Shown one piece after another: positions 1 through 57,407 of a stretch of DNA of 57,407 bases. Location of the stretch: the NCBI RefSeq assembly GCF_003334315.1, contig NZ_QOWR01000028.1, one strand, 5' to 3'. The stretch comes from Escherichia coli. Lineage in GTDB: Bacteria; Pseudomonadota; Gammaproteobacteria; Enterobacterales; Enterobacteriaceae. Below the pieces are notes generated by a model. That model did not search any database. It worked only from the letters and a program-made list of their open reading frames with translations, and was not told where the DNA came from. Every line of letters starts with the position of its first letter. The stretch's first letter is position 1. Position numbers and translations under genes: made by a program.

Positions 1-108
1 GTAGCGCGGTGGTCCCACCTGACCCCATGCCGAACTCAGAAGTGAAACGCCGTAGCGCCGATGGTAGTGTGGGGTCTCCCCATGCGAGAGTAGGGAACTG
101 CCAGGCAT
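1..108 (+). rRNA. rrfD: 5S ribosomal RNA, 5'-truncated by window edge (first ~12 nt missing)
   Basis: Sequence identical to the second complete 5S copy at 234-353 from its 13th base onward; ends in ...GGGAACTGCCAGGCAT. Confidence 0.95.
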
Positions 109-120
109 CAAATTTAGCGT

Positions 121-196
121 GCTGATATGGCTCAGTTGGTAGAGCGCACCCTTGGTAAGGGTGAGGTCCCCAGTTCGACTCTGGGTATCAGCACCA
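121..196 (+). tRNA. thrV: tRNA-Thr (GGT anticodon context CUUGGUAAG), 76 nt with encoded CCA
   Basis: GCTGATATGGCTCAGTTGGTAGAGCGCACCCTTGGTAAGGGTGAGGTCCCCAGTTCGACTCTGGGTATCAGCACCA: cloverleaf with GGT anticodon and T-loop GTTCGACTC; sits between two 5S genes as in rrnD. Confidence 0.95.
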
Positions 197-233
197 CTTT
201 TTAGGTTAAAGTTCGGCAGATTAGAAAAGAATT

Positions 234-353
234 TGTCTGGCGGCAGTAGCGCGGTGGTCCCACCTGACCCCATGCCGAACTCAGAAGTGAAACGCCGTAG
301 CGCCGATGGTAGTGTGGGGTCTCCCCATGCGAGAGTAGGGAACTGCCAGGCAT
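234..353 (+). rRNA. rrfF: 5S ribosomal RNA, complete 120 nt
   Basis: TGTCTGGCGGCAGTAGCGCGGTGGTCCCACCTGACCCCATGCCGAACTCAGAAGTG...GGGAACTGCCAGGCAT canonical enterobacterial 5S. Confidence 0.96.
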
Positions 354-357
354 CAAA

Positions 358-398
358 TAAAACGAAAGGCTCAGTCGGAAGACTGGGCCTTTCGTTTT
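358..398 (+). terminator. rrn operon terminator T1 (Rho-independent hairpin + T run)
   Basis: AAACGAAAGGCTCAGTCGGAAGACTGGGCCTTTCGTTTTAT: long GC stem followed by U tract immediately after 5S. Confidence 0.85.
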
Positions 399-528
399 AT
401 CTGTTGTTTGTCGGTGAACGCTCTCCTGAGTAGGACAAATCCGCCGGGAGCGGATTTGAACGTTGCGAAGCAACGGCCCGGAGGGTGGCGGGCAGGACGC
501 CCGCCATAAACTGCCAGACATCAAATCA

Positions 529-566
529 AGCGAAAGGCCATCCGAAAGGATGGCCTTTTTGCTTTT
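529..566 (+). terminator. rrn operon terminator T2
   Basis: AGCGAAAGGCCATCCGAAAGGATGGCCTTTTTGCTTTT: perfect hairpin GGCCATCC/GGATGGCC followed by T run. Confidence 0.85.
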
Positions 567-581
567 CGAACTAACATTCAA

Positions 582-1340
582 TTAATGGATTACCTGCGAT
601 AAAAATGCCCTCGTACGCTCTGATTTAGGATGCGCAAAAAATTCATCAGGTGCAGCTTGCTCCACTATTTCCCCACGATCCATAAAAATTACCCGGTCAG
701 CGACGGTTCGTGCAAACCCCATCTCATGTGTTACACACAACATTGTCATACCCGACTGCGCCAGCCCAATCATCGTATCCAGCACCTCTTTCACCATCTC
801 AGGATCGAGCGCCGACGTTGGCTCATCAAACAACATAATTTTCGGCTTCATACACAGCGAACGCGCAATGGCAACGCGTTGCTGCTGACCACCTGAAATC
901 TGTCCGGGAAACTTATGCGCATGTTCGGCAATTCTCACCCGCTCTAGGTAATGCACCGCCAGATCTTCAGCCTCTTTTTTAGGCATCTTGCGTACCCAAA
1001 TCGGTGCCAGGGTACAGTTCTGTAAAACGGTCAGATGAGGGAAGAGATTGAAATGCTGAAAGACCATTCCCACTTCCTGCCTGACGCGCTCAATATTGCG
1101 GATATCTTCATTAAGTTCGATGCCATCTACCACGATCCGTCCCTGTTGATGTTCTTCCAGATGATTAATACAACGAATGGTTGTCGATTTACCGGAACCT
1201 GAAGGGCCACACAGAACGATCCGTTCTCCCGGTTGCACGGTTAAATTTATATTTTTCAAAACATGGAATTGTCCATACCATTTATTGACGTTTTCCAGCG
1301 TAATCATCGCGTTAGCAGGTTGCAGTAAAATTTGGCTCAT
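582..1340 (-). CDS. yhdZ: ABC transporter ATP-binding protein (polar amino acid uptake family)
   Basis: 252 aa; Walker [13 protein letters not shown] signature LSGGQQQRV, Walker [13 protein letters not shown]-loop. Confidence 0.95.
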
Positions 1341-1347
1341 AGTGTCC

Positions 1348-2454
1348 TCAATGCGGTGTACGCCCGGTGTTAAAACGTTTTTCCAGATACTGGCTATAGC
1401 GCGACATGCTGAAACAGAAGATCCAGTAGATCAGCGCGGCGAAAACATACCCTTCCGTCGACATACCCAACCAGGCGGGATCAACGGTTGCCTGCTGAAC
1501 GCTACTGAAAAGATCGAACAACCCGATAATGATCACCAGGCTGGTATCTTTGAAGAGTGCGATGATGGTATTTACCAGCCCAGGAATTACCAGCTTCAAC
1601 GCCTGTGGCAGAATAACCAGCCCCTGAGTTTTCCAGTAACCCAACGCCAGCGACTCTGCCGCTTCATATTGCCCTTTAGGCAGCGCCTGTAATCCACCTC
1701 GCACGACTTCCGCAACATATGCTGACTGAAACAGGATCACGCCAACCAGCGCGCGGATCAATTTGTCGATACTGGTGCCTTCTGCCATAAACAACGGCAG
1801 CATGACCGAAGACATAAACAGAACGGTAATCAGCGGCACGCCGCGCCAGAATTCGATAAAAATGACCGATAAGATACGCACAATCGGCATATGGGAGCGG
1901 CGACCTAACGCCAGTAAGATCCCCCACGGTAGCGCCCCCGCAATCCCAACTGATGCAATAATTAAAGTTAGCGTCAGCCCGCCCCATTGCCGGGTTTCAA
2001 CCCGCTCAAGAGCAAAAAAACCGCCATACATCAGCCACCAGACAATCAGTGGGTAAATCACCGCCCAGGCCGCAATATAGCGACCGCGATGCGGGAGTAT
2101 TTTCCAGAACATTGGTGCGATCGACACAAGCCCAATCAGTAATGCGAGGTTAATTCGCCAGCGTTGGTCGTGTGGGTAAAGCCCATACATAAACTGACCA
2201 AATCGTTCGTGGATGAAGACCCAACAGGCACCGGCTTTTGTGCAGTCGGCACGCGTTGAGCCAACCCAGTTAGCCTGCAAAAATGCCCAGTTCAGCAACG
2301 GTGGGATCAGTTCCCACATCAACCATATGCAGCCAATAGTCAGCAGGCTATTGCTCCAGCTGGAGAACAGATTTTTTCGCACCCACACCATCGCGCGGCT
2401 TGAGTTATGGCTCGCCGGGCGCGGGGGATGAGACAGCAATACTTTTGTCATCAT
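1348..2454 (-). CDS. yhdY: ABC transporter permease (amino acid family); annotated start may be the 2nd Met (1348-2451)
   Basis: 368-aa hydrophobic ORF, multiple TM segments, 3-nt gap to yhdZ, operon context. Confidence 0.93.
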
Positions 2455-2460
2455 GACTCC

Positions 2461-3642
2461 TTAGCGTTCAACGATCGCGATGCGGCGGTTATAGATATTC
2501 ATCAGCAGCGAGATAGTCAGGCTGATAATCAGATAGACCGACATGGTCATGGCTATCGTCTCGATGGCTTGCCCCGTCTGATTCAGCACGGTGCCGGCAA
2601 ACAGCGAAACCATATCGGGATAGCCAATAGCGGCGGCAAGAGAGGAGTTTTTGACGATGTTGAGATACTGGCTGGTTAACGGTGGAATAATCACCCGCAA
2701 TGCCTGGGGAATAATGACCTGGCGTAGCGTAACCGGGTTGGGTAATCCCAGTGACCGAGCCGCTTCATGTTGACCATAAGGCACTGCCTGGATCCCAGCG
2801 CGGATAATCTCGGCGATAAATGCAGATGTATAAACCGAAAGTGCCAGCGTTAAGGCTGCCAGTTCAGGAATTAAAACCATCCCGCCGCGGAAGTTAAAGC
2901 CTCGTAGGGCTGGGACATCCCAGTGTAGTGCTGCGCCAAAAAGCCATTGCGCCAGTAAAGGCAAACCAATGATCAACACTGCGGCGATCGGCCAGGTGCG
3001 GCGCAGTTGTCCGGTCTTTATCTGGTATGTTTTATTAAAGCGGAATAGCCCAACAGAAAGGACTATAGCCATAACAACAGCCAGGATAAACGCAATAAAT
3101 CCGTCTCCCAGCTGCGGTGACGGAATATAAAGCCCACGATTGCTCAAAAAGGCCAGATCAAACGCGCTCACAGCCTGGCGTGGTCCGGGCAAATTGCGCA
3201 ACACGGCAAAGTACCAGAAGAAGATTTGCAGCAGCGGGGGAATATTACGGAAGATCTCAATATAAATTGTGGAAAGCTTTCGTAGCAGCCAGTTATCCGA
3301 AAGTCTCGCCAGACCGATAAAGAAGCCCAAAACAGAAGCGAACACAATACACAATGCAGAAACCAGTAGCGTATTGAGTAAGCCGACAATAAAAACGCGT
3401 CCGTAGGTGTCGCCCTGCTGGTAATCGATCAAATGCTGGACAATACCGAAGCCAGCGCCGCGATCCAGAAAGGCAAAACCTGAAGTAATGCCACGATTAT
3501 TGAGATTCGTTACAGTGTTGTGAAATAACCAACCAACAATGCCGACAACAGCAACAACGGCAAGGATCTGGAATAACCAGGCGCGAACCGTAGGGTTGGC
3601 AAAAGAGAGTGAGCCTTTAACGGTTGAGCGGCGATGAGACAT
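2461..3642 (-). CDS. yhdX: ABC transporter permease (amino acid family)
   Basis: ORF 2461-3660; known protein begins MSHRRSTVKGS (internal Met), 393 aa; polytopic membrane protein. Confidence 0.92.
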   Translation of the reverse strand: MSHRRSTVKGSLSFANPTVRAWLFQILAVVAVVGIVGWLFHNTVTNLNNRGITSGFAFLDRGAGFGIVQHLIDYQQGDTYGRVFIVGLLNTLLVSALCIVFASVLGFFIGLARLSDNWLLRKLSTIYIEIFRNIPPLLQIFFWYFAVLRNLPGPRQAVSAFDLAFLSNRGLYIPSPQLGDGFIAFILAVVMAIVLSVGLFRFNKTYQIKTGQLRRTWPIAAVLIIGLPLLAQWLFGAALHWDVPALRGFNFRGGMVLIPELAALTLALSVYTSAFIAEIIRAGIQAVPYGQHEAARSLGLPNPVTLRQVIIPQALRVIIPPLTSQYLNIVKNSSLAAAIGYPDMVSLFAGTVLNQTGQAIETIAMTMSVYLIISLTISLLMNIYNRRIAIVER

Positions 3643-3709
3643 AGAAACCTCGGAAAGCATAACGCTGAAGAGAGCGCCGCCGTAGCGACGCTCGTTACCT
3701 CACACCGAC

Positions 3710-4735
3710 TTAACGCACGGGCGGTGCGTACTGAATACCGCCGTTATTCCAGAGATTATTTTGCCCACGTTTAATTTTCAGCGGGCTTTCTGAACCTACG
3801 TTACGCTCAAAAATTTCCGAGTAGTTACCCACCTGTTTGATGATGTTATAGGCCCATTTATTATCCAACTTCAGATCCTTGCCGTAATCGCCTTCTTTAC
3901 CCAGCAGATGTGCCATATCAGGCGTTGCTGGATTAGCCGCTTTTTCATCGACGTTCTGGGAATTGATGCCCATCTCTTCAGCATTTAGCATGGCGAAAAG
4001 CGTCCAGCGTACAATCGAGAACCATTCATCATCGCCACGACGAACTACCGGCCCAAGCGGTTCTTTAGAGATAACCTCCGGTAAGACAATCCATTCAGCC
4101 GGGTTGCTTAATTTGATGCGCAGGGCATACAGTTGGGATTGATCCGAAGCCAGCGTATCGCAGCGACCAGATTCCAGTGCCTTCGCTGATTCGTCAGAGC
4201 GATCGAAAGTCACTGGTGTGTACTTCATATTGTTTGCCTTGAAATAGTCGGCGACGTTGAGTTCGGTATCAGTACCCGCCTGAATACAGACGGTAGCGCC
4301 ATCCAGTTCTTTCGCGCTTTTTAGCCCCGCTTTATCGTGCGTCAGGAAGCCAATGCCGTCGTAATAAGTGACGCCAGTAAATGCCATTCCCATCCCGGCA
4401 TCGCGAGATGAAGTCCAGGTCGTATTACGGGAGAGCAAATCCACCTCCCCTGACTGTAAAGCGGTGAAGCGTTCTTTTGCAGTGAGCGGGGTATATTTCA
4501 CTTTCGTGTCGTCACCAAATACAGCAGCGGCAACACCACGACAAATATCAACATCAATACCTGAAAATTTACCGTCAGCATCGGCATAAGAGAACCCAGG
4601 TAATCCATCACTGATCCCGCATTGCACAAAACCTTTTTTCTGTACGGCATCAAGCGTCGCGCCAGCATGCGCCTGATTTGCAACGGCAAGCAGCACGCTG
4701 GCGGCAGCCAGTGTGGCTATCATCATCTTTTTCAT
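3710..4735 (-). CDS. yhdW: periplasmic amino-acid-binding protein of ABC transporter
   Basis: 341 aa with N-terminal signal peptide MKKMMIATLAAASVLLAVANQAHA; solute-binding fold; first gene of yhdWXYZ. Confidence 0.94.
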   Translation of the reverse strand: MKKMMIATLAAASVLLAVANQAHAGATLDAVQKKGFVQCGISDGLPGFSYADADGKFSGIDVDICRGVAAAVFGDDTKVKYTPLTAKERFTALQSGEVDLLSRNTTWTSSRDAGMGMAFTGVTYYDGIGFLTHDKAGLKSAKELDGATVCIQAGTDTELNVADYFKANNMKYTPVTFDRSDESAKALESGRCDTLASDQSQLYALRIKLSNPAEWIVLPEVISKEPLGPVVRRGDDEWFSIVRWTLFAMLNAEEMGINSQNVDEKAANPATPDMAHLLGKEGDYGKDLKLDNKWAYNIIKQVGNYSEIFERNVGSESPLKIKRGQNNLWNNGGIQYAPPVR

Positions 4736-5165
4736 AATGCTTCCTGTGAGGCGAAAATTATCGTTATAGGACGTTTGGGAAACGTCTTTTACCTGTCTGT
4801 GGCCATCCTCTTATAAGCAAAAGTAGTGCCAGCTTTTGCGCACGATTTCGCGTCGCAATAAGCTGAGTGTAGACAGGAAATAATAAAAACAGCGCCCCGC
4901 AATGGTGCGAAAATGAAACATGCGCCACATTTTGGCGCAAAATATTTACGCGTGTTTTACTAAGCAGAATAATGATTGTTAGCGTGAGTATATTTCTGGT
5001 GGGAAGTGCGAAAGTTAAATTGATGCGTTATTTCGAAAGCAGCGAAATAACGCGATATAACATGCTAAGTCAGCAGAGAATTAGCCAGCAGAATATAGCA
5101 ATATTTTATCTTATGTAAAGATACTGTATCGTTAAACAGAGCGCGAAACTCCGCGCCCTGTTCAG

Positions 5166-5387
5166 TTATTTCGACAGAGCGATGATCCCCATCGTCAGGC
5201 CAGCAACAGCTGCTGCTCCGCCAGCAATAGCCCCAGCCGTTTCCCAGTTATCCTGAGTTGTGCCTTTCATACAGGTATTGGTGTGAACCAGACGCCCCTG
5301 ATCGTCATAAACCGGAACGCAGGGCGAATCGTGAGCACAGCCCGCCAGCAATGCGGTGAGCAATGCCACAGGAATTAATCTTTTCAT
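5166..5387 (-). CDS. yhdV: small outer-membrane lipoprotein
   Basis: 73 aa; lipobox LLAGC after signal peptide; Gly/Ala-rich C-terminal hydrophobic segment GAIAGGAAAVAGLTMGIIAL. Confidence 0.85.
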   Translation of the reverse strand: MKRLIPVALLTALLAGCAHDSPCVPVYDDQGRLVHTNTCMKGTTQDNWETAGAIAGGAAAVAGLTMGIIALSK

Positions 5388-5605
5388 GGTGTTACCTCAG
5401 TAATAAACGCTAACGCTTAATAAGTTAACTCTCTTATTAACGAGCTGAATGCCATTTTATCACCGGAGGTTATAAATCTTGCGGAATGAATAATGACAAA
5501 TTATGTGAATTGTAAAAATAGTGAAGGGAGCGGGAACTATAGAAAGCTTTTAAAGAGTGAGCAAAAGAATATCTTATTAATTTTTATGGGTTTCACTGAA
5601 AATAA

Positions 5606-5632
5606 TAAAGGCACCCGAAAGCGCCTTTATGT
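5606..5632 (-). terminator. candidate acrEF terminator hairpin
   Basis: AAAGGCACCCGAAAGCGCCTTT just 3' of acrF stop; on minus strand followed by TTTATTATTTT. Confidence 0.45.
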
Positions 5633-5639
5633 TTCAGAT

Positions 5640-8600
5640 TTATCCTTTAAAGCAACGGCGGATCACCACAAAGAACACCGGTACGAAGAAGATTGCCAGC
5701 AACGTTGCAGAGACCATTCCGCCCATTACCCCGATACCCACTGCGTTCTGCGCGCCACTGCCGGCACCGTTACTGATAGCTAGCGGTAATACGCCGAGAA
5801 TAAAGGCGAGAGAGGTCATCAGGATAGGACGCAGACGCATACGTACTGCCATTAGTGTCGCTTCAACAACACCTTTACCCTCTTTCTCCATGAGATCTTT
5901 AGCGAACTCAACAATCAAAATAGCGTTTTTGGCCGACAAGCCAATTGTCGTTAGCAAGCCCACCATAAAGTAGACGTCATTTTTTTGATTAAAGAGTGTT
6001 GCCGCCAGTAGCACGCCGACAATCCCTAACGGCACTACCAACATAACCGAGACAGGAATTGACCAGCTTTCATAGAGTGCAGCAAGGCACAGGAAAACAA
6101 CCACAAAGGAAATTGCTACCAGAGCGGGAGCCTGGTTTCCCGATAAGCGTTCCTGATACGACATACCCGTCCAGTCATAACCAATGCCCGCAGGTAATTT
6201 TGACGCAAGGTTTTCCATCAACGCCATGGCATCGCCGGAACTGGTTCCTGGCGCGGCTTCCCCCTGAATCTCCATTGACGGCAGACCGTTGTAGCGTTCC
6301 AGTCGCGGAGAGCCATACACCCAATGTGAAGTGGTAAAGGCCGAGAATGGCACCATTTCGCCGTTGGCGCTGCGGACATAAAGTTTATCGACATCTTCTG
6401 GCAGCATACGGAATTTGGCATCCGCCTGAACATACACCTTTTTCACACGACCACGGTCGATGAAGTCGTTAACGTAAGTCCCACCCAGCGCCGTTGAAAT
6501 GGTCTGATTGATGTCAGAAAGTGAAACACCTAATGCCTGCGCCTTTTCCTGGTCAACTTCCAGTTTAAACTGCGCGGTGTCTTCCAGGCCATTAGGACGC
6601 ACGCTGACTAAGCTGGCAGGATGTTGCGCAGCCATACCAAGCAACTGGTTACGGGCCTGGGTTAGGGCATCGTGACCCAGCCCAGCCTGATCAATTAACT
6701 CAAAGTCGAAACCCGTTGCCGTGCCCAGTTCAACAATGGCTGGCATATTGAATGGAATGACAAAACCGTCGCGGATCTTGCCCAATTCCATTTTGGCACG
6801 ATGGATTACCGCTTCCGCACTGTTTTCATCACCATTACGCTCTTCCCACGGTTTCAGACTGACGAAGGCCATACCGGCGTTTTGTGCCTGGCCGCTGAAG
6901 CTAAAGCCGTTAACCGTAAAGACACTTTCAACGTTCGCTTTCTCGTTCTTCAGATAGTAATCCGTCACTTGATCCAACACTTTTTGCGTCCGCTCTTGCG
7001 TCGCGCCAGCGGGTAACTGAATCATGGTCAGAAAGACACCCTGATCCTCTTCAGGTAAGAAGGAAGACGGAAGACGTAAAAACAACACCACCATTCCTGC
7101 AACAATCAGCGCATAGATCAGTAAATATCGTCCTGTGGAACCGAGGATTTTGCCGACGCTGTTGGTGTAGTGGTTAACGCTATGATCGAAGGTGGTATTA
7201 AACCAGCCGAAGAAACCGCCCTTATTTTCGTGATGCTCAGCAGAGACGGGTTTAAGCAGCGTTGCACATAACGCAGGGGTAAGAATCAATGCCACCAGAA
7301 CAGAAAGCGCCATTGCCGAAACGATGGTGATAGAGAACTGGCGATAAATTGCCCCAGTAGAACCGCCGAAGAATGCCATCGGAATAAATACCGCTGACAG
7401 CACCATCGCGATACCCACCAGTGCGCCCTGAATTTGCGACATTGATTTTTCCGTCGCTTCTTTTGGCGGGAGCTTATCCTCCATCATCACGCGCTCGACG
7501 TTCTCCACCACCACTATCGCATCATCGACGAGCAGCCCGATGGCAAGCACCATCCCGAACATCGTTAGTGTGTTGATGGAGTAACCAAAAGCGGCGAGGA
7601 TGGCAAACGTCCCTAACAACACCACGGGTACCGCAATGGTGGGGATCAGCGTTGCTCGCATATTCTGCAAGAACAGATACATCACCAGGAACACCAGCAT
7701 AATGGCTTCGAACAGCGTTTTTACCACTTCGTGAATAGAAAGCTGGACGAATGGCGTGGTGTCATAAGGGTAGAGAACCTTCATTCCCTGCGGGAAGAAT
7801 GGCTGTAATTCCGCCAGTTTTGCCTTAATGGCTTTCGCGGTATCGAGAGCATTCGCGCCGGTTGCCAGCTTAATCCCCAGGCCCGCCGCCGGTTTTCCGT
7901 TGATACGAGCGATAACGTTATAGTTTTCACCGCCAAGTTCAACCCGTGCGACATCTTTCAGGCGTACCACCGAGCCGTCACTGTTTACGCGCAGGGTCAC
8001 TTTGCCGAATTCTTCCGGATTTTTTAACCGCGTTTGAGCAATAATCGAGGCATTCAACTGTTGCCCTGGTAACGCTGGCGTTCCGCCCAACTGTCCGGCA
8101 GCGATCTGATCGTTCTGTACCTTCAACTGGTTAATCACATCAACCGGTGTCAGTTTATATTTGTTTAGCAGATCGGCGTCCAGCCAGATACGCATCGCAT
8201 ACTGTGCGCCGAAAAGCTGTACGTCACCGACGCCATTCAGACGGCTAAGCGTATCTTTAACGTTAGAGGCCACATAGTCCGAGATATCGTCCTGTGTGGT
8301 GTCTGGGTTATCAGAGACAAAGCCCGCCACCATCAAATAGCTGCTACTGGACTTTTCAACACTGATCCCCTGCTGCTGAACCTCCTGCGGCAGCAACGGC
8401 GTGGCGAGCTGGAGTTTGTTCTGCACCTGCACTTGCGCGATATCAGGATCGGTCCCGGACTGGAAGGTAAGGGTAATTGTCACGCTACCGGCGGAATCGC
8501 TGGTGGAGGACATATACATCAGGTTATCGATACCATTCATATTCTGTTCGATAACCTGCGTCACCGTATCCTGCACGGTCTGCGCATCAGCACCTGGATA

Positions 8601-8744
8601 GTTTGCCGAAACAGAAACCGCAGGCGGTGCAATGGTTGGATACTGAGCGACGGGCAATTGTAGGATCGCCAGTGCGCCCGCCATCATCAGAATAATGGCC
8701 AGCACCCATGCAAATATCGGTCGTCGAATAAAAAAGTTTGCCAT
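5640..8744 (-). CDS. acrF: RND multidrug efflux pump inner-membrane transporter
   Basis: 1034 aa; [24 protein letters not shown]-terminus, 12-TM RND architecture, AcrB paralog. Confidence 0.97.
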
Positions 8745-8755
8745 GTCAGATTACC

Positions 8756-9913
8756 TTACTTCGATGCAGTATCTGCGGGGGTATCGGTAGTGGCTTTAAC
8801 CTGCTCTCCCGGACGCGCTTTTTGCAGGCCGCTGACAATGACTTGATCGCCAGATTTCAGACCTTCGCTAATCAACCATTTATCGCCAATCGCCTGACTG
8901 GCAACGACAGGGCGCGCTTCCACCTGACTTTTATCGTTAACAATCAGCACGGTTGCATCACCACGCGGTGTGCGGCTAACGCCTTGTTGCGGGATAAGAA
9001 TGGCGTCAGGTTGGACGCCTTCATCAATCCGTGCACGCACAAACATACCCGGCAAAAGCGTATGTTGCGGGTTAGGGAAGACAGCACGTAGGGTTATGGA
9101 GCCGGTGCTTTCATCAACGGTCACATCAGAGAATTGCAGCGTACCTTTCAGGGGATAGGTTTGACCGTTTTCCATGACCAACTCTACGTTGCTGGTGGCG
9201 TTTTCCTTATGCAAATTTCCTTGCTCTACGGATTGCTTCAGCCTCATAAAATCGTTGCTGGATTGGGTCACATCAACGTAGATAGGATCGAGCTGCTGGA
9301 CAGTCGCCAGTTCAGTCGTTTGCCCATTAGTGACAAGAGCGCCTTCGGTCACGGTCGATTTGCCGATACGTCCGCTAATTGGCGCAGTCACTTTGGTATA
9401 AGCGAGATTGATGCGAGCGCTTTCGACTGTGGCTTTTGCGGCAATCACGGCGGCATCGGCCTGGCGAGCATCAGCAATGGCCTGGTCGTACTCCTGCTGG
9501 CTGATGTATTTCGTACCCACGAGCGGAACGTAACGTTTTACCGTCAAATGCGCGATGGCGGCGGCGGCTTCACTTTTCGCCAGTTCGCCTTTCGCGCTGT
9601 TATAATTTGCCTGATAGGTCGCGGGATCGATCTGGTACAGGGACTGGCCTGCTTGTACATCGCTGCCTTCAGTGAAATTACGATTCAGTACGATCCCGCT
9701 AACCTGTGGGCGAACTTCGGCTATACGGTAAGCATTGGTGCGGCCTGGTAATTCAGTCTTAACTTCTAACGGGGCCGTTTTCACAATATGAACGGTAACC
9801 TGCGGTTCACCGACGTGAGCTTTCTCTTCTCCCTTATCGTTACAACCGGCGATTAAAGCCGCGGAGATCAGAATAAAGGAGGGCAGGAGGAAAAACCTGG
9901 CATGTTTCGTCAT
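8756..9913 (-). CDS. acrE: RND efflux periplasmic adaptor (membrane fusion) lipoprotein
   Basis: 385 aa; lipobox LIAGC; biotinyl/lipoyl-like and beta-barrel MFP domains; 11 bp upstream of acrF. Confidence 0.96.
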   Translation of the reverse strand: MTKHARFFLLPSFILISAALIAGCNDKGEEKAHVGEPQVTVHIVKTAPLEVKTELPGRTNAYRIAEVRPQVSGIVLNRNFTEGSDVQAGQSLYQIDPATYQANYNSAKGELAKSEAAAAIAHLTVKRYVPLVGTKYISQQEYDQAIADARQADAAVIAAKATVESARINLAYTKVTAPISGRIGKSTVTEGALVTNGQTTELATVQQLDPIYVDVTQSSNDFMRLKQSVEQGNLHKENATSNVELVMENGQTYPLKGTLQFSDVTVDESTGSITLRAVFPNPQHTLLPGMFVRARIDEGVQPDAILIPQQGVSRTPRGDATVLIVNDKSQVEARPVVASQAIGDKWLISEGLKSGDQVIVSGLQKARPGEQVKATTDTPADTASK

Positions 9914-10311
9914 TACTATTCCTCAAAAAACCAAAAGCGCGTTATTTACCCAGAAAGGCAACGCGTTAACTCGCAGAAAGAAAAATACAGTTTGCTATCC
10001 TACAAATTATCATTCGTCGATGTAAGGAATAGTTATGAATACTGGCGTCTCAAGGCACATAAACACAAAAAAAGATTAATATTCTACTGTTTTATTTTGA
10101 CGCGGGTTGAAAGAGGCAGAATTAAAACCTCGTAAATTGAAATATATATTGATGTGGCGAATGTATTTTAGGTAAATAATATATATTATTTATTTGACGA
10201 TTTATAGCAACTCAATGTTACCCTCTCGTATAAATACACATTAGATGATAGATTAACCTTCGCTATTTTCTCATCCTGTGTCGAATATATTTATTTCCTG
10301 AATAATTAATC

Positions 10312-10974
10312 ATGGCAAAAAGAACCAAAGCCGAAGCTCTGAAGACCCGGCAAGAACTGATTGAAACTGCCATCGCCCAGTTTGCGCAACATGGCGTAAG
10401 CAAGACGACGCTCAACGACATTGCCGATGCCGCTAACGTTACGCGTGGCGCTATCTACTGGCACTTCGAGAACAAGACCCAACTGTTTAATGAGATGTGG
10501 TTGCAACAGCCTTCATTGCGGGAGTTAATCCAGGAACACTTGACGGCTGGATTAGAGCATGACCCGTTTCAACAATTGCGTGAAAAATTGATTGTCGGCT
10601 TGCAATATATTGCCAAAATTCCCCGCCAGCAGGCGTTGCTGAAAATCTTATATCACAAATGTGAATTTAATGATGAGATGCTGGCCGAGGTAGTGATACG
10701 CGAAAAGATGGGCTTTAATCCGCAGACTCTCCGCGAAGTATTGCAGGCGTGTCAGCAACAAGGTTGTGTAGCAAATAACCTCGATTTAGATGTTGTGATG
10801 ATTATTATTGATGGTGCCTTCAGCGGAATTGTTCAAAACTGGTTAATGAATATGGCGGGTTATGATCTTTATAAACAAGCACCCGCGCTGGTCGATAACG
10901 TATTAAGAATGTTCATGCCAGATGAAAACATAACGAAATTAATTCATCAAACGAATGAATTAAGTGTCATGTAA
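10312..10974 (+). CDS. acrS: TetR-family transcriptional repressor of acrEF (and acrAB)
   Basis: 220 aa; N-terminal TetR HTH (TLNDIADAANVTRGAIYWHFENK); divergent from acrEF. Confidence 0.95.
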   Translation: MAKRTKAEALKTRQELIETAIAQFAQHGVSKTTLNDIADAANVTRGAIYWHFENKTQLFNEMWLQQPSLRELIQEHLTAGLEHDPFQQLREKLIVGLQYIAKIPRQQALLKILYHKCEFNDEMLAEVVIREKMGFNPQTLREVLQACQQQGCVANNLDLDVVMIIIDGAFSGIVQNWLMNMAGYDLYKQAPALVDNVLRMFMPDENITKLIHQTNELSVM

Positions 10975-10976
10975 AT

Positions 10977-20443: not shown

Positions 20444-22384
20444 ATGAGATTAACGACGAAATTTTCGGCCTTTGTTACGCTGCTCACCGGGTTAACAATT
20501 TTTGTGACTTTGCTGGGCTGTTCGCTAAGTTTCTACAACGCCATTCAGTATAAGTTTAGTCATCGCGTTCAGGCGGTGGCGACGGCGATTGATACCCACC
20601 TTGTGTCGAATGACTTCAGCGTATTAAGGCCACAAATTACCGAATTAATGATGTCGGCAGATATCGTTCGTGTAGACCTGCTCCATGGTGATAAACAGGT
20701 TTATACCCTGGCCAGAAATGGTAGTTATCGTCCAGTTGGCTCCAGCGATCTGTTTCGCGAACTGAGCGTTCCGTTGATAAAGCATCCGGGGATGTCGTTG
20801 CGTCTGGTTTATCAGGATCCGATGGGCAACTATTTCCATTCGTTGATGACCACCGCGCCGCTCACGGGGGCGATTGGCTTTATCATTGTTATGCTCTTCC
20901 TGGCGGTACGCTGGTTACAACGGCAACTTGCCGGGCAAGAATTGCTGGAAACCCGGGCTACTCGTATCTTAAACGGTGAGCGTGGCTCTAATGTGTTGGG
21001 AACCATCTATGAATGGCCGCCCAGAACCAGCAGTGCGCTGGATACGCTGCTTCGTGAAATTCAGAACGCACGCGAACAACACAGCCGTCTTGATACGCTG
21101 ATCCGCTCTTATGCCGCCCAGGACGTGAAAACCGGCCTCAATAACCGACTCTTTTTCGATAATCAGTTAGCAACGTTACTGGAAGATCAGGAGAAAGTAG
21201 GTACCCACGGGATCGTGATGATGATTCGTCTGCCGGATTTCAATATGTTGAGCGATACCTGGGGGCACAGCCAGGTTGAAGAACAGTTCTTCACTCTGAC
21301 GAATCTGCTGTCGACATTTATGATGCGCTACCCTGGCGCACTGCTGGCGCGTTACCACCGCAGTGATTTTGCTGCGCTGTTACCGCACCGGACGTTAAAA
21401 GAGGCAGAGAGCATCGCCGGTCAGTTAATCAAAGCCGTTGATACCTTGCCGAACAATAAAATGCTCGATCGCGACGATATGATCCACATTGGTATCTGCG
21501 CCTGGCGTAGTGGTCAGGATACCGAGCAGGTAATGGAACATGCAGAGTCTGCCACGCGTAATGCGGGATTGCAGGGCGGCAATAGCTGGGCTATTTACGA
21601 TGACTCGTTGCCTGAAAAAGGACGCGGTAATGTTCGCTGGCGTACGCTTATCGAGCAAATGCTCAGTCGCGGCGGCCCGCGCCTTTATCAAAAACCGGCG
21701 GTTACTCGCGAAGGTCAGGTTCATCATCGCGAACTCATGTGCCGCATCTTCGATGGTAATGAAGAGGTTAGCTCGGCGGAGTATATGCCGATGGTCTTGC
21801 AGTTTGGCTTATCGGAAGAGTATGACCGTCTGCAAATCAGCCGTCTTATTCCACTATTGCGTTACTGGCCAGAGGAAAATCTGGCGATTCAGGTTACCGT
21901 TGAGTCGCTGATTCGCCCGCGTTTTCAGCGTTGGCTGCGCGATACGTTAATGCAATGTGAAAAATCACAACGAAAACGCATAATTATTGAACTTGCAGAG
22001 GCCGATGTAGGTCAACATATCAGTCGTTTACAACCTGTTATTCGTTTAGTGAATGCTTTAGGGGTACGGGTAGCCGTCAACCAGGCTGGTTTGACGCTGG
22101 TAAGTACCAGTTGGATCAAAGAACTTAATGTTGAGTTACTCAAGCTCCATCCGGGGCTGGTCAGAAACATTGAGAAGCGAACGGAGAACCAGCTGCTGGT
22201 TCAAAGCCTGGTGGAAGCCTGCTCCGGGACCAGCACCCAGGTTTACGCCACCGGCGTGCGTTCGCGAAGCGAGTGGCAGACCCTGATTCAGCGCGGTGTT
22301 ACAGGCGGGCAAGGGGATTTTTTCGCGTCCTCACAGCCACTTGATACTAACGTGAAAAAATATTCACAAAGATACTCGGTTTAA
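20444..22384 (+). CDS. csrD: RNase E specificity factor CsrD (degenerate GGDEF-EAL protein)
   Basis: 646 aa; N-terminal TM segments; GGDEF site degenerated to HRSDF and EAL to ELM. Confidence 0.96.
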   Translation: MRLTTKFSAFVTLLTGLTIFVTLLGCSLSFYNAIQYKFSHRVQAVATAIDTHLVSNDFSVLRPQITELMMSADIVRVDLLHGDKQVYTLARNGSYRPVGSSDLFRELSVPLIKHPGMSLRLVYQDPMGNYFHSLMTTAPLTGAIGFIIVMLFLAVRWLQRQLAGQELLETRATRILNGERGSNVLGTIYEWPPRTSSALDTLLREIQNAREQHSRLDTLIRSYAAQDVKTGLNNRLFFDNQLATLLEDQEKVGTHGIVMMIRLPDFNMLSDTWGHSQVEEQFFTLTNLLSTFMMRYPGALLARYHRSDFAALLPHRTLKEAESIAGQLIKAVDTLPNNKMLDRDDMIHIGICAWRSGQDTEQVMEHAESATRNAGLQGGNSWAIYDDSLPEKGRGNVRWRTLIEQMLSRGGPRLYQKPAVTREGQVHHRELMCRIFDGNEEVSSAEYMPMVLQFGLSEEYDRLQISRLIPLLRYWPEENLAIQVTVESLIRPRFQRWLRDTLMQCEKSQRKRIIIELAEADVGQHISRLQPVIRLVNALGVRVAVNQAGLTLVSTSWIKELNVELLKLHPGLVRNIEKRTENQLLVQSLVEACSGTSTQVYATGVRSRSEWQTLIQRGVTGGQGDFFASSQPLDTNVKKYSQRYSV

Positions 22385-22562
22385 CCTGCCGTTTAATCCG
22401 TTTTCACGTAGAATAACGCGCGCTGCGTCTCATGGGAGTGTGCTTGTCTGCTCGCCAGATTGTTGCAGCACATATGCAGATGAATGACCTTACGCGGTTG
22501 CAAACAGGCGAGGAATGCTGCTGATGCATTAAGCCTTTCTGGACTCAGGCAGAGATTTGTAA

Positions 22563-23732
<1,170 letters not shown>

Positions 23733-23797
23733 TCGGATGCAGGCAGGGGAAGTGTCTGTTTACCCTGCCTGGTCTGATACGAGAATACGCATAACTT

Positions 23798-25389
<1,592 letters not shown>

Positions 25390-25397
25390 AGGTTTCT

Positions 25398-25991
25398 ATG
25401 ACTTCTCTGTATTTAGCTTCCGGTTCTCCGCGTCGTCAGGAGTTACTTGCGCAACTTGGCGTGACCTTTGAACGTATTGTTACGGGCATTGAGGAGCAGC
25501 GTCAGCCGCAGGAGAGCGCGCAGCAGTATGTTGTGCGTCTGGCACGCGAGAAAGCACAAGCGGGTGTCGCGCAAACGGCGCAGGATCTCCCGGTGCTGGG
25601 TGCGGATACTATCGTTATCCTGAACGGAGAAGTGCTGGAGAAACCGCGCGACGCAGAGCATGCGGCGCAGATGTTGCGCAAATTATCGGGTCAGACCCAT
25701 CAGGTGATGACGGCAGTGGCGTTGGCTGACAGCCAGCACATTCTCGATTGCCTGGTGGTCACCGATGTGACTTTCAGAACGTTAACAGACGAAGACATCG
25801 CGGGCTATGTCGCCAGCGGTGAACCGTTAGATAAAGCAGGTGCATACGGTATTCAGGGGCTGGGTGGCTGTTTTGTCAGGAAGATAAATGGCAGCTATCA
25901 CGCCGTAGTCGGCTTACCGCTGGTTGAAACGTATGAATTATTAAGTAATTTTAACGCACTGCGTGAGAAAAGGGATAAACATGACGGCTGA
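25398..25991 (+). CDS. yhdE: Maf-family nucleoside triphosphate pyrophosphatase (dTTP/UTP)
   Basis: 197 aa; Maf motif [12 protein letters not shown]. Confidence 0.96.
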
Positions 25992-27450
25992 ATTGTTAGT
26001 AAACGTAACGCCTTCGGAAACGCGAGTGGCGTATATTGATGGCGGTATTCTGCAGGAAATTCATATTGAACGTGAGGCGCGACGCGGAATAGTAGGCAAT
26101 ATCTACAAGGGTCGTGTAAGTCGTGTACTTCCGGGTATGCAGGCGGCTTTTGTAGATATTGGGCTGGATAAAGCCGCGTTTCTTCATGCATCTGACATCA
26201 TGCCGCACACCGAATGTGTGGCGGGTGAAGAACAAAAGCAATTCACGGTGCGCGACATCTCGGAACTGGTTCGTCAGGGGCAAGATCTGATGGTGCAGGT
26301 GGTGAAAGATCCGCTTGGCACTAAAGGTGCGCGCCTGACCACCGATATCACGCTGCCTTCTCGCTATCTGGTGTTTATGCCAGGGGCTTCTCACGTTGGG
26401 GTTTCCCAACGTATTGAAAGCGAATCAGAACGTGAACGCCTGAAAAAAGTGGTCGCAGAGTATTGCGACGAGCAGGGCGGGTTTATCATCCGTACCGCAG
26501 CGGAAGGGGTTGGCGAGGCTGAACTGGCCTCCGATGCCGCTTATCTGAAACGCGTCTGGACCAAAGTTATGGAGCGTAAAAAACGCCCGCAGACCCGTTA
26601 TCAGCTGTACGGCGAACTGGCGCTGGCGCAGCGTGTTCTGCGTGATTTCGCCGACGCCGAACTGGACCGCATTCGCGTTGACTCACGCCTGACTTACGAA
26701 GCATTGCTGGAGTTTACCTCGGAGTACATTCCCGAGATGACCAGCAAGCTGGAGCATTACACCGGACGCCAGCCGATTTTCGATCTCTTTGATGTCGAAA
26801 ACGAAATCCAGCGAGCGCTGGAACGCAAAGTAGAACTGAAATCCGGTGGTTATCTGATTATCGACCAGACCGAAGCGATGACCACCGTGGACATCAATAC
26901 CGGAGCGTTTGTCGGTCATCGCAATCTGGACGACACCATTTTCAATACCAATATTGAAGCGACGCAGGCTATCGCTCGCCAGTTACGGTTGCGTAATCTG
27001 GGCGGGATTATCATTATTGATTTCATCGATATGAATAATGAAGATCACCGCCGCCGCGTGCTGCACTCGCTGGAGCAGGCGTTGAGCAAAGACCGGGTGA
27101 AAACCAGCGTTAATGGTTTTTCGGCGCTGGGGCTGGTGGAGATGACGCGTAAACGCACCCGCGAAAGCATTGAGCACGTACTGTGTAACGAATGCCCAAC
27201 CTGCCACGGTCGCGGAACGGTGAAAACCGTGGAAACGGTATGCTATGAAATCATGCGCGAGATTGTTCGTGTCCACCATGCTTACGATTCCGACCGTTTC
27301 CTGGTCTATGCTTCTCCGGCAGTAGCCGAAGCCTTGAAAGGCGAAGAGTCACACTCGCTGGCGGAAGTGGAAATTTTCGTTGGCAAACAGGTTAAAGTAC
27401 AAATTGAACCGCTCTATAACCAGGAGCAGTTTGACGTCGTAATGATGTAA
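25981..27450 (+). CDS. rng: ribonuclease G
   Basis: ORF from 25963; known start [17 protein letters not shown] (489 aa); S1 domain plus RNase E/G catalytic domain; overlaps yhdE end. Confidence 0.97.
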
Positions 27451-27517
27451 ACAGATGCTGGGCCGCCATCCGGCAAAGGGTTTTTGAGTCACATTTTTAG
27501 CAGACAAGGAGTGACGG

Positions 27518-30500
27518 GTGAGGCGATTGCCGGGGATTTTACTGCTTACTGGAGCCGCGCTCGTTGTGATCGCTGCCCTGCTGGTTAGCGGCCTGCGTAT
27601 TGCTTTACCGCATCTTGACGCCTGGCGTCCGGAAATCCTCAACAAAATAGAATCCGCGACTGGCATGCCGGTTGAAGCCAGTCAGCTCTCAGCCAGCTGG
27701 CAGAATTTTGGCCCGACGCTTGAAGCACACGACATCCGTGCAGAACTAAAAGATGGCGGCGAATTTTCGGTTAAACGCGTTACTCTGGCGCTGGATGTCT
27801 GGCAGAGCCTGTTACATATGCGCTGGCAGTTTCGCGATCTCACTTTCTGGCAGCTGCGCTTTCGCACCAACACTCCTATCACCAGCGGTGGTAGCGATGA
27901 CAGTCTGGAAGCCAGCCACATCAGCGATCTGTTTCTTCGTCAATTTGACCATTTCGATCTCCGCGACAGTGAAGTCAGTTTCCTGACGCCATCCGGTCAG
28001 CGCGCCGAGCTGGCGATCCCACAACTCACCTGGCTGAACGATCCACGTCGACACCGTGCGGAAGGTCTGGTAAGCCTCTCCAGCCTTACCGGACAGCACG
28101 GCGTAATGCAGGTGCGCATGGATTTGCGCGATGATGAGGGCTTGTTAAGCAATGGTCGCGTCTGGCTCCAGGCGGATGACATCGACCTGAAGCCGTGGCT
28201 CGGTAAATGGATGCAGGACAATATTGCGCTGGAAACGGCGCAGTTCTCCCTTGAAGGCTGGATGACGATCGATAAAGGCGATGTAACCGGTGGCGACGTC
28301 TGGCTGAAACAGGGCGGTGCCAGCTGGTTGGGCGAGAAGCAAACGCATACGCTGTCGGTGAATAATCTGACCGCGCATATTACGCGTGAAAATCCGGGCT
28401 GGCAGTTCTCTATTCCCGATACACGGATCACGATGGACGGCAAACCCTGGCCGAGCGGAGCATTGACGCTAGCCTGGATACCGGAACAGGACGTTGGCGG
28501 CAAAGACAATAAACGCAGTGACGAACTCCGGATTCGCGCCAGTAATCTGGAGCTGGCAGGCCTGGAGGGCATACGCCCGCTGGCCGCGAAACTTTCACCT
28601 GCACTGGGTGATGTTTGGCGCTCCACACAACCGAGCGGCAAGATTAACACTCTGGCGCTGGATATCCCGCTTCAGGCGGCAGACAAGACCCGTTTTCAGG
28701 CATCGTGGAGCGATCTGGCCTGGAAGCAATGGAAATTATTACCGGGTGCGGAACACTTCTCCGGGACGCTTTCCGGCAGCGTTGAAAATGGTTTGCTTAC
28801 CGCGTCGATGAAGCAGGCAAAGATGCCTTACGAAACGGTATTCCGTGCGCCACTGGAAATCGCCGACGGCCAGGCAACTATAAGCTGGCTGAACAATGAC
28901 AAAGGTTTCCAGCTGGATGGGAGTGATATTGACGTTAAAGCCAAAGCCGTCCATGCGCGCGGCGGTTTTCGTTACCTGCAACCTGCTAACGATGAACCCT
29001 GGCTGGGTATTCTGGCTGGCATCAGTACCGATGATGGTTCACAAGCCTGGCGCTATTTCCCGGAAAACTTGATGGGTAAAGACCTGGTTGATTACTTAAG
29101 TGGCGCGATTCAGGGCGGTGAAGCGGATAACGCGACGCTGGTTTATGGTGGCAATCCGCAACTCTTCCCCTATAAACACAACGAAGGTCAGTTTGAAGTG
29201 CTGGTGCCGCTGCGCAACGCGAAGTTTGCCTTCCAGCCGGACTGGCCTGCATTAACTAACCTTGATATTGAACTGGACTTTATTAACGACGGTTTATGGA
29301 TGAAAACCGATGGCGTTAATCTGGGCGGCGTGCGCGCGAGTAATCTCACCGCAGTGATCCCTGACTACTCGAAAGAAAAACTGCTGATTGACGCTGACAT
29401 TAAAGGTCCGGGTAAAGCCGTTGGCCCTTACTTTGATGAGACACCGCTGAAAGATTCTCTGGGGGCGACCCTGCAAGAACTCCAGCTCGACGGCGATGTG
29501 AATGCTCGCTTACATCTTGATATCCCGCTGAACGGCGAACTGGTAACCGCGAAAGGTGAAGTGACGCTGCGTAATAACAGTCTGTTTATCAAACCACTCG
29601 ACAGCACCCTGAAAAATTTGAGCGGTAAATTCAGCTTTATCAATAGCGATCTGCAAAGTGAACCACTGACAGCAAGCTGGTTTAATCAGCCGTTGAACGT
29701 GGATTTTTCCACCAAAGAAGGGGCAAAAGCCTACCAGGTAGCGGTAAACCTCAACGGTAACTGGCAACCGGCGAAAACCGGCGTTCTGCCTGAAGCGGTG
29801 AACGAAGCATTGAGTGGCAGCGTGGCGTGGGATGGTAAAGTGGGCATTGATCTGCCTTATCATGCTGGTGCGACCTATAACATAGAGCTGAACGGCGATC
29901 TAAAGAATGTGAGCAGTCACTTACCTTCACCGTTAGCCAAACCTGCGGGTGAACCACTAGCGGTAAACGTTAAGGTTGATGGCAATCTCAACAGCTTTGA
30001 ATTAACCGGACAGGCTGGTGCGGATAATCATTTCAATAGCCGCTGGTTGCTCGGTCAAAAGCTGACGCTCGACCGTGCTATTTGGGCGGCAGACAGTAAA
30101 ACGCTCCCGCCGTTGCCGGAACAAAGTGGTGTTGAACTCAATATGCCGCCGATGAATGGTGCCGAGTGGCTGGCCCTGTTTCAGAAAGGTGCGGCGGAGA
30201 GTGTCGGTGGTGCAGCGAGTTTCCCACAACACATAACGTTACGTACGCCTATGTTGTCGCTGGGAAATCAGCAATGGAATAACCTGAGTATTGTTTCGCA
30301 ACCGACGGCAAATGGCACCCAGGTTGAGGCGCAAGGGCGTGAAATCAACGCCACGCTGGCGATGCGTAATAACGCGCCGTGGCTGGCGAATATCAAATAT
30401 CTTTATTACAACCCGAGCGTGGCGAAAACTCGTGGTGATTCAACGCCGTCATCACCTTTCCCGACAACGGAGCGCATTAACTTCCGTGGCTGGCCGGACG

Positions 30501-31318
30501 CACAAATACGATGCGCAGAGTGCTGGTTCTGGGGGCAAAAATTCGGTCGTATTGACAGTGATCTCACCATTTCTGGCGATACATTAACGCTGACCAATGG
30601 ACTGATTGATACTGGTTTCTCGCGGCTTACTGCCGATGGTGAATGGGTTAATAATCCGGGGAATGAACGTACCTCGCTGAAAGGAAAACTGCGCGGGCAG
30701 AAAATTGATGCCGCCGCAGAATTTTTTGGTGTCACGACGCCCATACGCCAGTCGTCATTTAATGTGGATTACGATTTACACTGGCGCAAAGCACCCTGGC
30801 AGCCAGATGAAGCGACGTTGAATGGCATCATTCATACTCAACTGGGTAAAGGCGAAATTACCGAAATCAATACCGGACATGCCGGGCAATTGCTGCGCTT
30901 ATTGAGCGTAGATGCCCTGATGCGTAAGCTGCGTTTTGATTTCAGAGACACTTTTGGCGAAGGGTTCTATTTTGACTCCATTCGCAGCACCGCGTGGATT
31001 AAAGACGGCGTTATGCACACCGACGACACGCTGGTGGATGGCCTGGAGGCGGATATCGCCATGAAAGGGTCGGTAAATCTGGTACGTCGCGACCTGAATA
31101 TGGAAGCGGTTGTCGCACCAGAGATTTCTGCGACGGTGGGCGTGGCTGCGGCTTTTGCGGTTAACCCCATTGTTGGCGCGGCAGTGTTTGCCGCCAGTAA
31201 AGTGCTGGGGCCGCTGTGGAGCAAAGTCTCCATTTTGCGCTATCACATTTCGGGTCCGCTGGACGATCCGCAAATCAACGAAGTGTTGCGCCAACCGCGT
31301 AAAGAAAAAGCGCAATGA
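27518..31318 (+). CDS. yhdP: AsmA-like large envelope-spanning protein (phospholipid transport to outer membrane)
   Basis: 1266 aa; single N-terminal TM anchor then long periplasmic region. Confidence 0.95.
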   Translation: MRRLPGILLLTGAALVVIAALLVSGLRIALPHLDAWRPEILNKIESATGMPVEASQLSASWQNFGPTLEAHDIRAELKDGGEFSVKRVTLALDVWQSLLHMRWQFRDLTFWQLRFRTNTPITSGGSDDSLEASHISDLFLRQFDHFDLRDSEVSFLTPSGQRAELAIPQLTWLNDPRRHRAEGLVSLSSLTGQHGVMQVRMDLRDDEGLLSNGRVWLQADDIDLKPWLGKWMQDNIALETAQFSLEGWMTIDKGDVTGGDVWLKQGGASWLGEKQTHTLSVNNLTAHITRENPGWQFSIPDTRITMDGKPWPSGALTLAWIPEQDVGGKDNKRSDELRIRASNLELAGLEGIRPLAAKLSPALGDVWRSTQPSGKINTLALDIPLQAADKTRFQASWSDLAWKQWKLLPGAEHFSGTLSGSVENGLLTASMKQAKMPYETVFRAPLEIADGQATISWLNNDKGFQLDGSDIDVKAKAVHARGGFRYLQPANDEPWLGILAGISTDDGSQAWRYFPENLMGKDLVDYLSGAIQGGEADNATLVYGGNPQLFPYKHNEGQFEVLVPLRNAKFAFQPDWPALTNLDIELDFINDGLWMKTDGVNLGGVRASNLTAVIPDYSKEKLLIDADIKGPGKAVGPYFDETPLKDSLGATLQELQLDGDVNARLHLDIPLNGELVTAKGEVTLRNNSLFIKPLDSTLKNLSGKFSFINSDLQSEPLTASWFNQPLNVDFSTKEGAKAYQVAVNLNGNWQPAKTGVLPEAVNEALSGSVAWDGKVGIDLPYHAGATYNIELNGDLKNVSSHLPSPLAKPAGEPLAVNVKVDGNLNSFELTGQAGADNHFNSRWLLGQKLTLDRAIWAADSKTLPPLPEQSGVELNMPPMNGAEWLALFQKGAAESVGGAASFPQHITLRTPMLSLGNQQWNNLSIVSQPTANGTQVEAQGREINATLAMRNNAPWLANIKYLYYNPSVAKTRGDSTPSSPFPTTERINFRGWPDAQIRCAECWFWGQKFGRIDSDLTISGDTLTLTNGLIDTGFSRLTADGEWVNNPGNERTSLKGKLRGQKIDAAAEFFGVTTPIRQSSFNVDYDLHWRKAPWQPDEATLNGIIHTQLGKGEITEINTGHAGQLLRLLSVDALMRKLRFDFRDTFGEGFYFDSIRSTAWIKDGVMHTDDTLVDGLEADIAMKGSVNLVRRDLNMEAVVAPEISATVGVAAAFAVNPIVGAAVFAASKVLGPLWSKVSILRYHISGPLDDPQINEVLRQPRKEKAQ

Positions 31319-31382
31319 TTTGACGAGGGCGCGTAATTGCCCCAATCTCATAGGATAATCGTTGCCAAAGGCCAACGAGCCA

Positions 31383-31615
31383 GAACATAACCGTAGGTCG
31401 GATAGGGCGTTCACGCCGCATCCGGCAGCCGTTGCCTGATGCGACGCTGTGCGTCTTATCAGGCCTACAAACGGAACATAACCGTAGGTCGGATAAGGCG
31501 TTTACGCCGCATCCGACAGCCGTTGCCTGATGCGACGCTGTGCGTCTTATCAGGCCTACAAACCGGAACATAACCGTAGGCTGGATAGGGCGTTCACGCC
31601 GCATCCGGCAGCCGT
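31383..31615. repeat. BIME: tandem array of REP (palindromic unit) elements, about 2.5 copies of a ~91-bp composite
   Basis: AACATAACCGTAGGTCGGATAGGGCGTTCACGCCGCATCCGGCAGCCGTTGCCTGATGCGACGCTGTGCGTCTTATCAGGCCTACAAACGG repeated at 31383, 31474 and 31565 (last truncated). Confidence 0.92.
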
Positions 31616-31641
31616 AAAAAATCCTCTACTGCAGTAACTAA

Positions 31642-33102
<1,461 letters not shown>

Positions 33103-33152
33103 TAATTTCACTATTTTCAGAAGGATAATTAATCTTTCTACGTGCACGAACG

Positions 33153-33195
33153 GTCCCCTCGCCCCTTTGGGGAGAGGGTTAGGGTGAGGGGAACC
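33153..33195. repeat. GC-rich imperfect palindromic intergenic element (possibly Box C-like)
   Basis: CCCCTCGCCCCTTTGGGGAGAGGGTTAGGGTGAGGGGAACC between convergent tldD and aaeR; related motif at 51015-51050. Confidence 0.5.
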
Positions 33196-33235
33196 CGTTG
33201 GCACAGGTTTGAACAACGTAACAGTACAATATGAA

Positions 33236-34165
33236 TTACTTCTCTTTCCCGCGCCCATGCATCTCCTGAAACAATTTACCGACCTCAACAAAATAATCCG
33301 TCAGCGAGTTGATCACGACCTGTACCTTCAGCGGCAGTTTATCTTTTTCGGTATACAACGCATAAACCGGGCGTGGATCTGACTGGTAACGCGGCAGCAG
33401 GATCTCCAGCTCCCCACGATTGATCTCGTTGATCACCCACATCAGCGGCACGTAGGCGATCCCGGCACCCGCCGTCAGCCAGCGCACCAGCGTCATCGGA
33501 TCATTAGTCACAAATCTTCCTTGTGGGATCAGGCGAGTCGAGATCCCTTCCGGTGCGATCAGTTCAAATTCATTGTCGGGCCGCACGCTGTATTCAAGCC
33601 ATGAATGACTACTCAAATCGGCGGGTTTTTCCGGTATGCCGTATTGTGTGAGATAGCTTTTCGCGGCGCACACCACCATCGGCATCGCGCCCAGACGGCG
33701 GGAAAACAGGCTGGAATCCTGCAACGCGCCGACGCGGATTACCACATCCAGACCATCGGCAATCAGGTCGGGGGCAGGAATTCCGGTAACCAGATTGACG
33801 CTCAAACCTGGGTATTCTTTCAGCATTTTTGCTGTCAGCCCGGCGAGAACATTTTGTGCCATAGTTGAAGAACAGCCAATGCGCAGCGTCCCGATGGGGG
33901 TGTTATTGAAGGCATACAGTTGCTCATGAACATCCTGCACTTCATGGAGCATCCGACGGCAGCCCTGGTAGTAAATTCTGCCGGCTTCAGTCAGACCAAT
34001 GCTGCGTGTACTACGGTTTAACAGCTTTACCTGCAACTCATCTTCCAGTTTTGACACCGTCTGACTGATGGACGAAACGCTCATCTGTAGCTGTCTGGCG
34101 GCGGCGGTAAAAGAGCCAAATTCAACTACTTTGGCAAACACCGACATGCGTTTTAGTCGTTCCAT
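33236..34165 (-). CDS. aaeR: LysR-family transcriptional activator of aaeXAB
   Basis: 309 aa; N-terminal LysR HTH (FTAAARQLQMSVSSISQTVSKLE); divergent from aaeXAB. Confidence 0.95.
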   Translation of the reverse strand: MERLKRMSVFAKVVEFGSFTAAARQLQMSVSSISQTVSKLEDELQVKLLNRSTRSIGLTEAGRIYYQGCRRMLHEVQDVHEQLYAFNNTPIGTLRIGCSSTMAQNVLAGLTAKMLKEYPGLSVNLVTGIPAPDLIADGLDVVIRVGALQDSSLFSRRLGAMPMVVCAAKSYLTQYGIPEKPADLSSHSWLEYSVRPDNEFELIAPEGISTRLIPQGRFVTNDPMTLVRWLTAGAGIAYVPLMWVINEINRGELEILLPRYQSDPRPVYALYTEKDKLPLKVQVVINSLTDYFVEVGKLFQEMHGRGKEK

Positions 34166-34347
34166 TATTCACTCTGACTTAAAAGTGATTTAGATCACAT
34201 AATATAGATAACAGCATAACAGTTACGCTAATATATTAAATATCAATCTACAGCAATGTTGCTCTCGCCCGGCTTTCCATGCCCTTCTCTGCGGCGACAG
34301 ATGCTGAAAATAATAACGCCTGCTCTCTCTATACAACCAAGGTCGAC

Positions 34348-34551
34348 ATGAGTCTGTTTCCCGTTATCGTGGTGTTTGGGCTGTCCTTCCCACCGATATT
34401 TTTTGAATTGCTTTTATCACTGGCGATTTTCTGGCTGGTGCGCCGGGTACTTGTGCCAACAGGTATCTACGACTTTGTCTGGCATCCGGCGTTGTTCAAC
34501 ACCGCGCTCTATTGCTGCTTGTTTTATTTGATATCGCGACTGTTCGTTTGA
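34348..34551 (+). CDS. aaeX: small membrane protein AaeX
   Basis: ORF from 34279; known start [19 protein letters not shown] (67 aa). Confidence 0.88.
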
Positions 34552-34558
34552 GGTTGAA

Positions 34559-35491
34559 GTGAAAACACTAATAAGAAAATTCTCCCGTACGGCCATCACG
34601 GTCGTATTAGTCATTCTGGCCTTCATCGCAATTTTTAATGCCTGGGTCTATTACACCGAATCCCCGTGGACGCGTGACGCGCGCTTTAGCGCTGATGTCG
34701 TTGCGATCGCGCCGGACGTTTCTGGACTCATTACCCAGGTGAATGTTCATGATAACCAGCTGGTGAAAAAAGGACAGGTACTGTTCACCATCGACCAGCC
34801 GCGCTATCAAAAGGCGCTTGAGGAAGCGCAAGCCGATGTTGCTTATTATCAGGTACTGGCACAGGAGAAACGCCAGGAGGCCGGACGTCGTAATCGTCTC
34901 GGTGTGCAGGCGATGTCTCGCGAAGAGATCGACCAGGCCAACAACGTACTACAAACGGTTCTGCATCAGTTAGCGAAAGCGCAGGCGACCCGCGATCTGG
35001 CAAAACTGGATCTTGAACGCACGGTGATCCGCGCGCCAGCGGATGGCTGGGTGACCAACCTCAACGTCTATACCGGTGAGTTTATTACTCGTGGATCAAC
35101 GGCGGTTGCGCTGGTGAAACAGAACTCTTTCTATGTACTGGCCTATATGGAAGAAACTAAGCTGGAAGGGGTGCGCCCTGGGTATCGTGCAGAGATCACG
35201 CCGCTTGGCAGTAACAAAGTGCTGAAAGGGACTGTTGATAGTGTTGCCGCTGGGGTCACCAACGCCAGCAGCACGCGTGACGACAAAGGGATGGCGACCA
35301 TCGACTCTAACCTTGAATGGGTGCGTTTGGCGCAACGTGTTCCGGTTCGTATTCGTCTCGACAACCAGCAAGAGAACATCTGGCCTGCGGGCACCACTGC
35401 TACAGTGGTGGTCACTGGCAAACAAGATCGCGACGAAAGCCAGGATTCGTTCTTCCGTAAAATGGCCCATCGCCTGCGTGAGTTTGGTTAA
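34559..35491 (+). CDS. aaeA: p-hydroxybenzoic acid efflux pump membrane-fusion subunit
   Basis: 310 aa; N-terminal TM anchor, HlyD-family MFP. Confidence 0.95.
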
Positions 35492-35496
35492 TCACG

Positions 35497-57407: not shown

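Follow-up and report, generated by a model that had tools for sequence, protein, structure and literature searches.

Among the systems close in organisation to the yhdWXYZ transporter are BztABCD of Rhodobacter capsulatus and AapJQMP of Rhizobium leguminosarum, in which the genes for a substrate-binding protein (SBP), two permeases and an ATPase follow one another in the same order and encode proteins of similar sizes. Both are reportedly broad in specificity, accepting glutamate, glutamine, aspartate and asparagine or L-amino acids in general, and Aap is reportedly induced under nitrogen limitation. The canonical importers of Escherichia coli (GlnHPQ, GltIJKL, HisJQMP, ArtPIQMJ and TcyJLN) belong, like yhdWXYZ, to the polar amino acid uptake (PAAT) family and have the same Pfam domains and motifs in their ATPases; several of them are also under NtrC/sigma-54 control, with hisJQMP and argT named among these (PMC4066584).

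In Citrobacter rodentium, the orthologous operon likewise has four genes, of which yhdW is intact, and its YhdX, YhdY and YhdZ are 85, 89 and 92% identical to those of K-12 (Borde et al., bioRxiv 10.64898/2026.05.04.722672). Whereas BztABCD and AapJQMP are reportedly broad, C. rodentium YhdW appeared selective for asparagine in vitro: it binds L-asparagine with a Kd of 0.37 µM, and among 20 amino acids in a thermal-shift screen only asparagine gave a clear and dose-dependent shift, with little or none from glutamine, serine, arginine and valine and no valine binding by ITC (10.64898/2026.05.04.722672). Deletion of the operon caused no asparagine-dependent defect in growth or competition in vitro, which the authors read as redundancy, and lowered early colonisation in mice; the phenotype assays were carried out in M63 medium, and the report makes no mention of sigma-54 or NtrC (10.64898/2026.05.04.722672). 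A Yhd deletion in UPEC is associated with a log2 fold change of -2.69 in kidneys (PMC11032443).

Gene content, family and conservation

The window analysed here, a 57,407-nt stretch of E. coli DNA, carries the corresponding genes near its start.

582-1340, minus strand: yhdZ, ABC ATPase, 252 aa (ORF list and RefSeq CDS of strain ES6)
1348-2451 (ORF to 2454), minus strand: yhdY, permease, 367 aa (ORF list and RefSeq CDS of strain ES6)
2461-3642 (ORF to 3660), minus strand: yhdX, permease, 393 aa (ORF list and RefSeq CDS of strain ES6)
3710-4735, minus strand: yhdW, periplasmic substrate-binding protein, 341 aa (ORF list and alignment with 4z9n)
5166-5387, minus strand: yhdV, small lipoprotein gene, 73 aa, the upstream neighbour

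The ORF scan finds yhdW, yhdX, yhdY and yhdZ as four uninterrupted, co-oriented ORFs on the minus strand, the boundaries of which are exactly those of the RefSeq CDSs in a 100%-identical E. coli genome, that of strain ES6. This confirms the statement of the preliminary description that all four genes are intact; of the gaps that it gave as 3-67 bp, the upper figure stands and the lower does not, as the gaps between annotated starts and preceding genes are 67, 9 and 7 bp. The neighbouring yhdV, which has its own hairpin just 3′ of its stop codon, lies outside the transporter.

All 5426 complete E. coli genomes carry the locus, and among 80 species of Enterobacteriaceae it is syntenic with a 5S gene in at least 70. 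Family-wide median identities to the window are 85.6, 89.6 and 93.7% for YhdX, YhdY and YhdZ, values that the C. rodentium proteins fit, and 93.5% for YhdW, which ranges from 90 to 99% over about 25 genera. All 80 orthologues in the best 80 species loci retain the 341-aa yhdW ORF, and comparison with C. amalonaticus, in which 167 of the differing codons are synonymous and 9 non-synonymous, indicates purifying selection on this gene. K-12 MG1655 (b3268-b3271) has the same locus, the same neighbours (yhdV, acrEF and rrnD) and an identical region of promoter and upstream sites, but its yhdW is a pseudogene that lacks nt 68, a base that is present in the intact allele of the window (position 4668). 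The undeleted sequence around nt 68 occurs in at least 4862 of the 5426 complete E. coli genomes; an intact yhdW is the norm and the 1-nt deletion of K-12 the exception. Deletion in K-12, without the binding protein, raises antibiotic sensitivity, an effect that the importer model does not predict. The operon is an ordinary and already known part of the core genome.

Each protein displays the hallmarks of its presumed role. YhdW has an N-terminal signal peptide (ending in NQAHA, before GATL) and matches Pfam SBP_bac_3 (E 1.3e-15); its nearest solved structure is the Brucella ovis amino-acid-binding protein 4z9n, which aligns end to end over residues 22-341 (E 5e-122), and every one of its PDB relatives is an amino-acid-binding protein. 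Residues R111, D198 and T105/T106 are invariant and are presumed to anchor the amino acid, R111 and D198 by way of its α-carboxylate and α-ammonium groups. YhdX and YhdY match TIGR01726 (HEQRo_perm_3TM) at 60.4 and 69.6 bits, respectively, over a cut-off of 42.2, and both contain the EAA coupling loop, which in YhdX lies at residue 293; Pfam BPD_transp_1 is also detected in YhdX (E 7e-15). The NCBIfam matches to YhdX fall in two stretches of its 399-aa ORF, residues 90-153 and approximately 230-393, a pattern that suggests an insert between them. In YhdZ there are a Walker A motif at residue 45 (GPSGSGKS), a Q-loop at 94, the signature ISGGQ at 148, a Walker B motif at 168 (IMLFDEP) and an H-loop, THE, at 204, and the best NCBIfam matches are to ATPases of the GlnQ, EhuA and TcyN types.

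The combination of a secreted family-3 SBP, two permeases with EAA loops and an ATPase with the full motif set is that of a PAAT type I importer, and the preliminary description was right both in naming the genes yhdWXYZ and in assigning them to the polar-amino-acid class. In its gene order, its SBP of about 340 aa and its permeases of about 370-400 aa, the system has the AapJQMP/BztABCD architecture (KEGG group K09972). Membership in GlnHPQ, GltIJKL, HisJQMP, ArtPIQMJ, TcyJLN or EhuABCD was rejected on scores below the curated NCBIfam cut-offs (GlnQ, 319 against 379; GltI-type, 80 against 375), and the canonical permease models span 212-238 positions, in contrast to the far longer YhdX and YhdY. 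No NCBIfam equivalog or subfamily model reached its cut-off for any of the four proteins, so specificity is not fixed by sequence alone.

The promoter region and RNA elements

Upstream of yhdW, and between yhdW and yhdX, are several conserved elements, all of which read on the minus strand.

4921-4939, minus strand: NtrC-like upstream activator site, TGCGCCAAAATGTGGCGCA (alignment)
About 4894-4910, minus strand: second NtrC-like upstream activator site, CGCACCATTGCGGGGCG (alignment)
4856-4877, minus strand: conserved block CCTGTCTACACTCAGCTTATTG between activator sites and promoter (alignment)
4816-4831, minus strand: sigma-54 promoter with -24/-12 elements, TGGCACTACTTTTGCT (motif scan and conservation)
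4736-4804, minus strand: yhdW 5′ UTR, about 70-80 nt (multi-genus alignments; start inferred from the -12 spacing)
4792-4800, minus strand: conserved 9-mer of the 5′ UTR, ACAGACAGG
4770-4786, minus strand: 5′ UTR hairpin, GACGT-N7-ACGTC (alignments, pair counts)
4758-4767, minus strand: 5′ UTR box, ATAACGATAA
3672-3693, minus strand: stem-loop in the yhdW-yhdX gap, with a GC-rich stem of 9 bp and a loop of 4 nt (RNAalifold and individual folds)

The yhdW promoter is the single zero-mismatch match to TGGCAC-N5-TTGCW in the 57-kb window, and TGGCAY-N5-TTGCT, with a variable spacer, recurs 91-115 nt 5′ of the ATG in every one of 79 species loci. The centres of the NtrC-like sites lie some 75-110 nt 5′ of the -24 element; these dyads are kept in about 22 genera of the alignment and are 100% identical to those of K-12. 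With a -24 GG/-12 GC promoter at the right spacing and NtrC-like sites upstream of it, the region has the features of the Ntr regulon. This control region is already documented in published work, by an NtrC ChIP-seq peak at yhdWXYZ in K-12 (PMC4066584) and by an RpoN gSELEX peak within the yhdV-yhdX spacer, and ZraR has also been named as a sigma-54 activator of the operon. The CCTGTCTACACTCAGCTTATTG block may serve as an IHF bending site, given that ACTCAGCTTATTG and WATCAANNNNTTR, compared by eye, agree at seven of nine specified positions.

The 5′ UTR, which has a conserved Shine-Dalgarno sequence (CAGGA), includes, close to the 5′ end of the predicted sigma-54 transcript, a 9-mer, ACAGACAGG, that is kept in 64 of 79 species and is perfectly complementary over 9 nt to positions 153-161 of GcvB; the predicted duplex has an energy of -21.0 kcal/mol, a value that 6% of shuffled sequences also reach. 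The position of the GcvB R3 seed (nt ~154-162) was confirmed in a study in which yhd is absent (PMC9299463). Conceivably, though we think it rather doubtful, yhdW outside K-12 could be an unrecognised target of this master sRNA of amino-acid metabolism via the R3 seed. Such a target could have been overlooked, as K-12 has only a pseudogene of yhdW and as the promoter is expected to be silent in the nitrogen-rich media that GcvB interactome studies reportedly used.

The stem-loop between yhdW and yhdX begins 17 nt past the yhdW stop codon, and eight of its nine pairs have compensatory double changes across 22 genera (RNAalifold). It probably acts by attenuation or mRNA stabilisation, with the effect that the SBP would be made in excess over the membrane complex.

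The ligand of YhdW and competing interpretations

We consider it probable that yhdWXYZ is a PAAT type I importer of the AapJQMP/BztABCD subgroup that has asparagine as its likeliest ligand and acts as a sigma-54/NtrC-controlled nitrogen scavenger. In the proposed mechanism, NtrC bound approximately 75-110 bp upstream would activate transcription from the sigma-54 promoter, and control of this kind implies expression under nitrogen limitation and a scavenging role. YhdW, exported by means of its Sec signal peptide, would capture an L-amino acid in the periplasm, most likely asparagine as the high-affinity ligand; the loaded protein would then dock onto a YhdX-YhdY heterodimer, and ATP hydrolysis by a YhdZ dimer would drive uptake. 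The preliminary description had regarded the substrate as not established, a view overtaken by the asparagine binding of C. rodentium YhdW (10.64898/2026.05.04.722672). That binding was measured on the protein of a species different from that of the window; as C. rodentium YhdW is not among the best 80 loci, whose identities are 90% or higher, the transfer of asparagine specificity rests on family-wide conservation rather than on direct comparison, and the E. coli YhdW of the window would share this specificity by orthology.

The strongest competitor, to which we assign a rather low likelihood, is that the operon encodes a permease for L-amino acids in general, as do Rhizobium AapJQMP and Rhodobacter BztABCD, and that asparagine is simply the tightest-bound of several physiological substrates. 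The four-gene layout, the enlarged SBP and permeases and the end-to-end homology to a BztA-like structure would all fit such a permease, KEGG and several papers apply the label "general L-amino-acid transporter", and nitrogen scavenging would favour breadth; however, asparagine alone among the 20 amino acids clearly shifted C. rodentium YhdW, and valine did not bind in ITC.

It is less probable still that the true ligand is a host- or diet-derived derivative rather than a free proteinogenic amino acid, with asparagine a surrogate. The screen covered only the 20 standard amino acids, and there is no asparagine growth phenotype in vitro, yet colonisation and kidney defects occur in vivo, a contrast for which such a ligand would account. 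Against this, a Kd of 0.37 µM is typical for a cognate ligand, the presumed anchors of the α-carboxylate and α-ammonium groups, R111 and D198, are invariant, and the in-vitro null has a simpler explanation. M63 is an ammonium-rich medium in its standard recipe, and no activity of a sigma-54/NtrC promoter is to be expected there. For the preliminary description, an assigned substrate with redundancy and no phenotype would have spoken against its case; the C. rodentium result in vitro comes near to this, but phenotypes do exist in vivo, in mice and with UPEC.

A further alternative concerns expression and involves the flanks of the operon.

1-351, plus strand: tail of an rrnD-type rRNA operon (Rfam and ARAGORN)
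1-106, plus strand: 5S gene truncated by the edge of the window (3′ part)
121-196, plus strand: tRNA-Thr(GGU)
236-351, plus strand: complete 5S gene
357-400, plus strand: rrn terminator T1, with a 20-pair hairpin and a T-run after it (terminator scan and sequence)
532-559, both strands: rrn terminator T2, a bidirectional GC-rich hairpin of 11-12 bp (terminator scan and sequence)
5025-5053, no strand: palindrome GCGTTATTTCG-ctgcttt-CGAAATAACGC, two perfectly matching arms of 11 bp around a loop of 7 nt

The order of the rrn tail is rrfD-thrV-rrfF, as in K-12 and in strain ES6, and the tail is convergent with yhdZ. A gap of 23 nt separates the yhdZ stop codon from T2, whose hairpin has T-rich tails on either strand and is probably also where transcription of yhdWXYZ stops. 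The preliminary description correctly placed the operon next to the rrn terminators, and the inverted repeat that it noted is real and perfect in its arms, but its proposal that the two jointly confer tightly insulated, regulated expression is very improbable. The palindrome is kept in 5346 of 5426 E. coli genomes (-12.4 kcal/mol as RNA), and convergent units do have strong terminators between them. However, the exact repeat was found in 0 of 80 species loci and the left arm is missing from E. whittamii and two divergent Escherichia genomes, so far as these sequences go confining the palindrome to E. coli sensu stricto, whereas the sigma-54 promoter and NtrC-like sites are conserved everywhere. 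The palindrome was rejected as a terminator, being without a T-run, and also as a NagC/Mlc operator, to which it has a superficial likeness. In such operators TT and AA are invariant at positions ±5,6 from the centre of the dyad (TT-N9-AA; PMC4288165), a rule that the nagE operator follows; the TTATTTC arms of the palindrome are spaced 2 bp too widely, which puts TC/GA at these positions. The adjacency to the rRNA operon represents old conserved synteny with convergent termination and is no evidence for special insulation.

Least credible of all is the proposal, made for K-12, that the system serves chiefly for the efflux of drugs or for antibiotic homeostasis. In K-12, deletion of yhdWXYZ increases sensitivity to lomefloxacin and mecillinam and lomefloxacin accumulates, but this phenotype has been seen only where yhdW is a pseudogene and not in C. 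rodentium, the system of which is complete like that of the window, and the type I importer architecture and the intact, strongly conserved SBP argue for import.

Nitrogen limitation and fitness in the host

The importance of these observations is modest. They correct the attribution of operon control to the palindrome or to the terminators of the rRNA operon. From the conserved sigma-54/NtrC promoter, expression of the transporter is predicted to be restricted to nitrogen limitation, whereas the published phenotype tests were run outside it. The asparagine null of C. rodentium in vitro may reflect non-expression in ammonium-rich M63 rather than redundancy; if so, YhdWXYZ would be a high-affinity asparagine scavenger of nitrogen-starved enterics. 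The operon aids fitness in the mouse gut (Citrobacter) and in the kidney (UPEC), so that what it transports and when it is induced bear on the acquisition of nitrogen by enteric bacteria within their host.

The yhdWXYZ operon and its rrn neighbour

The well-known yhdWXYZ operon belongs to the E. coli core genome and encodes an Ntr-regulated amino-acid ABC importer, for which a candidate ligand has recently been published; neither its adjacency to an rrn operon nor the palindrome upstream of it is remarkable. The first 5400 nt of the window correspond to the rrnD-yhd region of E. coli, in reversed orientation relative to K-12. The features of this region are as follows.

Features of the rrnD-yhd region (window coordinates)
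1-106, plus strand: 3′ part of a 5S rRNA gene, cut by the window start
121-196, plus strand: tRNA-Thr(GGU)
236-351, plus strand: complete 5S rRNA gene
357-400 and 532-559: two hairpin terminators after the 5S gene
582-1340, minus strand: yhdZ, ATPase, 252 aa
1348-2451, minus strand: yhdY, permease, 367 aa
2461-3642, minus strand: yhdX, permease, 393 aa
3710-4735, minus strand: yhdW, binding protein, 341 aa
5166-5387: yhdV, lipoprotein gene, upstream neighbour of yhdW

All four minus-strand reading frames of the operon are uninterrupted, are separated by gaps of 67, 9 and 7 bp, and agree base for base with the RefSeq annotation of strain ES6, a genome of 100% identity; thus, the coordinates and gene content given in the preliminary description are correct. 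Its interpretation is partly supported; the suggestion that the rrn terminators and an upstream inverted repeat point to insulated, regulated expression is improbable. The neighbours upstream of yhdW, yhdV and acrF, are the same as in K-12.

The 4.15-kb operon is found in all 5426 complete E. coli genomes, with at least 80% of its length present in 5415. With one genome scanned per species, 482 relatives were recovered; the best 80 of these represent about 25 genera of Enterobacteriaceae with YhdW identities of 90-99%, and yhdW is intact at 341 aa in every one of these 80 species loci. A convergent 5S rRNA gene follows yhdZ in at least 70 of the 80, which marks the rrn adjacency as ancient synteny rather than a strain-specific arrangement; most of the remaining 10 contigs end 76-238 bp past yhdZ. 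Assemblies mostly break at this yhdZ/5S rRNA junction (352-581; loci L003-L082 of the species set). The second terminator hairpin, T2 (532-559), is bidirectional and probably ends both the yhdZ and the 5S rRNA units.

Median identities across genera are 93.5% for YhdW, 93.7% for YhdZ, 85.6% for YhdX and 89.6% for YhdY. The binding protein is therefore conserved to the level of the ATPase and above that of both permeases, which is unusual because binding proteins are normally the fastest to diverge. Compared with its C. amalonaticus counterpart, yhdW shows 82% nucleotide identity; 167 of the codon differences are synonymous and 9 are non-synonymous, and selection on the gene is strongly purifying. 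In K-12 MG1655, yhdW carries a 1-nt deletion at nt 68 relative to the window, a difference described before (Borde et al., 2026; bioRxiv 10.64898/2026.05.04.722672). The undeleted 41-mer around this position is present in 4862 of the 5426 E. coli genomes, and the intact allele is the rule in the species.

The sigma-54 promoter and the distal spacer

Nitrogen control of yhdWXYZ has been described before: NtrC ChIP-seq, backed by expression data, places the operon among its targets (PMC4066584), RpoN gSELEX gives a peak within the yhdV-yhdX spacer (PMC8743547), and one further paper calls the operon NtrC-regulated. The 57-kb window has a single perfect match to TGGCAC-N5-TTGCW (4816-4831, minus strand), whose 5′ end precedes the yhdW ATG by 96 nt; transcription would be expected to start ~12 nt downstream of its TTGC at 4816-4820. 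In all 79 species loci for which sequence upstream is available, TGGCAY-N5-TTGCT recurs 91-115 nt ahead of the ATG, with the GG and GC elements fixed and the spacer variable. In an alignment of 23 sequences, conserved islands are formed by two NtrC-like dyads (4921-4939 and ~4894-4910) and by a 13-22-bp block (CCTGTCTACACTC...) at 4856-4877. This block, CCTGTCTACACTCAGCTTATTG on the minus strand, is nearly invariant across genera and has the NtrC-like sites on one side and the sigma-54 promoter on the other; it includes an IHF-like match, ACTCAGCTTATTG, with an A/T tract ahead, and is tentatively assigned as a putative IHF site. The promoter and NtrC-like site region is 100% identical to that of K-12, and so the K-12 ChIP data hold for the window.

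The inverted repeat that had been put forward as a control element (5025-5053) is perfect, with an 11-7-11 arrangement, and is located in the distal spacer, where conservation is poor. Of 5426 E. coli genomes, 5346 keep this palindrome; E. whittamii and two divergent Escherichia genomes lack its left arm, and the 80 species loci contain no exact copy of the repeat. Any function that it may have would be specific to the lineage. Its arms resemble the TTATTT/AAATAA of a NagC/Mlc operator, a candidate rejected on the invariant TT-N9-AA spacing, from which the palindrome departs. Nor does it qualify as a terminator, there being a T-run on neither strand and no entry for it in the terminator scan output.

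A sigma-70-like promoter downstream of yhdV (TTTACA-16-TATATT with TG; 5092-5119, minus strand) was likewise rejected: its region is not conserved, and the total of sigma-70-like matches does not exceed that of shuffled sequence. At the -35 position K-12 reads CTCTCCA where the window reads CTTTACA, and the site is therefore variable between strains.

In many genera other than Escherichia, a CRP-like GTGA-N6-TCAC, with TATATT about 33 nt beyond it, is found ~300 nt upstream of yhdW, at the position occupied in E. coli by the palindrome (loci L023, L024, L029, L038, L044, L046, L067, L071 and L081). This arrangement suggests a second, CRP-dependent sigma-70 promoter in those genera, one that E. 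coli would be without.

Elements in the leader and between the genes

A stem-loop with a 9-bp GC-rich stem (3672-3693, minus strand) begins 17 nt past the stop codon of yhdW; its structure is kept across 22 genera, and 8 of its 9 pairs show compensatory changes. Intercistronic stem-loops of this kind are the usual device for giving a binding protein in excess over its membrane complex. The yhdW-yhdX stem-loop probably acts by attenuation or mRNA stabilisation and would set the ratio of binding protein to permease.

The yhdW leader contains a 9-mer, ACAGACAGG (4792-4800, minus strand), that is a perfect complement of nt 153-161 of the amino-acid sRNA GcvB. This segment of GcvB is its experimentally defined R3 seed; the GcvB regulon paper that confirms the seed position (PMC9299463) makes no mention of yhd in its main text. 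Pairing predictions with GcvB were limited to its seed regions, because unrestricted folding gave a meaningless full-length duplex. The local duplex has a predicted energy of -21.0 kcal/mol, compared with -14.9 +/- 3.5 for shuffled sequences, 6% of which reach the observed value; pairing of the leader with the R1 seed is no better than that of shuffled sequences. Of 79 species, 64 have the 9-mer unchanged and 2 more have wobble-compatible changes; in the window it occurs only once more. Since the estimated chance of any 9-nt complement between leader and GcvB is ~0.07, the pairing is a lead and not a finding.

Closer to the start codon, the leader stretch 4758-4786 (minus strand) includes an invariant ATAACGATAA box immediately upstream of the Shine-Dalgarno sequence and a GACGT-N7-ACGTC hairpin (4770-4786, minus strand) for which 82% of cells are paired, with modest covariation. 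Its score is reached in 15 of 500 shuffles, with the named structure counted, and RNAalifold on the 5′ UTR does not recover it; conservation of this hairpin as a structure is weakly indicated. A proposed long-range covarying pair flanking the promoter, between an upstream CCTGTCT and an AGACAGG in the UTR, was rejected by eye, as species that change one side keep the other. A permissive Rfam scan of 3600-5200 (leader, intergenic region and yhdW-yhdX gap) gave no match at E<=1. Elsewhere in the window, two tandem matches to naRNA4 (RF02564; 31396-31465 and 31487-31556, plus strand; 71 and 77 bits), taken to be REP-type repeats, lie shortly after a long ORF (27518-31318).

Transporter family, candidate ligand and phenotypes

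Pfam analysis of YhdW and YhdX identified SBP_bac_3 and BPD_transp_1, respectively. Both permeases pass the TIGR01726 domain cut-off and contain EAA loops, and YhdZ has the full set of ABC motifs; none of the specific equivalog models (Gln, Glu/Asp, His, Arg, cystine, ectoine) reaches its cut-off in any of the four subunits. Classic PAAT systems have much smaller binding proteins and permeases; the enlarged architecture of yhdWXYZ is that of AapJQMP/BztABCD. The closest solved structure to YhdW is an amino-acid-binding protein from Brucella ovis (4z9n; E 5e-122, residues 22-341), the next structures following at E ~1e-20.

Purified YhdW of C. rodentium binds L-Asn with a Kd of 0.37 uM by ITC, and Asn was the sole clear match among 20 amino acids in thermal shift (bioRxiv 10.64898/2026.05.04.722672). 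In the 80 species loci, a set that does not include C. rodentium, residues R111, D198 and T105/T106, which are taken to be the amino-acid anchors of YhdW, are invariant; on this basis and that of family-wide conservation, Asn specificity probably carries over to the E. coli protein.

Deletion of the system in uropathogenic E. coli gave a -2.69 log2 fold change in the kidney, the strongest single-system kidney defect of four peptide/amino-acid systems compared (Shea et al., 2024; PMC11032443). In mice, faecal loads of the C. rodentium mutant were reduced on days 4-6, and deletion in K-12, which lacks the binding protein, led to lomefloxacin and mecillinam sensitivity; the same preprint names ZraSR as a regulator and makes no mention of NtrC or sigma-54 (bioRxiv 10.64898/2026.05.04.722672). 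Growth and competition of C. rodentium asnA asnB auxotrophs in M63 medium were unaffected by the deletion, a null phenotype ascribed by the authors to redundancy (bioRxiv 10.64898/2026.05.04.722672). A sigma-54/NtrC promoter should be off in ammonium-rich M63. The standard recipe contains ~15 mM ammonium sulphate, and so the null Asn phenotype may reflect a lack of expression of the transporter instead of redundancy.

Follow-up and report, generated by a model that had tools for sequence, protein, structure and literature searches.

YhdV of Escherichia coli is best explained as a stress-induced envelope lipoprotein that would be anchored twice, through an N-terminal lipid and a C-terminal apolar helix, and would bind a membrane partner. 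We advance this reading tentatively, at somewhat less than an even chance; the family itself is a narrow and uncharacterised orphan of Enterobacterales. The gene lies on the minus strand of the window, by which we mean the whole stretch of 57,407 nt analysed here, at 5166..5387 (73 codons and a TAA stop, 5166-5168). Its ATG-started product of 73 aa, MKRLIPVALLTALLAGCAHDSPCVPVYDDQGRLVHTNTCMKGTTQDNWETAGAIAGGAAAVAGLTMGIIALSK, taken from the list of open reading frames, is 100% identical to YhdV (b3267) of strain K-12. A preliminary description had named it YhdV and proposed a small lipoprotein, and both the K-12 match and a canonical lipobox agree with this prediction. The gene is already annotated as ‘lipoprotein YhdV’, which that description, silent as to the strand, mostly repeats.

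yhdV is a genuine, translated gene and not a chance open reading frame, since a Shine-Dalgarno GAGG (5395..5398, minus strand) can be read 8 nt upstream of the ATG, amino acid changes are rare relative to silent ones (median dN 0.064 vs dS 1.36, dN/dS ~0.05, over 16 genera), 5385 of 5426 complete E. coli genomes carry the locus and the gene responds in both Ribo-seq and RNA-seq. The Shine-Dalgarno region, TGAGGTAA, is conserved across genera. At pH 4.4, yhdV rises by a log2 fold change of 6.2 in Ribo-seq and 6.4 in RNA-seq, that is about 70-fold (PMC10746267), and is within the 20 strongest-induced genes in this condition. It is also upregulated in EHEC growing on radish sprouts, and published sources list Nac- and Lrp-linked regulation. 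The suggested link with stress is thus borne out at the level of RNA and of ribosome footprints. An absence of detectable expression, which had been named as an argument against the initial proposal, is not what is found, given the induction by acid and on radish sprouts.

Judged from its signals, yhdV is an independent transcription unit. It stands alone, as first described, between acrEF and yhdWXYZ, with acrF (5640-8744) on its upstream side at a distance of 252 nt and yhdW (3710-4735) on its downstream side at 430 nt, and with its own Shine-Dalgarno sequence, promoter and terminator. A terminator scan finds a terminator-like acrF hairpin between acrF and yhdV (5605..5630, minus strand). 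It is followed by a predicted extended -10 element, GGTGATAAAAT (5454..5464, minus strand; hexamer TAAAAT, 5454-5459), whose T-G-n-T-A...T columns are invariant in a footprint of 15 genera and which implies a transcription start at ~5447; in Serratia, TACAAT aligns with the E. coli -10. The same phylogenetic footprint approach delineates a conserved upstream block, CCTTCACTATTTTTACAATTCACATAATTTGTCATTATTCA (5487..5527, minus strand), in which TTTACA is invariant and which is probably an activator site. In Citrobacter, Salmonella and Enterobacter, the 3′ part of this block reads TGAGATTATTCC, located 39 nt upstream of the -10 and matching positions 1-12 of the 14-nt RcsB box. Serratia, Citrobacter and Salmonella possess this box, and the E. 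coli copy is degenerate; its distance to the -10 differs between the Serratia and the Citrobacter/Salmonella lineages. Directly 3′ of the stop codon, a hairpin of 14 bp (5133..5164, minus strand; RNA fold -21.7 kcal/mol, z = -5.8), whose stability is equalled by none of 200 shuffles and whose U-tract is weak, is likely the yhdV terminator.

This organisation bears on the idea that YhdV could be an accessory subunit of the AcrEF pump, in the manner of AcrZ, or of the YhdWXYZ transporter. Both gene sets adjoin yhdV in E. coli, and one GWAS paper counts it as a member of acrF's operon. Against this stand the acrF terminator, the separate and conserved yhdV promoter and the gene order elsewhere, acrEF being inverted, absent or situated at another place in many species carrying yhdV. 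It is inverted in five GTDB species loci with yhdV and lacking in others that retain the pair yhdV-yhdW; Salmonella arizonae, S. diarizonae and Klebsiella have acrEF without yhdW beside yhdV, and in Serratia and Hafnia yhdV occupies other loci. The linkage of yhdV with acrEF is not conserved, membership of an acrEF operon is contradicted by synteny and terminator alike, and a role as subunit of either machinery seems barely credible.

A survey of 100,044 species genomes detected the family in 163, all of them Enterobacterales. NCBIfam searches with YhdV gave nothing near the cut-offs, the matches being limited to the signal peptide, and a search of PDB sequences with the family profile recovered lipoprotein signal peptides alone (e.g. 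BamD), at E >= 0.1. No relative pointing to any function of YhdV emerged from Pfam, NCBIfam or PDB. In the literature searched, yhdV is mentioned by 18 papers, each time in a list, and lipidation, localisation assays, oligomerisation or a phenotype are not reported there. Several matches with ‘68% coverage’ (P0092, P0096, P0110 and others), considered as a distinct architecture, turned out to have frameshifted or chimeric C-termini and were discarded.

The first anchor can be read at the N-terminus, MKR-LIPVALLTAL-LAGC. A signal peptide is predicted over residues 1-16 (5340..5387, minus strand), with an MKR n-region and a hydrophobic h-region; it matches Pfam LPAM_1 weakly (E = 0.0016), fits the lipobox consensus [LVI][ASTVI][GAS]C and is the least conserved region of YhdV (majority-residue frequency 0.81). 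The lipobox L14-A15-G16-C17 (5337..5348, minus strand) ends with C17 (codon 5337-5339), at which the mature protein is predicted to begin and to carry its lipid. All of 45 diverse relatives keep L14 and C17, and at least 90% keep G16; the lipobox LLAGC recognised earlier is confirmed. For sorting we relied on the Lol ‘+2 rule’, taking the absence of Asp after the lipidated Cys as the mark of an outer-membrane lipoprotein. YhdV has Ala at this position, and the 107 family members have A in 90 cases, S in 13, T in two, V in two and D in none. As no member carries the Asp+2 signal for Lol avoidance, the lipid anchor would most likely be delivered to the outer membrane.

Between the two anchors lies a periplasmic module, residues 18-50 (5238..5336, minus strand), AHDSP-C23-VPVYDDQGRLVHTNT-C39-MKGTTQDNWET, defined from dN/dS, AF2 and its pattern of Cys. 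It includes a VYDDQGRLV hairpin and a juxtamembrane QDNWET motif and is the most tightly constrained part of the protein (median dN 0.013 vs dS 0.94, dN/dS ~0.014). The preliminary description had overlooked this module. AF2 places strands at about residues 23-27 and 33-39 with modest confidence (pLDDT 62-70 in the hairpin, mean of 63-68 for both models). C23 (codon 5319-5321) and C39 (codon 5271-5273), both read on the minus strand, close the predicted β-hairpin; they are present together in 75 members and absent together in 25, the six sequences with a single Cys being error-laden. From this pattern and the models we infer that a C23-C39 disulfide staples the VYDDQGRLV hairpin. We attribute the profile matches between the hairpin and DotG/IcmE-like, WD40 and YD-repeat proteins to a generic β-hairpin motif rather than to homology. 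MgrB, the inhibitor of PhoQ, also has a periplasmic Cys pair, together with an N-terminal transmembrane helix and no lipobox. YhdV is similarly tiny, stress-regulated and, by prediction, membrane-anchored, with a short periplasmic segment carrying two conserved Cys, but it has a lipobox and the two proteins share no homology.

The second anchor would be the C-terminus. AF2, hydrophobicity and conservation delimit a Gly/Ala-rich hydrophobic helix ending with Lys, residues 51-73 (5169..5237, minus strand), and AF2 predicts a single helix from residue 44/45 to 72 (pLDDT 77-81). The Gly/Ala-rich hydrophobic C-terminus reported earlier is indeed there, the string then quoted corresponding to residues 52-73. 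G67 and A70 are invariant among relatives. Small residues share one face of the helix (helical moment exceeded in 269 of 10,000 permutations), and this one-sided face is compatible with helix packing.

The tail had further been read as a glycine zipper, typical of small stress lipoproteins, which would make YhdV a true member of the OsmB/SlyB type forming homo-oligomeric rings via the zipper. The small size of the lipoprotein, its Gly/Ala-rich tail with A59xxxG63xxxG67 and two GxxxG motifs, its induction by stress and a family precedent (bioRxiv 10.64898/2025.12.22.696046) speak for this part of the proposal. The motif, however, is at chance level: the strict form (G/A/S)xxxGxxxG matches once, at A59-G63-G67, a result equally obtained in 30% of composition-preserving shuffles, 15% of them reach two GxxxG motifs, and the strict form is missing in about one third of homologues, where G63 is changed to A. 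YhdV matches none of the Pfam glycine-zipper families PF05433, PF13488, PF13441 and PF13436 at E <= 10, nor do any of 15 family members (YhdV and 14 relatives) at E <= 0.1, whereas OsmB (72 aa), the positive control, is recognised by PF05433 (1.5e-7), PF13441 (0.0028) and PF13488 (0.004). With the YhdV family profile, SlyB and YfgH score only 3-4 bits, and the score of OsmB is negative. According to AF2 and sequence, the YhdV tail is one helix, in contrast to the two-helix hairpin of the 2TM glycine-zipper families, and its hydrophobicity is much higher (KD19 1.97 and Hessa-scale sum +0.9, against 1.0-1.5 and +4.4 to +7.7 for the zippers of OsmB, SlyB and YfgH). What stands is the one-sided distribution of small residues; membership of the glycine-zipper family is contradicted, and formation of zipper-mediated rings appears quite unlikely. 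The likeness to OsmB, SlyB, YfgH and YiaD, outer-membrane lipoproteins of E. coli, is of another order: all are small, stress-induced enterobacterial lipoproteins without Asp+2, with an apolar stretch, rich in Gly and Ala, that presumably lies in the membrane and packs through small residues. Homology with this group (Pfam ‘glycine zipper 2TM’, PF05433 and relatives) is not detectable, and YhdV has one helix, which is more hydrophobic. Compared with OsmB, SlyB and YfgH, it has in addition the predicted disulfide-stapled β-hairpin as its best-conserved part, while conservation does not extend to the strict zipper motif.

Relatives outside chromosomes suggest where a partner could be sought. YhdV-like proteins, distant relatives, are encoded by Erwinia phage RF1, an E217-like myovirus contig and jumbo-phage-like contigs of 237-341 kb; they have neither the Cys pair nor Asp+2. 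In three phage contexts the gene lies directly downstream of a trimeric-autotransporter-like gene, whose product has a signal peptide, collagen-like repeats, a coiled coil and a YadA-type outer-membrane β-barrel anchor. Lipoproteins encoded with trimeric autotransporters are known, SadB with SadA and TpgA with Ata, and by analogy the phage pairs may follow the same logic of a helper lipoprotein, a sequence relation to SadB or TpgA not being expected. Unlike such pairs, yhdV on chromosomes has no gene for a YadA anchor in its vicinity. A full-length YhdV paralogue is also carried by IncHI2 conjugative plasmids, and 31 of the 46 plasmid matches are on conjugative plasmids.

These occurrences might alternatively indicate a domesticated phage or plasmid factor of exclusion or surface modulation, which would mask or remodel an outer-membrane receptor, the chromosomal copy still guarding against certain phages or conjugation. 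Llp, Cor and TraT are examples of lipoproteins acting in superinfection or entry exclusion. The phage and plasmid distribution is in line with this, and so is the position of the phage copies, which are accessory, beside adhesin-like genes and outside the lysis cassette. On the other hand, the PHROGs matches are confined to the signal peptide, those to Cor (phrog_1119; E 1e-3 to 4e-2) covering residues 1-27 and those to spanin families doing likewise, and membership of a Cor/Llp-type exclusion family by sequence was rejected on this ground. YhdV proper was found in none of the 2.9 million viral contigs of IMG/VR, where the phage-type alignment retrieved one viral contig, of 341 kb; the relatives P0140 and P0154 had no match among GenBank phages. 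Moreover, a single fixed chromosomal locus, a native GC content of 0.54 and strong purifying selection in three families are the pattern of a housekeeping-type stress gene, and induction by acid gives no hint of exclusion. We regard an exclusion role as improbable.

The most serious competitor of our preferred reading concerns the membrane in which the helix resides. YhdV could be a bitopic inner-membrane lipoprotein, retained there despite Ala+2, with the helix as stop-transfer anchor, Lys73 in the cytoplasm and the hairpin, on the periplasmic side, modulating a partner such as a sensor kinase or a transporter, in which it would be comparable to MgrB. Its KD19 is above the usual transmembrane threshold and its Hessa sum is near the insertion boundary, far from the values of outer-membrane zippers. 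Of the 107 members, 76 end with K and 23 with R (eight with another residue), usually with nothing beyond, and in the relative P0154 a basic tail, HKANKNKHH..., continues past the helix; a helix oriented N-out/C-in in the inner membrane would fit both features. The conserved periplasmic Cys pair goes in the same direction, and a table in the Ribo-seq paper gives the inner membrane as the location of YhdV (PMC10746267). Conversely, exposure to LolCDE should lead an inner-membrane resident to gain Asp+2, which no member has. The helix is also much weaker than that of T1 gp11, an authenticated lipoprotein stop-transfer anchor (Hessa sum -3.7 vs +0.9), and in yeast mCherry fused to the YhdV tail reached no membrane (bioRxiv 10.1101/111716). 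In addition, the phage relatives pair with proteins anchored in the outer membrane, and no linked partner gene, for the inner membrane or otherwise, was found at chromosomal yhdV loci. The distance to gp11 on the Hessa scale, the failure in yeast and the phage neighbours with YadA-type anchors make us lean slightly to the outer membrane rather than to an inner-membrane stop-transfer anchor, and the bitopic arrangement as a whole is a contender that we consider unlikely.

gp11 also exemplifies a third topology, in which YhdV would be a miniature u-spanin-like tether, its lipid in the outer membrane and its helix in the inner one, locally bridging or fusing the two. u-spanins are defined by an outer-membrane lipoprotein signal, a β-strand periplasmic part and a C-terminal hydrophobic helix (PMC6139136), an architecture that YhdV matches in outline, its lipobox lacking Asp+2 and its C-terminal helix being hydrophobic but marginal; in gp11, as in YhdV, basic residue(s) follow the helix. 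But YhdV has 33 residues between its anchors, compared with 84 in gp11; fully extended, we estimate that these would span ~11 nm, too short for the periplasm. Its transmembrane segment is far weaker, sequence similarity is restricted to the signal peptide (8.7 bits), and YhdV has two periplasmic Cys where gp11 has none and none of 58 u-spanins has any (PMC6139136). gp11 belongs to a holin-endolysin cassette, whereas yhdV is chromosomal, stress-regulated and without lysis cassette, and in phage RF1 a distance of 16 kb separates the homologue from the holin and endolysin genes. A tether is accordingly very improbable.

A comparison can also be drawn with Lpp, Braun's lipoprotein. Lpp, a 78-aa precursor matured to 58 aa, trimerises into a soluble coiled coil and is crosslinked to peptidoglycan through its C-terminal Lys. 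YhdV is of nearly equal size (73 and 57 aa, respectively), and it too would have a lipid at its N-terminus and has Lys at its C-terminus, but its body is a predicted hairpin followed by an apolar helix, with no coiled coil, and the final Lys is not invariant. Crosslinking of the Lpp type was rejected, as K and R interchange at the C-terminus: with R in 23 of the 107 members, a crosslink through an ε-amino group cannot be the conserved function.

We return to the preferred reading, that of a doubly anchored lipoprotein with a membrane partner. Along the established route by which lipoproteins are made, the action of Lgt, LspA and Lnt would yield a mature YhdV of 57 residues triacylated on Cys17. 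The single apolar Gly/Ala-rich helix, residues ~45-72, ending with Lys or Arg, is predicted to be buried in the membrane as second anchor; lipid and helix together would fasten the 33-residue periplasmic module to the membrane surface at each end. During acid or envelope stress YhdV would accumulate, and the small-residue face of its helix could pack on itself or on a protein of the membrane, for which an outer-membrane β-barrel is the most plausible candidate, specificity being conferred by the nearly invariant hairpin. The working mode would be akin to that of the stress lipoproteins SlyB, OsmB and YfgH, without homology; SlyB and YfgH have been proposed to surround outer-membrane proteins and lipids during stress (bioRxiv 10.64898/2025.12.22.696046).

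A broader version of this scheme is more speculative, and we consider it rather unlikely. The YhdV family would represent an unrecognised class of mini-lipoproteins docking on outer-membrane β-barrels by means of one helix and a hairpin. Phage versions would partner trimeric-autotransporter-like proteins, and in Enterobacterales the stapled version on the chromosome would have been co-opted for stabilising or modulating an outer-membrane protein of the host when acid or envelope stress arises, the IncHI2 copy serving the same purpose.

The finding that yhdV encodes a small lipoprotein is in itself ordinary, yet YhdV is notable as one of the dwindling number of y-genes, devoid of a Pfam or NCBIfam family and confined to Enterobacterales. 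Selection on its 33-residue ectodomain (dN/dS ~0.014) matches that on core proteins in strength. Double anchoring by a lipid and a marginal transmembrane helix would be unusual and raises a question of sorting for the Sec and Lol pathways, while the pairing of phage relatives with trimeric-autotransporter-like genes offers a concrete hypothesis as to the partner of YhdV.

The gene yhdV lies at 5166..5387 of the window on the minus strand, as an ATG-initiated frame of 73 codons in the window ORF list, with a GAGG Shine-Dalgarno sequence 8 nt 5′ of the ATG. Its product, MKRLIPVALLTALLAGCAHDSPCVPVYDDQGRLVHTNTCMKGTTQDNWETAGAIAGGAAAVAGLTMGIIALSK, is 100% identical to E. coli K-12 b3267 ('lipoprotein YhdV'), and the gene order acrE-acrF-yhdV-yhdWXYZ-rrnD is common to K-12 and the window. 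The lipobox reported in the preliminary description is present as L14-A15-G16-C17, and the C-terminal string quoted there corresponds to residues 52-73. The gene was recognised correctly, and it was annotated already; its GC content (0.54) is native, and 5385 of the 5426 complete E. coli genomes have the locus. E. coli HH107 (L100, about 1130-1900), like at least nine further strains (H1-H10), carries an IS1 between acrF and yhdV. The IS1 transposase gene starts ~190 bp 5′ of the yhdV start codon, a position upstream of the conserved block described below, and apart from the insertion the flanking sequence matches the window at 100% identity.

The C-terminal segment had been described as glycine-zipper-like, but membership of YhdV in the Gly-zipper lipoprotein families is not supported. 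On YhdV, Pfam gave only a weak LPAM_1 signal-peptide match, and its Gly-zipper families were absent from 15/15 YhdV-family members; the same-sized lipoprotein OsmB, used as positive control, matched PF05433 ('Glycine zipper 2TM domain', 1.5e-7), PF13441 and PF13488. The YhdV family profile scored 3-4 bits on the zipper lipoproteins SlyB and YfgH and negative on OsmB. The strict (G,A,S)xxxGxxxG motif occurs once (A59-G63-G67), which is chance level: 30% of shuffles that preserve composition do as well. About a third of homologues, with A in place of G63, lack it. Moreover, in contrast with zippers, the segment is a single helix and not a hairpin, and is far more hydrophobic: its best 19-residue Kyte-Doolittle mean is 1.97 vs 1.01 (OsmB), 1.51 (SlyB) and 1.38 (YfgH), and its simple Hessa 2005-scale sum +0.9 vs +7.7, +4.4 and +6.0 kcal/mol, respectively. 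On the other hand, its small residues gather on one helix face (G/A/S helical moment surpassed by 269/10,000 permutations), which would keep helix-helix packing through these residues a reasonable mechanism.

Across 23 close and 45 diverse relatives, invariant or near-invariant positions comprise lipobox L14, G16 and C17, then P22, C23, Y27, D28, G31, C39, D46, W48, T50, G52, A59/A60, A62, G67, I68, A70 and the terminal K/R. AF2 models from 23 and 45 sequences (mean pLDDT 63 and 68) both display a signal-peptide helix, a short beta-hairpin around residues 23-39 (pLDDT 62-70) and a single long C-terminal helix (44/45-72, pLDDT 77-81). Both C23 and C39 are present in 75 members and both absent from 25, only one being found in 6 error-laden singletons; such co-presence and co-absence is the expected signature of a disulfide, which would close the hairpin. 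VYDxxGRLV, the core of the hairpin, is of a generic beta-hairpin type, and the YhdV hairpin profile (VYDxQGRLV) also matches 4-9 tandem repeats in DotG/IcmE-like, WD40 and YD/Rhs-repeat proteins (P0143 and P0156, 821-837 aa; P0146, 1172 aa; P0160). We read these matches as structural convergence rather than homology.

Which membrane receives the C-terminal helix was weighed from several sides. It could be a true inner-membrane transmembrane helix, as suggested by its hydrophobicity, by the conserved terminal K/R at which 88/107 members end, by the relative P0154, which extends past the helix with HKANKNKHH..., and by a table of PMC10746267, which gives the location as inner membrane. We lean slightly towards delivery to the outer membrane. 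Position +2 is never Asp in 107 members (A 90, S 13, T 2, V 2), as an anchor the helix falls far short of the authenticated lipoprotein stop-transfer segment of the T1 u-spanin gp11 (Kyte-Doolittle 2.97, Hessa sum -3.7), the YhdV tail fused to mCherry was published to target no membrane in yeast, and phage relatives are paired with outer-membrane-anchored proteins. Together these would favour the outer membrane. Comparison with u-spanins goes no further than outline. These proteins combine an outer-membrane lipoprotein signal, a C-terminal transmembrane domain and a beta-rich periplasmic domain, lack periplasmic Cys and are encoded in the lysis cassette (PMC6139136), whereas YhdV has two cysteines, a weak helix and no lysis context. 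Only 33 residues separate its anchors vs 84 in gp11, and similarity to gp11 is limited to the signal peptide.

YhdV relatives on mobile elements are new in this analysis. Large IncHI2-type conjugative plasmids of Salmonella and E. coli have a full-length paralogue (…CAHDSPCVPVYDDQGRLVHTNTCMKGTMQDNWETIGVIAGTVAAVAAVTLGVIAVSK), annotated as 'membrane protein' WP_024152227.1, close to thermonuclease, DUF2726, umuDC and dsbA-family genes. It lies at L095 6001-6222 on the IncHI2 plasmid p5417_MCA, and 45 further plasmid records have it. Phage-type relatives (37-51% identity) are devoid of the Cys pair and retain the lipobox, the YYD..G hairpin, QDxWET and …ALGIVALTK. They were found in Erwinia phage RF1 (83 aa), a related 45.6-kb phage contig, an E217-like myovirus contig (P0154) and contigs of 237-341 kb that include a tRNA array, one of them an IMG/VR viral genome. 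On the 237-kb metagenomic contig, probably a jumbo phage, the 69-aa gene (L091 5423-5903) lies just 3′ of the array (tRNAs Arg-Leu-Leu-Met), and the ORFs around it match neither Pfam nor PHROG; the 341-kb IMG/VR genome has a similar gene.

In three phage contexts (RF1, its related contig and the E217-like contig) the yhdV-like gene directly follows a YadA-anchor gene (L096 4657-6252, for RF1; L102 3958-5252; L093 4426-6375), one small membrane-protein gene intervening in RF1. The upstream product, trimeric-autotransporter-like by its sequence, has a signal peptide, collagen GXY repeats, a coiled coil and a full YadA-type anchor ending …GVSYGW (PF03895 at 3.2e-15), the anchors being 50-55% identical across contexts. 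The RF1 holin-endolysin cassette is 16 kb away, which places the lipoprotein outside it. YadA anchors were found neither in the window nor around any chromosomal yhdV.

The YhdV family is tiny: 1.84 billion representative proteins, searched with a HMMER profile, gave 53 matches, and at 90% identity its members form 212-278 clusters, all of them free of Pfam domains. YhdV is present in 163/100,044 species genomes, in Enterobacteriaceae, Serratia, Hafnia and Obesumbacterium. The acrEF neighbourhood is not a conserved one: acrEF is flipped relative to yhdV in five species, several species have yhdV-yhdW without acrEF, yhdW is missing from Salmonella arizonae, S. diarizonae and Klebsiella, which have acrEF-yhdV, and in Serratia, Hafnia and Obesumbacterium yhdV occupies unrelated loci. 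Consequently, no chromosomal partner gene is implied.

Several observations show that yhdV is a genuine gene with expression of its own. Downstream of acrF there is a terminator-like hairpin (5630-5605), and a 14-bp hairpin (-21.7 kcal/mol, z = -5.8) follows the yhdV stop codon. In an upstream alignment of 15 genera, an extended -10, GGTG(A/G)TAAAAT (5464-5454), is invariant, and a conserved block, TCTCCAT..TTTTTACA..CACATAA.TTGAGATTATTC (about 5527-5487), sits about 30-70 nt further upstream. A consensus scan found no canonical sigma-70 -35/-10 pair, which would fit an activator-dependent promoter. At the codon level (E. coli vs 16 other genera), median dN is 0.064 vs dS 1.36, and 0.013 vs 0.94 for the periplasmic module (residues 18-50) alone. 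The preliminary description held that lack of detectable expression would count against it; published data show that it is translated and regulated, yhdV being among the top 20 induced genes at pH 4.4 (log2FC 6.18 by Ribo-seq, 6.43 by RNA-seq; PMC10746267) and upregulated in EHEC on radish sprouts (PMC4048457). Published listings also link it to Nac and Lrp.

Control by RcsB is a possible lead only. The homodimeric RcsB box, TN(G/A)GAN4TC(T/C)NA (PMC7913699), is fully matched in 15/15 Serratia-type upstream regions (L055-L059, L061, L065, L067, L071-L074, L076, L078, L002), e.g. TCGGAGTTTTCCCA, 63 nt upstream of the -10 TACAAT and about -126 to -135 from the ATG. In about 20 regions from Citrobacter, Salmonella and Enterobacter, TGAGATTATTCC stands exactly 39 nt 5′ of the -10 hexamer, at -111 to -123 from the ATG; the E. 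coli copy, TGTCATTATTCA, is degenerate. The two boxes occupy different aligned positions, hence our caution.

A sigma-54-type site, TGGCACTACTTTTGCT (4816-4831, minus strand; one mismatch to TGGCAC-N5-TTGCA), lies 81 nt 5′ of the yhdW ATG and is assigned to yhdWXYZ rather than yhdV; it agrees with an RpoN/NtrC site published for the yhdV-yhdX interval. A good sigma-70-like promoter, TTTACA-16-TATATT with TG (5092-5119, minus strand, 10/12 matches), just 3′ of the yhdV terminator hairpin, is directed at yhdW. yhdW itself (3710-4735, minus strand) is an intact 341-aa ORF here but is annotated as a pseudogene in K-12 MG1655, so the window does not come from MG1655. Elsewhere, two plus-strand 5S rRNA genes (1-106 and 236-351) on either side of a tRNA gene (121-193) are the end of the rrnD operon, which in K-12 reads rrfD-thrV-rrfF, and two tandem matches to Rfam naRNA4 (CssrE, REP-derived nucleoid-associated RNA) occur at 31396-31465 and 31487-31556 on the plus strand (71 and 77 bits).

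Our best working model is that YhdV would be a stress lipoprotein with a helix that packs, by its small residues, in a membrane. The hairpin, stapled by the putative disulfide, would act as its specificity element, and an outer-membrane beta-barrel is a plausible partner. For this already known gene, the Gly-zipper family assignment is not supported, and the looser packing idea survives as the working model.

Follow-up and report, generated by a model that had tools for sequence, protein, structure and literature searches.

REP and BIME-2 arrays have been on record since the 1980s and 1990s. Newbury and colleagues reportedly found in 1987 that REPs stabilise upstream mRNA, Espeli, Moulin and Boccard are said to have described transcription attenuation associated with BIMEs in 2001, and the degradosome-dependent removal of REP-stabilised fragments reportedly goes back to Khemici and Carpousis in 2004. 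By definition, a BIME-2 is built of y and z2 REPs that alternate in tandem, and a BIME-1 of y and z1 REPs plus a long L linker in which an IHF site lies, present in a single copy; the number of BIMEs at a given locus is known to vary between strains (Ton-Hoang et al. 2012, PMC3333891).

A described array with a function in gene expression is REP325, in which 12 y/z2 units between yjdM and yjdN stabilise the upstream mRNA, act as a partially Rho-dependent attenuator of the downstream gene and give rise to a ladder of hairpin-ended RNAs; genome-wide, tandem gene pairs with REPs show upstream-biased expression (Harris et al. 2026, bioRxiv 10.64898/2026.03.23.713779). At the DNA level, gyrase cleavage sites are enriched in BIME-2 elements, with y REPs being cut more frequently than z2 REPs, and blocking transcription with rifampicin raises the BIME-2 gyrase signal instead of lowering it (Sutormin et al. 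2019, PMC6379681).

Here, we analysed the REP array between the co-directional genes yhdP and tldD of Escherichia coli in a window of 57,407 nucleotides, by which we mean the whole stretch of DNA under analysis. The feature is real, correctly located and essentially correctly named in the initial annotation, and it is already known both as a class and as a specific locus. Because the class has long been known and the locus is a published hot spot of gyrase cleavage, the array as first stated holds little new biology.

Architecture and class of the array

Tandem Repeats Finder reported one tandem array at 31369-31615 (period 91, 2.7 copies, 91% matches, score 424), and a repeat search placed three in-register copies from 31383, 31474 and 31566, with the two full units being 97% identical. 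Each 91-bp unit comprises two imperfect palindromes of opposite orientation, and the array as a whole consists of five REPs in the order y, z2, y, z2, y with alternating orientation. Between 31383 and 31615 it takes up 233 bp of the 338-bp yhdP-tldD spacer and leaves 41 bp to the tldD ATG. Thus, the tandem composite of about 91 bp with inverted REPs, filling most of the spacer up to some 40 bp before tldD, was seen much as it had been described. The features of the locus are as follows.

27518..31318, + strand: yhdP CDS, 1266 aa, the upstream gene (open reading frame list; RefSeq annotation of 100% identical DNA)
31319..31348, + strand: promoter-like motif TTTGACG-N9-AATTGCC-N-CA-NN-CT, directly past the yhdP stop and upstream of the REP insertion (fixed-spacing conservation)
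31349..31392, no strand: probable relic of a degenerate y-tail/S-linker/z2 junction with tail-to-tail linker GAACATAACC (repeat family D2; partly by eye)
31393..31427, + strand: y REP 1, starts with GTAG, 7-bp and 4-bp stems with a 2x2 mismatch (pattern match)
31428..31433, no strand: head-to-head linker GCCGTT, 6 nt, in S-type position (sequence)
31434..31468, + strand: z2 REP 1, inverted, ends with CTAC (pattern match)
31437, + strand, sense to yhdP and tldD: published dominant RNA 3' end, MG1655 3392339 (Adams et al. 2021 Term-seq)
31469..31483, no strand: tail-to-tail linker AAACGGAACATAACC (sequence)
31484..31518, + strand: y REP 2 (pattern match)
31525..31559, + strand: z2 REP 2, inverted (pattern match)
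31576..31610, + strand: y REP 3, the last REP, kept in all alleles (pattern match, allele comparison)
31621..31656, + strand: ancestral tldD-proximal segment TCCTCTACTGCAGTAACTAACGAGTAGCAAAAACG with a weak Shine-Dalgarno-like GAGT (cross-genus conservation)
31657..33102, + strand: tldD CDS, 481 aa, the downstream gene (open reading frame list; RefSeq: metalloprotease TldD)

The yhdP product is annotated by RefSeq as an AsmA2 domain-containing protein on 100% identical E. coli DNA. Two open reading frames inside the array (31275-31604, - strand, 109 aa; 31439-31573, + strand, 44 aa) were rejected as repeat-derived and are without RefSeq annotation. The stretch at 31349-31392 is probably a degenerate junction of y-tail, S-linker and z2 from which the z2 palindrome was deleted, followed by the linker GAACATAACC; its first part (31349-31366) shares 72% identity with CATCCGACAGCCGTTGCC of the repeat unit, and the rest of the relic was aligned by eye.

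Searching the 57-kb window with the REP core GCCKGATGCGRCG and at most one mismatch yielded five matches, all within the array, compared to 0.43 expected by chance, and five matches were reached in none of 100 shuffles. Searching with a degenerate pattern of the full-length REP, its loop fixed at 6 nt, gave no match because the loops of y and z2 REPs differ in length; the shorter core pattern worked. Typing of the units, based on literature consensus sequences and the Rfam y+z2 model, assigned three as y (matching GTAGG..GGATAGGGCGTTCACGCCGCATCCGGCA) and two as z2 (matching GCCTGATGCGACGCTGTGCGTCTTATCAGGCCTAC). On the + strand, y units open with GTAG and z2 units close with CTAC, and the REP-core matches alternate between the - and + strands. 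The head-to-head linker measures 6 nt and the tail-to-tail linker, of the form AAAC(C)GGAACATAACC, 15-16 nt; linkers of this short kind join the 2.7 tandem copies of 91 bp. In addition, the array is extragenic, lying wholly between the yhdP stop at 31318 and the tldD start at 31657 in a spacer for which RefSeq lists no CDS.

Judged from its sequence, the array is a canonical BIME-2 of E. coli, and typing, linkers and tandem copies thus narrow the original label of BIME to this subclass. It shares with the BIME-2 family (Gilson/Bachellier classification) the y/z2 alternation, short linkers, tandem repetition, the GTAG/CTAC ends, stem mismatches and a strain-variable copy number, and nothing substantive differs, linkers being compared by length. 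With BIME-1 (RIB/RIP, IHF site) it has in common only that REP pairs lie in intergenic DNA: BIME-1 has z1, a long L linker and a single copy, whereas the yhdP-tldD array has z2, a 6-nt linker and tandem copies, and neither a z1 REP nor an L linker with an IHF site was found in it. The IHF core WATCAANNNNTTR is absent from the array, and its nearest match in the window is at 40349. IHF binding, which the initial annotation had listed among the activities of BIMEs, belongs to the L linker of BIME-1 and does not carry over to this BIME-2.

REP number across strains and the spacer in other genera

The comparison of BIME copy number across strains, suggested together with the first description, was carried out as a survey of REP number over 5,426 complete E. 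coli genomes and a direct comparison of fetched alleles. REP number steps by two, that is, by one 91-bp unit, resulting in alleles of 1, 3, 5, 7 and 9 REPs with identical flanks.

1 REP, spacer of 155 bp: O157:H7, ST131 and Nissle 1917, also E. albertii; ~66% of genomes
3 REPs, spacer of 247 bp: OV2 and CP61_Sichuan; rare
5 REPs, spacer of 338 bp: the window, K-12 EMG2, WG1, MC1061 and GM4792, strain W, BL21(RP); ~2% of genomes
7 REPs, spacer of 429 bp: MG1655, BW25113, and W3110 by its published 307-bp length; ~32% of genomes
9 REPs, spacer of 520 bp: XL1-Blue, TOP10, Stbl4, Origami2 and BL21(DE3); at least 19 genomes

The genome counts are approximate, as they depend on how BLAST pieces are joined and as some assemblies may have collapsed or expanded the repeat; with this reservation, coverage statistics gave 1750 genomes with at least 7 REPs (5426 - 3676), 1852 with at least 5 REPs, which leaves roughly 100 for the 5-REP allele, and about 24 with at least 9 REPs. 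The remaining ~3,570 genomes (66%) carry 1 REP, rarely 3. An evenly spaced sample of 59 genomes agreed with these counts (7 REPs in 19/59, 5 REPs in 1/59 and 1 REP in 39/59), and a synthetic 9-REP query aligned from end to end in one piece in at least 19 genomes, with 100% identity in 15. The 3-REP alleles of OV2 and CP61_Sichuan are two distinct deletion products, indicating that the 3-REP state arose at least twice.

This allele series bears directly on the proposal of the initial annotation that the array must be either transcribed as the tldD leader or span the tldD promoter. For the latter, one might point to a strict scan for promoters and terminators, which detected neither in the yhdP-tldD spacer, the 41 bp next to the ATG included. 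Yet the distance between the identical flanks runs from 155 to 520 bp in 91-bp steps, which is incompatible with a -35 and a -10 element astride the array. The series of 1-9 REPs with constant flanks effectively refutes a promoter split by the array, and the REP-free spacers of related genera (see below) argue against it as well; we give this reading virtually no credence.

We further scanned species-representative genomes for TldD, covering 80 loci, and found the YhdP C-terminus upstream of and co-directional with tldD in 76 of them. In most Enterobacteriaceae (Citrobacter, Enterobacter, Kosakonia and others), the spacer measures 71-90 bp and is free of REPs; the tldD-proximal segment TCCTCTACTGCAGTAACTAACGAGTAGCAAAAACG is conserved there, for instance in Citrobacter and Enterobacter. 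Salmonella enterica subsp. diarizonae carries two separate REPs, which sit about 10 nt further downstream and thus point to an insertion event independent of that in E. coli. In Serratia, Yersinia, Photorhabdus, Xenorhabdus, Morganella and the Vibrionaceae, the two genes are separated by a gap of ~860 bp with an ORF of ~250-280 aa whose product looks like a C-N hydrolase (N-terminus, e.g., ...ALLQLCSG...TPENAL...). At the loci examined, the hydrolase ORF begins at the yhdP stop or overlaps it, and a few nt separate its end from tldD. This tight packing of yhdP, hydrolase gene and tldD suggests that the ancestral state was a packed co-directional cluster, most simply an operon. Because the 71-90 bp spacers of related genera are free of REPs, we take the REPs of E. 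coli to be a late insertion into the intercistronic remnant.

Gyrase cleavage, sense transcription and RNA folding

Gyrase binding, which had been put forward for BIMEs in general, is documented for this very locus, as the "tldD-yhdP BIME-2" was named as a top in vivo gyrase cleavage site by Topo-Seq (Sutormin et al. 2019, PMC6379681). In W3110, the element at 3393054-3393361 (307 bp) had 35, 13, 3 and 10 cleavage sites in four data sets (Table DS3, PMC6379681). The published element and the array described here are the same locus: the length of 307 bp matches the 7-REP allele, and the 5-REP allele of the window is one 91-bp unit shorter.

Regarding RNA, Term-seq in MG1655 identified a dominant RNA 3' end at 3392339 on the minus strand, classified as "orphan", with mean reads of 40,640 and 51,879 in two growth-condition tabs (Adams et al. 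2021, PMC7815308, Supplementary file 1); for comparison, the table gives 60,099 reads for the 3' end of mreB. We located the published 3'-end sequence, ATAACCGTAGGTCGGATAGGGCGTTCACGCCGCATCCGGCAGCCGTTGCC-T-GATGCGACGC, in the window. The table layout of 50 upstream bases, the end and 10 downstream bases was checked on the 5S rRNA row, in which position 51 is the last base of mature 5S, and on this basis the RNA end was assigned to 31437. This is 119 nt past the yhdP stop and 11 nt past the last paired base of the y REP 1 stem (31397-31426). With a 3' end inside it, the array is shown to be transcribed in the direction of yhdP and tldD, a stable RNA end being marked by the first REP. Sense transcription with an RNA 3' end just past a REP hairpin, as expected for an array of the REP325 type, was therefore found at 31437.

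Two points bear on how this end is to be read. Term-seq took only uniquely aligned reads, and ends at near-identical internal units could be missed, so that the restriction of the 3' end to REP 1 may be a mappability effect instead of biology. In addition, the high 3'-end count could stem from a short transcript starting at the conserved motif behind yhdP instead of from yhdP mRNA. Involvement of Rho at the spacer is not supported, as the table of Rho-termination regions has no entry in the yhdP-tldD spacer; its sites at these genes fall within yhdP and beyond the end of tldD (Adams et al. 2021, PMC7815308, Supplementary file 2).

Of the two options originally offered for the array, transcription thus stands, by virtue of the Term-seq end at 31437, and promoter spanning falls with the 1-9 REPs between constant flanks. 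The choice itself was incomplete, since it is just as possible that yhdP and tldD form an operon and that the array, lying between its two cistrons, is the 3' UTR of yhdP. In line with this, yhdP, the hydrolase gene and tldD are packed closely together in Serratia, Yersinia, Photorhabdus and Vibrio.

In folding predictions, RNA of a y REP alone reached -19.5 kcal/mol, with 7-bp and 4-bp stems and a 2x2 mismatch, and that of a z2 REP alone -20.9 kcal/mol (z = -5.5) as a single hairpin. A y+z2 pair folds into one long imperfect hairpin (-46.5 kcal/mol), and the entire spacer RNA reached -144.6 kcal/mol (z = -7.7 compared to shuffles). The Rfam model naRNA4 (RF02564) matched the + strand at 31396-31465 (71.1 bits) and 31487-31556 (77.3 bits), both above the gathering threshold of 59.5, and scored 50.8 and 55.8 bits on the - strand, under this threshold. 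These matches raise the question of whether the array gives rise to nucleoid-associated non-coding RNAs of the naRNA4 type, which would bind HU, bridge REP DNA and condense the chromosome. A nucleoid-condensing, HU-dependent function is claimed for REP325 by Qian et al. 2015 (PMC4550694). Harris et al. 2026 (bioRxiv 10.64898/2026.03.23.713779) dispute this claim, reporting no measurable nucleoid compaction by REP325/naRNA4 and no long-range contacts formed by REP-REP pairs. Although both y+z2 pairs exceed the threshold on the transcribed strand, the Rfam model in effect fits any y+z2 REP pair, and the ~66% of E. coli genomes with a single REP at the locus have no such pair at all. Together with the absence of compaction and contacts in the REP325 study, this makes a nucleoid-condensing role of the array highly improbable.

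Candidate tldD promoters and the role of the array

Directly past the yhdP stop, the motif TTTGACG-N9-AATT(G/A)CC-N-CA-NN-CT occurs with fixed spacing in 34 distinct sequences of Enterobacteriaceae and Erwiniaceae, although conservation of its TTTGACG part is partly by construction, because TTTGACG was the search anchor. Read as a promoter, the motif is a candidate with a near-consensus -35 (TTGACG), a 17-bp spacer and the hexamer CAATCT; the general form of this hexamer, CAnnCT, keeps the two most critical -10 positions (A2 and T6) and little else (-10 match of 2/6). In a lenient sigma-70 scan, the motif scored 7/12. All lineage-specific insertions, namely the E. coli REPs, the Salmonella REPs and the hairpins of Shimwellia and Erwinia, lie downstream of it. 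A hairpin within the motif had a mean z of -0.76 compared to shuffles of the variable 9 nt, and its pairing register shifts between genera.

We also compared the motif by eye with consensus sequences of alternative sigma factors, none of which was accepted. For sigma-32, an htpG-like arrangement (TTGA, 14 nt, CCCCA) is seen in E. coli, Citrobacter and Salmonella, but the T of CCCCAT is absent across genera. The GGAACTT of sigma-E is missing at the right distance, the GG/GC spacing of sigma-54 fits in E. coli only, and sigma-28 gave no fit. Supplements of SMRT-Cappable-seq, Kim 2012, Cappable-seq and Cho 2014 list no tldD or yhdP entry and no matching coordinates, and a literature text search returned nothing relevant on a tldD promoter, a yhdP-tldD operon or tldD with sigma-32.

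What the motif does decides what the array is: a tldD promoter would make the array the leader of tldD, and a 3' element of yhdP would make it the yhdP 3' UTR or an intercistronic element. In both cases the array is transcribed, as the Term-seq end demonstrates independently. Under the first option, a dedicated tldD mRNA would start near 31355 (predicted) and carry the array as its 5' leader, with the REP hairpins acting mainly as a leader attenuator; the end at 31437 would then be that of a prematurely ended leader RNA of ~80 nt, and tldD output would be set by REP number. Such a leader would account for a fixed-spaced motif in two families with invariant A and T at the key -10 positions, for every lineage-specific insertion falling downstream of it, and for 3'-end reads as high as those of mreB, although yhdP is a weakly expressed gene. 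The -10 match is poor, the invariant C at hexamer positions 1 and 5 is not preferred by sigma-70, the strict scan returned no promoter, the alternative sigma factors fit poorly in our by-eye comparison, and the motif could instead be a 3' element of yhdP. Taken together, we regard transcription of tldD from the motif as possible, but rather unlikely.

A second, weak candidate promoter lies at the tldD-proximal end of the array (31593-31622), with TTCACG in the loop of the last y REP, 18 bp and AAAAAT (31617-31622). In the lenient sigma-70 scan it scored highest of all sites in the spacer (8/12, including A2 and T6), and the last y REP and the A-tract are kept in all alleles from 1 to 9 REPs. 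From here, tldD would be transcribed from a start near 31629 by a promoter partly made by the last REP, and the array would be irrelevant to tldD expression; a start downstream of 31615 is also the outcome that the initial annotation had named as speaking against its own reading. This candidate is a consensus match under the threshold of the strict scan, and because its -35 is missing in REP-free genera, it cannot be the ancestral promoter. We thus consider it improbable as the source of tldD mRNA.

In the explanation that we favour, and which we hold to be probably correct, the array is a BIME-2 between co-directional yhdP and tldD that serves as a gyrase site, is transcribed in sense, acts as a REP325-like stabiliser and attenuator, and represents a domesticated or selfish insertion. 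At the DNA level, it acts as a strong, transcription-independent gyrase binding and cleavage site, as published for the locus. At the RNA level, sense transcription leads to an abundant, stable 3' end defined by the first y-REP hairpin. By analogy with REP325, the array would protect the upstream yhdP transcript from 3'-to-5' exonucleases and attenuate read-through into tldD, so that tldD would be partly uncoupled from upstream transcription. Units would be gained and lost by recombination or slippage between the 91-bp repeats, possibly with the REP-associated transposase TnpA-REP. The element would be a domesticated or selfish insertion and no essential regulator, since most E. coli carry one REP here and related genera none.

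The likeness to REP325 lies in a transcribed y/z2 array between tandem genes, with matches to Rfam naRNA4 and with hairpin-ended RNAs, and the dual role of upstream mRNA stabiliser and downstream attenuator is proposed for the yhdP-tldD array on this analogy. REP325 comprises 12 palindromic units and comes with direct deletion, Northern and bicyclomycin data, whereas the yhdP-tldD array has five units (1-9 across strains) and its expression role is drawn by analogy.

The same observations could also be explained by the array being selectively neutral selfish DNA, with gyrase cleavage and RNA 3' ends as by-products that have no effect on fitness or on yhdP and tldD. The absence of the array from related genera is in line with this, as are the single-REP allele being the commonest and the hypervariable REP number, which ranges from 1 to 9 and differs even between laboratory strains derived from K-12 and B. 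However, a strong in vivo 3' end and dense gyrase cleavage are real molecular activities, and REP-bearing tandem gene pairs are upstream-biased in expression genome-wide. Neutrality departs from our favoured explanation only on whether these activities matter for fitness, and we see it as a possible, if doubtful, alternative.

A bolder view takes the array as a heritable, fast-mutating dial on TldD, in which it is the leader of a transcript started at the motif and REP number sets how much transcription reaches tldD. This view would be noteworthy because TldD itself is linked to two gyrase poisons: it processes microcin B17, and it degrades CcdA, which is the antidote to CcdB. If the view were true, gyrase binding at the array could make read-through into tldD sensitive to supercoiling. 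We rate it as very improbable.

For E. coli biology, the motif after the yhdP stop adds an unannotated candidate promoter of tldD. The REP number at the locus is a cheap lineage marker, and reads from one strain are misplaced here if mapped to the reference of another. Finally, the natural series of 1, 3, 5, 7 and 9 REPs between identical flanks, which covers common laboratory strains (7 in MG1655; 5 in EMG2 and MC1061; 9 in XL1-Blue, TOP10 and BL21(DE3)), could serve to test the stabiliser-plus-terminator model without engineering.

Anchoring to MG1655 and RNA 3' ends

The window opens with RNA genes detected as Rfam hits, whose MG1655 counterparts are named thrV and rrfF (Adams et al., PMC7815308):

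Window 1-351, partial 5S rRNA, then tRNA, then complete 5S rRNA

These 5S rRNA and tRNA genes anchor the window on the MG1655 reverse strand at about 3.37-3.42 Mb, and the two coordinate systems agreed to within 2 bp. Supplementary file 2 of Adams et al. 2021 (PMC7815308) reports a bicyclomycin-sensitive (Rho-dependent) termination region within yhdP (MG1655 3395720; window about 28054, about 540 nt into the gene) and a further one downstream of tldD, on the strand antisense to aaeR (MG1655 3390148). In vitro, TnpA-REP cuts single-stranded DNA of z2 iREPs at TGCC|TGAT (Ton-Hoang et al. 2012, PMC3333891), and the mapped RNA 3' end, which follows GCCT at 31437, falls 1 nt from this site (window 31434-31438). 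This proximity is probably a coincidence.

REP number in laboratory strains

Comparing window 31383-31615 with the yhdP-tldD loci L001 and L004 and the genome matches H181-H198 revealed three REPs in OV2, five in EMG2, WG1, MC1061, and GM4792, seven in MG1655 and BW25113, and nine in XL1-Blue, TOP10, Stbl4, and Origami2. The B lineage itself is split, with nine REPs in BL21(DE3) and five in BL21(RP). REP number is either a quickly changing lineage marker, or the differences partly reflect assembly error.

The yhdP-tldD spacer in other genera

In Serratia, Yersinia, Photorhabdus, and Xenorhabdus, and likewise in Moellerella, Morganella, Grimontia, and Vibrio, an ORF of ~250-280 aa resembling C-N hydrolases occupies the interval, adjoining yhdP on one side and tldD on the other. 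Enterobacteriaceae and Erwiniaceae are without this gene, and what is left is the yhdP-tldD spacer of 71-90 bp. In Salmonella enterica subsp. diarizonae, the REP insertion lies downstream of the E. coli insertion point by ~10 nt, indicating that the spacer was colonised independently.

L032, L040, L041, L044, L048, yhdP stop to tldD, C-N hydrolase-like ORF
L060, L062, L065, L066, L069, yhdP stop to tldD, C-N hydrolase-like ORF
L011 1357-1500, two Salmonella-type REP palindromes (diarizonae spacer)

Sequences at the edges of the array

Window 31319-31348 (also L007-L059), first ~30 nt past the yhdP stop, conserved motif
Window 31593-31622, weak sigma-70-like match (TTCACG, 18 bp, AAAAAT; 8/12)

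Among Enterobacteriaceae and Erwiniaceae, 34 distinct sequences carry the non-coding motif, TTTGACG-N9-AATT(G/A)CC-N-CA-NN-CT, with its spacing unchanged, the conservation of TTTGACG being partly by construction since it served as search anchor. Its layout is promoter-like (-35 TTGACG, 17 bp, CAnnCT), and all insertions specific to single lineages lie downstream of it. The weak sigma-70-like match, whose -35 falls in the final y REP, within its loop, is kept in every allele, and a tldD start near 31629 would follow from it. Upstream of the array, window 31349-31392 is similar to a y-tail/GCCGTT/z2 junction that has decayed, with the z2 palindrome deleted, and such sequence is already there in single-REP strains and E. 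albertii. If this segment is indeed a decayed junction, the BIME-derived insertion exceeds the recognisable array in length.

Follow-up and report, generated by a model that had tools for sequence, protein, structure and literature searches.

The tldD–aaeR Spacer and Its Palindromic Element

The window considered here, a stretch of 57,407 nt from an Escherichia coli genome (contig NZ_QOWR01000028.1 of assembly GCF_003334315.1), contains the convergent genes tldD (31657–33102, plus strand, an ORF of 481 aa) and aaeR (33236–34165, minus strand, an ORF of 309 aa), which bear these names in the RefSeq annotation of every complete E. coli genome. The spacer between the two stop codons is 133 bp long and harbors the intergenic element under study. 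Its core, CCCCTCGCCCCTTTGGGGAGAGGGTTAGGGTGAGGGG, occupies positions 33155–33191 (37 nt) and has a G+C content of 70%, compared with 23 and 32% in the remaining left and right parts of the spacer, respectively, and 51% in the whole window. To the left the core is rich in C, and to the right it is rich in G and consists of purines only, the skew being of opposite sign in the C block (−0.8) and in the G-rich half (+1.0). The first-pass annotation described this sequence as GC-skewed, self-complementary, and unlike its AT-rich surroundings, and both the composition and the folding of the entire 63-nt unit (see below) bear out this description. The range assigned to it, 33153–33195, does include the quoted string, but carries two surplus bases on the 5′ side and four on the 3′ side of the 37-nt core.

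Four parts can be distinguished within the core, all given here on the plus strand. The C block CCCTCGCCC (33156–33164) is a possible Watson–Crick partner for either of two G blocks. The first G block, GGGAGAGGG (33170–33178), pairs with it in a short hairpin with one G·A mismatch. It is followed by a TTA loop (33179–33181), which defines type A of the family discussed below, and by the second G block, GGGTGAGGG (33182–33190), the third strand of a proposed triplex. Between them, the two G blocks contain four G3 tracts, as required for a G-quadruplex, and this motif (33169–33191) is the sole four-tract G3+N1-7 motif in the 57-kb window.

The end motifs of the core, CCCCTCGC and GGGTGAGGGG, were previously noted to recur in an element close to nanA, and they are indeed common to the core and to the nanA-proximal element at 51019–51047. 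The pattern CCCCTC-N8-30-GAGGGG has two matches in the window, at 33155 and 51019, whereas 0.02 are expected, and two or more matches were found in none of 100 shuffled sequences. The palindrome is confirmed and is more than a chance feature.

Identity of the Element

Box C, a name given in 1992 by Bergler et al. to a sequence downstream of envM/fabI, is the motif that was later called the PIT element (Hoyne et al., 2000) and TMECO (Holder, 2015; PMC4666352). The equation of Box C with TMECO rests on Holder (2015; PMC4666352) and on the fabI copy, and the fabI–ycjD copy is among the 23 copies from E. coli MG1655 that we aligned with the window copy. Comparison with the TMECO consensus, CCCTCNCCC-N3-6-GGGNGAGGG-N3-GGGNGAGGG (PMC4666352), yields a single exact three-block match in the window, at 33156–33190, with 0 expected. 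The TTA sequence of the second loop assigns this copy to type A, and a G opposite A in the first stem assigns it to the subtype “A mm,” with one mismatched triplet. The window 36-mer is identical to MG1655 TMECO nos. 7, 11, and 15 and differs from the TMECO control oligonucleotide (Holder, 2015; PMC4666352) by the four G-to-C changes of that oligonucleotide alone.

The orthologous copy of MG1655 has been catalogued as well. Table 1 of Holder lists 23 MG1655 copies, of which no. 14 is located at 3,390,529–3,390,494 (PMC4666352). In NC_000913.3, aaeR ends at 3,390,449 and tldD at 3,390,583, and the element at 3390494–3390529 (minus strand) has the coordinates of TMECO no. 14. In Table 1 of Kaplan (2016) the entry HPGQ 37 reads aaeR 45, midpoint 3390505 (−), 67 tldD (PMC5100583). 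The locus is thus present in two published catalogs (Holder, 2015, PMC4666352; Kaplan, 2016, PMC5100583), and the finding is a known one. In the region of the element, the window is 100% identical to strains such as ATCC 8739 and L73 and 99.2% identical to K-12. TMECO no. 14 of MG1655 has GGGTGAGGG as its middle block, while the window strain has GGGAGAGGG, a difference of one base. With respect to HPG1 (Kaplan, 2016; PMC5100583), the window copy is canonical, containing the exact 21-mer GGGAGAGGGTTAGGGTGAGGG preceded by a C-rich block, whereas the MG1655 copy is among the 3 of 16 members that are one base off this 21-mer (PMC5100583).

A 65-bp query with the element at its center matched all 5426 of 5426 complete E. 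coli genomes, at a median of 17 places per genome (range 2–33), and the element is therefore a dispersed repeat. All 23 MG1655 consensus copies were recovered at their published coordinates. The original GenBank record of E. coli K-12 contains 33 BoxC features of 51–59 bp (PMC5172473), to which the unit described here (a 63-nt palindrome, with homology over about 70 nt) is close in length. Like Box C in general, the window copy is GC-rich, palindromic, intergenic, and dispersed, with no difference of substance. It is virtually certain that the element is an ordinary Box C copy, i.e., a TMECO of type A, a PIT element, and a member of HPG1. The earlier suggestion of a dispersed small repeat, possibly Box C, to be tested against published consensus sequences, is accordingly upheld by the exact consensus match, the median of 17 places per genome, and the catalogued MG1655 ortholog. 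The reverse case, a motif unique to two loci and without any family consensus, is contradicted by the multiple copies and by the match to the Box C consensus.

Other repeat families were considered. The RSA repeat was rejected by length, its unit being about 150 bp (150/151 bp, six copies in K-12; PMC5172473) vs. homology of about 70 bp here. A scan of the whole window with Rfam models at gathering thresholds assigned no family to 33142–33204; matches elsewhere were to 5S rRNA, tRNA, and two copies of naRNA4 (CssrE, a REP-derived nucleoid-associated RNA). The naRNA4 copies are arranged in tandem in the yhdP–tldD spacer (31396–31465 and 31487–31556, plus strand) and score 71 and 77 bits, compared with a gathering score of 59.5, so that a second, different repeat family is present one gene away from the Box C copy. 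An identity with REP/BIME elements was rejected, as these hits are confined to 31396–31556, with none at 33142–33204, and as the element is unlike the REP units of Citrobacter and Salmonella. At the beginning of the window (1–351, plus strand), a 5S rRNA gene cut by the window start, a tRNA gene (121–193), and a second 5S rRNA gene (236–351) lie together as the distal part of an rrn operon whose 5S gene is duplicated.

Family Anatomy Beyond the Core

Alignment of 15 type A copies of MG1655 with the window copy revealed homology outside the 36-nt core. The 5′ flank of type A copies approximates cAAAAAnnGYGCWCGnaCgGTC and the 3′ flank is GAACAGgCCnGCAC. In the tldD–aaeR copy the flanks are complementary, the outer arms GTGC/GCAC and ACGG/CCGT pairing around the core, and hence the whole unit is an imperfect palindrome of 63 nt (33142–33204, plus strand), consisting of GTGCACGAACGGTC, the core, and AACCCGTTGGCAC. 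This full Box C unit begins 39 nt downstream of the 3′ end of tldD, and the stop codon of aaeR lies 31 nt beyond it. A profile HMM built from the 23 MG1655 copies (nhmmer) aligned to 33136–33208 with a score of 62.8 bits (E = 6.5e-19). No variation was seen in the core stem among the 16 type A sequences, so that covariation says nothing there. The outer stem is paired in approximately one-half of the copies, and two-sided changes are no more frequent in it than in shuffled controls.

The flanking sequences of type B copies are not those of type A: TTTTCY (5′) precedes the core and CATCAGCGCGCAC (3′) follows it. The two types also occur joined in inverted orientation as composites of about 100 bp, with a linker that shares homology with the sequence 3′ of the core in solitary A copies. 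These A/B composites of Box C are reminiscent of the mosaic BIMEs. REP/BIME elements, too, are short, GC-rich, imperfect palindromes present in multiple copies in 3′ intergenic spacers, often between convergent genes. They have no sequence similarity to Box C, for which neither a RAYT-like gene nor any other recurrent linked gene was found. REP sequences number several hundred copies, compared with some 20–30 for Box C.

Folding and the Absence of Terminator Features

Folded as DNA, the 63-nt unit has a predicted free energy of −16.3 kcal/mol on the plus strand and −15.3 kcal/mol on the minus strand (z about −2.7), and the whole spacer, folded as RNA, reaches −42.6 and −40.1 kcal/mol, respectively. 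All folds of the spacer also contain an AT-rich stem-loop just upstream of the Box C unit, AGAAGGAT-AATTA-ATCTTTCT (33119–33139, plus strand), which is conserved in eight aligned E. coli strains.

As the sole strong stem-loop between two convergent genes, the element could be taken for an intrinsic terminator that serves tldD and aaeR specifically, acts in both directions, and has no more than a likeness to a repeat. We regard this as highly improbable. No terminator-like site was called on either strand of the tldD–aaeR spacer, and the stem is not followed by a T/U run, the adjacent sequence being AACCCGTTGG on the plus strand and ACCGTTCGTG on the minus strand. Moreover, the same sequence with its flanks is found at about 17 other places per genome, and PIT elements have no terminator activity (PMC4666352). 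A gene-specific terminator is essentially excluded, in accordance with the first-pass annotation, which preferred a repeat family to such a terminator. The window should be annotated with a Box C (TMECO/HPG1) repeat at this position rather than with a terminator of tldD or aaeR.

Allelic Variation Within Escherichia coli

In an alignment of the spacer from eight strains, the flanks are conserved and the variation is concentrated in the element. A 6-bp deletion is present in strains ETEC4088, 3-72, ECE228, and GON1437, and a 12-bp deletion in ST131; both are in the register of the GGGNNN hexamers of the G-rich half, and point changes occur in the C block as well. A larger sample of 59 chromosomes, evenly spaced over the ranked hits from 5426 genomes and measured by alignment coordinates, comprised 23 full-length alleles, 30 alleles shorter by 6–7 bp, and 6 shorter by 12 bp. 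Thus, the three-block element is kept in about 40% of E. coli as represented by this sample, and most strains, having shortened alleles at tldD–aaeR, no longer fit the TMECO consensus. We infer that the short alleles were derived from the long one via replication slippage, because all other members of the family have three blocks.

The deletions, found in approximately 60% of the sampled chromosomes, remove the third block and with it the potential for both triplex and G-quadruplex formation, but the hairpin is kept. The alleles with 6-bp and 12-bp deletions retain three and two G3 tracts, respectively, and no G-quadruplex motif. Their predicted DNA folds (−15.4 and −15.9 kcal/mol) are close to that of the full allele (−16.3 kcal/mol), and the RNA folds of the whole spacer are −39.5 and −48.2 kcal/mol vs. 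−42.6 kcal/mol. Alleles with a hairpin and no triplex or G-quadruplex potential therefore predominate in E. coli, which means that any function at tldD–aaeR cannot depend on the third block.

These data bear on a reading proposed by Holder (2015; PMC4666352) and Kaplan (2016; PMC5100583), in which the DNA of the element would switch its structure among duplex, hairpin, intrastrand purine triplex, and G-quadruplex forms and, by stalling polymerases, bring about gene regulation or local rearrangement. None of the three blocks or the four G3 tracts is missing from the window allele. In vitro, CD and NMR have demonstrated triplex formation by oligonucleotides of the family, which adopt either a G-quadruplex or a hairpin form according to the cation (PMC4666352, PMC5100583), and PIT elements stall DNA polymerase in vitro (PMC4666352). 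Variability between strains is greater at TMECO loci than at control loci (PMC4666352), and the tldD–aaeR locus is itself polymorphic. Still, we consider a switch of this kind unlikely here. With some 60% of the sampled chromosomes carrying alleles incapable of forming a triplex or a canonical G-quadruplex, no function that requires these structures is maintained at tldD–aaeR. The observed variation is hexamer slippage inside the element, with flanks and genes intact, and the “instability” may simply be gain and loss of repeats. Finally, DMS footprinting detected no triplex in vivo and no effect on expression was found (PMC4666352).

The Same Spacer in Other Genera

The aaeR–tldD loci of other Enterobacteriaceae were retrieved via homologs of AaeR. 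The gene order (aaeB-aaeA-aaeX, aaeR, tldD, yhdP) is conserved, and the content of the spacer differs. Spacers of 45 bp in Pseudescherichia, 43 bp in Kosakonia, and 40 bp in Cronobacter each contain their own, unrelated GC hairpin. REP-type palindromes were found in the spacers of Salmonella (122–136 bp) and Citrobacter (86 bp), and the 28-bp spacer of Trabulsiella is devoid of a notable hairpin. The 49-bp spacer of Enterobacter cloacae, CCCCTCACCCTAACCCTCTCCCCAACGGGGAGAGGGG in the tldD-to-aaeR direction, contains a Box C core of type A that is inverted relative to that of E. coli and lacks flanks of the E. coli type. Since the content of the spacer differs among the genera, the E. coli Box C copy is a lineage-specific acquisition; Box C has entered the spacer twice, and REP elements have entered it too, each independently. 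The parts of the E. coli spacer outside the repeat have no recognizable homolog in the other genera, and the outgroups do not resolve the boundaries of the insertion.

All the examined spacers of at least 40 nt contain a strong stem-loop, with predicted energies from −20 to −52 kcal/mol and z-scores from −2.6 to −5.8. Such a pattern is what one might expect if the stem-loop were a functional 3′ element similar to REP, either protecting the tldD and aaeR mRNAs from 3′-to-5′ exonucleases or separating the two convergent transcription units as a barrier; in that case several hairpin cassettes could do the job interchangeably, Box C being one of them. In favor of this possibility, a GC-rich hairpin occurs in each genus with a sufficiently long spacer whatever the sequence family, the deletion alleles of E. 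coli retain it, and the tldD–aaeR spacer contains no other terminator-like structure. The genomic context of the family also points this way. Of 18 MG1655 loci, seven are situated between convergent genes and two between divergent genes. The background frequency of convergent gene pairs is assumed to be 15–20%, and against it the enrichment of 7/18 has p of about 0.01–0.05.

The opposing observations lead us to hold this explanation, the strongest of the rivals, as no more than tentative. Hoyne and Maher (2002), as summarized in PMC4666352, observed neither terminator activity nor an effect on RNA polymerase. There is no U tract past the stem on either strand, and Trabulsiella manages with a 28-bp spacer lacking a notable hairpin. 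Furthermore, the survival of a hairpin after an in-register deletion is equally a prediction of simple inheritance.

The nanA–nanT Element

The element near nanA, said in the first-pass annotation to share the end signature, is a hairpin, CCCCTCGCTCGCCCCTACCGGGTGAGGGG (51019–51047, plus strand), in the nanA–nanT spacer. It resembles Box C, but has two blocks only. It shares the end motifs; on the other hand, it has a single G block and fails the three-block consensus, is not multicopy, and gives only a partial match to the family profile, at 51038–51066 (the last block and the 3′ flank), with 13 bits and E = 0.0023. Its 5′ flank, TTTTC, resembles those of type B.

The nanA–nanT spacer is present as a single copy per genome (5409 genomes). 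Its length is within 1 bp in 39 of 40 sampled records, the outlier having 216 bp vs. 228–231 bp and 93.5% identity, and no full-length Box C allele was found at this place across E. coli in these 40 records. The hairpin has a predicted DNA folding energy of −12.7 kcal/mol (z = −3.65). Its position is within the nanATEK operon, and no T run follows it. To judge from its sequence, the element may at most be a decayed, type-B-like Box C relic with the middle block lost, and not a consensus member. It is evidence neither for nor against the family assignment of the tldD–aaeR element.

Distribution and Mobility of the Family

The full consensus, in which 27 bases are specified, was found at no less than 120 loci in at least 16 metagenome-assembled genomes (MAGs) among species-representative genomes. 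Among the matches listed, multicopy MAGs belong to Chloroflexota, Planctomycetota, Melainabacteria, and Alpha-, Beta-, and Gammaproteobacteria, and single copies are present in a Dehalococcoidia MAG and a Patescibacteria MAG. The taxa represented among these matches are Anaerolineales, Dehalococcoidia, Planctomycetota, Melainabacteria, Moraniibacteriota, Hyphomicrobiaceae, and Pelagibius, as well as Hydrogenophaga, Ottowia, Burkholderiaceae, Azonexus, Competibacteraceae, and Sedimenticola. The number of copies per genome among the matches listed varies from many in several MAGs to one to three in others; copies within a genome are often identical (e.g., 14 identical copies in an Anaerolineales MAG), the TTA loop recurs across phyla, and inverted pairs occur as in E. 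coli. These matches in distant phyla agree with Holder (2015; PMC4666352), who reported more than 260 genomes with the motif. The earlier designation of the family as enterobacterial is consequently too narrow, the consensus being multicopy in distant phyla too, while its status as a dispersed repeat, Box C, stands.

The 65-bp Box C query also matched 457 of 72,556 plasmid records, some of which are Mb-sized and probably mis-filed chromosomes; 95 of the 457 are conjugative. The matching records come from Klebsiella (113), Rhizobium (79), Sinorhizobium (61), Azospirillum (44), Aeromonas (31), and others. This qualifies the statement that the motif does not occur on plasmids (Holder, 2015; PMC4666352). 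Among 50,697 phage records there were three hits, two of them in the Campylobacter phage records MG065686.1 and MG065691.1. The former (139897–142339, “UNVERIFIED: Campylobacter phage A18a”) was rejected as a phage-borne copy: a stretch of 1,051 bp surrounding the Box C match is 100% identical to E. coli pstA–pstB, which indicates contaminating or misassembled E. coli DNA. The match in MG065691.1 is of the same kind.

A search for a mobilizing gene covered the clustered ORFs within 2.5 kb of 133 copies in the 16 MAGs and yielded no transposase-like candidate near the motif. The only recurrent ORF families were ABC ATPases, two-component systems, acyl-CoA dehydrogenases, and a methyltransferase. 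By stop-to-stop ORFs, 91 of the 133 copies fall inside an ORF, a measure of no use in high-GC genomes. Overall, neither a mobilizing gene nor terminal repeats or a target duplication were identified for Box C.

The multicopy occurrence in distant phyla, the 457 plasmid records, and the fact that E. coli and E. cloacae acquired Box C independently in the tldD–aaeR spacer, one inverted relative to the other, raise the possibility, which we advance with considerable reserve, that Box C is a pan-bacterial, horizontally spreading structured element that resembles REP/REPIN and homes to 3′ hairpin spacers. A core of 36 nt is conserved almost to the base in some 20–30 copies per E. coli genome and in distant phyla as well.

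Possible Role at tldD–aaeR

Taken as a whole, the locus is very probably best explained as a Box C copy in the 3′ spacer of two convergent genes. On the narrower matter of function, we lean, with modest confidence, toward selfish or near-neutral hairpin-forming repeats that lodge in 3′ spacers. The hairpin appears to be the only property kept across E. coli at tldD–aaeR, the third block being dispensable and decaying by slippage. A regulator specific to tldD or aaeR is not favored, and most likely the copy has no locus-specific function. In line with this, neither promoter activity nor an effect in vivo was seen with PIT elements (PMC4666352).

A plausible course of events can be outlined as follows. 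The Box C copy would be non-coding DNA, present mostly as a duplex. When a strand is exposed, in a transcript of tldD or aaeR or during replication, the C block would pair with one of the G blocks and, with the outer arms paired as well, a GC-rich stem-loop of some 60 nt would result. The G block left over could enter an intrastrand triplex or a G-quadruplex, as it does in vitro, a capacity apparently not maintained at tldD–aaeR. The G-rich half, being a run of GGGNNN hexamers, would be prone to slippage with a loss of 6 or 12 bp in most E. coli lineages, and the hairpin would survive. Both convergent transcripts would gain a 3′ stem-loop incidentally.

Three observations speak against a selfish or near-neutral repeat. 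Firstly, the extreme conservation of the core among copies, both in E. coli and in distant phyla, is not easily explained by neutrality and points either to recent amplification by some mechanism or to selection on the sequence. Secondly, the search described above identified neither a mobilizing gene nor terminal repeats or a target duplication. Thirdly, given a strong hairpin in every spacer of at least 40 nt, the hairpin itself could be functional. The allelic variation within E. coli and the occupancy of the Enterobacter spacer in the opposite orientation add small new constraints on function and spread, and the natural alleles of the tldD–aaeR element constitute a ready-made allelic series.
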